From positions 1 to 64,000 of the forward strand of contig CAYWJO010000007.1 of assembly GCA_964458565.1 (NCBI GenBank): 64,000 bases of DNA. The letters are read 5' to 3'. Position numbers and translations under genes: made by a program. The notes beneath the pieces are model-generated. The model worked only from the letters and a program-made list of their open reading frames with translations, searched no databases and was not told the origin of the DNA. Origin of the DNA: an uncultured archaeon. Lineage in GTDB: Archaea > Asgardarchaeota > Thorarchaeia > Thorarchaeales > Thorarchaeaceae. Below, in pieces: positions 1 through 64,000 of this stretch. The first letter of the stretch is position 1. The number at the start of each line of letters is the position of its first letter.

Positions 1-20
1 CCGGACTAGGCCACGTCCCC
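1..20 (-). tRNA. 5' end of a tRNA gene cut by the window edge (isotype not visible)
   Basis: Reverse complement GGGGACG-TG-GCCT-AGTCCGG matches an archaeal acceptor stem plus D-arm start. Confidence 0.7.
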
Positions 21-79
21 GTGTGATATCACAATGAAAACCGTTTTTGATATGAAGCTTTCGACTATAGCCTGTTTCC

Positions 80-126
80 GTTACTTCTTTTGTCTAGATA
101 CGCCATCTCTTGAAATGATGTCTTCA
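80..126. repeat. 47-bp direct repeat, copy 1 (duplicated 3' end of pduO; att-like)
   Basis: Identical to 5510-5556; extends to 71/5501 with 2 mismatches. Confidence 0.95.
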
Positions 127-221
127 TCTGAATAATGGAATCGAACTCATTCCTTTCTTCTACGAGTTTATTAAGTGATAAAAAGAATTGATTGATGACT
201 TTATTGTCAGGAGTTAGATAA

Positions 222-2270
222 TTGAAAACGAAACGACTTGTACAGACAGTGGTAACTACATCTGTAATAATACTGGTTGTGGTTGGAATGGGTTCTATAC
301 CTGTATATGCAACCCCCGTTGGGAATAGATTTCGGGTAGACGGTGATAAATCTGAGAATATTCCTCCCGCTCAAGATGAAGACCCCATTGATTGGGAAAC
401 GGTTCCAGATCCTCGGGTGGAAGCTGAGGTCTTATCGCAAGGTGAAAGGACCCCACAGCATATTCCTGAAACTCCACACGTGTTCTGGGACGATGAACTA
501 GGTCGTTGCTACATTAGTACTAACATTCCTTGGGAATTACTACGAGATGCGGACATCAGTCTAGTTGGGAGTTCAATTGAGGAGAGTATACCTGACGCAC
601 CCAAGTTTGAAGATGTATATGACAGTATATGTAAAATCAAATCTTTTTCCGATGTAAAGTATGAACGGACGTTATTCTCTGATCAAGTCGTCATCATCTG
701 GGTGAAGGTGCCTACAACATGGGCAATTGGTGAGGATATTGACATACAGTTTAAAATGTACAATGAAGGTTCGCAGACTGCAACTGTATCCTGTAATTTC
801 TATGGATATGATAATTCTACAGGCTTTGATATGGTAGAGTTCAGTGTCAGTGGTTCCGTCAATGTCTGTCCTGAGTCATATGGAAACAAGAACCTCACAG
901 TGGAGGTACCTGCGGAATCAGTAGGACTAAAGCGAGGTCTTGCTACCGCAACAGGTGATGCCTCCTATAGTGATGACATGGGTTACATCTTTGTTCAAAA
1001 ATTTGGTGATTCAGATACGAATGATCTTCCTGAAGATGATAGAATGTCCTATACATCGGAAAGTAATAATTACTATTGGGAGGGTCTTCCAGACATTGAT
1101 GGATTTAATATTTCAGCAGAGTATTCAATGTATCATCCCTATGCGTGGAACATCACTTGGCTTGCGGGATTTCTCGTTGATAATTCTTCATCAATGACTT
1201 TTGATACAACAGCAGAACATATTACTGAGGCAGTTACTGAGAAGATGACTTACGATTCTGGTGAAGGTTACTGGTCAGATTTCAGGATTATGAACGAAGG
1301 GTATCTTGGAAAATGTGATGAGTTTGCCTGTCTTGAAACATCGTGTCTCAGGGCACTTGGGATTCCAACAAGACAGCTACATGGTTATAGACCAGGGATT
1401 GGTGGTCACAGTTGGCCTGAATACTGGGGTGAAGAAAATGGTGATTGGTCGTGGGTACATACTGATCCAACTCGACATCAATATAACAATCCTTCAAACA
1501 TCAAAATCCTCAATTATACAGAGTTGAAGATGCGATCGAGTTGGGACGATAGCTATTCTCCTGGAGATGGTAGTAAGACAGATGGTAATCTTAGCTCCTA
1601 TGATGCATTATATGCAATTTCATATGATGGTCCTAATGACTATGAATTTAGTTTCATTGATGTATGTGAGGATGCATCAGTCTGGACCTATGACGCTAAC
1701 TGGCCAAATCCCTTGTTTGCCATAAAAAGTGGAACTTTATGTACGTCTGATGGCTATTTAAAATCATATTCAAGTTATAGCGATGGTTCCGGTCCATTTT
1801 ACTATCGAGAACTTGATGACCCACTAAGCATTGATGACTTTTGGAAGCTAGAAGTTGAAATCTCTTTCTCAAATCCGTCAGCTGCTTACAAGGGTTGTTT
1901 TGGTCTTGGACTCTATGATGAAGATAAAGAACTGATTTGCTATATCATTCTCTATGAGTGGAGCGAAGGTCAGATTGACATGGATTTGAAAACGAGATGG
2001 TATTTTAACAACGGTACTACAAACAACTATAACATATTAGATTATACGGGGTCCTCGTGGCATGGGGTCTTTTGGATTTTTAGGGATGATGCTCTGGATG
2101 GTATTTGGTCATTAATCGAAGATTTTAGTTACCAACAGCTTGCAAAATCATCAGATTTTCAGAATGATGATCGGGAGATAAGATATGTTGGTATACAGTG
2201 TAGAAAAGGCTCCGGTACTTTTCTGGTCTATAATATCCATGATGTTCGAGTCTGGGAGATTTATCGATAG
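222..2270 (+). CDS. Secreted transglutaminase-like (Cys-His-Asp) domain protein
   Basis: N-terminal hydrophobic signal; GKCDEFA...LRALGIPTR...GHSWPEY...HTDPT motifs. Confidence 0.8.
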   Translation: MKTKRLVQTVVTTSVIILVVVGMGSIPVYATPVGNRFRVDGDKSENIPPAQDEDPIDWETVPDPRVEAEVLSQGERTPQHIPETPHVFWDDELGRCYISTNIPWELLRDADISLVGSSIEESIPDAPKFEDVYDSICKIKSFSDVKYERTLFSDQVVIIWVKVPTTWAIGEDIDIQFKMYNEGSQTATVSCNFYGYDNSTGFDMVEFSVSGSVNVCPESYGNKNLTVEVPAESVGLKRGLATATGDASYSDDMGYIFVQKFGDSDTNDLPEDDRMSYTSESNNYYWEGLPDIDGFNISAEYSMYHPYAWNITWLAGFLVDNSSSMTFDTTAEHITEAVTEKMTYDSGEGYWSDFRIMNEGYLGKCDEFACLETSCLRALGIPTRQLHGYRPGIGGHSWPEYWGEENGDWSWVHTDPTRHQYNNPSNIKILNYTELKMRSSWDDSYSPGDGSKTDGNLSSYDALYAISYDGPNDYEFSFIDVCEDASVWTYDANWPNPLFAIKSGTLCTSDGYLKSYSSYSDGSGPFYYRELDDPLSIDDFWKLEVEISFSNPSAAYKGCFGLGLYDEDKELICYIILYEWSEGQIDMDLKTRWYFNNGTTNNYNILDYTGSSWHGVFWIFRDDALDGIWSLIEDFSYQQLAKSSDFQNDDREIRYVGIQCRKGSGTFLVYNIHDVRVWEIYR

Positions 2271-2389
2271 ACATATTGAAAAGTGGATGCTCCATATCAG
2301 AATTTGATACGGAGTATTCTCTTCTTTGACTTCTTAAGCTTGAAATAAAGACCTATATGCAGAAGAACCTGATATGAGTTATCATTTTA

Positions 2390-5362
2390 GTGTATTTGAG
2401 GATCCGTGGTATGCTATCGATACGCTCAGAAGGTAAATATAATGTGACTATAATAAGTGTACCCATATTGTTGATAATCGCTTCCTTGTTGTTATCTGCA
2501 CAAATAACTTACAATTCTTACTCCGAGTCACAACCTAATGATAGACCACAAGCTACCACACTTATTGAAGAAGAGATGGTCTTTGATATGTCTGAAATGC
2601 CCTTGTTCTTTACTGAGAATATAGGGCAAGTGGAATCCCCAGAAGTATTCTTCTATGGACACTTAGGACTAACATGTGTTGTTCTCGAGTCCAATAGAAT
2701 CTATCTACAAGACCCAAAGGTTGGAACTATCCTCGAGCTGGTGTTTATCAATGCACGAACATGTACGCCATTGGGTGTGGACCAACAATACATGCTTAGT
2801 AACTTCTTTCTGGGAAACCGAGGGACATTCCAGAATGTAAAATGCTATTCAGAAATTGTCTACCGAGATATCTGGCTAGGAATTGACCTACACTTGCGTA
2901 TTACTGCAGCAGGTCTCAAATATGACTATATTGTTTATCCCGGTGGAAATGTATCGGATATCCAGATTGGAGTCACTGGCCATGAAAACCTCTATATTAC
3001 GAGAGAGCAGATCATTGTAGGAATGGACTCGTACTCCATCATTGACAATCAGCTTAAAGCCTTTCAAGAGGAGCAACCAATACACGTTGAATTCACACAG
3101 AGGGATGTAAATGTCTATGGCTTTAGAATGGATGATTATGATTATTCTTCAGTGCTTGAAATTGAGCCCCTACTCTATTCCACCTTAATCGGTGGGTCAA
3201 GTATTGATATCAGCAGGGATATTGTTGTGGATGATGAAAAGAATGTCTACATCACAGGTCGGACGGGATCAATGAACTTTCCTACCCTGAATTCATATGA
3301 TTCTACATATAATTCAGGAACTGCTTCCGTTACCGATGACTGTTTTATCACGAAGTTAAATCCATTGGGAGATATTATATACTCCACATATGTGGGAGGA
3401 TTGTTGTGGGAGGAAGGCATCGCTCTCGCTGTAAATGATGAGGGAAATGTGTTTGTCACAGGCAGAACAACTTCCTACGACTTTCCAATTGTGAATGGGT
3501 ACGATCAGAGTTTTGGCGGAGGGGGTAACTACGACTGTTTCATCCTAGTCCTCAACTCAACAGGAACTGGATTAATTTACTCGACGTATATGGGAGGAGA
3601 TATGCATGATGAGGGTGATGCTATATCAATTGATGATGATGGAAATATATTCATTGCAGGTACCACTTCCGAACGTTCATTTCCTACCGTGAATGCTTAT
3701 GATGACACCTGGAATGATGGCTATGACTGCTTTGTTCTCAAAATGAATTCAACCGGAACCGGTCTTATATATTCAACCTACGTAGGAGGGACTTTCTCAG
3801 AAACACCACCTTATGATGACCGTGATGATATCGCAGTAGCTATGACTGTTGACTCAGAAGGGTGTGCCTACGTAACAGGGTATACCAACTCACAGTCTTT
3901 TCCCACAGTCAATGCATATGATGACACACTTGGCTCATGGAATACAGATGACTGTTTCGTGTTCAAGCTGAATGCCACGGGAAGTGGATTGGTCTATTCT
4001 ACCTATATTGGGGATATAGGTCAAGACCGAGGTGCTGACATAACTATTGATTCAGCCGGATGTGCCTACATCACAGGTTCAACGCAATCAAATGCCTTTC
4101 CCCTGAGCGATGCCTATGACACCACTCTCAATGGAACGTCGGACACCTTTCTTACCAAGCTCTCATCAGATGGAAACCAGCTTCTCTATTCCACATATAT
4201 AGGAGGCTCTGAAACCGACTCAGGACAGACACTCATGCATGATGTCATGAACAATATCTATCTCGGGGGGATTACTTGGTCGCCTGACTTTCCTGCTGTA
4301 AATGGTGCTGATTATGAAGGAAACGGGAGCATGGACTGCTTTGTCCTCAAGATGAATCTCACTGCAAATACACTCACATACTCAACCACTGTGGGTGGAA
4401 CCTTGGCTGACAACTTGCAGTCTCTTACCCTTGATGCCTATGGAACAGTTTATGCTGCCGGATACACGTACTCGGATGACTTCCCTCTGGTCAATCCGTA
4501 TGATGCGACACAGAACGGTGAGAGCGATGTCTTCGTGTTCATACTACCTGACATGGGGGACTCCGATGCTGATGGAATACCTGACTACAACGAGTCCCTC
4601 TATGGGACCGACAGGTTCTCTGCAGACTCTGACCAAGATGGATTAACTGACTCCGAGGAGCTTTTTATACACTTCACGAATCCGCTGTCGAATGACAGCG
4701 ACTTCGACCTACTTGATGACTATGCTGAGCTCATGATACATCTCACTAATCCATTGAGCAACGATTCAGACTCAGATCTTATGCCTGATGGGTGGGAGGT
4801 CATGAACCTGCTTGACCCGTTAGATCCATCAGATGCTGTACAAGACCCTGACAATGATATGCTATCAAATCTTGGTGAGTTACAGAACGGTACACTCCCG
4901 AATGACAACGACACGGACTCGGACCTGATGTCAGATGGATGGGAGGTGCTGTACGACCTAAACCCCTTAAACCCATCTGACGCTAGCAGTGACCTTGACC
5001 TGGACACACTGACGAACCAACAGGAGTATAATCTAGGGACCAATCCCCAGTCGAGTGACAGCGACGTTGATGGGATACCTGATGCATGGGAGGTTTCGAT
5101 GGGATTCGACCCACTTGATTCCGAGGTATCAATATTAGAGTTCCTCCTCTACAACATGCATGTCACGTTCCTTCTATCCGTGTTGGTTACTGGTACAGGA
5201 ATGGCTGTATACTACCTCATGCGTCCGCGTCTGGAAGAACTGAAGATGCGAAAAGAACAAGAGCACGAACAAGAGGAGATACATTCAGTCATCAAGCTAT
5301 TGGGGGGAGATGAAGTGAATACACAACAGGTTGATGAAGCAGATAACGAGATGTATGACTAG
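2390..5362 (+). CDS. Surface protein with SBBP beta-propeller repeats, TSP3-like Ca-binding repeats and a C-terminal TM anchor
   Basis: Repeated YSTYxGG...D.G.AYVTG.T.S..FP units; DSDxDxxPDGWE repeats; C-terminal TM. Confidence 0.85.
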   Translation: MYLRIRGMLSIRSEGKYNVTIISVPILLIIASLLLSAQITYNSYSESQPNDRPQATTLIEEEMVFDMSEMPLFFTENIGQVESPEVFFYGHLGLTCVVLESNRIYLQDPKVGTILELVFINARTCTPLGVDQQYMLSNFFLGNRGTFQNVKCYSEIVYRDIWLGIDLHLRITAAGLKYDYIVYPGGNVSDIQIGVTGHENLYITREQIIVGMDSYSIIDNQLKAFQEEQPIHVEFTQRDVNVYGFRMDDYDYSSVLEIEPLLYSTLIGGSSIDISRDIVVDDEKNVYITGRTGSMNFPTLNSYDSTYNSGTASVTDDCFITKLNPLGDIIYSTYVGGLLWEEGIALAVNDEGNVFVTGRTTSYDFPIVNGYDQSFGGGGNYDCFILVLNSTGTGLIYSTYMGGDMHDEGDAISIDDDGNIFIAGTTSERSFPTVNAYDDTWNDGYDCFVLKMNSTGTGLIYSTYVGGTFSETPPYDDRDDIAVAMTVDSEGCAYVTGYTNSQSFPTVNAYDDTLGSWNTDDCFVFKLNATGSGLVYSTYIGDIGQDRGADITIDSAGCAYITGSTQSNAFPLSDAYDTTLNGTSDTFLTKLSSDGNQLLYSTYIGGSETDSGQTLMHDVMNNIYLGGITWSPDFPAVNGADYEGNGSMDCFVLKMNLTANTLTYSTTVGGTLADNLQSLTLDAYGTVYAAGYTYSDDFPLVNPYDATQNGESDVFVFILPDMGDSDADGIPDYNESLYGTDRFSADSDQDGLTDSEELFIHFTNPLSNDSDFDLLDDYAELMIHLTNPLSNDSDSDLMPDGWEVMNLLDPLDPSDAVQDPDNDMLSNLGELQNGTLPNDNDTDSDLMSDGWEVLYDLNPLNPSDASSDLDLDTLTNQQEYNLGTNPQSSDSDVDGIPDAWEVSMGFDPLDSEVSILEFLLYNMHVTFLLSVLVTGTGMAVYYLMRPRLEELKMRKEQEHEQEEIHSVIKLLGGDEVNTQQVDEADNEMYD

Positions 5363-5509
5363 CTGCTCCATTGGTATGGATAGATTCTAGATCATAAATC
5401 ACTTATGATGCGAAGATAGAGCGTTGGATTAATCCTATTCATTGTCTGGGTGGCTGCAAAAATCGTCAGTGCTTTTCTCGAGCTTGCTACTTACGTGAGT
5501 CCTATTTCT

Positions 5510-5556
5510 GTTACTTCTTTTGTCTAGATACGCCATCTCTTGAAATGATGTCTTCA
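5510..5556. repeat. 47-bp direct repeat, copy 2 (intact pduO 3' end)
   Basis: Identical to 80-126. Confidence 0.95.
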
Positions 5557-6086
5557 CCATCTCCTTCCCCTACATTTGCGTACCGTGCTATTACAAAGAG
5601 TGTGTCCGATAGACGATTGAGATATTTGATTATCACTGGACTTACAGGTTTTTGCTCAGATAATGAAATTACTCGTCTTTCTGCTCGCCTGCATACAGTA
5701 CGAGCCTGATGCAAGAACGCTGCTGATTTTGTACCACCAGGAATAACAAAGTTTGAGATTGGTGGAAGTTCTTCAGTGAGTTCATCTGCAAGATGCTCAA
5801 GGTCGGTTACATCTGTTTCACTAATCCGGTTCAAAAAACCGAATATCTCATTATCATCATGTGATGTTGCAAGCTCAGCTGCCGCATTGAAAAGACGTTG
5901 CTGAATTGCATGAAGAAAACTTGCTACTCTCTCGCCTGAATGTACTTTTGCGACACCTAAGACTGTTATCAGTTCATCAACTGTTCCATATGCTTCAACT
6001 TGGGGGCTGTCTTTTTCTATTCTCTCTCCGGTCAACAATCCCGTCTTTCCTTTGTCTCCCTTTCTCGTATAGATACTGTCAGGCAC
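5511..6086 (-). CDS. pduO: PduO-type cob(I)alamin adenosyltransferase
   Basis: IYTRKGDKGKTGL, EAYGTVDEL, RTVCRRAERR, YLNRLSD motifs; GTG start after GGAGAT. Confidence 0.92.
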   Translation of the reverse strand: MPDSIYTRKGDKGKTGLLTGERIEKDSPQVEAYGTVDELITVLGVAKVHSGERVASFLHAIQQRLFNAAAELATSHDDNEIFGFLNRISETDVTDLEHLADELTEELPPISNFVIPGGTKSAAFLHQARTVCRRAERRVISLSEQKPVSPVIIKYLNRLSDTLFVIARYANVGEGDGEDIISRDGVSRQKK

Positions 6087-6173
6087 GATGATTATCTCCT
6101 TTGACAACAAAGATTTCTATCTATCATTCATTGAACATCTTGAGTTAAAAGGGATGCATATCATTGCAAAAGT

Positions 6174-6854
6174 ATGACGGCCAGATTAAGAGGAGTTGCA
6201 GGAGTTGACGAAGCAGGACGTGGTCCCATGATTGGACCGATGGTCGTCTGCGGAATCCTGTTAGACCAAAACGACGTTCCCAGTTTGAAACGAATGGGTG
6301 CAAAGGATTCTAAGACACTTTCTTCTAGGCGTCGAGCTGAACTCTCAGTTGCGATCCGCAAAATTGCTAGTCATGTGAAAATGGAGATTGTTTCCGCATA
6401 TGATATTGACACCATGAGAAAAAAGATGACACTGAATGAGATTGAAGTAAGAGCATTCGTTTCCATCCTGAAAAAACTCATGCCATCTGAAGCCTATCTT
6501 GATGCCGCGGATGTAAAAGCGGATAGATTCGGTGATACAATTGGGGAACGAAGTGGTCTTACTAAGCTTGGTTGTAAGATTATCTCGGAGCATAAAGCAG
6601 ATGCGAAATATCCTATCGTAGGCGCTGCATCAATCATCGCAAAACACGAGCGTGATAGTATAATCGAATCCCTTCATCACGAATATGGTGATTTTGGTTC
6701 TGGGTATCCTTCTGATCCCAAGACTGTAGAATATGTCAAGGGCTATATCATGGAAGGCAAAGAATTACCCCTGTTCGTCAGAACTAGCTGGGATTCTGTT
6801 AAAAAACTTGTAGACAAATATAGTACGCATCAATCACGACTAGATAGATTTTGA
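6174..6854 (+). CDS. rnhB: Ribonuclease HII
   Basis: GVDEAGRGP, DSK, AASIIAK, GSGYPSDP. Confidence 0.97.
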   Translation: MTARLRGVAGVDEAGRGPMIGPMVVCGILLDQNDVPSLKRMGAKDSKTLSSRRRAELSVAIRKIASHVKMEIVSAYDIDTMRKKMTLNEIEVRAFVSILKKLMPSEAYLDAADVKADRFGDTIGERSGLTKLGCKIISEHKADAKYPIVGAASIIAKHERDSIIESLHHEYGDFGSGYPSDPKTVEYVKGYIMEGKELPLFVRTSWDSVKKLVDKYSTHQSRLDRF

Positions 6855-6855
6855 A

Positions 6856-7833
6856 CTAGTTTTGAGACCGTTCTTTGATTATTTTCTTCAGTTCTTGACT
6901 CTTGTCAATGTGGTCCAATTCATGTTGTCTGATTATTGGCAATTCGATAGTATCTTTCTCTATTCTTCCTTCTTCTGCTATGATTAAAGAATCCAAATCT
7001 GTAACATCTGATACACTCTTCAAGATACTCATTCGTTTCTGCAATTTTCTACTAGCTATTGAACCAACACCTGTCATTATTGGTGAGCCCTCCTCCTTTG
7101 CTGCAACATGAAATGGTGCACGGTCAGTCCAGAGTACTTTCATTCCTAATCTTTCAAAGAATTGATTCACTTGTTCTTCTAAATACGTAATTTCCGATGT
7201 TCGTGAAATTGGTGTTGGCTCTCGCTCTACTAACACATTTCTAAAGATATCCAACGGTATTATCAGGTCCGTTTCAAGAACTTCTTCTAAACGATCCGCA
7301 ACGCCCTTACTCACATCCATCTCTTCTTTCTCATATGCAAGAATAGCCCTAGTTGAAACTTCAACACATTTAGCCAGTTCTTTCTTCGTCATGTCATATG
7401 AGATGCGCACTTCTCTCAATTTCGCTCCATCTATTGCGACAAATCTGCCGCCTCTCTGAATGAACTCTCTTGGCATTTTCTCTTCAGAGATCAATCCTTC
7501 AAATGTGGGTGGAGTGATTGTGGAAACACCAAACCGTTTGTATACAACACCCTCATCCAAAGTTCCCCTTCTTGTCTGTCTGCCAATGATGAGGGGAGTG
7601 GCACTGAAGAAATGTGCAACGAGTTGCAAGGACTCAGCATCTTCTCTGGTTAGGGTATCAATGTTCGAGAGAACCTTCACCAGAACTAGCTGATCACCCT
7701 TCCGAGCTACTAAATCGAAACAACTAGGTCTGACATCACATTGTGAAGAAAGGTCGAACCCAGCCTCCTCTAGATTTGAAATGACCTCTTGAATCAGCTG
7801 GCTCCGAGCTTGTGACATTACATTGACCACCAT
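6856..7833 (-). CDS. Archaeal XRE-HTH transcriptional regulator with N-terminal nuclease-like fold
   Basis: SCFDLVAR...KVLSNID; central HTH; usual neighbour of rnhB/fibrillarin. Confidence 0.8.
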   Translation of the reverse strand: MVVNVMSQARSQLIQEVISNLEEAGFDLSSQCDVRPSCFDLVARKGDQLVLVKVLSNIDTLTREDAESLQLVAHFFSATPLIIGRQTRRGTLDEGVVYKRFGVSTITPPTFEGLISEEKMPREFIQRGGRFVAIDGAKLREVRISYDMTKKELAKCVEVSTRAILAYEKEEMDVSKGVADRLEEVLETDLIIPLDIFRNVLVEREPTPISRTSEITYLEEQVNQFFERLGMKVLWTDRAPFHVAAKEEGSPIMTGVGSIASRKLQKRMSILKSVSDVTDLDSLIIAEEGRIEKDTIELPIIRQHELDHIDKSQELKKIIKERSQN

Positions 7834-7889
7834 TTCTTTGGTCTATAATCCTTTTCAGGATTACTAAATGTGCGACTAACATCGAAATT

Positions 7890-8333
7890 TCAATCATCTG
7901 AGGAAGTCAGTGTGAAGCCTATTACAGTAGTAGATGGAAACAATCGTCTTAGAATCTGTATCTGTGGCCTTACGAACTGTTCAACCAGTACCCATTCACT
8001 AATTCCATTCCATTCAATTGTTACCTCTCCTTCAATTATCTTGCAGAGCAAATACAGCTCAGTCTTTCCTCCTGATAAGGTAAACATACCTGGTCCAAGA
8101 TCCATTCTTCTGAGGATAATCAAAGGGAGTCTTATCTCAGAATGAAGATGTTCTGGTACTAGTTCTAAAAGCCTCTCGATTTCCTCTTTGCGGAATGCCG
8201 AAGGCTCTCCGCCTCTTGTTTGATAGAAATAATCCCCTTTTGCAAGTATATCCTTTAATGACACACGTTTTGAAGGAAGATGATCATTCGCTGTGTCAAT
8301 CTCATGTTCTAAAATCCTATCGAAGTAAGTCAC
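7890..8333 (-). CDS. DUF61-family protein
   Basis: N.HLP..R.SL and RLPLII motifs; position downstream of fibrillarin. Confidence 0.7.
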   Translation of the reverse strand: MTYFDRILEHEIDTANDHLPSKRVSLKDILAKGDYFYQTRGGEPSAFRKEEIERLLELVPEHLHSEIRLPLIILRRMDLGPGMFTLSGGKTELYLLCKIIEGEVTIEWNGISEWVLVEQFVRPQIQILRRLFPSTTVIGFTLTSSDD

Positions 8334-9028
8334 CTGAGTTCCTCCGTAACTCTCACAATTAGGAAGATATGATCTTTCTCAAGCGGCTCAAGATCCACTC
8401 GCTCTATAATCTCTAAGCCATGATTATCTAGATATGTGATTTCTTTATCATATATGCTCTGAACATCCTTTGCAGAATCAATACTTCGTGCTTTGATAGC
8501 AATCATTCCCCACGCACCAAAAGAACAGAATGTTCGGAGATTCTCGTAGAAGATTTCAGACTGGTTTGATTGTGCAACATCCTGATATATCACATCAATG
8601 GGTCCGGTCACAATCGGATTGTAACGTGATGGATACCTAGCATCATCTACAATAGGATAGATGTTGGTTCGTGTAGTTGCAAGTGTGAATAGGTCTCTTG
8701 CAGTTCTGGGTGAGAATTCCACTCCATAGACAGCACCTTCTGGGCCAATAATATCAGAAACATGACTCACAGTTGTTCCCGATGCAGCTCCTAAGTACAA
8801 AACTCTGGAGCCTAGTTGGATAGGCATCTCATTCAATCCATTATGTATAGCCGCAGCAAGTTTTGACCTTCTTGTTGCCCATAATCTGAATTCTTCATTA
8901 TCTATGGACACTAGTTTCTCACCATAGACGCTCTGATCTGGGACTAGGGTGCGAGTAGCTAGTGATGACCTCTTTCCATCCTGAACTCTGAACACTCCAG
9001 GGAACTTCGAGTTCTCTATCTCGTTCAT
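8330..9028 (-). CDS. flpA: Fibrillarin, C/D box 2'-O-methyltransferase
   Basis: RSKLAAAI, VLYLGAASGTTVSHVSD, YQDVAQ. Confidence 0.97.
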   Translation of the reverse strand: MNEIENSKFPGVFRVQDGKRSSLATRTLVPDQSVYGEKLVSIDNEEFRLWATRRSKLAAAIHNGLNEMPIQLGSRVLYLGAASGTTVSHVSDIIGPEGAVYGVEFSPRTARDLFTLATTRTNIYPIVDDARYPSRYNPIVTGPIDVIYQDVAQSNQSEIFYENLRTFCSFGAWGMIAIKARSIDSAKDVQSIYDKEITYLDNHGLEIIERVDLEPLEKDHIFLIVRVTEELR

Positions 9029-10260
9029 TTTCTTTTCCTCCTCGTATTATCTCTTCTAGAACCTCTACTTTGTTTCTGAGTTGGAGGGGGTTTTGGTTTT
9101 TCAGGTGGTTCTTCTGCATTCTGTAATTTGATTTCTTCAACACGTTTCATAAAATCCGCTCGTAGTTTGTCTCCCACATCGCTACCAGAATAGGCATCTA
9201 TTCTTGCTGCAATTGAGATTTTACCCGCGAGAGCTCTAGCTATCTTTCCCCTTTGCCAGTATGGTGCTGAGTGTATTTCCGGAACCTGATAGATTACGCC
9301 ATGTTTTGGAGGTGCCGCGCCGGTCTTTAGGCTACGAAAGAGCGCTTTTTCTGCGCCAAATACTTGAACTGTACTAGAAGGCTTTCTAGCTAAATCCATC
9401 AACGAACCTGCTAGGCTAATCAATCTAGCACCTACCATATGTCCAATAAGCTTGCTGATGTTGGGTGCAATGTTGGACATCAGTTCTTCAATATACCTCT
9501 CCATCTCACGTCGGAGATCATAAAGATCAATGACCCTCTGAGCGAGTCCAGATACAGCATCTAGATCCCCAGCTTCTAAATCCGCCCCGATATCCTTTGG
9601 TAATTCACTGAGAATATACTTAGAAAGCTTCTCTGGAACTCCTATCTTACTCAAGTTCTCCTTTGTGGTTTCAACACGACCCCTACATGTCTTAACTATG
9701 CGAGCATACAGTTCGTGATCTTCAACTAGACTGTCCAATGAAGGGTGATGAAGCGAATACCACTCTCTCAGGCGCATTGCAAGGACATTGATTGATTTGT
9801 CAGTTTCAGATACTGCATCAATTGCGTTCTTAACGAGTAGATCCTTCTGTTCACTTGCAGCACTCAGAGTGATTCTTGAGAGGTTCAATACCATCTGATG
9901 TCTAAACGATCTAACCGACTCTATTGATTCTACTATTCCACTCTTCTGGATGAATTCATTTTCATTGTCACGGAACCATCTAAGAGGGGCTGCTGTTTCA
10001 TCGATTGTGATTTTTTTGCTTGAAAGGCTACTGAGACGCTTACCTAACGCAATATGATCGACAATGAATTCATTCTCATCAAGTTCATCTATGTTCTGAG
10101 CAGTTTCCTTGATTAGAGATGTGCTCTCTCCTTCGTTGATTTGAAATATCTCTCTCGCAGCTCTCTCTGTATCAGGGTAGGTGAGTTGTTTCGAAACAAC
10201 CTCACTCTTTTCATTGATAACAAAGATGCCTAACGATGTGAGTGCCACATAAAGTGTCAT
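9025..10260 (-). CDS. nop5: C/D box RNP protein Nop5 (Nop56/58)
   Basis: RLREWYSLH, GAEKALF, PKHGVIY, RGKIARALA. Confidence 0.97.
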   Translation of the reverse strand: MTLYVALTSLGIFVINEKSEVVSKQLTYPDTERAAREIFQINEGESTSLIKETAQNIDELDENEFIVDHIALGKRLSSLSSKKITIDETAAPLRWFRDNENEFIQKSGIVESIESVRSFRHQMVLNLSRITLSAASEQKDLLVKNAIDAVSETDKSINVLAMRLREWYSLHHPSLDSLVEDHELYARIVKTCRGRVETTKENLSKIGVPEKLSKYILSELPKDIGADLEAGDLDAVSGLAQRVIDLYDLRREMERYIEELMSNIAPNISKLIGHMVGARLISLAGSLMDLARKPSSTVQVFGAEKALFRSLKTGAAPPKHGVIYQVPEIHSAPYWQRGKIARALAGKISIAARIDAYSGSDVGDKLRADFMKRVEEIKLQNAEEPPEKPKPPPTQKQSRGSRRDNTRRKRK

Positions 10261-10394
10261 GATGTTAGCCCCTAGTATTGTTTTGGAAGTGCATTTGTCG
10301 AATAAATCATTCCATAGGGGGCTGAACCCACATCTCTGGTCAATCCATTGGGCTTATTACTTACAACACATCCACATATCTCCCAGGTGCTCTG

Positions 10395-11270
10395 GTGAAG
10401 ATTGAAGGTTATTGGCTAGCTTCTGGCGTACTTGGTGTGACTGCATCCATAATGCGACGTGTCCTGGCTTCAGGTGCAGATGCCGTTGTCACCAAATCAG
10501 TTGGACCCGAACCACGTAAAGGACATCCGGGTCCGGTTCTCACTACTTCGCATGGAGGTCTCCTAAATGCAGTAGGTCTCACAAATCCCGGGATAGATGA
10601 ATTCAAGGACGAAATGATTTCTCTCAGACAAGATGGTTTACCTGTTATCCTCAGTATATTCGGAAACACAATTGATGATATAATGCGTGTTGCAAACAAA
10701 GGTAAGGGTATGAATCCTGTTGCTATCGAGCTAAATCTATCATGCCCCCATGCTGAAATTGGGCAGATTGCTCACGACCCGGATCTCACACATGACTATG
10801 TTCGTGCGGTGAAGGATATAGTTACCTGCCCTGTGTTCGCAAAATTAACACCTAACGCGACCGATATAGTGGATGTAGGTCTTGCTGCTGAAAGAGCAGG
10901 AGCTGATGCTATAGTTGCTATAAACACACTTCGAGGAATGAAGATTGACATCTATCAAAGGCGTCCTGTCTTGGGATATAAGGTAGGTGGACTTTCTGGG
11001 CCTCCAATATTTCCAGTTGCAGTTCGTTGCGTATATGACCTCCACCAAAGGCTCTCTATTCCGATAATTGGTGTTGGCGGGGTAAACACATGGCAGGATG
11101 CAATAGAGATGCATCTTGCTGGAGCAAGTGCAATTCAAATTGGGACAGGTGTTCTTCGCAAGATGGACATTTTTACGGAGATCAAACAAGGTGTACAAAC
11201 GTATCTCGAAAATGAGGGCTTTTCCTCAGTTAAGGAGATTGTCGGATTAGCAGGGAGGCTCGCGGAATGA
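10395..11270 (+). CDS. pyrD: Dihydroorotate dehydrogenase catalytic subunit
   Basis: NAVGLTNPG, ELNLSCPH, KLTPN, GGLSG. Confidence 0.95.
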   Translation: MKIEGYWLASGVLGVTASIMRRVLASGADAVVTKSVGPEPRKGHPGPVLTTSHGGLLNAVGLTNPGIDEFKDEMISLRQDGLPVILSIFGNTIDDIMRVANKGKGMNPVAIELNLSCPHAEIGQIAHDPDLTHDYVRAVKDIVTCPVFAKLTPNATDIVDVGLAAERAGADAIVAINTLRGMKIDIYQRRPVLGYKVGGLSGPPIFPVAVRCVYDLHQRLSIPIIGVGGVNTWQDAIEMHLAGASAIQIGTGVLRKMDIFTEIKQGVQTYLENEGFSSVKEIVGLAGRLAE

Positions 11271-12088
11271 AAATCGAGCACCTTATGGGCAATCCCACTT
11301 CGGTGAAGATTTCCAAACGAGTTGAGGAAAACCCAAGTACTGTAAGCCTGTATTTCGAGATATCTGATTCATATTCCCCCATATTACCAGGAGAGTTCCT
11401 TATGGTCTGGATTCCGGGTGTTGATGAGATTCCTATGAGCATCTGTTTATGGACCCCGCCTATCGTTGGAATCACAGTCAAGTCCGTAGGTGAGGCAACT
11501 GAAGCACTTGCTCAGAGAGATGTTGGTGATTGGATTGGTATACGTGGGCCCTTTGGACGCTCATTCAATGCTGACTCTTACAACGCTCTGGTTGTTGGTG
11601 GGGGTGTTGGAATGCCGCCTCTAAGATTCCTTGTTGATAGTCTCCTCTCAAAGGAAGTCAAGACAACTCTGGTGATTGCTGCCAAGACAAAGGACGAATT
11701 AATACTCTATGACTTCATGAAAAGAAAAGACTCCAATCTCAAGGTTGAGATAGCAACCGATGATGGGTCTATGGGTTTCAAAGGATTTGCTACTCAGCTT
11801 ACTGAGCGGCTTTTGGAGAATCACGAATTCGATACAATATACACCTGCGGTCCTGAATTGATGATGGTAGGGCTCTATGAAATTGCAAAAGAGCACAGAG
11901 TAAAATTTCAAGCATCTCTTGAACGTTTTATGAAATGCGGATGTGGAATTTGTGGAACATGTGCTATGGACCCAGTCGGAGATTTAGTCTGCAAAGATGG
12001 ACCTATCTTCTCAGGAAAAGAGCTTGATAGTATAAGTGAGTTCGGAGAGTACCATCGTGACGCAACAGGCGTCAAGAAAAAGTTCTAG
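11267..12088 (+). CDS. pyrK: Dihydroorotate dehydrogenase electron-transfer subunit
   Basis: RGPFG, GGGVG, CGPELMM, MKCGCGICGTC; overlaps pyrD stop. Confidence 0.93.
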   Translation: MKIEHLMGNPTSVKISKRVEENPSTVSLYFEISDSYSPILPGEFLMVWIPGVDEIPMSICLWTPPIVGITVKSVGEATEALAQRDVGDWIGIRGPFGRSFNADSYNALVVGGGVGMPPLRFLVDSLLSKEVKTTLVIAAKTKDELILYDFMKRKDSNLKVEIATDDGSMGFKGFATQLTERLLENHEFDTIYTCGPELMMVGLYEIAKEHRVKFQASLERFMKCGCGICGTCAMDPVGDLVCKDGPIFSGKELDSISEFGEYHRDATGVKKKF

Positions 12089-12094
12089 GGCACT

Positions 12095-12256
12095 CTATTT
12101 TCGAACACCGACGACCTGACCGCGAATAAACCGTTTGTGATAATTCCTCTTGTTGCGAATTCGAGGAATGGGAGTATGACGCTCGCGGGCTCGAACCTTA
12201 GGTGTTGATTCTCGGACTTTGCCTGCCTTTGTAAGTGATCCATGTGAACCTGGCAT
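12095..12256 (-). CDS. rps30e: 30S ribosomal protein S30e
   Basis: MPGSHGSLTKAGKVR..TPK; start refined to ATG at 12256. Confidence 0.95.
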   Translation of the reverse strand: MPGSHGSLTKAGKVRESTPKVRARERHTPIPRIRNKRNYHKRFIRGQVVGVRK

Positions 12257-12394
12257 TAAATAGTCAATCCTCTTTGGTTGTATATTCAAATCCAATTAAT
12301 GGCGTTTTAAGGCTTGTCATGTGGGGCAGTCAATTTATAGTGCCCTAATAGATTTTAAGCAGCCTTATTTCAACAGGAACTCAGTTTTTGATTA

Positions 12395-12856
12395 ATGGAG
12401 GAAACAATCTTGACCGAATCTACAGAAAAGGAGGCATTGGGATACTTTGAGTCCAAGTATAATTGTGCACAGTCCGTGTTTAGAGCAATTCTAGAGCATA
12501 AAGGACTTTATTTCAATGAAGCTACTCAGCTTGCTGCAGGATTTGGTGGCGGAATTACTCATAGCGGTCAGCAATGTGGAGCGCTTTCAGGAGCAATGAT
12601 GGCTATTGGAGTACTAGCCGGACGAAAAATCAACGATGTTCGCGAACATAAGGCGATGACATACGACCTCACCTCAGAGTTACTAACAAAATTCGCAGAA
12701 GAATTTGGTACAATACGATGTGACGACTTGACTGGTGTGAATATGAGTGATCAAGATGCGCTCAAGAAAGCCATCAATGATGGGGTCTTCGAAGAGATAT
12801 GTCCGAAATTTATCATAAAATCAGTGGAAATTGTGCTAGAGATGTTCCCTGATTAG
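12395..12856 (+). CDS. C_GCAxxG_C_C family putative redox protein
   Basis: YNCAQS, GFGGG, CGALSG, RC, ICP motifs. Confidence 0.88.
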   Translation: MEETILTESTEKEALGYFESKYNCAQSVFRAILEHKGLYFNEATQLAAGFGGGITHSGQQCGALSGAMMAIGVLAGRKINDVREHKAMTYDLTSELLTKFAEEFGTIRCDDLTGVNMSDQDALKKAINDGVFEEICPKFIIKSVEIVLEMFPD

Positions 12857-12920
12857 CTGAGAACACAGACAGTGTCAAACCAATTGGTTTAACCGTAATT
12901 CCTGAACTAGTTCTACCATC

Positions 12921-14528
12921 ATGCCTGTTCCTGATGAGGATTATAAGTTTCATAGAGCGATTATAGACGCACTTCTTAGTTCAGATCAGGTACTTGATAG
13001 GCGTAGCATAAATCGGATTAAAAATAAGATATGCGCGGAATTCAAAAGATCAAGAGTTCCTTCAAATGCTGACGTGCTACAGGATGCAATTCCTGAAGAA
13101 TTGGAGGTCTTGATACCTCTGATGCAGAAACGGCCTGTGCGTACAATCTCAGGAGTTGCCGTTGTTGCTACCATGACTGAACCCCATGCCTGCCCTCATG
13201 GCAAATGCGCATATTGCCCCGGAGGTCCTGATCTAGGTGTTCCACAGAGCTATACAGGTCACGAACCAGCTACTATGCGCGGATTACAGCACGATTTTAA
13301 TCCTTATGGGCAAGTGGAAAGTAGATTGAACCAGCTCAGTACGATTGGTCATTCGATTCAAAAAGTCGAGTTAATTGTGATGGGTGGTGATTGGTGCTCT
13401 AAACCAACCGAATATCGAGAGGGATTTGTCAAAGGTTGTCTTGATGCAATGAATGGAATGAGAAGTGCCTCTCTCACTGAAGCTCAGAGAATAAACGAAA
13501 CTGCAGATGTCAGAAATGTTGGACTTACCTTTGAAACGCGTCCGGATTGGGTGACTCATGAAACTACTAATGATATGCTTCAGATGGGTGCAACAAGAGT
13601 TGAATTAGGAGTTCAATCCCTGTCTGATGATATCCTAGAGAAAGTTCAGAGAGGCCATGATATAGCAACCACTGCGAGAGCAACAAAATTACTCCGTGAC
13701 AGCGGACTGAAAGTATGTTATCACATGATGCCAGGGCTTCCAGGTAGTTCAGTTGAGCAGGACTTGGAAGACTTCGAGCGTCTGTTTACCGACTCTCGTT
13801 TTCAACCGGATATGCTCAAGATATATCCTACAATCGTTGTAAAGAACACAAAACTCTACGAATGGTGGCAGGAGGGTACCTACACTCCATACACAAATGA
13901 ACAGATAATATCGCTCGTATCTGAAGCAGTGAGTCGAATGCCTGAATACGTTCGGATTCAACGAATGCAACGAGATATCCCTCTTCATCAGATTGAGGCA
14001 GGTCTTAGCAGAGGTAATTTACGTGAGCTTGTCCATCAAGAAATGAAACAAAAGGGATTGAGAAATCCCACAATTCGATATCGTGAGATTGGGCATAAGC
14101 AAATGAGATCCGAGTTCCATATGACTCCTGACTCCCCTCAACTCATTAGACGCGATTACGAGGCTGCTGATGGAAAAGAGATATTTCTCTCATTCGAAGT
14201 GCCTAAGCATGATGTCATCTTTGGTTTCTTACGATTGAGATATCCAAGCGATGAGGCATATAGATCTGAAATCAATGAGAAACCATGTACAGTAATCCGA
14301 GAGCTGAGAGTATACGGCCCGGTTGTTGATATTGGAGAACATGATCCGGATGCTTGGCAGCATCTAGGACTTGGTGAGAAGCTCCTTGATGCTGCATATA
14401 CCATATCCAAGGAGGACTTTGATGCAAAACGAGTGCTGGTCAACAGTGGAATCGGTGTCAAAGAATACTATCGGAATCTTGGGTTTACTGATATTGGACC
14501 TTATTTAGCTAAGCAAATCAAAGTCTAG
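12921..14528 (+). CDS. elp3: Elp3 tRNA uridine(34) acetyltransferase (radical SAM + GNAT)
   Basis: CPHGKCAYCPGG, QSYTGHEP, ETRPD, RELRVYG, WQHLGLG. Confidence 0.96.
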   Translation: MPVPDEDYKFHRAIIDALLSSDQVLDRRSINRIKNKICAEFKRSRVPSNADVLQDAIPEELEVLIPLMQKRPVRTISGVAVVATMTEPHACPHGKCAYCPGGPDLGVPQSYTGHEPATMRGLQHDFNPYGQVESRLNQLSTIGHSIQKVELIVMGGDWCSKPTEYREGFVKGCLDAMNGMRSASLTEAQRINETADVRNVGLTFETRPDWVTHETTNDMLQMGATRVELGVQSLSDDILEKVQRGHDIATTARATKLLRDSGLKVCYHMMPGLPGSSVEQDLEDFERLFTDSRFQPDMLKIYPTIVVKNTKLYEWWQEGTYTPYTNEQIISLVSEAVSRMPEYVRIQRMQRDIPLHQIEAGLSRGNLRELVHQEMKQKGLRNPTIRYREIGHKQMRSEFHMTPDSPQLIRRDYEAADGKEIFLSFEVPKHDVIFGFLRLRYPSDEAYRSEINEKPCTVIRELRVYGPVVDIGEHDPDAWQHLGLGEKLLDAAYTISKEDFDAKRVLVNSGIGVKEYYRNLGFTDIGPYLAKQIKV

Positions 14529-14566
14529 TTAATGTCTAAGATAGATAATCCACACTTTGATATTCT

Positions 14567-16309
14567 TCATTCAATTCTTTTTGCAGGAATGACTTGCATA
14601 GAATCAATGTATAGAAATTCTGATATCACCCCTGATTCGTCCTTCCTGAATTTGATAGAGTATGATTCGTCTTTTGCACTGAATCTCATATTCCTAATCG
14701 GTTTCAGTTCAGTTGACTGTTGACCTGGGAATTTGCACGTAATTGTATCATCTCCCCTCAGTCCAATCTCCAAAACTATTCCAATTGCTTCATATTTACC
14801 AATTAATGACTTGAGAACTTCTCTATCTCGCAGCTGTTCATCAGGAAGTCGACTGAAAGTAATAGAAGGTGTGAGCTGCTCCAGCTTTACTGAAAATTCA
14901 ACAATCTCTCCACTATCATCTGCATGAAAGGTTAGCTGTCCTTTAACATCAAAGCGTTTCATGTCGTATTGAAAGGTGTCATAGTGAAAGTGAGTAAGTG
15001 GATATTCAACTGATCCAAATTTACTTTGGAGTTCATTATCTTGTATGTAGAATTCAAAGTTACCATAACCAGGATGGTTATATTTTCCCACATATTCCTC
15101 AATCGGGCGTGTTAGCTTTGTATCCTTGATACGAAGACCCTGTGATATCTCACCCGATTCTTTAATACTCTTTATCATTTCCACATCTATCTTAGTGTAT
15201 ATATCATTCCAATCAACTTGTTCCAAACCCAGGAATCTATCAAAAAGATTGTAGAATACTGCGCCTGTTATCCCACAGTCGCTCTTGTTAACAATCGCCA
15301 TGACTCCTATGTCCTCATCTGGTAGGAATCCCATTAAGGATGATGACCCATCTATACCTCCTCCATGTCTTACTACACGATGACCCCTGTACATCACTCC
15401 CGCCCATCCCAGAGCGTATGTATCCATCCTGAACCATTTCTGATCCGGTACCCAGAAGTCAAGTCCCATGGTCATTGAAGAAATGATAACAGAATCATGG
15501 GTACGCCGCAGATTGTCTGCAGATACAAGTTGTTTTTTGGCAACCATTCCTTTGTTGAGATGAAATTTCAACCATTTTCCCATATCATCAATGCTTGCAT
15601 TGATACACCCCGCACCAGTTGCTACATCGTTTACGACATAATCACACTCGATATATCCAAGCTTCTCATCTTTGAAGTCAATTTTGTAGGGTGTAGCATA
15701 ATCAGAGGTCTGCTGCATAGTTGTGATTGAGAAATTGGAATTTTTCATACCTAATGGTTTGAAAATCCGTTTTGTGATGAAATCATTGTAACTCATCCCT
15801 GATAACTCTTCTATTATTACTGAAGCTGCTAGATACATGAGATTACAATATTGAAAGGTTGTACGAATTTCCTTGCTCGAGTCTAAATGGGGCAATCGAT
15901 TAAGCACTTGGTCATAGGTGAACTCATCATTGATCCATACAAAATCATGTCTCGGTAGACCAGTTCTATGCGAAAGCATGTCGACAATGGTGACTTGATT
16001 TGTGGCAACAGAGTCTTTCATTTTGAATTGAGGAATAAACTCCCTAATTGGAGTATCCCACTCTAATTTACCTTCATCCACAAGCATGGCAATCGCTGTA
16101 CTGGTGAACGATTTTGTACATGAGGCAATGGGATGTATTGTACTTGTGGTCATCTCAAGTTTCTTATCAACATCGCGATATCCAAATCCCTTCGAATACA
16201 CGATGTCTTTATCCTTTAGAGCTACTACAGCAAGACCTGGGGCATCAAATTTCTTTACAGAGTCTTCAAGAAACTCGTCTATAGCTTCAAGGGTTCCACC
16301 TTGTATCAT
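14567..16309 (-). CDS. Serine hydrolase (beta-lactamase/AmpC family) with DUF3471-like C-terminus
   Basis: SCTK (SxxK), YCN, HGGG motifs. Confidence 0.88.
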   Translation of the reverse strand: MIQGGTLEAIDEFLEDSVKKFDAPGLAVVALKDKDIVYSKGFGYRDVDKKLEMTTSTIHPIASCTKSFTSTAIAMLVDEGKLEWDTPIREFIPQFKMKDSVATNQVTIVDMLSHRTGLPRHDFVWINDEFTYDQVLNRLPHLDSSKEIRTTFQYCNLMYLAASVIIEELSGMSYNDFITKRIFKPLGMKNSNFSITTMQQTSDYATPYKIDFKDEKLGYIECDYVVNDVATGAGCINASIDDMGKWLKFHLNKGMVAKKQLVSADNLRRTHDSVIISSMTMGLDFWVPDQKWFRMDTYALGWAGVMYRGHRVVRHGGGIDGSSSLMGFLPDEDIGVMAIVNKSDCGITGAVFYNLFDRFLGLEQVDWNDIYTKIDVEMIKSIKESGEISQGLRIKDTKLTRPIEEYVGKYNHPGYGNFEFYIQDNELQSKFGSVEYPLTHFHYDTFQYDMKRFDVKGQLTFHADDSGEIVEFSVKLEQLTPSITFSRLPDEQLRDREVLKSLIGKYEAIGIVLEIGLRGDDTITCKFPGQQSTELKPIRNMRFSAKDESYSIKFRKDESGVISEFLYIDSMQVIPAKRIE

Positions 16310-16506
16310 TTCCTAACCACCATACTAAATTCCGTTATTGTGAAAAACACATTTACGATTTTTAATAATGTGCTTTTAGAATACTACCTGCCTTAAGAAT
16401 TATGTTTCAATGCTGCATTAGATAGCGGCTGTGCTTCTAATTCCTCGAATTATAAATCCTGTCGAATGAGATTACTCAGTATCGAAAAATCCCTATGATG
16501 AAAAAG

Positions 16507-16656
16507 TGGCGCCGAGGGTGAGATGTGTTCACACCCACCGATACGATGGGCGTCTTGAACTCACGCGTCCTAGGACACCGGTTAACTTGACTAACAGCGT
16601 GCAAAGCACACCGGTTTTCAAGACCGGCGCCGTAATCCGGGCTTGGCTACCTCGGC
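16507..16656 (-). tRNA. tRNA-Ser(TGA) with two introns (37/38, 33 nt; 58/59, 30 nt); CCA encoded
   Basis: GCCGAGG/CCTCGGC acceptor stem, CCGGT-CT-TGA-A anticodon arm, long variable arm; both inserts form BHB motifs. Confidence 0.92.
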
Positions 16657-16720
16657 ATCTTACATTTCTTCTCTCCTCTTAGAACGCCTTTTAAGCTTCG
16701 TGGAGTGGAGTCTATACTAG

Positions 16721-17164
16721 GTGAAGTGGACATTGGATCGCGGCTTTCTTTTCCATGAGCACACCGCAGATATAACCTTGGAGTGTTGGGCTCCGACTTT
16801 GGAGGAAGCGTTCGAACAAGCCGCATTGGGTACTTTTGAGGTGATGATGGATACCTCCACAGTTGAACCTCTTATTCCAGTGGAAGTAGAACTTGAAGGC
16901 TCGGACCTGCAGGAACTTCTAGTTGAGTGGATAGGTCATCTCATTTCGCTTATCGATATCAACTCACAGTTTTACTCTGAGTTCGAGGTGATTGAAATCA
17001 AAGAAGATTCAGGACGATTTCATATCAGAGGGCGTGCTTGGGGCGAAGACATCAACCATGAGCGTCATGATACACATACAGAAGTAAAGGCAATGACCTA
17101 TGCTGACATGAAGATTGAACAAAAAGAAGAGCGAACAACACTCTGGTTCACACTTGATCTCTAG
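16721..17164 (+). CDS. Archease (RtcB cofactor)
   Basis: EHTAD, LEEAFEQAA, EVKAMTY, C-terminal LDL. Confidence 0.95.
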   Translation: MKWTLDRGFLFHEHTADITLECWAPTLEEAFEQAALGTFEVMMDTSTVEPLIPVEVELEGSDLQELLVEWIGHLISLIDINSQFYSEFEVIEIKEDSGRFHIRGRAWGEDINHERHDTHTEVKAMTYADMKIEQKEERTTLWFTLDL

Positions 17165-17181
17165 TATTTGGAAGTGAGTGA

Positions 17182-18036
17182 ATGACTTTTGAAGTAGCAA
17201 TACCTGATGCCTCATTGGAGGATTGTGCAAGCCTTAGAGACAAGACTGTAAAGGTAGGTCTGTTAGCACGTGCTTTCGCAATATTCAAAGTCGAGCGCGT
17301 TTTCATCTATTCAACTCCGCAATCCGAAGAGTCCCATAACCGCGATGCAGCTTTACTTGTTAGATTATTGCGTTTTATGGATACACCTCAATATCTCCGG
17401 AAACAGGTATTCGCTCATACTCCTTCACTGAAATATGCCGGAATCCTGCCGCCATTAAGAATAAAGAGTCATCCTCTTGCTGCTAAGACTACCGATCTCA
17501 TGGAGGGCGATATCCGTTGGGGCATTCAGACTCAGAAAGGTATGATTGACCTAGGTCTCGATAAGTCTGTCAAATGTGATGAACAAGTAAATAGGCACAC
17601 GCCTGCAATCTTTCGTGTCAAGAGTTCTAAACCCCTCAGACTTGAAATTATTGAACGCGAGGATATCGAATACTACTTTGGGTTCGAAGTAGAGCGAGTT
17701 GACAATCTGCAAAAAACACTAGAGCAGTCCGGTTCATCAACTCGGATTGTCTTTTCGCGAAACGGTGTTCAATTCAATCAGATTGCGGATAAAATTCAAT
17801 CCACCGTACGTGGTAATGGGTCTGTATTAGCCCTGTTTGGTTCGCCAAAATCAGGTATTCGCGATTTATTTAGGAACTCTATGGACACGATAAAACCCAA
17901 TATTGAATTCTGGATAAACACAATTCATGATCAAGGAACTGAGACCGTTCGACTCGAAGAGGCTGTTTTTTCGAGTTTAGGACTATTGAACGATAGATTG
18001 GGTGTTCTTTATTCAAAATCAGGATATCATAGTTGA
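17182..18036 (+). CDS. SPOUT RNA methyltransferase (DUF171/MTH1 type)
   Basis: TPQYLRK, GILPPL, QGTETVRLEEA; usual upstream neighbour of rpl3. Confidence 0.88.
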   Translation: MTFEVAIPDASLEDCASLRDKTVKVGLLARAFAIFKVERVFIYSTPQSEESHNRDAALLVRLLRFMDTPQYLRKQVFAHTPSLKYAGILPPLRIKSHPLAAKTTDLMEGDIRWGIQTQKGMIDLGLDKSVKCDEQVNRHTPAIFRVKSSKPLRLEIIEREDIEYYFGFEVERVDNLQKTLEQSGSSTRIVFSRNGVQFNQIADKIQSTVRGNGSVLALFGSPKSGIRDLFRNSMDTIKPNIEFWINTIHDQGTETVRLEEAVFSSLGLLNDRLGVLYSKSGYHS

Positions 18037-18104
18037 GTATCTTCCTCATGCTCATAGTTTATAGACCTTCGATTCTGTATCCATGAACAAGTCAAAACTG
18101 TGGT

Positions 18105-20474
18105 GTGATTATGCTCTCAGAACGCGTACAAAGGCTCAGAGAAAAGAGCATGAACACAGAGCCCTACATATCTACAGAACGAGCTGAACTGATCACAGAC
18201 TTCTATCAGAGTGGTGGTGCAGATACCCTATCAGTTCCTGTGTCGCGCGCCATGGCATTCAAATATATTCTCCAGCACAGAGAGATCTATATTGGAGATG
18301 GCGAATTAATCGTTGGAGAACGTGGTCCTGAACCAAGAGCAACTCCCACATATCCTGAACTATGCTGCCATTCAATTGATGATTTGGAGGCTTGCCATAA
18401 TCGGGTACGGTCTCGATTCAATGTGAGTGAGGATGCTAAGGATGTCTATCGTGAAGAAATCATTCCTTTCTGGCTTGGAAAGACAATACGTGAACGCGTC
18501 TTTGCGTCCATGTCTGAGGAGTGGATGACTGCATTTGAGGTTGGAATATTCACCGAATTCATGGAACAGAGAGCACCTGGACATGCTATCCTTGATGATA
18601 AGATCTACAAACGAGGTCTAATTGATTTCATTCAGGACATTGACACTAGACTTGAAGACATTGATTTCTATAATGATCCTCTCGCATTCGCAAGGAGTGA
18701 AGAACTCAAGGCAATTCGTATCGTGGCGGAAGCGATTATTGACTTTGCTCATCGACATTCAGAGTTGGCAAGCGACCTTGCAGAGTCTGAGAAAGACCCT
18801 ACAAGGAGGAAGGAGCTCGAGAAGATTGCAGAGGTATGTAGACATGTTCCTGCTAATGCACCACGTGACTTCTGGGAGGCCCTACAGACCTATTGGTTTG
18901 TTCATCTGGGTGTGATTACCGAGCTCAACGTATGGGATTCATTTAATCCGGGTCGTGTAGACTTGAATCTCTACCCTTTCTACAAAAAAGGAGTAGACTC
19001 TGGTGAATTAACCCGGGATTCCGCAAAAGAGCTTCTACAATGTTTTTGGGTAAAATTCCATAATCAACCTGCTCCACCAAAGGTTGACATCACTGAGGAA
19101 CAGAGTGGAACGTACCAAGACTTTACTTTGATTAACACAGGTGGCCTTACAATCGATGGTACTGATGCAGTCAACGAGCTCTCATACCTACTTCTCGAAG
19201 TATGTGAAGAGATGCAGTTGATCATGCCAAGTGTCTGCATTCAAATCAGTGAACACAATCCTGATGACTTCCTTCTAAAAGCCGTTGATGTTATTAGCAC
19301 AGGCCTAGGACAACCCTCAATGTTCAATACCGATGTCATAATCAAAGAATTTCTTCGGATGGGAAAGACCCTTGAGGATGCAAGAAAGGGTGGACCTAGT
19401 GGATGTGTCACAATTGGTTCATTTGGTAGTGAGAGCGTCATCCTTACAGGTTACATGAATTGGCCTAAGATTCTCGAGATAACATTGAACAATGGTGTTG
19501 ACCCGCGGACTAACAAGCTGGTGGGTCTTGAAACCGGAAATCCTCGTGATTTCAAATCATTTGAGGAACTCTTTGACGCTTATACTAATCAACTGAAGTA
19601 CTTCATAGATTTGAAAATCAAAGGCAATAACATCATCGAACGAATCTATGCAGAGCATATGCCCTCACCATTTATGTCTCTTTTAATGGACGACTGTATC
19701 CAAAAGGGAATAGACTATCATAATGGTGGATCTCGCTACAATAGCACGTATATCCAAGGTGTGGGAATGGGTACAATTACAGATTCACTCGCGGCAATCA
19801 AATATCACGTCTATGATGACGAAAATCTCACGATGGGCCAACTCTTGGAAACACTTGAGTCCAATTTTGAGGATGAACCACTGAGGATGCGGCTTCTCAA
19901 TAAGACCCCCAAATACGGAAATGATGATGACTATGCAGATAGTATCGCTCAAGAGGTCTTTGAAACTTACTTTGAGAACCTTGATGGACGTCCCAACACC
20001 AAGGGTGGTGAGTATCGAGTAAATCTTCTCCCCACTACTGTGCATATTTACTTTGGACAGGTCACAGGTGCAACACCTAACGGTCGACTGAAGGGTGAAC
20101 CACTCTCAGATGGGATATCCCCAAGTCATGGTGCAGACAAACTCGGTCCTACCGCAGTTCTTCGATCAGCAGCAAAAATAGACCACTCAAAAACTGGTGG
20201 TACATTGCTCAATCAGAAATTCATGCCTGATGTATTGGCTAATAATGAGGGACGTGAGAAACTCGCATTTTTAGTTCGATCATATTTCAAACTCGGTGGA
20301 CATCATATACAATTCAATGTTATCAGTCATGACACACTACAAGATGCACAACTGCATCCTGAAAGCCATGGAAATCTGATTGTGAGAGTTGCTGGATACA
20401 GCGATTATTTTGTAAATCTTGGTAAGAGCTTACAAGATGAGATCATAGCTAGAACAACGCATAATACATTATAA
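18105..20474 (+). CDS. Glycyl radical enzyme, HypD (4-hydroxyproline dehydratase)-like
   Basis: FTEFMEQRAPGH, QPAPPKV, SGCV Cys loop, RVAGYS glycyl motif; colinear with recalled HypD. Confidence 0.88.
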   Translation: MIMLSERVQRLREKSMNTEPYISTERAELITDFYQSGGADTLSVPVSRAMAFKYILQHREIYIGDGELIVGERGPEPRATPTYPELCCHSIDDLEACHNRVRSRFNVSEDAKDVYREEIIPFWLGKTIRERVFASMSEEWMTAFEVGIFTEFMEQRAPGHAILDDKIYKRGLIDFIQDIDTRLEDIDFYNDPLAFARSEELKAIRIVAEAIIDFAHRHSELASDLAESEKDPTRRKELEKIAEVCRHVPANAPRDFWEALQTYWFVHLGVITELNVWDSFNPGRVDLNLYPFYKKGVDSGELTRDSAKELLQCFWVKFHNQPAPPKVDITEEQSGTYQDFTLINTGGLTIDGTDAVNELSYLLLEVCEEMQLIMPSVCIQISEHNPDDFLLKAVDVISTGLGQPSMFNTDVIIKEFLRMGKTLEDARKGGPSGCVTIGSFGSESVILTGYMNWPKILEITLNNGVDPRTNKLVGLETGNPRDFKSFEELFDAYTNQLKYFIDLKIKGNNIIERIYAEHMPSPFMSLLMDDCIQKGIDYHNGGSRYNSTYIQGVGMGTITDSLAAIKYHVYDDENLTMGQLLETLESNFEDEPLRMRLLNKTPKYGNDDDYADSIAQEVFETYFENLDGRPNTKGGEYRVNLLPTTVHIYFGQVTGATPNGRLKGEPLSDGISPSHGADKLGPTAVLRSAAKIDHSKTGGTLLNQKFMPDVLANNEGREKLAFLVRSYFKLGGHHIQFNVISHDTLQDAQLHPESHGNLIVRVAGYSDYFVNLGKSLQDEIIARTTHNTL

Positions 20475-20645
20475 ATCCCGAATTTCTCTACTATTTTCCA
20501 TTATATTACACGATTTGGTCGGTGGGCAAGTTTTAAAAACAGACCTATTCTTGACGCGCACTAGTAGTACGAATAGCATAGCTAAGTGACTATTGTTTTA
20601 GCTGACAAATATACATCTATGCTGCAAAACTACTGGTGAAATTTA

Positions 20646-21653
20646 ATGGCACATCGGAAAAAGAACGCTCCAAGAAGAGGTAGCCTGGCATATCTTCCAA
20701 GAGGGAAGGCATCCAAGTTTTTGCCAAGAATCAAGAATTGGCCATCTTGGGAGGGCAAGGAACCACGTCTACTTGGATTTATGGGATATAAAGCTGGCAT
20801 GTCTCATGCTGTCATGACTATCAAGCATGACGAGAGCCCGTTTAGGGGTCAAGAAACAGTCATTCCCGTCACGATTATTGATACTCCTCCAGTTCGACCA
20901 TTCAGCATACGTGGTTACAAGGCTACTCCTTATGGTCACAAGCTGGTTACTGAGGTTTTGGCTGACAATCTCTCAGAAGACCTGAAGAAAGCTATGCCAA
21001 TGCCAAAGAACTATGATCATAATGCTAAGATAGCCGAGCTAGAATCAAAAATCGAAGAACTATCTGAGATTAGAATGCTTGTTCATACTCAGCCAAGGCT
21101 GGCTGGTGTATCCAAAAAGAAACCAGACATCTCAGAATACTTGGTAGGGGCATCAAGTGCGCAAGAAGCACTTGAGTATGCCAAGACTATTCTGGGTACT
21201 GATGTACGAGTTGCAGACATCCTTAATGAGGGTATTCTCGTAGATTCAATTGGAGTAACAAAGGGTCATGGATTCCAAGGTCCCGTACGACGTTGGGGTA
21301 TACGAATACTGCAACACAAATCCCGAAAGACAAAGAGAGGCGTAGGATGTATCGGTCCTTGGTCACCAACAAACATCCGATATACAGTACCTCGTCCTGG
21401 GCAGACTGGATACCACAAACGTACAAGCTTTAACAATGAAGTCCTAAGGATGGGTGAGCGTGGAGAAGAAATCACACCATCTGGTGGATTTGTGAATTAT
21501 GGAGTAATTCGCGGTGACTATGTTATTCTCTGGGGTTCAGTTCCCGGCTCTGTGAAGCGTCCCCTCAGACTGCGATTTGCAATTCGTCCTAAACGTTCAC
21601 ACCTCGGGCAAGTGACCGAGGTAAGCTACATCAGCACAGCATCCAAACAATAG
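20646..21653 (+). CDS. rpl3: 50S ribosomal protein L3
   Basis: PRRGSLAYLPR, GYKAGM, TKGHGFQGPVRRWG. Confidence 0.98.
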   Translation: MAHRKKNAPRRGSLAYLPRGKASKFLPRIKNWPSWEGKEPRLLGFMGYKAGMSHAVMTIKHDESPFRGQETVIPVTIIDTPPVRPFSIRGYKATPYGHKLVTEVLADNLSEDLKKAMPMPKNYDHNAKIAELESKIEELSEIRMLVHTQPRLAGVSKKKPDISEYLVGASSAQEALEYAKTILGTDVRVADILNEGILVDSIGVTKGHGFQGPVRRWGIRILQHKSRKTKRGVGCIGPWSPTNIRYTVPRPGQTGYHKRTSFNNEVLRMGERGEEITPSGGFVNYGVIRGDYVILWGSVPGSVKRPLRLRFAIRPKRSHLGQVTEVSYISTASKQ

Positions 21654-21666
21654 GAGGATTGAGAAA

Positions 21667-22455
21667 ATGAGTAAGGTAAAGACATATTCATTGAAAGGAA
21701 AAGCGGGTACTCCAATAGATCTCCCATCCCATTTTGATACACCTTATCGTCCAGATGTAATCCAGCGTGCAGTTCTTGCAGTGCAATCACGCCGCTACCA
21801 ACCTCATGGTGTTGATGAGCTGGCTGGTAAGAGAAATACTGCTCAGAGCTGGCAGACTGGCCATGGTAGGTCACGAATGCCCCGTATCAAAGGGTCAGGT
21901 ACAGGTGCAGCCAATAAAGCTGGATTTGCTCCAGGTACTATAGGAGGACGTGTTGCTCACCCTCCTGAGGCTCGCAAGGTACTTGTCGAACGCATCAACA
22001 AGAAGGAAAACAGACTTGCAATCCGCTCTGCTATTGCAGCTACTGCAAACAAACAAACTGTCACCGAACGCGGTCATAGAACTGATAGTGTTCCTGACTT
22101 TCCATTAGTAGTTGATGACGCCATCGAGTCACTGCTGACAACCAAAGAGGTCGCCACAGCACTAAGCAAACTTGGTCTCGAAGATGACCTCGCACGTGCC
22201 TCAGAAGGTCGTGGCGTTCGTGCTGGTAAGGGTAAGATGCGTGGTCGGAAGATGAAGACTCCAAGGTCACTACTCATCGTAGTAGGAGAGGACAAGGGAA
22301 TTATTGCAGCTGGCAGAAACCTCCCTGGTGTTGATGTCGTTGAAGTTCATGGACTCAACGCAGAACTCCTAGCTCCTGGAACTCATGCGGGAAGGCTAGC
22401 GGTCTGGAGTAAGTCAGCTATAGAGCGGCTCGAAAAGGAGGCACTTTTTATCTGA
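21667..22455 (+). CDS. rpl4: 50S ribosomal protein L4
   Basis: RPDVIQRA, GGRVAHPP, RAGKGKMRGR, LAPGTHAGRL. Confidence 0.98.
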   Translation: MSKVKTYSLKGKAGTPIDLPSHFDTPYRPDVIQRAVLAVQSRRYQPHGVDELAGKRNTAQSWQTGHGRSRMPRIKGSGTGAANKAGFAPGTIGGRVAHPPEARKVLVERINKKENRLAIRSAIAATANKQTVTERGHRTDSVPDFPLVVDDAIESLLTTKEVATALSKLGLEDDLARASEGRGVRAGKGKMRGRKMKTPRSLLIVVGEDKGIIAAGRNLPGVDVVEVHGLNAELLAPGTHAGRLAVWSKSAIERLEKEALFI

Positions 22456-22463
22456 GGTGAGAA

Positions 22464-22730
22464 ATGATGAGAGATCCAAATACAATCATCATCCGTCCCG
22501 TCGTCACAGAAGCCAGTCTGGAAGCTGTTGATAATGAGAACAAGCTCATCTTCTATGTCGACATCAGGGCGAACAAGAACTCCATTAAATGGGCTGTAGA
22601 AAGCCTCTACAATGTAGTAGTCGTGAAAGTGAATACTCTGATAACTCCTGATGGCAGAAAGAAGGCGCTTGTCAAACTTGCTCCTGAATACAGCGCAGGC
22701 GAAGTCGCCACACAACTGGGGGTATTCTAA
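22464..22730 (+). CDS. rpl23: 50S ribosomal protein L23
   Basis: PVVTE, NKLIFYV, KVNTLI...KKALVKL. Confidence 0.97.
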   Translation: MMRDPNTIIIRPVVTEASLEAVDNENKLIFYVDIRANKNSIKWAVESLYNVVVVKVNTLITPDGRKKALVKLAPEYSAGEVATQLGVF

Positions 22731-23453
22731 ATGGGTCGTCGAATATTAGTGCAGAGGAAAGGCCGCGGAACAACGCAATGGCGGTCACCCAGTCACAAGA
22801 AGATTGCCCCAGCTAGACATCCCAAATGGGCTCCTGAGAAGACCTATGTCGGTCGTGTGATCAACCTCTATCATGAGTCTGGTCGTGGTGCACCCATTGC
22901 TGAAGTACGATATGAAGAGGAGGATAAACTCCATTATATGGTGGCTCCTGAGGGTCTTGCAATCGGTCAGGTTGTCGAGTGTGGTGAGGAAGCAGGTCTT
23001 GCTAATGGGAACACTCTGATATTGGAATATATCCCGGAAGGTACGCCGATCTACAACATCGAAGGCAGTCCCGGAGATGGTGGCAAATACGTCCGCTCAT
23101 CTGGTCTTGCAGCTACTATAATCTCAATTGATAAGACAAAGGCTATGGTTCGGCTCCCCTCTGGTACTCAGAAGATGTTCAGTCCACGTTGTAGAGCAAC
23201 AATCGGTATTGTAGCTGGTGGTGGTCGTCCTGAGAAACCATTCCTCAAGGCTGGCACTGTCTGGCATAACACACGTGGGAAAGCTCGTAAGTGGCCTGTA
23301 GTCCGTGGTGCAGCAATGAATGCCTGTAGTCACCCACACGGTGGTGGCTCACATCAGAGCCCAGGTCGTCCTACATGTGTCAGTCGTCATGCACCTCCTG
23401 GAAGAAAAGTTGGCAATATCGCAGCTAGGCGTACAGGAAGAAAGAGAAAATAA
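22731..23453 (+). CDS. rpl2: 50S ribosomal protein L2
   Basis: GRRILVQRKG, WPVVRGAAMN..HPHGGG, PPGRKVG. Confidence 0.98.
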   Translation: MGRRILVQRKGRGTTQWRSPSHKKIAPARHPKWAPEKTYVGRVINLYHESGRGAPIAEVRYEEEDKLHYMVAPEGLAIGQVVECGEEAGLANGNTLILEYIPEGTPIYNIEGSPGDGGKYVRSSGLAATIISIDKTKAMVRLPSGTQKMFSPRCRATIGIVAGGGRPEKPFLKAGTVWHNTRGKARKWPVVRGAAMNACSHPHGGGSHQSPGRPTCVSRHAPPGRKVGNIAARRTGRKRK

Positions 23454-23504
23454 ACTCTCAATTCCAGACTCATCCATTCGCCCTCTCAAGCTCCCCATTG
23501 GTTA

Positions 23505-23538
23505 ACAGGTTAGGGATTATTCCCCAACCTGTCTTTTT
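23505..23538 (+). terminator. Hairpin plus T-tract after rpl2
   Basis: ACAGGTTAGGGA-TTAT-TCCCCAACCTGT followed by CTTTTT. Confidence 0.6.
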
Positions 23539-23667
23539 AATAATGTAATGAATAATCAACTGACTTGTCTTCAGAATCCTCTCAGCACTGTTCTTAATTG
23601 ATTCAGCATTTACTTCACTGAACAATGCCAGATATGAGGGAGCATTGCTCTCAAGACGACTAGTAGT

Positions 23668-24694
23668 TTGTTAAAGAACGCATTGGCTAGGACTTTACTA
23701 TGGATGACAAGATTGTCATTGCATACTGGTACAACATTTGTATTCTTGTTGGCCTGCAGCGAAGGAACAAGAATAGGTGGTCTAGGGGGTGAGTTGTTCT
23801 TCCAGCTCCTTAATGGCTTCAGGGATTGTAATGATGGTTCGTGGCGCATTCAATATCGGAAAGAATGCAAAGTTCTTGGGTGATAACACCGAAGCAGCTG
23901 CTTCACGGACCCTACTAGGGAAGATTCGTGATATCTATACAGGTGGATTCAACAATATGATTGAATCCGTAAAGATGTTAAGACCGAGTGCTTATGGGTC
24001 TTTGACGACACTAGGAAAGCTTCAAGTCGTAAACTCTCTTGCGATGTGGAGCTTCAAAGTGTTAGTAGTAGGCCTTGTATTAACTGACTTATCAATAACC
24101 CTCTAATTGAACAAGGAGAACATGAAATGAAGACCGTCAATGATGTCTTTGACGAAATCCGCAAAGCAGAATCCCCTGAGGTCATCTTGGATGCGATGAG
24201 ATACATACTCGACAACTATCGACATGAAGGACGTCTTAGAGGGGCATGGGGAACTTGGAAGTACGCTGGTTTCACTTCGTCTTCCTGCGTATTTTCCAAG
24301 GGCAACAGAGGATGAGAGGATTCTAGAAGCAGAGCCCGGTGAGATATTGCTACTCCCAGCAGAAGGCAGAATCTTCAGAACTGCGGGTATCTATGGGGTT
24401 TGGGAGGTATTCGATGATGAGTTGTTCAGTCTATATAATCCAGAAACTTCGACTACAACAACAGGATTCGAAACTACAACGAGTAGTCCCCCCATCTCAA
24501 CGATAGACTCAACGATTTCTACATCATCTACAACAACTGGAATTATTCCTTCAATTAATAAGACGACCACTCCCGACATAGAACAGGGTCTGGATATTTG
24601 GATTTTGAGCATATCAGTGATAGCTATAGCGTCAGAGATTATTGCGTTTCTATTCATTATACGTCGGAGAGATGCTGGTGCAAAGGCGACATAG
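23668..24694 (+). pseudogene. Mosaic of gene remnants; the last fragment ends in a Thr/Ser linker plus TM anchor
   Basis: Overlapping short ORFs in shifting frames (23668, 23789, 24127, 24224). Confidence 0.45.
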
Positions 24695-24953
24695 ATGTCT
24701 GAGAACATTGCTTTCATTCACTTCTGTTCTACTCCCACATACTTCCAGACATGCTACTGCCTTCCAGATGACCTTTGAATCTCCCGCACACCTTACTCAG
24801 CTATGAGAACCACCAACAGTACCGGACGCAAGAGCAAGTAAAATTATCGTAGAAGAGAGTGCAAGCTCTCTTCTCTCATTCCCTTTTTTCAACTGTATTA
24901 TCTCCCAAAGCAGATATTAGGCGACACATCATATTGCACTGAGGAGTTGTATA

Positions 24954-25667
24954 ATGCTTCAAACTATTCCAGAGATATTCATTGTTGGATCTATACTTCT
25001 TCTAAGCATTGTATTTCTTTACTGGATTGGTACTCGTGCGAAAAAAGCGAGTATTAGACTGGAGCAGGAAACCTTGAAACTCCCACTAACTAATCCTGAA
25101 AAAATCGAAGAATCGCACAAGTCTAAGGTTCTCCAGATGAAGCGTACGTGGCAGAAAACAACCCTAGTTAGTGGTTTTTCCATAATATCCGAGTCTTGGA
25201 TGTTCTGGATACTTATGGGTAATTCCACCCTTATAATCGAAGATTTTAACCCCACTATGTTTTTTGGTCTGTATGTTCTCTTCCTGCTCTACTTGACTGC
25301 TGGATTTGGCATCGGTATCGTTCAAATTGTACGAAAGAGGAGCTTCTGGAATGGACAAATTAACCCAGTACGGGGAATAGAAATTAATCTTGAGGGATTT
25401 GTCCAGAAGAAATTGAAAGAACGACCCGCAGAACTCTACGAACCTAAATTCTATCCTGAGGTGGAACAGAATATCCGTTCTAACTGGGAATTAGCCTTTC
25501 AATCAGCACTTAACCAAGCAGTCATGAATGAAATATATTCGCGAGAATTATCCTCTGATGATCGACAATTACTTCTTGAACACCTTGCGCGACGCGATGA
25601 CATGATTGGCCAGACTGCTATAGAAATCCAGAAAGACTTCGCAATGCGAGAAATTGTTGACCATTGA
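24954..25667 (+). CDS. Hypothetical 3-TM membrane protein, paralogue A
   Basis: Shares LKLPL, RSFW..Q.NP..GI..NLE and RELS.D.R..LLE.L.RRDD.IGQ with 25885-26583. Confidence 0.8.
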   Translation: MLQTIPEIFIVGSILLLSIVFLYWIGTRAKKASIRLEQETLKLPLTNPEKIEESHKSKVLQMKRTWQKTTLVSGFSIISESWMFWILMGNSTLIIEDFNPTMFFGLYVLFLLYLTAGFGIGIVQIVRKRSFWNGQINPVRGIEINLEGFVQKKLKERPAELYEPKFYPEVEQNIRSNWELAFQSALNQAVMNEIYSRELSSDDRQLLLEHLARRDDMIGQTAIEIQKDFAMREIVDH

Positions 25668-25884
25668 TTACCAATTACAATTCCGTCGATTGTATTTGGT
25701 GAAAGACGAATCATGGTGAGTCTTCCACGTTCTTTTTCCCATCATTCAACCAGTATTTTAGGTTCTATCATGGCCATACTGAAAATAGAACGATATCTCT
25801 TATCTTTCATTTTCTATCAATTACAATCATGAAATTCGGAGAAGATATTAGGACAAATCCAGAATTTTCTTCGGGAAGATTGTA

Positions 25885-26583
25885 ATGCAGATGAACTTGG
25901 TAGGTTTTTTGATTAGCACGATAGCATCATTTACAATATTGATAATCATTGGAATGATAGGTTACCGTGCTGAAGCACTAGGTGATCAATTAAAGACCGA
26001 TGCACTCAAGCTTCCTTTGCTTGACCCTAATGAAGAGAACGTAGAACGAATAGACACAATAACTGAGATGCAACGTAAGTGGGATATCGCATCGATCATA
26101 TGGGGTCTGACATATGTTCCCTTTTTTTCAGGTGTTTTTCTGATTTCAGCATTCAATCAGGGTAGTATTGTTGACTTCTTATTCTATATGCTATTTGTCA
26201 TCATTATTGGCTTACCTTCAGGTATCGGTCGCGCTTTGTGGAATCGAAGTTTTTGGATTGAGCAACTAAATCCCATAGAAGGGATACAGGCCAATCTCGA
26301 GAAATACATGGCCGCACAATTGAAGAACCGTCCAAAAGCGAAACCAAGTCGGTCATGGTATCTAGAGGTTGATATGAATGTCTATACTAACTATGACACA
26401 ATGATGAAAACCTCGCTGAGGCATAGACTTGTGGAACTGATTGTTAAACGAGAACTCTCTCCAGATGGGAGAACAATACTACTAGAATATCTCACTAGAC
26501 GTGATGATCTTATAGGTCAAGTGGCTCGCGAAGTTCAAAGAGGCATTCCACAGCGTGCAGGGTTGATTCATAATCCAAATTAG
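25885..26583 (+). CDS. Hypothetical 3-TM membrane protein, paralogue B
   Basis: Tandem paralogue of 24954-25667. Confidence 0.8.
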   Translation: MQMNLVGFLISTIASFTILIIIGMIGYRAEALGDQLKTDALKLPLLDPNEENVERIDTITEMQRKWDIASIIWGLTYVPFFSGVFLISAFNQGSIVDFLFYMLFVIIIGLPSGIGRALWNRSFWIEQLNPIEGIQANLEKYMAAQLKNRPKAKPSRSWYLEVDMNVYTNYDTMMKTSLRHRLVELIVKRELSPDGRTILLEYLTRRDDLIGQVAREVQRGIPQRAGLIHNPN

Positions 26584-26726
26584 TTTCCAATCATACAATA
26601 TTCCGTGTCAATGTTTATATGCGTTCAAATATTCGATGCGTTCGTGAACAACTTGTTTTCCAACACTCTTGGTCTATCATAGCGATGCTACCCATAGAAC
26701 GGGTCATCGTAGGTTAATGTATTAAT

Positions 26727-26921
26727 TTGCCTCACAAGAAAGGCCGTGGAGGCCAGAAGAAGACCAGAGCACGCGAGCTTGGCGGTGTTCGATACCCCCA
26801 CCGAGTGGTTCGATGCACTGCAGGTATAGCTCCCAACTGCAAAGGCTGGATGAACGAGAACACCATGCCTGCTCCTGGTATCTGCAAGCGTTGCTGGCAG
26901 GCAATTGAATCCAAGAAGTGA
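26727..26921 (+). CDS. Small basic Cys4 (putative Zn-binding) protein
   Basis: TTG start; K/R-rich N-terminus; C-x7-C...C-x2-C; own hairpin and T-tract downstream. Confidence 0.6.
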   Translation: MPHKKGRGGQKKTRARELGGVRYPHRVVRCTAGIAPNCKGWMNENTMPAPGICKRCWQAIESKK

Positions 26922-26950
26922 GGGAAGTATTCCCTCCACCCCTATTTTTT
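26920..26950 (+). terminator. Hairpin plus T-tract
   Basis: GAGGGAA-GTA-TTCCCTC then TTTTTT. Confidence 0.55.
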
Positions 26951-26999
26951 ATATTTCTATTGGCTAATTTTCCCATTTAGAGGCCTATAATACCTTAAA

Positions 27000-27029
27000 A
27001 TTCTATTAACTATGTTTATATTCTATTAA
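27000..27029. promoter_or_regulatory. Tandem ATTCTATTAA repeats (20-bp period) around a TATA-like TTTATA
   Basis: 27000-27009 and 27020-27029 are identical. Confidence 0.45.
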
Positions 27030-27147
27030 AACGTAAATAAAGGCGAGGTTTTTTCTGAACCGACTGCTTTAACGTCTATCGCCAAAAAGGGGCGGAACGC
27101 GCGGCTGTCCAGACAAATTAACTTCGATATCATCAGAGGTGAAAAAA

Positions 27148-27204
27148 ATGAGTAAGGACAAAAAGAAGCAGCAACCAAAGCCAAAACCAAAGCCAAAGAA
27201 ATAA
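27148..27204 (+). CDS. 18-aa Lys/Pro-rich microprotein MSKDKKKQQPKPKPKPKK
   Basis: Strong SD GAGGTGA just upstream of ATG; terminator downstream; below the ORF-track cutoff. Confidence 0.55.
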   Translation: MSKDKKKQQPKPKPKPKK

Positions 27205-27247
27205 CCTTCTGCTTACTACTCGCACCTGCGACTTCTTAGCATTTAAA

Positions 27248-27284
27248 GGAGGAGTTCCCGGACTCCTCCAATTCCTTGTTTTTT
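27248..27284 (+). terminator. Perfect 8-bp hairpin plus T-tract
   Basis: GGAGGAGT-TCCCGG-ACTCCTCC...TTTTTT. Confidence 0.6.
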
Positions 27285-27370
27285 CAATTTGGGACCAATG
27301 TACTGAACCACACCCTGATAATACTCACGTCCATATCCCTGTATTTGTAACACAACTGTGAGGATTAGCC

Positions 27371-27556
27371 ATGCGTCTAATTGCGGTGCACATCCCAGAA
27401 CGATACGTTGATGATCTGCAGGCACTTGTCGAGAAGAACCTGTATCCAAATCGCTCCGAGGTCATTCGGATTGCTATTCGCGACCTGCTGAAACGTGAGT
27501 TGTGGGAGCATGGACGAATGCCGACCAAGAGATCAAGTGAGGTCATAGCAGAATGA
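27371..27556 (+). CDS. cdrS: Ribbon-helix-helix regulator, CdrS-like
   Basis: IAVHIP...LV...YPNRSEVIRIAIRDLL; overlaps the ftsZ start as in archaeal cdrS-ftsZ operons. Confidence 0.85.
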   Translation: MRLIAVHIPERYVDDLQALVEKNLYPNRSEVIRIAIRDLLKRELWEHGRMPTKRSSEVIAE

Positions 27557-28830
27557 GATCACTTATTGATGATGCAAGAGAACACAGTCAGAGAGAACGT
27601 GGTTCACAACCCCCCCTAGATATGGGCCAAGCGAGAATACTTGTTGTTGGATGTGGTGGGGCTGGAAACAACACCGTGAAACGTCTCATGACAATTGGAG
27701 TTCAAGGTGCTGAATGTGTGGCTGTCAATACAGATAGACAGCATCTTGCTGTGACCACTGCACATAGAAAATTACTGATTGGTGAGAGGATAACCCGGGG
27801 TCTTGGTGCTGGAGGCTACCCTCATGTAGGTCAAGCTGCAGCAGAGGAATCAACGCCTCAGCTGACTGAGCTTCTCAGAGATGCAGATTTAGTTTTCATA
27901 GCTGCTGGATTGGGTGGCGGCACTGGTACAGGTAGTGCACCTGTAGTGGCAGAAATTGCGAAGAAGAACGATGCCATAGTTGTCGGTGTTGTGACGATGC
28001 CTTTCGCTCTCGAAAAGACTCGTATTGATAAGGCAAAGTCAGGTCTCGCGCGTTTACAAGAGTATTCTGATACTTGTGTTGTAATAGATAATCAGAAACT
28101 CATGGAGCTAGTCCCTGACCTTCCCATCGAAGAAGCCTTTGGTGTAGCTGATGAGGTTCTTGCAGGTATGGTGAAGGGCATCACAGAAACAATCACTATG
28201 CCGAGTCTGATCAATCTCGATTATGCCGATGTCCGTTCAATCATATGCAATGGTGGCGTAGCACTAGTCGGTCTCGGTGAAGCAACAGGTGAAAATCGTG
28301 CAGCAGGAGCAATCAAGAACGCTCTGAACAGTCCTCTTCTCGAAGTAGAGTGGTCCGGTGCAACTGGAGCGCTTATTCACATTACAGGTGGACCAGATAT
28401 GTCACTAGCAGAAGCGAATAATGTTGGTGAACTGGTCTCAGAGAAAATGTCGCAAGATGCCAATGTTATCTGGGGTGCTAGAGTAGAACCACGGCTCAGT
28501 GGTGTTCTGCGTGTCATGCTTATCCTTACAGGTGTCAAGAGTCCTCAATTACTCGCCCGTTCGAATGAGGAGTCATCCAGTACATTTGATCGACGAAAGA
28601 GTAGACTGGCTGAATTTGGGCTATTTAGCTCTCATGCTGGTGGAACATATCCTCAACAGGCAAAGAGCGAGGCAATCGCGTTTGGTAAATTGCCGTCAAT
28701 ATCTCGAAGATCCTCATGGGAAGAACGATTGAAACCACTTGAGAAACGCTTCAAGGAGAAAACACCAGAACGCCAAGAAGATTTGAAGAAACGTAGTCTT
28801 GAGGAACTTGGCCTCAAACGATTGTTCTAA
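27553..28830 (+). CDS. ftsZ: Cell division protein FtsZ
   Basis: GCGGAGNN, AVNTD, GLGGGTGTG, INLDYADV. Confidence 0.97.
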   Translation: MRSLIDDAREHSQRERGSQPPLDMGQARILVVGCGGAGNNTVKRLMTIGVQGAECVAVNTDRQHLAVTTAHRKLLIGERITRGLGAGGYPHVGQAAAEESTPQLTELLRDADLVFIAAGLGGGTGTGSAPVVAEIAKKNDAIVVGVVTMPFALEKTRIDKAKSGLARLQEYSDTCVVIDNQKLMELVPDLPIEEAFGVADEVLAGMVKGITETITMPSLINLDYADVRSIICNGGVALVGLGEATGENRAAGAIKNALNSPLLEVEWSGATGALIHITGGPDMSLAEANNVGELVSEKMSQDANVIWGARVEPRLSGVLRVMLILTGVKSPQLLARSNEESSSTFDRRKSRLAEFGLFSSHAGGTYPQQAKSEAIAFGKLPSISRRSSWEERLKPLEKRFKEKTPERQEDLKKRSLEELGLKRLF

Positions 28831-28985
28831 TTCAAGAGCTTAGCGGCTCTTTCTAATCTATTTATGAATCGAGAGAAGATGTGTTCATTTACTACAGTTG
28901 GAGTCAATGATGCAGCGTTGGATTATGAGACCTTATTCCTACTATCTGGGTGTTGAAGTAAGGCATTTTCAATCATGCATTTCTA

Positions 28986-29417
28986 CTATAGCAAACCCAT
29001 TTCTTCCATCCATTCGTCGTAAGCCAGTTTCACTCTTTCATACAAAGGACCCGTGCCATCTACACCGTCTGCAGTGATACGAATCTTGTTCATTACAACT
29101 ATTATGCCTGTATCTTGGAAGTATTGTACACCTCCAGGGGGAAACTGTCTCTCAAGTACTCTTGCCAGTCCTTCAAGACTGAGTTCCTCCTCTGCTACGG
29201 AGAATGAAACGATATGACTTCCATATACGAATATTTTTGGAACTCTCTGTTCAGTTCCTTCAATGACCACATCGGTCATTACTATGCTAAGACTCTCAGG
29301 GTCAACACCCTTCAAGGCACCATTATACACTGTACCATCAGCTAATCTGACATTCACTGTGGCACCCACAATAGTTGCCATCTCTCTGTTGAAAGCTCTC
29401 ATTGCCGCATCAGACAT
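28986..29417 (-). CDS. Lsm/Sm-like RNA-binding protein with C-terminal domain (SmAP3 type)
   Basis: Sm1/Sm2 pattern followed by Lsm_C-like (FPPGGV...GTGPL). Confidence 0.85.
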   Translation of the reverse strand: MSDAAMRAFNREMATIVGATVNVRLADGTVYNGALKGVDPESLSIVMTDVVIEGTEQRVPKIFVYGSHIVSFSVAEEELSLEGLARVLERQFPPGGVQYFQDTGIIVVMNKIRITADGVDGTGPLYERVKLAYDEWMEEMGLL

Positions 29418-29580
29418 CTTCTATCACCTAATACAGGTTAACGTCAAACAGGACGGCTCGGTGGCGACTTTGTTAAAAGTACTGTGGTTTGCGGCATAGA
29501 ATTATTCTTAGTGCAGTCATGCTATTCTATATATGATACGGCAATGCAATCCAATGCCAGCAGGAAATCAGGTGATAATC

Positions 29581-29652
29581 GTGACAACAGAGGTTCACTT
29601 CTCAAGGCGTTATCTTCGTGAGGAAGCGCTCCCAACTTATTATGGCAAATAG
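29581..29652 (+). pseudogene. Stranded 5' fragment of the 2-oxoacid:ferredoxin oxidoreductase beta gene
   Basis: SD AGGTGAT plus GTG; MTTEVHFSRRYLREEALPT aligns with MSTSEKHFARYYLREESLPT at 37682. Confidence 0.75.
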
Positions 29653-29991
29653 AATCTTTGTTTACCAGATTGCAAAAAAAGACGATTAGACTACATCTTT
29701 ATGGACACAATATATAGGTAATCAATGTTTTAAAACCACAAAAGCAGTCATTAAACTCTATAATAACATCAAAAGTTAACAGGAACTGCTCATAAGGCTA
29801 TTTCTTGAGAAAGAGAACCAAATATTTAGTATTCAATTCTCTCGATATATCCAAAGCCTATTTTGTGTATCTAATTCGAGTAGTACACTGACCAAATACA
29901 GACCTGAGGAAAAGCTGTGGAGTACATTAGGGATGAACACCACATTAAGACAGCCAGAAACCGTATCATGAACAAAGAGGTGTTTGTGTAG

Positions 29992-31184
29992 ATGAAAGTA
30001 GAGAAAGCGATCTTCATTGTGTTTTTCCTATCTCTATCGCTTGCATTCTTATTCTCAGAAAACCGCCTCGATGTAACTGATACATCTCCTTCCATTATAC
30101 AACCATCTTCAATTTTGAGTGAAGCAGAAGCATTTACCTATATTAATGAGGTATCATCTTGGAACTATGGATATATCGATGAGAAGCACCCTGGAGAACC
30201 CGGATTCAGCCTTCCGAATCTCCAAACTGACGATAACATGAATGCTTTACTCTCTGAAGCATCAATTCTTTTTGTAAAACGATTCGAATATACATTCAGG
30301 ATTCCGTGTGATTCTTGGTCCACCTATCAAACATATGAACTACAGGTTGAAGGTTATTGTGATCGGGGCCCTGAACCACTTCAATTCTTCTGGGGTGTTT
30401 CCGATTCAACCACAGATTCTCTACTTGGGACAATTGAAATCGACGAAATCACCCCTATTCAAAAGTCATGGCCAATAGATGTTACTGGATACGATTCAAT
30501 ATATATCCGAGTTGTCGATAGTTAGTATACAGCAACGGATGGAGCACATAGCTGTTGGTATCTAGATTACATTCGACTACGATTCTCGGATGCGTACACC
30601 TATGTCAACAGTTACCTTGAGGTGACCACATTATATGACGATGACAATCTGTATCCTGGAAAGGGAATAGCAGGAAATTCCTTTTACGAATTCAGGTTCT
30701 CTGCCACTGATGCAGATGGCGGGAATACAATAAGCAGAATGGAGCTGCAATGTCTAAAGGAATCGAATGGAAATGAGCTCTGTCAGTAGTCATGGATGAT
30801 TTGGAATTCTCCTCAAGCGATAATTCTGTGGGTGCCTCATGGATTTCAATTGTACCTGACGAATGCATTGTCACAACACACCAATCCAGTCGTTTAGTGA
30901 CATTTGCAGTACGAATAACGTATTTTCACCCAGAGGAAAGCAATCCGGATTGGAGGATTATAGCATCTACTCCCACAGATTCGGACTCCAAAACATTAGA
31001 TCATATATGGAATGACGAGCTACAGAAGGATGTTGATGTCCACACCCAACTTGATTGGGAATCTTTCACATCAAACGAACAAGACCACTGCGATCCAGTG
31101 ACATCGATCGATATTCAGGGGCTTGTAGTATTTACCGCATCATCATCAGGAGAACGCGCTGGAAATGACATTTACTGTTCCTGA
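29992..31184 (+). pseudogene. Disrupted secreted/surface protein
   Basis: Signal peptide; in-frame TAG at 30523 with the frame open beyond it; frameshift near 30780 into the 30792 ORF. Confidence 0.7.
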
Positions 31185-31714
31185 AAAATATAAGGATATT
31201 ATTCATATGATTTAAAGTTGCTATTATTCGGTTGCCATATTCTTTATCTTTATGATGATACTCAAGAAACACTCTTGGTATAGAAGATTCAAACTCACCC
31301 ATTACTAACAACTTCTTCTATTCGGATGATACTTTTATCTTAAATTAAGCTCTATTAAGTTAAATATAATGGAAGAGCTGGCACTCAGGAGGGTTCTATT
31401 TAGTGAAAGGTGGTATGAATAGTTTCGTGTATCTGTCCCTGACCCTAGCATTCTCTCGATAGGAAAACAACTGAAAGAAGCACCTTAGACTATATGAGTC
31501 ATCTTGTACTAGTATGAGAGGCTTCAATTCTAACAGAATCCTGTGCACACAAATCCATCACCTTCGAAACAGAAGACCTGTGCATTCCTCTGATCTTACT
31601 CAGAGATGTGAGAGTAATGGGTAGACAGTATATGCCTTCCGAATGGCTGTAGAGAAGGAACTCTCCACATGAAAAGAATTTCAACTAACTCTTGAATCTT
31701 AGTTGAAATAGTAG

Positions 31715-31746
31715 AAAAAAAGCTGAGAAAGTTATTCTTTCTCAGC
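31715..31746 (-). terminator. Perfect 10-bp hairpin plus U7 tract ending the ABC-module transcript
   Basis: GCTGAGAAAG-TTATT-CTTTCTCAGC preceded by A7 on the + strand. Confidence 0.7.
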
Positions 31747-31769
31747 AATAGTATGTTGTATGTGTTATA

Positions 31770-32456
31770 TCAAGACCATACGTTTATCTCATTTACATCA
31801 AAGTTGATATATTGAGGATCTCCTATTTCACCAGTTTCACCATAAGCATATCCTCCATAATATAACTTGATGTAAATCGTCACTGCTGCATAGTAAGTTG
31901 TATCTGCTTGTAGTTCCCAATTCCAATAGACACTGTTACTTCCATCTTCAGATACTGAATCTGTTGATTCATCATAGTTTCCGGGATCAGTACATGTCAC
32001 CTCATCGTGGAGTATATTCTTCTTGAACTCTATTTCATTCAGAGAACTGGACAGCAAATAATATCTAACCCATATTTTTGCATAACCTCCAGACACTACA
32101 CCAGCAAGGATATGATAGTTCAAGTTCCAATCTGCAGAGCAATGGACTCTCCCGGTGGAAGGTGGAGTGAACTGCATTGCAACAAACAACTTTGCAAAGT
32201 GCACACTTGCAGAATCCCACTGACCATAGACCTCAATCTCACCAGTAAGATAACTAGCTGTTCTTAATGAAAATGCCCAGATGGAGTAAACACCGTTAAC
32301 TGTACTATAATCGGTACTATCATTTTCTGTGAATGAATAAGCTGAAACACCTGGAGCAATCATTCCAAAAACAAGAACTACTAAAAGTATGGATTTGAAT
32401 CTCCTATACCTCATCGTAAATTCCTCATTATTCACAATATTAGAAATATTGTGCAA
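31770..32456 (-). CDS. Secreted beta-rich hypothetical protein
   Basis: Signal peptide MRYRRFKSILLVVLVFGMIAPGVSA; true start probably at this Met. Confidence 0.75.
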   Translation of the reverse strand: MHNISNIVNNEEFTMRYRRFKSILLVVLVFGMIAPGVSAYSFTENDSTDYSTVNGVYSIWAFSLRTASYLTGEIEVYGQWDSASVHFAKLFVAMQFTPPSTGRVHCSADWNLNYHILAGVVSGGYAKIWVRYYLLSSSLNEIEFKKNILHDEVTCTDPGNYDESTDSVSEDGSNSVYWNWELQADTTYYAAVTIYIKLYYGGYAYGETGEIGDPQYINFDVNEINVWS

Positions 32457-32581
32457 ATTAATTAAACATCTACTTATTTAAATGATTTGTGTACTTTTGT
32501 CATTATTGATTGTAATTCAAGCCCAGATAACGTACGATTAGATTGACGGATAATTCAAATATTAGTTAAATACCCCTATTC

Positions 32582-33127
32582 CTAAATCATCAAAATAGAT
32601 TTAGAATTACGTTTATGCTTAGTATATAACACCACCAAAATACCAAACACTCCTAATAGAGATAGCAATAAACCTATAGAGAACAAACCTACATCAGGCA
32701 GAGTTGGTGTAATTGTAATAATGCAATTTATTTCCTCAGTAGAATTATCAGGCTTCAGCAGGATTACAAGCCAACGATTATTTTGAGTTCTAATAAGACC
32801 GTCGTAGGAAGTAATGTTTTGATGAATTTCATAAACACTTACGTTTTCCAGAGATTGCTCCGCGAACGCTCTTATTCCATTTTCATAATCTAGTAGATAA
32901 AGGGTGAATGTATGGTTCATGATTTCTCTAACTCTGATATATTTCATATTGCTACATTCAAAAAAACGTCCCTCATACTCTTCTGGATTCTCGATATGGA
33001 TACGTGTCATTTGTGAAATATCGATAAAAGCCACTGTATAGGATAGTATAATAAAAGTAATCCCAGTCAAAACGAATAGTGTTTGTAATCTCATATATTT
33101 CATTCTATACATCCATCCTCCATACAA
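32582..33127 (-). CDS. 2-TM membrane protein with extracellular beta domain; paralogue of 34914-35432
   Basis: Shared TLY.LD..NG.RA..E.SLENVS motif. Confidence 0.75.
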   Translation of the reverse strand: MYGGWMYRMKYMRLQTLFVLTGITFIILSYTVAFIDISQMTRIHIENPEEYEGRFFECSNMKYIRVREIMNHTFTLYLLDYENGIRAFAEQSLENVSVYEIHQNITSYDGLIRTQNNRWLVILLKPDNSTEEINCIITITPTLPDVGLFSIGLLLSLLGVFGILVVLYTKHKRNSKSILMI

Positions 33128-33950
33128 ATACCAAAGAAACTAAAAACATGCATATTCCCAACAGTAGGCTTCCCAACAGACCATAAAGTAAATCCATTGG
33201 TAGGATCTCATAAACGAACACCCCAATATAGGCATAGCCTTGAAAGAAAGCAGTGGATAAATAAACTGGATTCAATATTCCACGTAAAATTGCGGGTTGA
33301 TAAGTGATGAAGTAGCTCACAAATAGAAACAGTGAGGTCAGACTCAGACCTCCAAGTGCTGTGTAAGAAGACTTCCTGGTTATTATTGCAATCAGCACAG
33401 AGACAGAAATAACAAAGATTACGCTGATATTGAATGCGACAAGTAAGATGATGAATACAATGAAATTATTACCTCCTCCCAAAAGAAAGTAGGGAATTAT
33501 AATTCCTAATGTTGAGGGGCCGCAAGTAAGAGCCCAGATAATAAAGATTCTAATTAGTATTATCTCAATTCTACCAATTGGGTATGAAATATATCTCCGA
33601 AATAGATTGGATTCAAAATCATGCGCGATTTGAAAGGACACCATGAGGGGGATGATGCCATATAGAACAAGAGTCAGAGCGTTAAGCGGTGCTGAGATAT
33701 GAAAGATATCTATATCTTCAAGTTTATGCAATACTTCCGTTATGGAATCTTGGGATATGTCAAGTTCAGGTACCAAGTAAATACCAACAAGACGAAACTG
33801 ACTATAAACACCTACAATAGCTAGGGAAATAAGGAATATAAGTAGTAATTCTATTCGAGGAAAGGGAAACGAGACATCTAGCTCGAATTTGAAAAGTGCT
33901 TTCAGATGTTTGAATTTATTCCTCATTATCAACCACCCTTCTAAAAGCAC
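33105..33950 (-). CDS. ABC-2 type permease
   Basis: Multi-TM; FES..FRRYISYPIGR motif. Confidence 0.8.
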   Translation of the reverse strand: MLLEGWLIMRNKFKHLKALFKFELDVSFPFPRIELLLIFLISLAIVGVYSQFRLVGIYLVPELDISQDSITEVLHKLEDIDIFHISAPLNALTLVLYGIIPLMVSFQIAHDFESNLFRRYISYPIGRIEIILIRIFIIWALTCGPSTLGIIIPYFLLGGGNNFIVFIILLVAFNISVIFVISVSVLIAIITRKSSYTALGGLSLTSLFLFVSYFITYQPAILRGILNPVYLSTAFFQGYAYIGVFVYEILPMDLLYGLLGSLLLGICMFLVSLVFVWRMDV

Positions 33951-34875
33951 CCTCGAGAGAACTTCTTCGCTCTATTGAATAAACTCTGATATCATCGCGA
34001 TCCGATATAGCTGAAACTATCTCAGTGAGGTCTTGTTCTGTGAACTCCGAGCCTATTTCGACAACCAAAGATCTACTCCCTGAAATCTGTACATTGTTGA
34101 TACATTCCTCGTTCTTGAGGTCTCGTTGAAGTAGTGTAGGATTTGATACAACGATGATATACTCATTTGGCACCTCTGCCCATACGACATCAAGGATATC
34201 TCCTTGTTTTACTATCCGTCCTTTATTCAAGAATGCAACAGATGTACACACCTTCTCTAAATCACTCAGAACGTGCGAGGCAATAAGGAAAGAGGTTCCT
34301 GACTTCTGATGAAGTTCAACTATTAGATTAAGAATAGCTTCACGCCCTAAAACATCCAGATTTGAAGTAGGTTCGTCAAGGAGGATGAGTCTTGGATGTC
34401 CAATGAGTGCCTGTGCCAGCCCCAGACGTTGGATCATTCCTGCTGAAAATGTCTTTACTTTTCTGTCTGCAGCCTCTGATAATCCCACTAGTGCGAGGTA
34501 TTCTTCTGGATCTCCTGACGAATCGTAGAGATCAGATATATGTTGAAGATATGTTCTTGCAGAGAGATGCTTCGGATATATTGGACGTTCATGAAGAACA
34601 CCCATAATTCTTCTGATCTCCAAAGAATGGTCATGAATACTTTGTCCGCACACATATGCTTCTCCAGAATCGGGAGAAATGAGTCCTATCAAGATTCGAA
34701 ATAGAGTCGTTTTTCCAGCACCGTTAGGTCCAATCAAGCCAAAAATTCCTTCAGGTATTTCCATTGTTACACCATTCAATGCAGTTACATCATTGAAGTG
34801 CTTCACGAGTTCATGAGTTGACACCATTATTTCGCTACACATAATATCACCTTGGCACCATATTTGATTAGCCAC
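33916..34875 (-). CDS. ABC transporter ATP-binding protein (exporter type)
   Basis: GPNGAGKTT, FSAGM, LLDEP, SH. Confidence 0.95.
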   Translation of the reverse strand: MANQIWCQGDIMCSEIMVSTHELVKHFNDVTALNGVTMEIPEGIFGLIGPNGAGKTTLFRILIGLISPDSGEAYVCGQSIHDHSLEIRRIMGVLHERPIYPKHLSARTYLQHISDLYDSSGDPEEYLALVGLSEAADRKVKTFSAGMIQRLGLAQALIGHPRLILLDEPTSNLDVLGREAILNLIVELHQKSGTSFLIASHVLSDLEKVCTSVAFLNKGRIVKQGDILDVVWAEVPNEYIIVVSNPTLLQRDLKNEECINNVQISGSRSLVVEIGSEFTEQDLTEIVSAISDRDDIRVYSIERRSSLEGAFRRVVDNEE

Positions 34876-34913
34876 TCATTTATTATATCAAAGCTCAATT
34901 TCGATTGCCCGCT

Positions 34914-35432
34914 CTAGGTTTGACCATTTTTAGAAACATGAGATACATCTCCTATTACTCTTCGTTCTGAAACCATCTTATATAATTTAAAGAAGATACA
35001 ACAGCTAATGAGAGATAAACCTAGTATGAGAGGTCCAATGTGGGGAATATTCCTACTGATATTGATATCATATCTTATGACTGTGTACTCTGCATTAGAC
35101 GATGTGACGAGTATAGTGTACCATCCTGGTTTGGGGATAATGATGTTAGTATCTATATATGACAGATTCTCAAAGCTGCACAAATATGAGACATTTTCGA
35201 GAGAGCTCTCATTGATTGCTCTATAACCATTGTCAAAATCAAGAATGTACAATGTTAGATTTCTGTTATCAACCCCCCATGCTTGAATATGTAATCCCTC
35301 CGTCACTGCTACGAAATGTCCACGATACTCTCCATAGGATATTAACTTTCCTGAGGTAGCTGAACCACTGGGCAGACAGGAGATAATCAAAAAGGTCACA
35401 CCAAGACCAAAAATTAGTTTCAAACTACGCAA
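34914..35432 (-). CDS. Membrane-anchored hypothetical protein; paralogue of 32582-33127
   Basis: Signal peptide plus C-terminal TM; shared motif. Confidence 0.75.
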   Translation of the reverse strand: MRSLKLIFGLGVTFLIISCLPSGSATSGKLISYGEYRGHFVAVTEGLHIQAWGVDNRNLTLYILDFDNGYRAINESSLENVSYLCSFENLSYIDTNIIIPKPGWYTILVTSSNAEYTVIRYDINISRNIPHIGPLILGLSLISCCIFFKLYKMVSERRVIGDVSHVSKNGQT

Positions 35433-35443
35433 TATCTCTCACC

Positions 35444-36262
35444 TCATTCTACCTCGACACTATTAAACCTGACCACTGATATAACTAGGAGGAGTAGAGC
35501 GAATATAAAACAGCATTCCATTGAGAGAAGAAGCAGAGGGAGACCTAAAGACATCCCTGATAAATAAGATTGAACTCCCATGTAGATGTTGGTTGCATAA
35601 ATTGGATTGACGATTCCGAGTAGCTGTATTGGAAGTAACCTTGCATTTGATGCCAAGAATAAGACATAGCATATCGCAAGACTAAGAAATGTGCCCTTCA
35701 TCAGACTTTTTGTCTGAATTGCTACTAATATAGAAATTGCGATGTTAAAAAAGACAACAAGTAGTAAGGAGACACTCAATAATATGTGTGTGGTGACAGA
35801 GATTGAATTTTGTAGAAACCAAAAAGTACCAAGCAATAGACCAAAGACAGAAGGAATTGCAATGATGGAGAACACGATCAGTACTTTAGCAAATAAAACT
35901 GAATTTCTTGTTATGGGGAGTGAAAGTAGGTTCCGTAGAGTTCCATTCTCAAAGGAACTAGCAAATGTGATGGAAATTACAAGAGGGATGATTGAAACAA
36001 TGAGGTAGCTCATAATATATGTTGATGTCCACATAGCATTAAGCGTAACTCTATTCATAATCTTAGTGAATTGCCCAGTCCCTGGCAAATTACTAGGACT
36101 TCCAAGCTGAAATCCAGTGTAAACACTTGCAAATGCAGTCAACAATAGGAGAGAATATACGATGAGGATCAAGGCGATTAGAGAAGATAGTGCGAAGGGA
36201 GGCCAAGACTCATCAAGTTCGAGCTTTGATATATTGATGCCATACCGAAAACGTTCTCTCAT
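35444..36262 (-). CDS. ABC-2 type permease
   Basis: FENGTLRNLLSLPITR...AK motif; multi-TM. Confidence 0.85.
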   Translation of the reverse strand: MRERFRYGINISKLELDESWPPFALSSLIALILIVYSLLLLTAFASVYTGFQLGSPSNLPGTGQFTKIMNRVTLNAMWTSTYIMSYLIVSIIPLVISITFASSFENGTLRNLLSLPITRNSVLFAKVLIVFSIIAIPSVFGLLLGTFWFLQNSISVTTHILLSVSLLLVVFFNIAISILVAIQTKSLMKGTFLSLAICYVLFLASNARLLPIQLLGIVNPIYATNIYMGVQSYLSGMSLGLPLLLLSMECCFIFALLLLVISVVRFNSVEVE

Positions 36263-36678
36263 TTGTATAACAAATCCCCTTTATTAATTCGGACATATTC
36301 ATTTAAGAATCTTCTTTATCAGATAGAATACAGCTAACTTTCATTTTGACAACAATTCTCTCTCTGAAGAGCAACCATTATCCATCATTAGTATGAAATG
36401 TCATTATTAAAACGGAATGCTACACACGAGTCTGTCACTTTAGTAATTAATTGAATTAGAATGAGTAGTATAAGTGCTACAACTAAGCCTTTCTTCCGAA
36501 ATTTATATCTTATTCTTTTTCCTCCAAATAGTATACACGACTTATGCTGTTTCCGTAAAGACATTAAAGCTATATACTGAATTTAGTATTCAAATGTGTG
36601 TCCTAGTAGATGACTTGGTCATATAATAGAACGGACTTTTCAAACTCAAACCATAAAAACCGATAATCCATTATTTGT

Positions 36679-37625
36679 ATGGGAGCTATTGTGTTCAGCG
36701 AACCGGGTGGTCAATCCAATCAAAGCAAACAAGGTACGACCCTTGAAAGTGATAGAAGAACATTGAAAGAGATCCTAATTACAGGAATCCTTTTCGGTCT
36801 CACTCTGAATCTCATCTCTGACTTTATCAGTTCGTTTCCCCTTCTTATATCAGATTCCGTTTAATTTCTTTGGATGTTGTCTTGGTTTGTGGGATCAGGG
36901 ATGGCAATTGTGTATTTGCTGACTCATCTATCTGGGCAGTATCTTAGAGAGGAATCTGAGATATCACACACAATCAACTCGGTGTTAATCTGGAATATAA
37001 AAGAGAGATGTATTGCCAAGAGAGATACTGGATATAGACCTCAATTGGATGTTATTGATTATGAGAAGGGCTTGTCTGATGAACAGAAAGCGAAGGTGTC
37101 AGAAGCCTTATCAAATGGTCTAGAAGGACTCAAAAACTCAAAACTACCCATGTTTACAATAGAAGCTGCATTAATGGATTTTTTGATTCGACGATCGGTA
37201 GTAGATAAAAAGATGGTAAAAGAAACTAGCGTGACGACCGAAAAGTCTTGTCTATTGGAAACCTACGCAATCTTATCCGTTCGGAAAATCAATCGATTTC
37301 GGAATATGCTACTGAGATGATGCAAATCGCTCTTGATAATCCTGATTCATTACTCATTGATGAAAATCGAATCATTAGGAAATTAGGTTTAAGGTGTAAA
37401 GAACCACGGATTGTGCAACTTATTTGGTTTGAAAAGACCAACCGTGTTTCAGCAACATGGACTTTGTATGTGAGCGATCAGATTTCAATTGCTAAATGGG
37501 GTCTATTAGCACTACCACATGACAACCTTAAGCGAATGAATCTTCTTGAGTGGATGTCAAAGAAACCGGATATAGTAGCAGAAGCAAGAAGACAATTAAT
37601 CATTGATGGACTATTGAAAGAATAA
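36679..37625 (+). pseudogene. Disrupted membrane protein
   Basis: 36679 and 36874 ORFs share a frame across a TAA; frameshift into the 37248 ORF. Confidence 0.55.
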
Positions 37626-37681
37626 TTGGCTAGACAGAATGTGTTATTAGTTTCTCTCATTGAAAAGCTTGTGTGAATCTC

Positions 37682-38512
37682 ATGTCCACATCCGAAAAGC
37701 ACTTTGCAAGATATTACCTCAGAGAAGAGAGTTTACCCACCGCATTCTGTCCTGGATGTGGGAATGGTACAATCACGAATTCGTTCCTCAAGGCAGTTAG
37801 TGATTTGGGTCATGAGGACTTGAGTAAGTTTGCATTTGTTTCTGGAATTGGGTGTGGAGCCTGGATCCCTTCCCCACACTTCAATGCAGACTCATTGCAC
37901 ACTACCCATGGACGTGCAGTAGCATTTGCTACCGGTCTCAAACTGGCCCGTTCTGAGCTGGAGGTGGTTGTGATAAGTGGAGATGGGGACCTTGCTGCTA
38001 TAGGTGGAAATCATCTGATTCATGCTGCACGACGTAACATCGACTTGACAGTTATTTGCAGTAACAATTACATCTACGGGATGACTGGGGGACAGGTTGG
38101 ACCAACAACCTTCACTCATGATCGAACTACTACTACCCCCTATGGGAATCCTGAACGTCCATTTGACCTTGCCAGACTTGTTACTGCAGCAGGAGCCAAT
38201 TATGTAGCTCGATGGACTACAGCTCACCCAATTCAAGCAGCACGTGCAATACGAACCGCACTTCAACGAAAGGGATTCTCTTTCATTGAGATGTTGAGCC
38301 AATGCCCGACTGCATATGGACGACGAACAAAGACTGGAGGTCCTATTGAATTCTTAGAATGGTTCAAGCGTTTGCCTGTACGTAAGAAGGATGATCCAAT
38401 CGAGTATAAAGTACCAACAAAGGATGGTATAGACCTCGGTGTATTTGCGGACAGACATGAAAAGGAATTCATAGAATCAATGAATGAGATCTATTCAGGT
38501 CTGAAGGAGTGA
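37682..38512 (+). CDS. 2-oxoacid:ferredoxin oxidoreductase beta subunit (KorB-like)
   Basis: FCPGCG, SGIGC, HGRA, SGDGD...NNYIYGMTGGQ TPP motif. Confidence 0.95.
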   Translation: MSTSEKHFARYYLREESLPTAFCPGCGNGTITNSFLKAVSDLGHEDLSKFAFVSGIGCGAWIPSPHFNADSLHTTHGRAVAFATGLKLARSELEVVVISGDGDLAAIGGNHLIHAARRNIDLTVICSNNYIYGMTGGQVGPTTFTHDRTTTTPYGNPERPFDLARLVTAAGANYVARWTTAHPIQAARAIRTALQRKGFSFIEMLSQCPTAYGRRTKTGGPIEFLEWFKRLPVRKKDDPIEYKVPTKDGIDLGVFADRHEKEFIESMNEIYSGLKE

Positions 38513-38518
38513 GAGTGT

Positions 38519-39046
38519 GTGAGGATAGAAATTCGTATTGCAGGTACGGGTGGCATGGGAGTAGTCCTCGCAGGAGTAATTATGGGTCACGCAGCAGTAG
38601 TTTATGGCGGGCTTGATGCAGTTCAAACACAGAGCTACGGCTCTGAGGCACGTGGTACTGCAGCCAAAAGTGAAGTAATTATAAGCGATCAGCCAATTCG
38701 ATATCCTAAGGTACGAAAGTCAGATTTTCTGATTGCAATGAGTCAAAAAGCATTTGATATGTACGCTCCAGATATCAGGGAGGGTAGTACTGTGATTGTA
38801 GATCAAGACCTTGTAGACTCCTCAAATTCTCCAATTACCTGTGAGATTGTGAAAGTACCAGCGATGCAAATTGCTGATGATCTAGGTCGTCGAATGATTT
38901 CGAATATGGTCATGCTCGGTGCATTAACAAAGAAGTCTAACGTTATACCAATGGACGTTCTTGAGAGGGCAGTAGCTGATATGGTACCTCCTAACACATT
39001 TGAACTTAACAAGAATGCAATCATGGCTGGAGCTAACTTTGTCTAA
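38519..39046 (+). CDS. 2-oxoacid:ferredoxin oxidoreductase gamma subunit (KorC-like)
   Basis: AGTGGMGVVLAG, QSYGSEARG, NMVMLG. Confidence 0.93.
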   Translation: MRIEIRIAGTGGMGVVLAGVIMGHAAVVYGGLDAVQTQSYGSEARGTAAKSEVIISDQPIRYPKVRKSDFLIAMSQKAFDMYAPDIREGSTVIVDQDLVDSSNSPITCEIVKVPAMQIADDLGRRMISNMVMLGALTKKSNVIPMDVLERAVADMVPPNTFELNKNAIMAGANFV

Positions 39047-39318
39047 CCTCCATGAATGAGTGGAAGTATCACAATTGTTTCTTCATTATACACATTGGTT
39101 TCCAACCCACCACTAAGCCCTATATCTGCATCATTTCTTAATATCAAAGCTTCACGGTCCATGGTCTGTACTTCTAACCAAAGGTTTCGCACCTCTTCGT
39201 TCTCATCAATCAACCTTTGAAGGATATCCAGTACTTTGGTTGGATTTTTAATTTGTATCTCGATTTGTCGGTTTCCCAATCGTGCAGCAATTGGGCCTCG
39301 TATCGTAATCTTGACCAT
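39043..39318 (-). CDS. MoaD/ThiS/SAMP ubiquitin-like protein
   Basis: 91 aa, beta-grasp pattern, ends ILPLIHGG. Confidence 0.88.
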   Translation of the reverse strand: MVKITIRGPIAARLGNRQIEIQIKNPTKVLDILQRLIDENEEVRNLWLEVQTMDREALILRNDADIGLSGGLETNVYNEETIVILPLIHGG

Positions 39319-39431
39319 GACGGATGACCTAAAATTTTGTCAGAGTATTTGAAAATAAAGGAGACGGAATCACCAAGCTCGAATACCTAGAGCAATCATC
39401 TTATCAAGCAAAGCATATGGTTTTCTGATTT

Positions 39432-40886
39432 ATGGCCGAGGAGTCCGAATCACAAGAGCTCATAGAGAGCACTTTTGCAAAAGTATTCGGTATAGCGCAG
39501 CCTACCGAAAATGCAGTTCGTCTTGTGAAGATACTATCAGTTCTCATGCCATCCTTTGCAGCCTCTTTTCAGATTTCAACCACGTTCTATATGATTTTCA
39601 TTGCAGAAACCCTTGGTGGTGACTATGTAACAGGTATTGCCTACGTTGGGATTCTGGTGACAATCCAACTCGCAATCCAAACACTCCTCGATTATCCCAC
39701 AGGTGCCATTGGTGACTGGATTGGACAAAGGTATGTGATTGCTTCAGCATTGCTCTGTTATTCTGTGGCTTTCTTCCTTACAGCTCAAATCACACCTGAA
39801 ACCCCTTTCGGTCTATTTGTTGTAATATATGTTCTATTTGGTCTTGGATCGTCACAGGAAAGTGGGGCATTCAATGCATGGTTCGACAATAATTATCGTG
39901 TTGCTATGCCTCATGATACGGATAGAAAACAGTATGGTGTGTTTTGGGGACGTGTTGGGATGGTATGGCAGGTCTCATCTACTTTAGTTTTAATACCTGG
40001 TTCTTATCTTGCTCTCATAACGGATAGAACTTGGGTATTCTTTTTACAATCAATCTTCTGCTTGATTCTATCAGTTGTTGTCATGATGGTTGTGAAGGAC
40101 CTACCTGGAGTAAGAGATCAGGACGAAGCTCGTCGCTCGCTTGGTGAATACAAAAACCTTCTAGTAGATGGTGTGAGGTTCCTGGGTTCTACACGATTTG
40201 TCACATTCATAATTCTTGGTGAGGTACTGCTCTGGTCTGTGGGTCCAGTTTGGTGGAACCTCCATCTTTTCCCATTTTATTATTGGTTCCTCCTGACCGA
40301 GGTAGCTGTATCCTCCTTCAGAACTCTGGTGTTTATTCCACAGGCGATAGCCAATGAACGCAGTGGCGTCTGGTCAAAGCGCTTCAGTCCCGAAAAATGG
40401 GTTCCCCGATTTAGATTTCTACAGTTTGGAGGTCCAGTTTTCTACATTATCATAGCAGCAATTGTTCATGTCTTTCCAGGAGCTGTGGAGGGAGTAGCTG
40501 TGATTCCCTTCCTAGATTTTCCAATTTCCACACTGATCCCTGTATTCCTAATCTTTGCAACCTTTGTAGGAGTAAGTATGTTTGGAGGATTTGCACAGAT
40601 ACTGACCCAACGTGTGATGTTAGATGTGATTCCAAACAGAATTAGAAATAGCATGTACTCACTCCAACCTACATTGGTAATGCTTCTATCTATGCCACTT
40701 CTTCTCTTCTTTGGCTGGTTGACATCAGAAAGCGGATTCACACTGCCGTTCATATTGTGTGGTTTAATCGCATTTTTCGGAATAGTCTTTATTGCGAAAG
40801 CATTCACATATCCAATCGTAAAAGCTGAGATTCAAGTTGCTGATGCCGAAGAGGCTGAAGTGGTAGAGGAGCTTGACGTAACTTAG
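39432..40886 (+). CDS. MFS transporter
   Basis: DYPTGAIGDWIGQR motif A; about 12 TM. Confidence 0.9.
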   Translation: MAEESESQELIESTFAKVFGIAQPTENAVRLVKILSVLMPSFAASFQISTTFYMIFIAETLGGDYVTGIAYVGILVTIQLAIQTLLDYPTGAIGDWIGQRYVIASALLCYSVAFFLTAQITPETPFGLFVVIYVLFGLGSSQESGAFNAWFDNNYRVAMPHDTDRKQYGVFWGRVGMVWQVSSTLVLIPGSYLALITDRTWVFFLQSIFCLILSVVVMMVVKDLPGVRDQDEARRSLGEYKNLLVDGVRFLGSTRFVTFIILGEVLLWSVGPVWWNLHLFPFYYWFLLTEVAVSSFRTLVFIPQAIANERSGVWSKRFSPEKWVPRFRFLQFGGPVFYIIIAAIVHVFPGAVEGVAVIPFLDFPISTLIPVFLIFATFVGVSMFGGFAQILTQRVMLDVIPNRIRNSMYSLQPTLVMLLSMPLLLFFGWLTSESGFTLPFILCGLIAFFGIVFIAKAFTYPIVKAEIQVADAEEAEVVEELDVT

Positions 40887-41011
40887 TCATTGTTATTTTA
40901 ATGGAAAAAGGAGCTAAAACCATTTACAATCAAGAATAATTTATCCGATTTCTCATAGACGTTCAATCAGAAAACTTTATCTCAGAATCATCGAGGATGC
41001 TGGTTACACAA

Positions 41012-41119
41012 GCCCCAGTAGCTTAGACCGGTTAGATCGCTTCCTTGGTAAATGTGTGGGCTTTCCCCACATGTCTGGTTAGGAAGAGGCCGCGAGTTCA
41101 AATCTCGCCTGGGGCTCCA
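41012..41119 (+). tRNA. tRNA-Thr(GGT) with 30-nt canonical intron (41051-41080); CCA encoded
   Basis: GCCCCAG/CTGGGGC acceptor stem; CTTCC-TT-GGT-A|A-GGAAG; BHB motif. Confidence 0.92.
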
Positions 41120-41126
41120 TTATCTC

Positions 41127-41441
41127 TCACTTATTCTCCAACTTCTCTATCTTGAAGATGACTGGTCTTAATCCATCACCACAGGGTTGATAGGTGACTC
41201 CCGATTTGGGGTAGTTGTAATCCCCTCCATTATAATAGACCATTAGAGTGGTATAGAGGTCCTGCCAAGCTCTTCCGCAGAAATCCTTGGGTCTATCAAG
41301 ATGATGGTCTATAATGAATTCTTCTCCGTCCTCATAACTACAGGGACCAATGATTTCTCCATTTTCACGCTTCATTGTGTGACCAAAGACGTCTTCCGGG
41401 CTGAATCTTTTAACAACTGTAACTTTCAGTTTTGTATTCAT
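41127..41441 (-). CDS. TIGR04076-family small Cys protein
   Basis: C...GEEF...FCGRAW..L...CGDGLRPVIFKIE. Confidence 0.8.
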   Translation of the reverse strand: MNTKLKVTVVKRFSPEDVFGHTMKRENGEIIGPCSYEDGEEFIIDHHLDRPKDFCGRAWQDLYTTLMVYYNGGDYNYPKSGVTYQPCGDGLRPVIFKIEKLENK

Positions 41442-41656
41442 TCCACTCTCTCCTCGACTGATGAATTACATTGATGCCACTTCTTCTTGTCTTTAGGATT
41501 TACCCACTCACGCAAAGGATGTTTAGGAATTAACGTGTAATGATAACTTTGTATAGACAGAATCAATGTTGTCAGTTGCAGATGAAATCAGAAATCACAA
41601 TAACAGCGCCTCAAATTATGTGGTTGTTGAAAATCCGATCTAAGGCTCCATAATCT

Positions 41657-42037
41657 TTAATTCTCATGATTGTTGCAATAGTCATTAACTATATCGTCTA
41701 CGTTTATTCCAGACTGTTTTATCAGTAGATGATCTCCTTGCATATCTTTGAATGCCTTAAACACGAGATAACCCCCAACCAATAGGAGAATGATTATTCC
41801 TGCAGAAAGCCCCAGGATAAATGGCAGAACACTCTCTAGTTCATAATATTGAGAAGTAGCAATGAGTATCGTGAGCAGTGACATAGGAATTGTAATTATT
41901 CCAATTCCAGTTCTAAGTTCTGCGAGATGGGTACGTTTTTCCGCCTCGATAGTACGAATTATTGCTAATCTAGTTGTGATATGTCTGTCATTGCCATCTG
42001 AATGATTGAATCGAACTTCGGTGTCCATGGTTTTCAC
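41657..42037 (-). CDS. DUF202-like small membrane protein
   Basis: AEKRTHLAELRTG plus two TMs. Confidence 0.65.
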   Translation of the reverse strand: MKTMDTEVRFNHSDGNDRHITTRLAIIRTIEAEKRTHLAELRTGIGIITIPMSLLTILIATSQYYELESVLPFILGLSAGIIILLLVGGYLVFKAFKDMQGDHLLIKQSGINVDDIVNDYCNNHEN

Positions 42038-42042
42038 TTTTC

Positions 42043-42348
42043 TCAGGTCTGTCTACGTTTTTTTCCCATCATTTTCATTAAAACAATTCTAGCTTGTTCA
42101 GGACCATATAACTCAGACAGTCTCTCTAAGACCTCATCCTCTTCCATCTTATCCAGCCATTTTTCTATCTGTTTCTGCATCTCAGGCGAGAGGTCTTTCG
42201 CTAACTTTTTAGCTCGTTCCTTTCTTCCAAGATCAAAATCATCCGGTCCCAAAAGGCTCATTTTCATACACCAACATTGACTATCATAAAGTGAACATTT
42301 GACCTTTGTCATCTGGCTGTTAGAATCATCATCTAATATAGTCCACAT
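42043..42348 (-). CDS. Hypothetical protein (true start probably at MKMSLL)
   Basis: Charged helical ORF; 5-bp gap to the next gene. Confidence 0.55.
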   Translation of the reverse strand: MWTILDDDSNSQMTKVKCSLYDSQCWCMKMSLLGPDDFDLGRKERAKKLAKDLSPEMQKQIEKWLDKMEEDEVLERLSELYGPEQARIVLMKMMGKKRRQT

Positions 42349-42421
42349 TACGCTTGATAAGTAGATAAAAAAGGGTGTTGGAATGCTACTAGTGAAATTA
42401 TAGCAAACAGGAATTTTCTAT

Positions 42422-44131
42422 ATGCCAAGGCAAAGCCGAAAGGAACTACAATGGTGGAAAAAGACCACAGTATACCAAGTATATCCCCGAAGCTTCAAAG
42501 ATAGCACAGGTAACGGAATTGGAGATATTCCCGGTATTATATCCAAATTAGATTACTTGCAAGACTTGGGGATTGAAACAATCTGGGTTTCACCGTTATT
42601 CTCTAGTCCCCAAGCGGACCATGGTTATGATGTCAGTAACTACCGCGATATCGCGCCAGAATATGGCACACTGTCTGATTGTGAACGGCTCATAAATGAG
42701 ATTCATAATCGTGAAATGTATGCAGTATTTGATATGGTTTTGAACCATACCAGTGATCAGCACAATTGGTTCTTAGAATCTCGGGAAAGCCGTGATAACC
42801 CGAAACGTGATTGGTATATATGGCATGATGGACAGAAACCCGGTGGAAAAAAGCCTCCGAATAACTGGAATTCGATGGTTGGAGGTTCTGGATGGCATTA
42901 TGATGAATTGACCGATCAATGGTACTGGGCACAGTTCCTTCCTTTTCAGCCAGATCTCAACTACCGTAATGCTGAAGTGAAGGAAGAGATGTTTGATACA
43001 GTCCGCTTCTGGTTGGATAAAGGGGTTGATGGTTTTCGCTTGGATATAATTAATACCATATACGAAGACCCCGCTCTAAGAGATAATCCCTTTGCTTGGA
43101 CTTACCTGCCTTCAGAAGAACACACAAAGAGCTTCTTCAAGGACAACATCTACACAATAAATCATCCTGACAACTTCATCTTTGTAAAAGAACTACGTAG
43201 TGTTATGAACGAATTTTCAGATCCAGAACGATTCTTGGTGGGTGAAGTAGGAGCTCCTTTGGCTATTCTGAAACAATACTGTGGTGATATCGTTGATGAA
43301 ACGGTTACCGATGGACTTCATTTGATTTTTCAATTTCAATCATTAGGTGCAAAGTTAACAGCTGGCAGATTTAGAACTCTGTTCCAAGACTATGAGCAGG
43401 TCTTCTCGGAGCCCTATATTCCAACCTGGGTGTTTTCCAATCACGATCAAAAACGACGGATAAGTAGACTGAATGGGAATGTGGAAAAAGCCAAACTCAA
43501 TACCACATTGCAACTCACGACCCGAGGTGTTCCATTCATCTACTATGGTGAAGAAATCGGGATGCTTCAGTCTAAAATCCCTCTTAAAAGTGCACAAGAC
43601 CCTGTTGCTCAGAAACTCGCATTGTTGCCCCGCATACTTACCTCTTTATTTCAGAAAATTGGGGATATCTCATTGAATCGAGATGAGTGCAGGACACCAA
43701 TGCAATGGGATTCAGGACCCAATGCAGGGTTTTGCCAATCAGAAACCAACCCGTGGCTGCCTATAGGACCAGATTATGAAGAGATTAATGTTGACATAGA
43801 AGAAAGTGACCCTGCTTCTTTACTTAATTGTTACAAGGAATTATTGAAACTTCGTCGCAAAACACCCGCTCTGCATTCCGGAGCGCTTAGATTTAGTCAA
43901 CTCCATAATGGTCAAAAATCACTCCTAATGTATGAACGAATATTCAGCAGTGACGAATCAGAACAAATAGTAGAAATCTGGTTAAATCTTTCAGATAAAT
44001 CAATTCAAGTTGCCCAGGATTTGATTTCCTGTAAACTAAGATTTTCTACGATGAAGAGTACAACTCCACTCCGTGATGATAGTTTGTACCTAGAACCTCA
44101 TCAGGGAATTGTTCTAGAGATTGTAGACTGA
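42422..44131 (+). CDS. GH13 alpha-glucosidase / oligo-1,6-glucosidase
   Basis: YQVYPRSF, QPDLN, DGFRLD, GE, NHD, RDECRTPMQW. Confidence 0.95.
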   Translation: MPRQSRKELQWWKKTTVYQVYPRSFKDSTGNGIGDIPGIISKLDYLQDLGIETIWVSPLFSSPQADHGYDVSNYRDIAPEYGTLSDCERLINEIHNREMYAVFDMVLNHTSDQHNWFLESRESRDNPKRDWYIWHDGQKPGGKKPPNNWNSMVGGSGWHYDELTDQWYWAQFLPFQPDLNYRNAEVKEEMFDTVRFWLDKGVDGFRLDIINTIYEDPALRDNPFAWTYLPSEEHTKSFFKDNIYTINHPDNFIFVKELRSVMNEFSDPERFLVGEVGAPLAILKQYCGDIVDETVTDGLHLIFQFQSLGAKLTAGRFRTLFQDYEQVFSEPYIPTWVFSNHDQKRRISRLNGNVEKAKLNTTLQLTTRGVPFIYYGEEIGMLQSKIPLKSAQDPVAQKLALLPRILTSLFQKIGDISLNRDECRTPMQWDSGPNAGFCQSETNPWLPIGPDYEEINVDIEESDPASLLNCYKELLKLRRKTPALHSGALRFSQLHNGQKSLLMYERIFSSDESEQIVEIWLNLSDKSIQVAQDLISCKLRFSTMKSTTPLRDDSLYLEPHQGIVLEIVD

Positions 44132-44387
44132 TTCGGATGAGTTACCCGTCAACAAACCTTTCTTCGTTATTTGGGAGGTATAGTTTACGTGATGAGCAGA
44201 ATTTATTAGTTAATCGTATGACTAACATATGAGTCCTCTGATTCCAATCCGAGGATATTGTGAGTTGGAGATGGATTCGGGCTTGATGATTGGATAACAT
44301 CAATCGTAAGCGTTAGAGAATGTATCCATTACAAGTGCATTATCCGCCGCTTCATATTCGAATTCTTCCAAATTAGGGGCATGAAAC

Positions 44388-47351
44388 ATGATATCATCAA
44401 AACATGTTCAAATCGTTGGATTTCTGCTTCTTTTTCTTCTACCAATGTTTGGATTGTATTATAGCAATAAGAAGGAAATACCAACGGTCTATATTGTAAT
44501 ATCGGATAATTATGATGTAAGAGTGGACTTGGCATCAACTACAATTCATAAGGAGTTTGAATCTGTAAGAGTAAAAGTAATTGAGATATTGTTGAGCCAA
44601 TGGGATAAAATACGAGGTAAACCTGATGCTTTAGTCATCATAGGTCATGGCCGAACAGACGGAATTGAAACCCCTTCGGGTGTGCTTCCATGGACTGAAC
44701 TCTATACAGATATTTCTGTGATTGACCCAACGCGAACAGTAGTCCTTGCATGCAAATCGCCTACAGATTTGAGATACAACATCTATGGATTTGTTGGGCA
44801 AATCGATGCTGAAGCAGGGGCATTATTATCAGTATGGCATATCCGCCAGATTATCAATTATGATATAATGGATACTACTTGTCGTCAACGTATTTTTGAA
44901 TGTCAACTGAATATGGCAAATCCGTTGGGCACTTATCTATACTTTGTACATGGTTACTATGGAAATAATGGTGAATTTGATCATATGATAAATATAATCC
45001 AGCCTGATCTATTATTGAAGTATGATGGATTCAGGTATTTCGATTATTTTGAAGACTATCCTAGTCTAACTCCAATTGAGATTCACAATGTCGAGTTTGG
45101 TATATCAGCATATGCTAATAATTTTGCCAACAAAATTCTTAGTTCTCATAATTCAGGAGATCAGATTGACATCGTTGCACACAGTATGGGTGGAATCATC
45201 ACACGAGAACTATTGAATCTTAATCGAACAGAATTGGATTTAGCTGGAATTGGAATTGGAAAAATCATCACATTAGGAACACCTCATTTGGGAACAGTTG
45301 CAGCGGTGAATCCTGTTGGAGATTTGGTAGCATTCATCATGTCATTAATGGGACAAAATTGGGACACACCCGTCTTTCGCTCTTTAGCACCAGATAGTGC
45401 TCTAATGTATTTTCTCAATTACAACCCCATGATTTACTCAGAAGGTATTGAATGGTATACCATAGCTGGAATAAACTATGCCGTCAATGCACAATTTATG
45501 GGTATATTCGAAGGTGATAACGACGGGATTGTTGCTGTCAGTAGTGCTCATCTATCTTTTTCAGATCAGCTTACAATCGAGGATATCGCTCATGAAAACT
45601 TAATCAATGATACTCTGTATTGCACTTATGGATATATTGACGAATGGCTCGTTGGACCTCTTGATTCTGATGGTGATGACATCTCCAATGCCTTAGAGAT
45701 TAGTGTCTATCATACAAACCCCTACAATACAGATAGTGATGGAGATGGAATGCCAGATGATTGGGAAATACGGTTCCTTCCTGACCTGAATCCTCTGACA
45801 GATGACGCACATGCTGACTGTGATTCGGATGATCTGGATAACATAAACGAGTATTTACTGGGAACTGATGTTTTGGACTTTGATAGTGATGATGATTATC
45901 TCTACGATGGAGAGGAAGTTGATGACTATCTGACAGATCCTCTCAATAGTGATTCGGATTATGACACTTTATTGGATGGGGATGAAATCGATATCTATGG
46001 TTCCGACCCCCTGAGCATCGATTCTGATGATGATGGAATGCCAGATCAGTGGGAGGCACAATATTACGACTTGCTTTACTTAAATTATGATGACTCACAG
46101 GATGATCTTGATAGTGATGGTCTAGATAATCTAGATGAGTATCTGTATGGTAGTGATGCCTTCAATATAGACAGCGATGGTGACTCGTTGTTTGATGGGA
46201 ATGAAGTTAATCAATACTTTACAGACCCGATGGATTCTGATAGTGATGATGATGAACTTAGTGACGGGTACGAAATCAATACGTCACATACATATCCCTA
46301 TGACTGGGACAGCGACGATGATACGCTCTCTGATGGATTTGAGTTGGATGCCGGGTCGGACCCTATGAGTAGTGATGGAGATTCTGATCAGATGCCTGAC
46401 GTGTGGGAAGTGCAGTATATGCCTTACCTAGACCCAATGTATCCTGATGCATATTATGACTGCGATGATGACGAATTGACCAATCTAAATGAATACCTTC
46501 TCTCCACAAACCCTATTGACTGTGACAGTGATTCAGACCAAATGCCTGATGGCTGGGAGGTGCAATATGGTCTGAATCCACTCGTTGATGACTCTCAATC
46601 CGACCTAGACTCAGATGATCTAACAAATGTTCAAGAATATATCTGTGAAACATTTCCAGACGATTCTGACAGTGACAATGATGCCATACCAGATGAATGG
46701 GAGGTACAAAACGGTCTGAATCCGCTGTTTAGTGATGCACAACAGGACACAGATGCAGATGGACTGAGTAATCTGGAGGAATATCAGTATTCCACCAATC
46801 CGCAGGACTCTGACAGTGACAATGATGCCCTATCCGACTGGGTAGAGATCTATACCTATTCAACGGATCCGCTTGACAATGATTCTGACAATGATGCTCT
46901 GACCGATGGTTCTGAGATCAACAGTCATGGAACCAATCCACTGGCATGGAGCACCGATGCAGATTTTTTGAGCGATGGTCAGGAGATTGCCTGGGGGTAT
47001 GATCCCAATGACTCGGACGACCCAATAACAGCTACAGAACTCATCGCCTCAGCATGGAGCAAGTCCATCCTTGGGTATGTCCGAGTGAATGACCCTCTTG
47101 CTGTGGACTATGTAAAGGTGTACGTGAAATACAAGGACAGTTCTGGTTGGTGGACGAACTATTATTACCTGGGTCGGGTCGATGATGTACATCCGGTCTA
47201 TCAGGATTACTATATGTGTTGGACCCTTCAATATGGCTATGTCCAGATGAAGGTGTATGTCAAAGCCTATGACTCTGGTGCTCACTTCATAGGGAGTGAT
47301 GTCTACTATGCGAACATAAAGACTGATGGAGGTGACCCTCCGCCTCTGTAA
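44388..47351 (+). CDS. Secreted alpha/beta hydrolase (lipase/PGAP1-like) with TSP3-like Ca-binding repeats
   Basis: VHG, AHSMGG, LGTPHLG, DGIV, H; many DSDxDxMPDxWE repeats. Confidence 0.85.
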   Translation: MISSKHVQIVGFLLLFLLPMFGLYYSNKKEIPTVYIVISDNYDVRVDLASTTIHKEFESVRVKVIEILLSQWDKIRGKPDALVIIGHGRTDGIETPSGVLPWTELYTDISVIDPTRTVVLACKSPTDLRYNIYGFVGQIDAEAGALLSVWHIRQIINYDIMDTTCRQRIFECQLNMANPLGTYLYFVHGYYGNNGEFDHMINIIQPDLLLKYDGFRYFDYFEDYPSLTPIEIHNVEFGISAYANNFANKILSSHNSGDQIDIVAHSMGGIITRELLNLNRTELDLAGIGIGKIITLGTPHLGTVAAVNPVGDLVAFIMSLMGQNWDTPVFRSLAPDSALMYFLNYNPMIYSEGIEWYTIAGINYAVNAQFMGIFEGDNDGIVAVSSAHLSFSDQLTIEDIAHENLINDTLYCTYGYIDEWLVGPLDSDGDDISNALEISVYHTNPYNTDSDGDGMPDDWEIRFLPDLNPLTDDAHADCDSDDLDNINEYLLGTDVLDFDSDDDYLYDGEEVDDYLTDPLNSDSDYDTLLDGDEIDIYGSDPLSIDSDDDGMPDQWEAQYYDLLYLNYDDSQDDLDSDGLDNLDEYLYGSDAFNIDSDGDSLFDGNEVNQYFTDPMDSDSDDDELSDGYEINTSHTYPYDWDSDDDTLSDGFELDAGSDPMSSDGDSDQMPDVWEVQYMPYLDPMYPDAYYDCDDDELTNLNEYLLSTNPIDCDSDSDQMPDGWEVQYGLNPLVDDSQSDLDSDDLTNVQEYICETFPDDSDSDNDAIPDEWEVQNGLNPLFSDAQQDTDADGLSNLEEYQYSTNPQDSDSDNDALSDWVEIYTYSTDPLDNDSDNDALTDGSEINSHGTNPLAWSTDADFLSDGQEIAWGYDPNDSDDPITATELIASAWSKSILGYVRVNDPLAVDYVKVYVKYKDSSGWWTNYYYLGRVDDVHPVYQDYYMCWTLQYGYVQMKVYVKAYDSGAHFIGSDVYYANIKTDGGDPPPL

Positions 47352-47375
47352 TAGAGTCTAATTTGCATCTAGAAG

Positions 47376-48587
47376 ATGGAAATCATCATATACACGAAGT
47401 CAGTATGGGAGAAGATGGCTAACATGAGTAATAGTCGGGTATCAATACTGAGAGCCAATATCATAGTTGCAAGTATTTTATTCATTATAACAATCAGTCC
47501 CTCAGTTAATGCAATCTCTTGTTGCAGAGAATCAACTACTGAGCATTCTATGGACACGATTTGGACAGAAATAACTCATGGCTATATTCGTGAGGATGTC
47601 ATGCCTTGGGATATAAAATTCAAGAATATAACACATGGCTGGGTTCTCAGTCAGAATGAGAGTAGTTTTGGTGATGGAATCATCCTATTCACAAATGATA
47701 GTGGATACTCATGGAATCTCCAAGTATACAGGGAACTGATGTGGTTCTCACGAATCACATTTGTTGAAACAACTGTCTGGATAACTGCACAGGGTGGGCT
47801 GTTTCGCTCTGACACTGATGGAAAGACCTGGGAATACCTTGCACTTGGTGAGGATACTGATGGATTCAGAGGAATATGCTTCATCAACGATACTGTTGGG
47901 TGGACAGGTTCAAATCGGGGGATATACAAGACAGAAGACGGAGGTTCATCATGGGACGAGATTACAACATGGCCCTTTGGTGATATTCCGCTTGATATCC
48001 ATTTCACAACCGAACAAAATGGATGGATCACAGGGGGCTATGGTATCTATCATAGTGTTGATGGAGGTATCACATGGGTGCGAGAACACAGCAAGGGTGG
48101 ATGGCGGTTCTCTTTCATCAGTGCAACTGATGCTTGGGTGGTGGGAGACAACATGCTCGCTCACATGGTTGATGGAGAAAACTGGATTGAACAATCGCGC
48201 CCTACAAATGAGTATAGTAGACCTCCGTATTTTACAGATATTCTATTTCTAAATAAGACTCATGGCTGGATTGGTGGTTCCACTCCTCAGATAGCTCACA
48301 CTCAGAATGGGGGAGTTGACTGGTATAAACAGTCTGTTGCTGAAGATGGGAGAATCTATGCAATATGGTTCTATAACGAATCTCTTGGCTGGGCGACAGG
48401 TAGAGATGGCCGCATTTTTAGAACGACCATAGGAAGCGAGCTGGGAGAATTCTCATGGAGCACATCGACTCCTACTCTTGTATACGGTGTTGGCTTTGCG
48501 ATTATTGCTGTCATCAGCATCTCACTCGTTTTTGTAAGATATAGGAGAAAACACTCGGTTAGATTTCAAGCTCCAGTTATCGAATGA
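47376..48587 (+). CDS. YCF48/BNR-repeat beta-propeller surface protein
   Basis: Repeated F.N...GW and T.DGG.SW units; C-terminal TM. Confidence 0.85.
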   Translation: MEIIIYTKSVWEKMANMSNSRVSILRANIIVASILFIITISPSVNAISCCRESTTEHSMDTIWTEITHGYIREDVMPWDIKFKNITHGWVLSQNESSFGDGIILFTNDSGYSWNLQVYRELMWFSRITFVETTVWITAQGGLFRSDTDGKTWEYLALGEDTDGFRGICFINDTVGWTGSNRGIYKTEDGGSSWDEITTWPFGDIPLDIHFTTEQNGWITGGYGIYHSVDGGITWVREHSKGGWRFSFISATDAWVVGDNMLAHMVDGENWIEQSRPTNEYSRPPYFTDILFLNKTHGWIGGSTPQIAHTQNGGVDWYKQSVAEDGRIYAIWFYNESLGWATGRDGRIFRTTIGSELGEFSWSTSTPTLVYGVGFAIIAVISISLVFVRYRRKHSVRFQAPVIE

Positions 48588-48870
48588 GTATGTATATGAC
48601 ACGATCTCATTGATGCGTAGCGTTATTCTTATAACACTCTATGATTGTGCCTGTCAAAGCATGGGGATCGTACTAGAGGTTAAGATTAAATTTATCCAGT
48701 TCACCCTCGCTCTGATGAAATACGAAACAGATAGGACACTCAACATAATGAATACGGATGAATAGTTGTCCAATGCTACATCAACATTAGAAAAATAAAT
48801 GAGAATATTCAATTCTTTAACAATGAAAAAGACTATAGGCAGTTATACTATTTAAATCTGAGAAAAGGGA

Positions 48871-49263
48871 GTGAGATTGATGTCTTCGAAGAAATCATCC
48901 AAGGATAAAGAATTAGTAGTATTTGAATACCAATATGCCCCTGATTTCAAAGAATATTATGTTACAGGAGCAAGAGGTGGGATTCAGAATATCTACCATC
49001 TAAGACTCGATTTCTATTCAGAGAGAATAAGACTGCGATCTATGGAGGATGTCTTGGTTGAAGACGAAAAAGGCAAAAGAGTCATTATACCTAGAAAAGC
49101 TAAAAAGGGACCAGAAGTTGTTGAACGTAATTTCAAAATAGGTCTTAATTTATCGTTTAATGCTGTGAAAGAATTAGCAAATTTCCTTAATGTAAAAGTC
49201 AAAGAAATTGAAGAACTTGAAGAAAGAATGAACAAAGAAGGAATCATAGAAGAGGAGGGTTAG
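48871..49263 (+). CDS. Hypothetical protein, DUF3467-like
   Basis: YVTGARGG...LRLDFY...L.F..VKELA pattern. Confidence 0.6.
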   Translation: MRLMSSKKSSKDKELVVFEYQYAPDFKEYYVTGARGGIQNIYHLRLDFYSERIRLRSMEDVLVEDEKGKRVIIPRKAKKGPEVVERNFKIGLNLSFNAVKELANFLNVKVKEIEELEERMNKEGIIEEEG

Positions 49264-49265
49264 TC

Positions 49266-49601
49266 ATGTCAGAGGAGAATTGGATTTCAAGCATTCGTAA
49301 AGAAACCGGTTCAACCTATGCTGGATGGTATAGGCCAAATGGAATTGAAGGCACAGCAGCTATCTCGCGACCAATTTCGTTTGATATAATAGTATCTCCC
49401 AAAGGCATCGAAAGGAAATCGGATACAGGAAGAACGTGGATCACATTGATGAGAGAAAGTGATAATGTTTTTGACAAACTTTTCGGATTGCTAGATGAAG
49501 ATTCAGCAAAGAAGCTTGAGCTATTAATTTCTGAAATCAGAAAGGAAATGGATGACGATTTTAGAGAGAGAACAAGAGAGATGTTTGATGATTCTAGCTG
49601 A
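49266..49601 (+). CDS. Putative antitoxin (VapB-like C-terminus)
   Basis: Overlaps the PIN gene start; LFGLLDE...EIRKEMD tail. Confidence 0.6.
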   Translation: MSEENWISSIRKETGSTYAGWYRPNGIEGTAAISRPISFDIIVSPKGIERKSDTGRTWITLMRESDNVFDKLFGLLDEDSAKKLELLISEIRKEMDDDFRERTREMFDDSS

Positions 49602-49983
49602 TACTTCTTTTATCATTGATATATTGAGAGGAAATAAAGAAGCGAAAAAGCTGCAAGAAAGATATACTGCTACTAATCAGAGTACCGTTATTTCTACGAT
49701 TTCATTATATGAGCTCTTTATAGGAGTATCAAAAGCTGAATTTCCTAATGAAGAAGAAGAAAAAATTAACAAATTACTTAATCGACTCTTAACAACTGAA
49801 TTTGATGAGATGAGTGCGAAAGAAGCAGGAAGCATATATGTTAATTTGAAGCATCGTGGAGAACTGATAGGTTCTATTGATATTCTTCTTGCGGGTATAG
49901 CAAAATCAAGTGGAATTCCAATAATAACCCGTAATGATGACCATTTCAAGAGGATTCAAGGGCTTGATGTAATTACGTATTAA
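49588..49983 (+). CDS. vapC: PIN-domain VapC ribonuclease toxin
   Basis: ILADTSFIID, SLYEL, DILLAG, ITRN..HF.RI.GL. Confidence 0.93.
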   Translation: MILADTSFIIDILRGNKEAKKLQERYTATNQSTVISTISLYELFIGVSKAEFPNEEEEKINKLLNRLLTTEFDEMSAKEAGSIYVNLKHRGELIGSIDILLAGIAKSSGIPIITRNDDHFKRIQGLDVITY

Positions 49984-49996
49984 CCAATCACTTGAC

Positions 49997-51333
49997 TAAT
50001 GAATCTAGAGATACCAATATCTCAACTCTCTGGGTTTTCTTAGAGAATTTCGATTTTTCCAAATAAACCTATTATTCAATCATCTTGTTTTGGTTAGCTT
50101 GGCTATGAGGACCTATCTCTTACATGTGTTGAGTGAACTGTAAGAAATTTCTGTGTTTCACCTTTCTTACGACTACTGTCACCAGCCTTCTTCTGTTTTG
50201 ACTCATTAGAAGCGACGTAATCTTTCTCCAACTTCATTTGGACATGGTCCATCTGTTGACACCAGGTTTCTGTCCTCTGCATTTTGTTTTCATTAGCGTC
50301 AGATACATTTTTTGTTCTAATGATAGCAGAAGGGTTTTCCACAGTCTTTTCCATGGCAGGGTCTTTAGTGTTATCAAACATAGCTAATGATGTCTGACTC
50401 TCACACTCAGCCACGGATCGTCTCCTTGAATCTGACGACTTCGAAGACGATATGGACTCCCTTTTAGAGCATTTACTCCTTGAGGTATTTGGGATGGCTT
50501 TTGACTTGCAAAGCCAAACTCCTAGTCCATTCTTCTCATCTCTTAGTGAATTGATGAGCTTGATGACACGCATTCCAATATTGATTGCTCCATTAAGGTC
50601 TGCGTTTGCTCTGAAACCACAAGTGTGACAAATGAAAAGACTTTGTTTTGGTCGTACTCCCTTGTTCCCACATCTATGACATATAATCGAGGTCCAAGCT
50701 TCATTGACTGCCAAGAATCTTTTTTTGTCAAATCCTTTAGTTACCAAGGAATGTTCAAGATAGACTCTTATACGAGCAAAAGACCATCGATGTATCATTC
50801 TTCGATATTTCTTACCTCTCAGATTACCTCTCCTCGCTGATTCACGAATTCCACGAAGTTTTCCTATGGCAATCCATATGTCATAGTCTTTTGTTAACTC
50901 AATGATTCTGGAAACAATATCACTCACAAGTTTCTTATCGAATTCTTTACTAACTCTATCTCGTTTCCCACTCAAGATTCTTAATCGTTTAGCGACTTGG
51001 CTTGAATCCTTTCTTTGTGATATCAGGCGTTCCTTCATTTTCTGTAGACTAGCAATATTCTCGTCATATTTTGATATGACTTGCAGCTTGTCATCTTGAT
51101 ACCAATACTGAACATGTTTGAATCCAGATTTTGTCAATAAGACAGTGCATGCTGCTTTATCAATACCCAAATCGATTCCAAAAACAGCAGAGGGTTTTCC
51201 AACCGACTCGATTTTTTGAACATCTATTGTGACTGTAAAAATCGCCCACCATTTCTTATGGGTGTCCTTGAAGAGTCTTACAGTCTTTACATTCCCACGT
51301 TTCATTTGTCTGAGATGAAATGTAATGAATCTA
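49997..51333. repeat. 11-bp direct repeat TAATGAATCTA (49997-50007 and 51323-51333) flanking the TnpB segment
   Basis: Exact match; right copy lies at the apparent ORF truncation point. Confidence 0.6.
50103..51305 (-). CDS. tnpB: TnpB-family RNA-guided nuclease, N-terminally truncated, rearranged RuvC-II
   Basis: GIDLG, IAIGKL, VNEAWTS, CxxC...CxxC, NADLNGAIN; upstream frame closes after about 15 codons. Confidence 0.85.
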   Translation of the reverse strand: MKRGNVKTVRLFKDTHKKWWAIFTVTIDVQKIESVGKPSAVFGIDLGIDKAACTVLLTKSGFKHVQYWYQDDKLQVISKYDENIASLQKMKERLISQRKDSSQVAKRLRILSGKRDRVSKEFDKKLVSDIVSRIIELTKDYDIWIAIGKLRGIRESARRGNLRGKKYRRMIHRWSFARIRVYLEHSLVTKGFDKKRFLAVNEAWTSIICHRCGNKGVRPKQSLFICHTCGFRANADLNGAINIGMRVIKLINSLRDEKNGLGVWLCKSKAIPNTSRSKCSKRESISSSKSSDSRRRSVAECESQTSLAMFDNTKDPAMEKTVENPSAIIRTKNVSDANENKMQRTETWCQQMDHVQMKLEKDYVASNESKQKKAGDSSRKKGETQKFLTVHSTHVRDRSS

Positions 51334-51431
51334 AGACCAGTTAATTTGCATCACATCTTCATTGCCTATCTATTTTCATCGATATTTATGAATAAGTTTA
51401 TCAATCAAATAAAAAGGGCATGTATAGTCAT

Positions 51432-51570
51432 GGGTCGGTGGTCTAGCTACCAGGTCAGGTTTTCTGTCTTGGCTAGAATGGCTATGATTCTTGGTTTGGG
51501 TCCGAGAGTCAATCTGACTCTCTAGCAAGGATCCAAGGGATCGGGCGTTCGAATCGCCCCCGGCCCACCA
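51432..51570 (+). tRNA. tRNA-Pro(TGG) with two introns (D-loop 51449-51478; canonical 51501-51531); CCA encoded
   Basis: GGGTCGG/CCGGCCC acceptor stem; CTTGG-TT-TGG-G|T-CCAAG; both inserts form BHB motifs. Confidence 0.92.
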
Positions 51571-51616
51571 TTTCTTCTTGATTCTCTGTGGTGCTTTTTA
51601 GGTATCATACAAGTAA

Positions 51617-52321
51617 ATGTCCGAGAGAAACGTTATGCAGACTGGACAAGAACTTGCCATCACTGCTAATATTGCGGCTTTCATTGTATCCGCAGCAGTT
51701 GCAGCATTTTTACTTCGCCTATGGTATCGACAGGAGAACAAAATCTACACTGACCTACCGTTGATGTTTGGAATTACTTTCGCATCGATGGCTTTGAATG
51801 CCTTAATTCAAGCTATCACAATATCTGAAATTATTGGTGCCACGATGGATATTTTTCGTATTCGGGCTCTAGTAATCAGTGGGTCTGCATTCCCTCTACT
51901 TGGTGCATTACTCAATATCTGGCTTCCAAAATATCAGAAACATCATGTACAAATCATGTTGTCACTCATTGGATATTGGATCCTTGTATCTGTTCTGGGT
52001 CCAACAGAAGCATTAGTAATGTCACTTTTGATTCCCCTGCTTCTTGTATTCACCATTGGCATGATGGTTACCTTCTCTATTACTTGGAAGACGGGTCGAT
52101 TAGAAGAAGTCCGGAGCGACCTCATGGTCCTGACGCTACTCATTGGTTTTGTAAGCCAAGTAATCCGTGTCCCAATGACATCGATGGGTCTAGATTTCAT
52201 TCCGATTAGTATTGCTGCATTATCTGCCGTAATTGGTGGGTTCGCATTGGCAAATCCATGGTACCATCAGAAACAGGCACGAGCCAAGATAGAATCACAT
52301 TCAGTTGTAGTTGGTGTATAG
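51617..52321 (+). CDS. Multi-pass membrane protein (about 7 TM)
   Basis: Hydrophobicity pattern. Confidence 0.75.
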   Translation: MSERNVMQTGQELAITANIAAFIVSAAVAAFLLRLWYRQENKIYTDLPLMFGITFASMALNALIQAITISEIIGATMDIFRIRALVISGSAFPLLGALLNIWLPKYQKHHVQIMLSLIGYWILVSVLGPTEALVMSLLIPLLLVFTIGMMVTFSITWKTGRLEEVRSDLMVLTLLIGFVSQVIRVPMTSMGLDFIPISIAALSAVIGGFALANPWYHQKQARAKIESHSVVVGV

Positions 52322-52323
52322 TC

Positions 52324-53226
52324 TTGAATGCAAGATTAGTAGTTTTATATAACAACAAAGCCCCAGCTAACAGTCCTTTCAAGAGTTCAAACGGGCTCAG
52401 TTGGTATTTAGAGTTTGAAGACCAGCATATTCTATTTGATTTGGGATTGAAGGGATCGACACTTTTACACAATATGGAACAAATAGGAATTAGTCCTGAC
52501 GATATCGATATACTTGTCCTATCACACGCTCATATTGACCACACAGGTGCCTTACCTGATTTCCTTAAAGCTCGAACTACTGCAAAAAAACTCCTAGTTA
52601 TTGCCCATCCAAGTGTACTGGAACCAAAACGTGCTGCTCGTTTGTTGAATATTGGATTACCTGACCTAGATTTAGAACTTAAGCAACGGGTTCGGTTACA
52701 GATGACTGATGCCCCATACGCCATCAATCCATTTGTGTTCACAACAGGGGAAATCTCTGACCGTAGCGAAAAGGATGGCACAGGATGGGTGATGCAACAT
52801 CTGTTTGATGGACATTGGTCCACAGATCCCATATTGGATGACCAATCAATCGTCCTGAGTACCAAAAAGGGGCTAATTGTAATTTGTGGGTGTTGCCATG
52901 CTGGTTTGATTAACACATGCAACCATGTCAAGAATATGGTTCATTCAAGAATCATCCATGTGTTAGGCGGGACTCACACCAGATCCTTCTCTCGTGATCA
53001 AATGGAATATATTGGGGACAAACTCGAATTGGAACTTGAGCTTCCAAATCTCTCTCTTGGTCATTGCGTGGGTCGTAAACAGTTACAGTATCTGAAAGAC
53101 CGGTTTGGAACAAAACTAGTGGGAGAATTAGAGGTCGGAGATGAGTTCACTTTCGAACTATCCGTACCTGATCCAATGGTGATGCAGGAAATCTGGCGAA
53201 TACAGAATCATCCGGCATCCGACTAA
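52324..53226 (+). CDS. MBL-fold metallohydrolase
   Basis: LFDLG, SHAHIDHTG, GCCHAG, GGTH, GHC; TTG start inferred. Confidence 0.88.
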   Translation: MNARLVVLYNNKAPANSPFKSSNGLSWYLEFEDQHILFDLGLKGSTLLHNMEQIGISPDDIDILVLSHAHIDHTGALPDFLKARTTAKKLLVIAHPSVLEPKRAARLLNIGLPDLDLELKQRVRLQMTDAPYAINPFVFTTGEISDRSEKDGTGWVMQHLFDGHWSTDPILDDQSIVLSTKKGLIVICGCCHAGLINTCNHVKNMVHSRIIHVLGGTHTRSFSRDQMEYIGDKLELELELPNLSLGHCVGRKQLQYLKDRFGTKLVGELEVGDEFTFELSVPDPMVMQEIWRIQNHPASD

Positions 53227-53283
53227 TACGAGTTCGTCAATAGTCGAAATCCTTATCTTCTAGCTCTGAGGAAATAATTCCAC

Positions 53284-54009
53284 ATGTCAACTCAGACATC
53301 AGCTAGGGAAAGGCTTGCCAAAAGGATTGCTGGCGAGATTGCATTGTCTGATATGCCCGGACAAACTATGCGTATTTGGAGAGAGCGATTCAGGCTCCCC
53401 CAGATTGTACTAGCTGACTATCTGAATATCAGCCCCAGTGTGATAAGTGACTATGAGTCAGGGCGAAGAAAATCCCCTGGGACTGCAACAATACGTCGTT
53501 TTGTCATGGCACTTCTTGCATTGGATGAGCGAAATGGGGGTCAAGTCATTTCGGCTTTCCTTCGTCTGATGGATGTTTCCTTAGTCGACATGAACATAGT
53601 ATTAGCCATGAGTGATTTTCGATCCCCCATCACGATTCGTGAATTCTGTAAGCAACTGAAATGTGATATTCTTACGGGAGAATCCATGTTAGATAAGGAA
53701 CTCTATGGCTACACATTGGTTGATGTTGAACGTGCAGTAAAGGAACTTGATAATGAGGCTTTTCTCAAGTTATTTGGGGCGACAACTGAACGTTGTTTGC
53801 TATTTACTAAAGTGAGTACTGGCCGGGCGCCTCTGATTGCAATCAAGTCTCAAGAATTCAAGCCCACACTCGTTATATTACATGGTGCGAGTGAGGTTGA
53901 CAGATTAGCTTTGGACCTCTCAGAACAGATGAGAATCCCCCTTGCAGTCAGCAGAATCGGACCGATTGAGTCTCTTGTTAAAGAACTCAGAGGTGTAGAC
54001 CCTAATTAA
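53284..54009 (+). CDS. Archaeal XRE-HTH transcriptional regulator
   Basis: IAGEIALS, SPSVISDYESGRRKSPG, VSTGRAP. Confidence 0.88.
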   Translation: MSTQTSARERLAKRIAGEIALSDMPGQTMRIWRERFRLPQIVLADYLNISPSVISDYESGRRKSPGTATIRRFVMALLALDERNGGQVISAFLRLMDVSLVDMNIVLAMSDFRSPITIREFCKQLKCDILTGESMLDKELYGYTLVDVERAVKELDNEAFLKLFGATTERCLLFTKVSTGRAPLIAIKSQEFKPTLVILHGASEVDRLALDLSEQMRIPLAVSRIGPIESLVKELRGVDPN

Positions 54010-54920
54010 CCGAGAATCATCTTAAGAATCGCCATTCTAGTAACTACACCACTGTAGACTTGATCAAAGTACTTTGCATGGGGCGTAGCATCAACATCAG
54101 GATCAATTTCATCTACTCGTGGGAGTGGATGCAAGATTATTGCTTCAGGTTTCATCTGTTCTACTTCATTCATCGTAATGCGGAATTTACCCTTTACAGA
54201 ATCATATTCACGAATATCAGGGAATCGTTCTTTCTGTATTCGTGTCATGTAAACTACATCAACATCTTTCACCGCATCTTCCAGATTCTCCACTTCTTCC
54301 ACTTCGATTCCAGCTTCTTTCATCTCATTAATGATTGTGGGTTTCATTCTGAGAGCTTGAGGTGCTGCCAGTTTGACCTTGACATTATAATATCTAAGCG
54401 CAAGACCGAGGGAATGTACTGTTCGTCCGTACTTCAAATCTCCACAGAGGGATATCGTAATTCCGTCAATCGAGTTTTTCATTTTCTTTATCGAGTATAA
54501 GTCTAAGAGTGCCTGTGTTGGATGTTCTTCAGATCCGCTTCCTGCATTGATAACGGGAATTTTAGAGAACTCAGATGCCACTCGTGCTGAACCATCTAGT
54601 GGATGACGAATGACAATAATATCTGCATAACGCTCTACAGTTCTTATTGTATCTGCAAGTGTTTCCCCTTTCCCCCCGGCACTAGTTGCTATCACATCAG
54701 CAAACCCGAGCACCTTACCACCAAGCCGGAGCATCGCACTCTCAAATGAAAGTCTGGTTCTTGTAGATGCTTCAAAGAAGAGAGTTGCCATTATCTTGTT
54801 GCTTAGCTCATTAGATCTATCGATTGCAATTTTCTCCATACTTGCTGCATTGTCCAAAATGAGATCGATATCTTCCCTTTTCAGGTCGTGAATACTAATT
54901 AGATTATGAAGCTTACCCAT
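54006..54920 (-). CDS. pyrB: Aspartate carbamoyltransferase catalytic subunit
   Basis: FEASTRTRLSF, HPTQ, GDLKYGRTVHSL, HPLPR. Confidence 0.97.
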   Translation of the reverse strand: MGKLHNLISIHDLKREDIDLILDNAASMEKIAIDRSNELSNKIMATLFFEASTRTRLSFESAMLRLGGKVLGFADVIATSAGGKGETLADTIRTVERYADIIVIRHPLDGSARVASEFSKIPVINAGSGSEEHPTQALLDLYSIKKMKNSIDGITISLCGDLKYGRTVHSLGLALRYYNVKVKLAAPQALRMKPTIINEMKEAGIEVEEVENLEDAVKDVDVVYMTRIQKERFPDIREYDSVKGKFRITMNEVEQMKPEAIILHPLPRVDEIDPDVDATPHAKYFDQVYSGVVTRMAILKMILG

Positions 54921-54971
54921 ATAGCCACAATCCTAGACTATCTGGGATTTTTCAACTAAGATATACCTTCT

Positions 54972-55460
54972 TTAACCTTCCTGATTGTTAGATGCATTTC
55001 TCCCATATTTTCTCACTATGTCTATTTTTCTAACAGTGAGATCTGCCTCTCTGACAAGTTGGGCTGCAAGTTCATCATCGTATTCTTCGATATAGATTAT
55101 CTCATTGATACCTGCATTGATTATCATCTTTGTACAGATACTGCAAGGTTTGGTTGTACCGTAAATCTTTGCACCACGAACACTCACACCATGATAAGCA
55201 GCTTGAATAATCGCATTTTGCTCTGCATGAAGTCCTCGACAGAGTTCGTGGCGTTCACCGGGTTTTACTCCCAACTGCTCTCTGATACATCCAACCTCAT
55301 CACAGTGCGGTAATCCCTTTGGAGCTCCATTATAACCAGTGGATAGAATTTGGCCGTCTTTAACTATGACGGCTCCTACTTGATTTCTTAGGCAGGTACT
55401 CCTAGATGAAACCAGATCTGAAATCTCACCAAAGTATACATCCTTGCTCTTTCGTTTCAA
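54972..55460 (-). CDS. dCMP deaminase (ComEB family)
   Basis: GYNG, HAEQNA, PCSIC. Confidence 0.93.
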
Positions 55461-55601
55461 TGGTCATTCATTCCTTGATTATTCCACTCGTGTGTGATTG
55501 AATTCCTCTTAAGAAGTTCACCTTAGTCATAGATGGGAAAGATAAAAAGAACACACCTTTTGAGAATAGATATCTCCTCAATTAGATGGATGATTTCAAA
55601 G

Positions 55602-55946
55602 ATGCGTAAGAAAGACGGTATTGTGATTTGGCCTGCATATATAGACTCAACATTGTCTCGTTCAGAGGGACGAAGGATTCCTAAAAATCTGGCTGCACCT
55701 ACTGTCACGGTCTCTATATTGGCAAAGGCAGCAGAGGCTTCCGCAATGGAATATAAAATCGAGCAGTCAAAACTCTATCCACGTACATGGATAAGCGGTA
55801 ATAGTGGTTACATAGTCGTGAAGGGAACAAGTCATCCCAAGAAAAGATTACTCTTGATGCTGGCTAAGAGTGTAAGAAAGATTGTTGCACAACGCGAATC
55901 TGCTACTAAGGAATCTAAGAAGAAGAGTAAAAAACGACGAAAGTAG
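55602..55946 (+). CDS. srp19: Signal recognition particle protein SRP19
   Basis: IWPAYIDS..SRSEGRRIPK, YPR. Confidence 0.93.
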   Translation: MRKKDGIVIWPAYIDSTLSRSEGRRIPKNLAAPTVTVSILAKAAEASAMEYKIEQSKLYPRTWISGNSGYIVVKGTSHPKKRLLLMLAKSVRKIVAQRESATKESKKKSKKRRK

Positions 55947-55960
55947 GAGATTTATGTATA

Positions 55961-56203
55961 ATGCGGCGTCTTGGTGAAGTCTTACATCTTTCAAAACGTG
56001 GCTCTTTGATCCTTAGAACTGAGAAGACTCCTCCCATTGGACACCATGCTCTTGTTCTAGATAAGAAGGCAAACAGAATTGGTACCATAATCGATGTATT
56101 TGGTCCAGTTGGAAATCCCTACGTGGCAATTCGACCGTTCAATAACACAAATTCCGAATCTCTGATAGGGCAAGTATTATACCTTCAGAAGAAAGAAAAA
56201 TGA
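55961..56203 (+). CDS. gar1: H/ACA RNP protein Gar1
   Basis: LGEVLH, IG.IIDVFGPV.NPY. Confidence 0.93.
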   Translation: MRRLGEVLHLSKRGSLILRTEKTPPIGHHALVLDKKANRIGTIIDVFGPVGNPYVAIRPFNNTNSESLIGQVLYLQKKEK

Positions 56204-56337
56204 CGTACACAAATGTACATTAGGGAACATTCTATATCATAAAGGATGCGATTATGTTTGGCACCTTCCGAAATCTAAATAATCCTCCATATACTATGGC
56301 TAGTATTGCCATGTGTCTAATATCAAGGGTCATACCA

Positions 56338-56679
56338 ATGAACGAGATAGCAACCCAAATCCTAAGCGTACTTCGCGCTGCAGGTAGTAGTGGCTTGCTA
56401 ATTGATGAACTTATAGACAAGATTGGCGTCGACGCAGATACAATTACAGAAACCTTAGACAAGTTATCAACAGAGGGACTAATAATGCAGAAACAAGAAC
56501 TAAAAAATGAACAACCCACGATTAGAGCACATATTGGCAATGAACCTGATGGAAGCAGCATGACAGATTTGAATGGCTGTCCGTGTTTCCATTGTCTCAG
56601 AATAGGCCGATGCGGTCTCAGGCAACCTGATTCTCCAGCTGACTGTAGAGAACTAGAGTCTTGGATGGGTTCCAGCTAG
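56338..56679 (+). CDS. RPC34/TFE-beta-like protein (wHTH plus Fe-S Cys motif)
   Basis: wHTH followed by CPCFHC.....C..........C..L..W. Confidence 0.75.
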   Translation: MNEIATQILSVLRAAGSSGLLIDELIDKIGVDADTITETLDKLSTEGLIMQKQELKNEQPTIRAHIGNEPDGSSMTDLNGCPCFHCLRIGRCGLRQPDSPADCRELESWMGSS

Positions 56680-56683
56680 GAAC

Positions 56684-57295
56684 CTATTCATTCTCCACAC
56701 GCTTCTTTGGATTTGCTGCGAGGAGATATATTTCCGCGCTAGTTTGTCTTGAGGCATGAGGTTTTACTAATCTTACAGATCCGAATTTATTACGAGTTTC
56801 CTGCAGGAATTGTTGAAATCCTGCACCCTGAAAGACTTTTGTCACAACTTTTCCTTTTGCTCCTAATAATGTGATTCCAATTTCCAGAGTTATCTCTGCC
56901 AATTCTAATTGTCGTGCAACATCTAACTCCCAATGACCACTTACCTTCGGTGAACAATCTGATATAATAAGGTCTGCCTTTCCTCCTATCAGTTCCTCAA
57001 CCTGGCTAATGACTTTTGGATCTGTTATATCTCCCTGAACAAATTTGACGCTCTCAATAGGCTGCATTTGGTCCAAATCAACCGCCACAATCTCGAGGCC
57101 TTTATCAAACTCGAGAAGTACCTGCGTCCAACTTCCAGGACTGGAACAGAGTTCAACTACTTTATCAACACCCTTGAGCAGATTATATTTTTCAATCAAC
57201 TGTCTTAGTTTGTAGGCTGAACGAGCTCTATAACCATGTTTCTTAGCAGCCTGGTAGTAATGCTCTTTTGTTCTTGGTCGCCTTGGTCTTCCCAT
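56684..57295 (-). CDS. rlmE: 23S rRNA 2'-O-methyltransferase RlmE/FtsJ
   Basis: YRARSAYKL, PGSW, KVFQG, KP.ASR..S.E.Y. Confidence 0.95.
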   Translation of the reverse strand: MGRPRRPRTKEHYYQAAKKHGYRARSAYKLRQLIEKYNLLKGVDKVVELCSSPGSWTQVLLEFDKGLEIVAVDLDQMQPIESVKFVQGDITDPKVISQVEELIGGKADLIISDCSPKVSGHWELDVARQLELAEITLEIGITLLGAKGKVVTKVFQGAGFQQFLQETRNKFGSVRLVKPHASRQTSAEIYLLAANPKKRVENE

Positions 57296-58495
57296 TTATT
57301 CACTCGCCCTGTTTATGTGTTCGATAGTTTTTGCAATATATTCGATATCTGCATTGGTTCTAATTGCTGTTGGTCTGAAGTGGGTCCTACTCACATCATA
57401 TCCATTGTTCCTTAATGCTTCTATGATATCACCTGTTTTTGGTGGTCTATTATCATGAAGATCACAGAGTTCATGAATATCAACATAGAGGTTATCTGTT
57501 AGATTATGCTCCTCAATCATCAGCTCCAATATGCGTATTGCTCTTTTTTCAAAAACGAAATCGTTTTCCCTGTATAGCTCACACGCGTTGCTCAATATCC
57601 TTTTGTCATACAAATTTCCAATCCAAAGTGGACCTGCTACTCTACCCTTACCTTCACATCTATCGCATCTGCTATGCAAACTTTTCGAATTTAACAATGA
57701 TACTTTCCATCCACTCATACATTTTGGGCAGTAGTAGATGAACCCAATCTGATTCGCCTGTTTGTTGGTAGTTTTCCTTTCTGCATCTACTTTGAGCCAT
57801 AATCGCACATAATGGTCTGTACTGAGAGAAATTAATGGGTTGATTGCTCGGTCATTCATTCCTGCAACATGGTATATCAGACCAATGAGCAGACGTATTG
57901 CAATCTCATGCAGAAATGGTGCCTTTATGGAAATACCCCCATACTTTCTGAGTGCAACTCTTGGAAACACTCCACATAGCACCGGCATATCTGTTGCTGT
58001 GACAGCCAATAGTCCGTTTTTTGGAACCAGTGATTGGATTGCTGCATTGATGAACACAGCAGGTGAACCAAACGGGTCGACGTCAACATAGTCAAATCGC
58101 TTCCCCCTTGATTCCGATAAAAGGAGCAATTTAGCATCCCCCGTCAGTACTTTTGCACGATGTTGGAGATTATTATGTTCTATATTTTGTTTGGCAATTT
58201 TGGATGCTTCGGGATTGATGTCAAACATCAGGCCTTCATAATCACCTATTCCTTCGTTTAGGTATCTTAGAGTTCTCACTCCTGAGCTCGCAAGAGGTTC
58301 ACAAAAGTTCTTGATGGGATACATTTGATTATAGGTTGAGAGAAACAGTACTGAGAGGTCTCGATTTACTACCATTCGAGGGTTATAGAAGATGGGAAGC
58401 GAGGCTTTTGGCTGTGTCTTATTCTCACTATAATGATCAAGATCTGCACTGAAGAAGGGTGTTCTTCCTTCATAATACTCCTTGAGCTTCACCAT
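57296..58495 (-). CDS. trm1: tRNA (guanine-26-N2) dimethyltransferase
   Basis: FYNPRM..NRD, DVDPFGSP, TATD, GPLWIG, SRTHF. Confidence 0.96.
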   Translation of the reverse strand: MVKLKEYYEGRTPFFSADLDHYSENKTQPKASLPIFYNPRMVVNRDLSVLFLSTYNQMYPIKNFCEPLASSGVRTLRYLNEGIGDYEGLMFDINPEASKIAKQNIEHNNLQHRAKVLTGDAKLLLLSESRGKRFDYVDVDPFGSPAVFINAAIQSLVPKNGLLAVTATDMPVLCGVFPRVALRKYGGISIKAPFLHEIAIRLLIGLIYHVAGMNDRAINPLISLSTDHYVRLWLKVDAERKTTNKQANQIGFIYYCPKCMSGWKVSLLNSKSLHSRCDRCEGKGRVAGPLWIGNLYDKRILSNACELYRENDFVFEKRAIRILELMIEEHNLTDNLYVDIHELCDLHDNRPPKTGDIIEALRNNGYDVSRTHFRPTAIRTNADIEYIAKTIEHINRASE

Positions 58496-58545
58496 AGGTC
58501 TTCTTTCTGATAGAACCCTGTTGCATTAATAAACGAGTGGGAGTA

Positions 58546-58646
58546 AGTGTCATGGCCCGAAACCGCACCTGTCATAGAAAAGAAGCCGCTACTCAGCAAG
58601 TGGGGGAAAATGAGTATATTGGAGGCTCTTAGAGGACCATGACATA
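58546..58646 (-). ncRNA. Candidate structured non-coding RNA (unassigned)
   Basis: Nested stems GTCATGGTCC/GGGCCATGAC, AAGAGCC/GGCTTCTT, TACTCA/TGAGTA; G-U pairs favour the minus strand. Confidence 0.45.
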
Positions 58647-58757
58647 TCTCTGTTATCATAGCCCCTTTTGAAGTCCTAGTTATTTGTTCACAATCCACAA
58701 CCTCTAAGTGGGATTAGATACCCATGCAAATTGAATACCATTTAGTGGTGGTAGATT

Positions 58758-59246
58758 ATGGCTACAAAAGTTAGAATAGACACACAATATGGTCCGATTC
58801 ATGCAGAATTCTGGAATGATGATGCTATAAACACGGTCAAGAATTTCATCGTGCTTGCCCAGAGTGGTTATTACGATGGACTGACATTCCATCGAGTGGT
58901 TGACGATTTCGTTATACAGGGCGGAGACCCAACCGGTTCTGGTAGTGGAGGTCCTGGCTACGCAATACCCTGTGAAACCCGAGGTCATAGACAGAAGCAC
59001 GAAGATGGGTCCTTCTCAATGGCTCATGCAGGCCGCGACACTGGTGGTAGTCAATTCTTCATTGTTTTAAACAAGAACAGCACTAAGCACCTTGATGGTC
59101 GACACACAGTCTTTGGTAAGGTCACAGAAGGTTTTGACATTGTCCAGAAGATCAAACAGGGTGATAAGATGCTAAAAGTAGAAGTACTTGAAGTAGACCC
59201 TGAGATTGAAAGTCACGAACTTCAGAAACTCAAATCTTGGAGATAG
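58758..59246 (+). CDS. Cyclophilin-type peptidyl-prolyl isomerase
   Basis: YDGLTFHRVV.DFVIQGGDP, SMAHAG, GSQFFI, HTVFG. Confidence 0.97.
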   Translation: MATKVRIDTQYGPIHAEFWNDDAINTVKNFIVLAQSGYYDGLTFHRVVDDFVIQGGDPTGSGSGGPGYAIPCETRGHRQKHEDGSFSMAHAGRDTGGSQFFIVLNKNSTKHLDGRHTVFGKVTEGFDIVQKIKQGDKMLKVEVLEVDPEIESHELQKLKSWR

Positions 59247-59266
59247 TTACATAGTCCACTTGAGGG

Positions 59267-60157
59267 ATGAGCTTGAGATACGGATTAGTCCCCCTTGAAT
59301 TCAAACCCACTGTTGACCGAATAATCACTGACGGTAAACCTGATTTCTCTCGGTTCAACATTGTTGATATGGTTAGAGATGCTGTACAGATTGAACACAT
59401 TAGTGTCATAGAGGTCACGATGGACGTTTGGTATGTGATTCCTGGAGCTCTTACTCCTGATACAATAAATCAGCTAGCAGAGCTCAAGGACGACTATGGA
59501 CACTCCTATACTGCTCATCTTCCTCTCTGGTCTATTGAACTTGCAACGTTTAATGACCCGGTTAGAACAGGTGGTGTAAGGAGTATTGTTGATTCCATCA
59601 AACTGGTTGAGCCTCTTGAACCCGAATTCTACGTGTTACATTCTACAGGCTCACTAGCCGCAGAGTTTGCAAGGTTGGATTTTGCTAAAGAGATGGTGAA
59701 CGTGATATGCACAGCAATGGCAGGATTTTCAGCTACAAGTGTTGAAGAAATTCTGGCCCAGAGTGAGATAGACCCTCGACGAATTGCTGTGGAAAATGTT
59801 GAATTCCCCTTTGAGACAACTCGTGCAATAATTGATGAGTATGACCTGAGCATCTGTTTTGATACGGGACACCTCTTGACCAAGTATTCTGGTAACGAGT
59901 CTGTACTTGAGTTCTATCAAGAGCACAAAGACCGTATTACTGAACTCCACCTGAATGATGGTACATATAGAGAGGTAGACGGGGTCCCTATTCATGCCGA
60001 TCATCTTGCCCTTGGAACTGGAGAGCTCCCTGTAAGGGAATTTCTTCTTGAATTACTCAAGGATGACTTTGACGGACCTATGATCTTTGAGCTTACCGCT
60101 GAAGAGGCTCGTCAATCCTTACAGAAAATTCATGAAGTTATACCCGAGGCAATTTAA
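59267..60157 (+). CDS. AP-endonuclease-2/xylose-isomerase TIM barrel, possibly CbiR-like
   Basis: HLP, VLH, VEN, CFDTGH, HLND, DH, FE metal ligands. Confidence 0.75.
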   Translation: MSLRYGLVPLEFKPTVDRIITDGKPDFSRFNIVDMVRDAVQIEHISVIEVTMDVWYVIPGALTPDTINQLAELKDDYGHSYTAHLPLWSIELATFNDPVRTGGVRSIVDSIKLVEPLEPEFYVLHSTGSLAAEFARLDFAKEMVNVICTAMAGFSATSVEEILAQSEIDPRRIAVENVEFPFETTRAIIDEYDLSICFDTGHLLTKYSGNESVLEFYQEHKDRITELHLNDGTYREVDGVPIHADHLALGTGELPVREFLLELLKDDFDGPMIFELTAEEARQSLQKIHEVIPEAI

Positions 60158-60230
60158 GATACTGTTCTACGAGCGTGATTGCTAAGGCACATACTGACAT
60201 AGCCCGAAACTCTGAGGACTGTGAACTATA

Positions 60231-61151
60231 ATGACTACCAAGATGCGCTCGTTTCATTGGAAGGATGACTTTGAATTAGTAAAGTCCTTTCTAATTGAGA
60301 CATTTGAGTTGACTCCGTACCACAACTGGATTCCTTCAAGACTCGAAAATGTAAGATTTGGTCCTTGTGGGCCCGAATACCAAGATGAAGAGGACGAATA
60401 TATCAAAATTTGGGAGGAAATTACAGATTTAGGTACAAAGATAATAGCTGTATCCTATATGAAACCATCACTGGAATGTTGGATTCATACACATCCTGAT
60501 TACAAGCACGTTGAGAGAGAGATCATTCTCTGGACTGAGAATCATGCAAAAGAGATGAAACCCGATGCAGGTGAACGAAAAATCAGCTTCATCACGCGTG
60601 ACATAGATGAGAAGCGCGTTTCACTATTGAACGAAATGGGTTATCAAGAGATTGAGCTATATGGAGACTTACAAGTACGCCCTACTGATTTACCTGCTCC
60701 TGATTATACAGTGCCTGATGGATTCTCGATCACACACGCTCTCATGGAGCAAGATTTTGAGAAATACACAGAAGTACAAGGATCTGTCTTTCCACACTGC
60801 AAAAATATGACTAAGAAGTTGCTGATGCATTATGCTTCAGCTTCGTTCTACAACGCAGAACTTGATATTGTAGCTGTAGCTCCAGATGGCAGGTTTGCTG
60901 CATTCTGTACAGTGCGAATAGATCCCGTAAGCAAAATCGCTGAACTAGAACCCGTTGGTACAAATCCTGAGTTCAGGAAATTGGGCCTTGCGAGAGCTGT
61001 GGTACTAGAGGGACTACATCGTGTTAAGAAATACAATCCTTCCGCGATATGCATACCTGGTGCTGCAGCGACTGAGGGGGCGCGGAATCTCTACAAATCA
61101 GTTGGTTTCCAAATAATCGGTGGCGAATACCTCTGGAATAAGACGATTTAG
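60231..61151 (+). CDS. Tandem GNAT acetyltransferase
   Basis: EPVGT.PEFRKLGLARA, LYKSVGF. Confidence 0.9.
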   Translation: MTTKMRSFHWKDDFELVKSFLIETFELTPYHNWIPSRLENVRFGPCGPEYQDEEDEYIKIWEEITDLGTKIIAVSYMKPSLECWIHTHPDYKHVEREIILWTENHAKEMKPDAGERKISFITRDIDEKRVSLLNEMGYQEIELYGDLQVRPTDLPAPDYTVPDGFSITHALMEQDFEKYTEVQGSVFPHCKNMTKKLLMHYASASFYNAELDIVAVAPDGRFAAFCTVRIDPVSKIAELEPVGTNPEFRKLGLARAVVLEGLHRVKKYNPSAICIPGAAATEGARNLYKSVGFQIIGGEYLWNKTI

Positions 61152-61313
61152 GACAGATTCTCTATCAGGAATACCACGATACCTATCTGTCTCTTCATGA
61201 CATCATGAAAATCAAATTTGCCTAAAGTTATTGGGTTTTGACTGGCTTGTGAATGGTCAACGAATATTGCAGTAACGTTTTTATCGGAACGCTCTCCCCC
61301 AACTATCACCCAT

Positions 61314-61419
61314 GGGCCCGTGGCATAGCCTGGTGAAATCGACCACGGTCATTTCGGGTTTTTATTGCGCCGCTCTGATAAGGCGGATGTCGGGTGTTCA
61401 AATCACCCCGGGCCCACCA
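61314..61419 (+). tRNA. tRNA-Ile(GAT) with D-loop intron (about 61335-61360); CCA encoded
   Basis: GGGCCCG/CGGGCCC acceptor stem; CCGCT-CT-GAT-AA-GGCGG; hairpin insert with BHB-like ends. Confidence 0.9.
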
Positions 61420-61486
61420 CTTTCTATTGAATTGAACCCAATCCTTTTTCACAAAGTACAACTCATGTTATTTGCTGTTGTTTGCT

Positions 61487-62332
61487 ATGACAAAGTCTAA
61501 CAATTTACCAGTAGTCATTGATATTAGCACACGTCTAACAATGGTTGGTTTTGCAGGAGAAGTAGCTCCACGTTTCGTTTGGCCCACTGTTGTTGGATAT
61601 TCAATAGATCATAGTATGATAGATAGTGATTCCTCAGTTCCTTACAAGATCGGCAAGTATGCATTAGACTCGTTATCCCCTATGCTAGTCTATCCGTTAA
61701 AGGCTGGAATCATCGAAGATTGGGATGCAATTGAGGCTATCTTGGCATTTACTTTCAAATCACTTGAAATCAAATCTTCTGAGAGTAAAGTTTTGATAAC
61801 AGAATCAATATCTTCTCCCCCTGAAACTCACCAACATCTGATGCAATTGATGTTTCATAAATTCGGTGTGAGTCATCTCTACGTGACACTTCGACAGGTA
61901 CTCGCTCTATATGCTGTCCGGAAAGGATCAGGTGTTGTCATCGATTTCGAGCCAGACTATGCATTAATCGTACCAATATTCGAAGGTCTTGCCATTCCAC
62001 ATGTAAAAGAAATCCTGAATCTGCCGGTCATAACGGGATTTGAGCTTTCGTTTCTTGCAGAACGATTAATAGCTGCAGTTGAGAATACAAATCCAGACAT
62101 CTACGATGATTTATACAGCAACATTGTACTTACGGGTAGTTCTACAACAACACCTCAATTCAGAGAGAGCCTTGAGAAAGAGATTGCTGAACGGATAGCC
62201 TCGGATAGAAACTTCTCAATAATTGATATTCCAGAAAAGCTCTACATGGCTTGGATTGGAGGGAGCAGGTTAGCAAATGTATCATCATTCAATGAGGTAT
62301 GGATGAGTCGTACTGAATTCACACAGAAATGA
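61487..62332 (+). CDS. Divergent actin-family protein lacking subdomain 4
   Basis: GFAGEVAPRFV.PTVVG, YP...GII.DWD, VLITE, VPIFEG.A.PH, LYSNIVLTG, WIGGS. Confidence 0.9.
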   Translation: MTKSNNLPVVIDISTRLTMVGFAGEVAPRFVWPTVVGYSIDHSMIDSDSSVPYKIGKYALDSLSPMLVYPLKAGIIEDWDAIEAILAFTFKSLEIKSSESKVLITESISSPPETHQHLMQLMFHKFGVSHLYVTLRQVLALYAVRKGSGVVIDFEPDYALIVPIFEGLAIPHVKEILNLPVITGFELSFLAERLIAAVENTNPDIYDDLYSNIVLTGSSTTTPQFRESLEKEIAERIASDRNFSIIDIPEKLYMAWIGGSRLANVSSFNEVWMSRTEFTQK

Positions 62333-62386
62333 CCTGATCGACCGCAGTAGCAACAACTTGCATTGAATTCCATCTCCTATGGGATT

Positions 62387-64000
62387 CTAGAACATACCAC
62401 TCAACCACTGGTGAATATGCGCAATAACAGGAAGGAAGAGTGTAGCAGTCAGGGAAATCACGACAAGCAAAGTATTGATTGATGGGCCTGCAGTGTCTTT
62501 GAATGGGTCGCCCACCATATCTCCACGTACTGAGTTCCGGTGTATTTGATCATATCGTGGGTGGTCATGGTCATACTCAGGAGACTCAATCATCTTCTTT
62601 GTATTATCCCAAGCCCCTCCAGCATTACTCATCAATAGGGCCATGATAAAGCCGACCAAGACTGCACCACCAAGATATCCACCAAGCGCTTCAAGCCCCA
62701 AGATTGAACCAGTTAAAATTGTAACACCTATTACGATGATAGTAGATGGCATGAGTTCTCTTATAGCGCCAGATGTTGCTATTTCAATACATTTGTCATA
62801 ATCTGGTTTTGAGGTTCCTTCAAGAATACCAGGATCTACGCGGAACTGTCTACGAATCTCTTCAATCATTCGTCCTGCATTACGATCAACACCAAGAATG
62901 AGCATCGCAGTAAATGTAATTGGCACTAACGCTCCGATGAATGCACCCGCCAAGATGAATGGATCTGCTATATTGACAATAATCTCTTCTCCAATGAGCA
63001 TCTCCGCTGCTTCAACAAATGCTGCAAATAAGGCAAGAACGGATATAGCTGCAGACCCAATAGCAAATCCCTTTGTGATTGCCTTAGCCGTATTACCTGC
63101 TGCATCTAATTTATCACAAGCTATAATGGCTTCTTCTGAAGCATTCGATTGTTCAATAATACCTCTCGCGTTATCAACAATAGGTCCATAGCTATCAGAG
63201 CTCATGGTAAGTCCATTTGTTGCCAGGAGTCCAACTGCAGCAATTGCTACCGCATAAATTCCCCCCATCCAACCTCCAAGTCCCAGAGATGTTGTTGTCG
63301 AACCGAGGATGAATGATGCCACAAGTGCTACAATAACTCCAATTACTGAAGGTACGGCACTGAGAAGACCGTATGAATATCCTGACAGTATGAGGTTCGC
63401 TGTGCTCTTCTCAGCATTTTCTACCATATTCCTTACTGGTTGAAATCCGAAGAGACCTTTATCATTTGTAAAGACATCAGAGGTGAATCCTATAAACACA
63501 CCAGCAAGTAGTCCAAAGATTGCAGAGGCTGCAATTACAATATCAATTCCAAGAATGAGAATTACAGCTACAACCAATACACCAAAGAGAATAGTTGTTA
63601 TGTAAGTGCCTCTGTTAAGGGCTGGACCAGGATCATCCTGTTCATTAGGTCTTACCAAATAAACTCCAATCACTGATGCGATGGTACCTAATGCTGCTAT
63701 TACTAGAGGCAGGAGTCCAAAGGCGTATGGTAATGCAAATGTTGCATCAAGTCCTGCTCCTAGAAGGGCAGCAGCCAGAATTGCGGCGACATTGCTATCG
63801 AAGATGTCTGCACCTGTTCCAGCAACATCTCCCACGTTGTCGCCAACAGCGTCTGCAATTGCCGCAGGATTTCTCGGGTCATCCTCTGGAATGTGCTGCT
63901 CGATTTTACCAACAATGTCTGCTGACATATCCGCAGTTTTGGTAAAGATTCCTCCACCTGCTTTTGCAAACAGCGCCACAGTACTCGCGCCAAATGAAAA
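62387..64000 (-). CDS. hppA: Membrane ion-translocating pyrophosphatase (5' part outside the window)
   Basis: GGGIFTKTAD, EDDPRN, DAVGDNVGD, GDPFKDTAGP; GNTAKA lysine marks the K+-independent type. Confidence 0.95.
   Translation of the reverse strand, partial: FSFGASTVALFAKAGGGIFTKTADMSADIVGKIEQHIPEDDPRNPAAIADAVGDNVGDVAGTGADIFDSNVAAILAAALLGAGLDATFALPYAFGLLPLVIAALGTIASVIGVYLVRPNEQDDPGPALNRGTYITTILFGVLVVAVILILGIDIVIAASAIFGLLAGVFIGFTSDVFTNDKGLFGFQPVRNMVENAEKSTANLILSGYSYGLLSAVPSVIGVIVALVASFILGSTTTSLGLGGWMGGIYAVAIAAVGLLATNGLTMSSDSYGPIVDNARGIIEQSNASEEAIIACDKLDAAGNTAKAITKGFAIGSAAISVLALFAAFVEAAEMLIGEEIIVNIADPFILAGAFIGALVPITFTAMLILGVDRNAGRMIEEIRRQFRVDPGILEGTSKPDYDKCIEIATSGAIRELMPSTIIVIGVTILTGSILGLEALGGYLGGAVLVGFIMALLMSNAGGAWDNTKKMIESPEYDHDHPRYDQIHRNSVRGDMVGDPFKDTAGPSINTLLVVISLTATLFLPVIAHIHQWLSGMF

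What the first reader, a model, noticed from the sequence alone, without database searches (positions are those of the whole stretch)
61487..62332. 'Three-subdomain' Asgard actin: clean deletion of subdomain 4 and degenerate phosphate loops
Seen: the 281-aa ORF is colinear with actin up to VPIFEGLAIPHVKEILNL (actin ~163-180). After about 8 residues it resumes at the helix before LYSNIVLTG (actin ~274 onward), so about 90 residues (subdomain 4 plus the hydrophobic plug) are missing in frame. The nucleotide motifs are altered: DNGSG is DISTR, DSGDG is DFEPD, SGGTT is TGSST. Established: SD2/SD4 form the pointed face, and SD1/SD3 form the barbed face that binds profilin and gelsolin, both present in Asgards. 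Inference: a non-polymerising, probably nucleotide-poor actin that could cap pointed ends or act as a decoy for actin regulators, i.e. an uncharacterised component of the Asgard cytoskeleton.
Basis: partly seen in the sequence, partly recalled or inferred. Interest (0 to 1): 0.8.

Follow-up and report, generated by a model that had tools for sequence, protein, structure and literature searches.

The report
Rare three-lobed pseudo-actin of Thorarchaeota
A few Thorarchaeota (Asgard archaea) carry a second, shortened actin gene that has lost one of actin's four lobes and rebuilt its ATP pocket; selection keeps it, but the surfaces it would need to cap filaments or decoy actin regulators are poorly conserved, so its job is still open.

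Summary
The 281-aa ORF lacks 83 actin residues (176-258; about 181-263 by structural register), which is subdomain 4. The hydrophobic plug is retained, not deleted. This is not private decay or misassembly: 12 sequence clusters (40-67% identity) share the deletion, dN/dS is 0.16, and a family member folds confidently (pLDDT 88.5). The gene is a rare accessory: 2 of 400 Asgard genomes, and five known loci lie just downstream of tRNA-Ile. It probably derives from Thorarchaeota's own actin; trees lean that way but are unresolved. The phosphate and metal site carries near-invariant replacements (G15R, K18M, Q137R, G156E, D157P, K336L) and evolves slowly, pointing to a nucleotide-free, self-locked pseudo-actin (inferred). 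The barbed-face cleft needed for capping or for binding gelsolin evolves faster than matched sites and is truncated in several members, which weakens the cap/decoy idea. Loss of subdomain 4 alone does not preclude filaments: bacterial AlfA lacks it and polymerises. No binding, expression or ATP test was possible. The scan noted this stretch before and reported SD4-less actins in other genomes (not tested here). The genome's main actin has a 30-nt intron, also already noted by the scan.

The parts
61487..62332 (+). Gene of the 281-aa subdomain-4-less pseudo-actin
61520..61543 (+). Phosphate-1 loop, rewired (D11 kept; N12I, G15R, K18M)
   Evidence: residues 12-19
61892..61894 (+). Arg136 in place of actin's catalytic Gln137, invariant in all 12 clusters
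61943..61960 (+). Phosphate-2 loop rewired to DFEPDY (D154 kept; G156E, D157P)
62006..62026 (+). Deletion junction where 83 codons (subdomain 4) are missing; the exact register is uncertain by about 5 residues
62024..62047 (+). Retained hydrophobic-plug segment (actin 264-271)
62132..62152 (+). Adenosine motif altered (G302S, M305T)
62330..62332 (+). Early TGA at a Gly codon of the closest relatives; trims about 9 C-terminal residues in this copy
61438..61486 (+). Upstream element conserved in 5 loci of the family (CCAA..T-tract..AAGT, then GCTGTTGTTTG before ATG), also where the upstream neighbour is not the tRNA; promoter-like by inference
61314..61419 (+). tRNA-Ile(GAU) with a 28-nt D-arm insertion (intron); marks the variable slot in which the gene sits

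Best explanation
The gene encodes a stable three-subdomain pseudo-actin that arose, most likely from a duplicate of Thorarchaeota's own actin (Lokiactin), by one in-frame loss of subdomain 4. It persists as a patchy accessory gene. Shown: the deletion, the family, purifying selection, foldability and the conserved rebuilt cleft. Inferred: the cleft no longer needs Mg-ATP. An Arg at position 137 takes the metal/gamma-phosphate place between the retained Asp11 and Asp154, Glu156 can pair with Arg15 across the cleft, and Met18, Pro157, Thr305 and Leu336 fill the rest, locking the two domains in one state. The protein would then be a non-cycling monomer that does not co-assemble into F-actin-type filaments. 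It would work as a passive binding partner through its rebuilt cleft and/or the retained subdomain-3 patch (H173, plug 264-270, D286-D291), not through the canonical gelsolin/WH2/D-loop cleft. The partner is not identified; a component of the cell's own actin system is my best guess (about 1 in 3).
For: Identical 83-residue gap in 12 clusters. dN/dS 0.161 with synonymous sites near saturation; about 0.26 on this copy's own branch (my arithmetic). AlphaFold model of member P0275: pLDDT 88.5, pTM 0.87; actin fold over the whole chain, Z about 31, rmsd 1.7-2.6 A. Former nucleotide cleft evolves at 0.55 against 1.06 elsewhere (p=2e-5; none of 5000 matched draws as low) although its residues differ from actin's. 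Barbed cleft 1.22, longitudinal contacts 1.28, D-loop 1.37. The family profile scores Thorarchaeota actins (174-182 bits) above all other Asgard actins (172 or less). Without other long branches the ML tree makes the family sister to Thor actin and rejects a eukaryote-sister position (AU p=0.003-0.005). Same slot beside tRNA-Ile in five loci; the same slot in 20 other Thorarchaeota lacks the gene (two of those contigs end early).
Against: No experiment, expression data or complex model. The salt-bridge reading rests on actin geometry from my own knowledge, because model coordinates could not be inspected. Cleft residues are partly buried, so slow rates may reflect folding alone, and surface sites are expected to be faster; the matched null only partly corrects this. 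The interface residue sets are from my knowledge of actin complexes. The subdomain-3 patch was picked after the fact. The confident model used an alignment containing full-length actins (family-only model pLDDT 63.7). With long-branch taxa included the origin is unresolved (AU p=0.11-0.28 for the Thor-sister tree).
Confidence: 0.55

Rival explanations
1. Pointed-end cap or filament terminator: it docks by its barbed face on the pointed end of Lokiactin filaments and, lacking SD4, accepts no further subunit, like Arp11 in dynactin.
For: The geometry fits. The plug and the H173/D286-D291 patch are kept. It probably derives from the host actin. Arp10/Arp11 terminates the Arp1 filament (PMC3583065).
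Against: Barbed longitudinal contacts are relaxed (rate 1.28, matched P=0.026). G146 is R/K/Q, T148 and G168 are variable, and C374/F375 are absent in all members aligned. Three members stop at about actin 349 with genuine stop codons. Absent from 84 of 86 genomes of the family searched, most of which carry near-identical actin. Arp11 keeps subdomain 4 (PMC8047447).
Confidence: 0.17
2. Decoy or bait: a nucleotide-free actin mimic that soaks up gelsolin/profilin or an actin-targeting foreign protein (viral or competitor).
For: Patchy presence in tRNA-adjacent variable slots. Fast-evolving surface. The host has a two-domain gelsolin. The profilin patch is not significantly relaxed (P=0.17). An earlier scan note reports an ATP-dead actin bait in another Asgard (e1-5460842, untested).
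Against: The gelsolin/WH2 cleft is the most conserved surface of Asgard actins (rate 0.28) but is relaxed here (1.22, P=0.018). A decoy should preserve it. No defence or mobile genes recur among the neighbours.
Confidence: 0.13
3. AlfA-like route: it binds a nucleotide or another phosphate-bearing ligand in a new mode, and may form its own non-canonical polymer.
For: AlfA lacks subdomain IIb, binds ATP in a new way and polymerises (10.1101/186080); it appears in the fold search (6f95, Z 15.8, rmsd 3.7, 231 aligned). The rebuilt cleft holds conserved R15, K72, R137, D11, D154 and a Ser/Thr run.
Against: AlfA keeps the phosphate motifs and binds the phosphates as other actins do. Here the glycines that make room for phosphates are replaced by Arg, Glu, Pro and Asp, and K18 by Met. 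Candidate filament surfaces are the fastest-evolving.
Confidence: 0.12
4. A decaying duplicate with no function.
For: Rare. This copy has a premature stop and a long terminal branch. C-termini are ragged in the family.
Against: dN/dS 0.16 across saturated synonymous divergence, no internal stops or frameshifts in 12 clusters, invariant novel residues, conserved upstream element.
Confidence: 0.03

Closest known systems
Lokiactin / eukaryotic actin (Pfam PF00022; best solved relative 'HC1 actin', PDB 9wc4, E=2e-46)
   Same: Fold of subdomains 1-3, collinear sequence, plug; about 38-41% identity to Asgard actins
   Different: Subdomain 4 absent; phosphate, metal and adenosine residues replaced; barbed cleft relaxed; patchy rather than universal (Lokiactin is in all Asgard classes, PMC9834061)
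AlfA of Bacillus subtilis plasmid pLS32 (PDB 6f95; bioRxiv 10.1101/186080, 10.1101/190744)
   Same: Actin-fold protein lacking subdomain IIb (= SD4), replaced by a short loop
   Different: AlfA is a distant plasmid-segregation actin that keeps the phosphate motifs, binds ATP and polymerises; Z only 15.8 against about 31 for actins/ARPs, so the loss is independent
Arp10/Arp11 of dynactin
   Same: Divergent actin paralogue; model for a filament-terminating role
   Different: Arp11 retains subdomain 4 (PMC8047447) and works within a pointed-end complex; no such partner genes recur here; Z 25 (5adx_J), below actin
Asgard actin-related paralogues (e.g. three in Ca. L. ossiferum, PMC9834061)
   Same: Divergent, patchily distributed second actins
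   Different: The other Asgard actins and paralogues aligned here keep SD4; the family is a separate clade (100% support)

Membership tests
Actin family (PF00022) | Profile match above the curated cut-off | tested here: met
   190 bits against cut-off 27
Actin family (PF00022) | Actin fold | tested here: met
   Model of P0275 pLDDT 88.5; Z 30.9-31.8 to actin/ARPs
Conventional actin / Lokiactin | Four subdomains | tested here: not met
   83 residues of SD4 absent in all members
Conventional actin / Lokiactin | Phosphate-1, phosphate-2, Q137 and adenosine motifs | tested here: not met
   G15R, K18M, Q137R, G156E, D157P, G302S, K336L
Conventional actin / Lokiactin | ATP-dependent polymerisation | not testable with these tools
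   Needs biochemistry
Conventional actin / Lokiactin | Descent from the Lokiactin clade | tested here: inconclusive
   Favoured without other long branches (AU rejects the eukaryote-sister tree, p=0.003); not resolved with them
AlfA-type IIb-less actins | Lack of subdomain IIb | tested here: met
AlfA-type IIb-less actins | Intact phosphate motifs binding ATP | tested here: not met
AlfA-type IIb-less actins | Plasmid partition locus with adaptor and centromere | tested here: not met
   Chromosomal housekeeping context
Arp10/Arp11 pointed-end cappers | Conserved barbed face that docks on a filament end | tested here: inconclusive
   Sequence constraint relaxed, SD3 patch kept; no complex model obtained
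Arp10/Arp11 pointed-end cappers | Orthology to Arp10/11 | not tested
   No Arp11 sequence in the trees; it ranks below actin in the fold search

The most novel reading that the evidence does not exclude
A prokaryote-born actin regulator made from actin itself: an SD4-less, ATP-independent paralogue that terminates or laterally poisons Lokiactin filaments, convergent with Arp11. It would be one of several independent SD4 losses in the actin family proper (Thorarchaeota here; bacterial actins of eukaryotic origin; a Loki family reported by the scan), making three-lobed pseudo-actins a recurrent regulator design.
Probability: 0.2. Interest if true: 0.8.

Novelty: new variant of a known kind. Interest (0 to 1): 0.55.

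Why it matters
It is a natural, selection-tested deletion of a whole actin subdomain in a eukaryote-type actin. It offers a ready reagent to ask what subdomain 4 and the nucleotide contribute to folding, and how actin-related proteins arise from actin duplicates. I found no paper describing it (the library is limited). Its rarity means it is not a core part of the Asgard cytoskeleton, which caps its weight for eukaryogenesis unless a regulatory activity is shown.

Tried and rejected
The metagenome contig scan returned nothing; the genome scan added only the already known Thorarchaeota locus. A hidden intron rescuing the short C-termini of P0007-P0009 was considered: no actin-like continuation in any frame. 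Subdomain 4 supplied in trans was considered: no separate SD4-like ORF in the genome besides the main actin. A conserved partner gene: none; neighbours vary. Pfam profilin was not found in this genome, but the search rang nowhere, so this is uninformative. The sigma-70 promoter scan was at chance level and is unsuited to archaea. The careful treekit searches did not finish; their quick trees put the family next to long branches, probably by attraction. ESM Atlas gave only ordinary actins. A 40-genome scan of another Asgard family for SD4-less actins was cut off before weak hits, so the scan's Loki report stays untested.

Full report
Observation. Window 61487-62332 (+) is an open frame of 281 codons. 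It matches Pfam Actin at 190 bits in two stretches, and its best solved relative is 'HC1 actin'. Mapped on actin numbering, it lacks residues 176-258, 83 in all. The AlphaFold models place a strand at residues ~174-177, where actin has strand 176-179, so the true register may be about 181-263; this would coincide with the usual boundary of subdomain 4 (181-269, my knowledge). Either way the segment after the junction is actin 264-271, the hydrophobic plug, with P264, G268 and E270 kept. The three motif changes are as stated. This copy also ends about nine residues earlier than its closest relatives, at a TGA where they have Gly.

It is a family, not an accident. The identical protein is on four more contigs from separate samples. 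Eight clusters at 47-67% identity and 264-290 aa came from the first search; three more came from later searches. All twelve share the 83-residue gap. Named members are Thorarchaeota, and the neighbours of another are 80-84% identical to this genome's eIF2-gamma, RpoE and S6e; several short contigs are unassigned. Pairwise dN/dS is about 0.08-0.28 with synonymous sites near saturation. A codon model gives 0.161, lnL -6539.1 against -6928.2 for dN/dS=1. This copy's own branch is about 0.26 (arithmetic). A model of the intact member P0275, guided by an alignment that included full-length actins, has pLDDT 88.5 and pTM 0.87 and superposes on actin and ARPs over the whole chain (Z about 31). The family-only model was weaker (63.7).

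Distribution and context. Only 2 of 400 Asgard genomes, both among the 86 of this family, carry it; these are incomplete genomes, so this means 'not found in those searched'. Five loci lie just downstream of tRNA-Ile(GAU), which in Thorarchaeota generally follows a TIM-barrel (AP-endonuclease-like) gene and precedes an acetyl-CoA hydrolase gene. Twenty other Thorarchaeota lack the gene in this slot, two of them on contigs that end early. Members of the second subclade abut the end of a different tRNA-like sequence. No partner gene recurs. A short upstream element travels with the gene in five loci. It behaves as an accessory gene. The genome also has a conventional actin and a two-domain gelsolin.

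Origin. The family is one clade on a long stem. Its profile scores Thorarchaeota actins above all other Asgard actins, and it shares several Thor-specific residues (I82, F110, G128, L269), though not all. Without other long branches the ML tree makes it sister to Thor actin, and a eukaryote-sister tree is rejected (AU p=0.003-0.005). With them neither placement is rejected. A duplicate of the host actin is likely but not shown.

What selection keeps. Residue sets come from my knowledge of actin complexes. The former nucleotide cleft is rebuilt, not eroded: D11 and D154 stay, while N12I, G15R, K18M, E72K, Q137R, G156E, D157P, V159Y, G302S, M305T and K336L are invariant or nearly so, and the ribose/base residues G182, R210, K213 and E214 are deleted. 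These sites evolve at 0.55 against 1.06 elsewhere. In contrast, the gelsolin/WH2 cleft, nearly frozen in Asgard actins (0.28), runs at 1.22 (matched P=0.018), the barbed longitudinal contacts at 1.28 (P=0.026) and the D-loop at 1.37 (P=0.055). The profilin set is not significantly changed (P=0.17), and the plug is if anything slower than expected. These P values are uncorrected over six sets. G146 becomes R/K/Q and G168 R/E/Y/H/N. Three members end at about actin 349 with true stop codons. A small subdomain-3 patch (I171, H173, D286, I289, H290, D291) is conserved; I noticed this after the fact. Burial confounds these contrasts and is only partly corrected by the matched null.

Mechanism. Best reading (0.55): a nucleotide-free pseudo-actin whose own side chains replace Mg-ATP (Arg137 between Asp11 and Asp154; Glu156 with Arg15). 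It would be a non-cycling monomer outside F-actin, binding an unidentified partner through the rebuilt cleft or the SD3/plug patch. The deletion, selection, fold and conservation pattern are shown; the locking, monomer state and partner are inferred. Pointed-end capping (0.17) fits the geometry but not the relaxed barbed face or the rarity. A decoy role (0.13) should preserve the gelsolin cleft and does not. An AlfA-like new ligand mode or polymer (0.12) has a precedent. Decay (0.03) is refuted for the family.

Comparison with what is known. AlfA of plasmid pLS32 lacks subdomain IIb, binds ATP in a new way and forms filaments, but keeps the phosphate motifs (10.1101/186080). SD4 loss is therefore precedented in the superfamily and does not by itself forbid polymerisation; here it is the loss of the phosphate motifs that argues against an ATP cycle. 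Arp10/Arp11 terminates the dynactin filament (PMC3583065) but retains subdomain 4 (PMC8047447). Asgard genomes have patchy actin paralogues beside the universal Lokiactin (PMC9834061); those I aligned keep SD4. I found no paper on an SD4-less Asgard actin. Similar deletions occur in a Leptospiraceae protein with a hydrophobic N-terminal extension and one relative, and in a Brasilonema actin. The Leptospiraceae pair has a eukaryote-type D-loop, which suggests an independent loss; in the quick tree it sat next to this family on a long branch, so common origin is not excluded. Earlier scan notes report SD4-less actins in other genomes (untested).

Verdict. A real, selected, rare three-subdomain pseudo-actin of Thorarchaeota: a new variant of a known kind. 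The cap/decoy function is possible but is the part least supported by conservation. Interest 0.55.

Noticed in passing
L001 (G000:C1:109635-109606, minus strand); same site in L034-L038: The genome's conventional actin carries a 30-nt insertion with an in-frame stop, shaped as a bulge-helix-bulge intron. Removing it restores FQKMW and a 379-aa actin. It is present in 6 Thorarchaeota genomes of 6 genera and absent in most others. Already reported by the scan (e1-5543346 and others).
   Followed up: partly
L090:235-269 (G038:C1, closed 1.4-Mb genome of another Asgard family): The actin there is frameshifted by a different, 34-nt hairpin insertion about 15 codons upstream of the Thor site; removal restores PERMYSVWIGG, and the congener G049 lacks it. 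Suggests an independent tRNA-type mRNA intron in actin.
   Followed up: partly
window 61314-61419 (+): tRNA-Ile(GAU) with a 28-nt insertion in the D-arm, missed by ARAGORN and only partly matched by Rfam; relatives have intron-less or differently interrupted copies.
   Followed up: partly
L065:6001-6969 (P0267) and L118:148-1095 (P0286): Leptospiraceae actin of eukaryotic type with a hydrophobic N-terminal extension, lacking subdomain 4 and the plug, with degenerate nucleotide motifs; one relative cluster at 49% identity. Possibly a secreted or membrane-anchored pseudo-actin.
   Followed up: partly
P0158 (Brasilonema bromeliae, WP_169154283.1): Cyanobacterial actin of 289 aa lacking about 64 residues of subdomain 4, with altered phosphate loops.
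   Followed up: no
L043 (G034:C366:4731-9468): Conventional actin followed directly by a divergent full-length actin paralogue and a further actin fragment in one Thorarchaeota genome.
   Followed up: no
window 62387-64000 (-): Convergent downstream gene that reads as a membrane-bound proton/sodium-pumping pyrophosphatase (recognised from sequence only; runs off the contig end); not a conserved neighbour of the mini-actin.
   Followed up: no
window 60231-61151 (+): GNAT acetyltransferase between the TIM-barrel gene and tRNA-Ile, not detected at this place in the other loci examined; another passenger of the variable slot.
   Followed up: no
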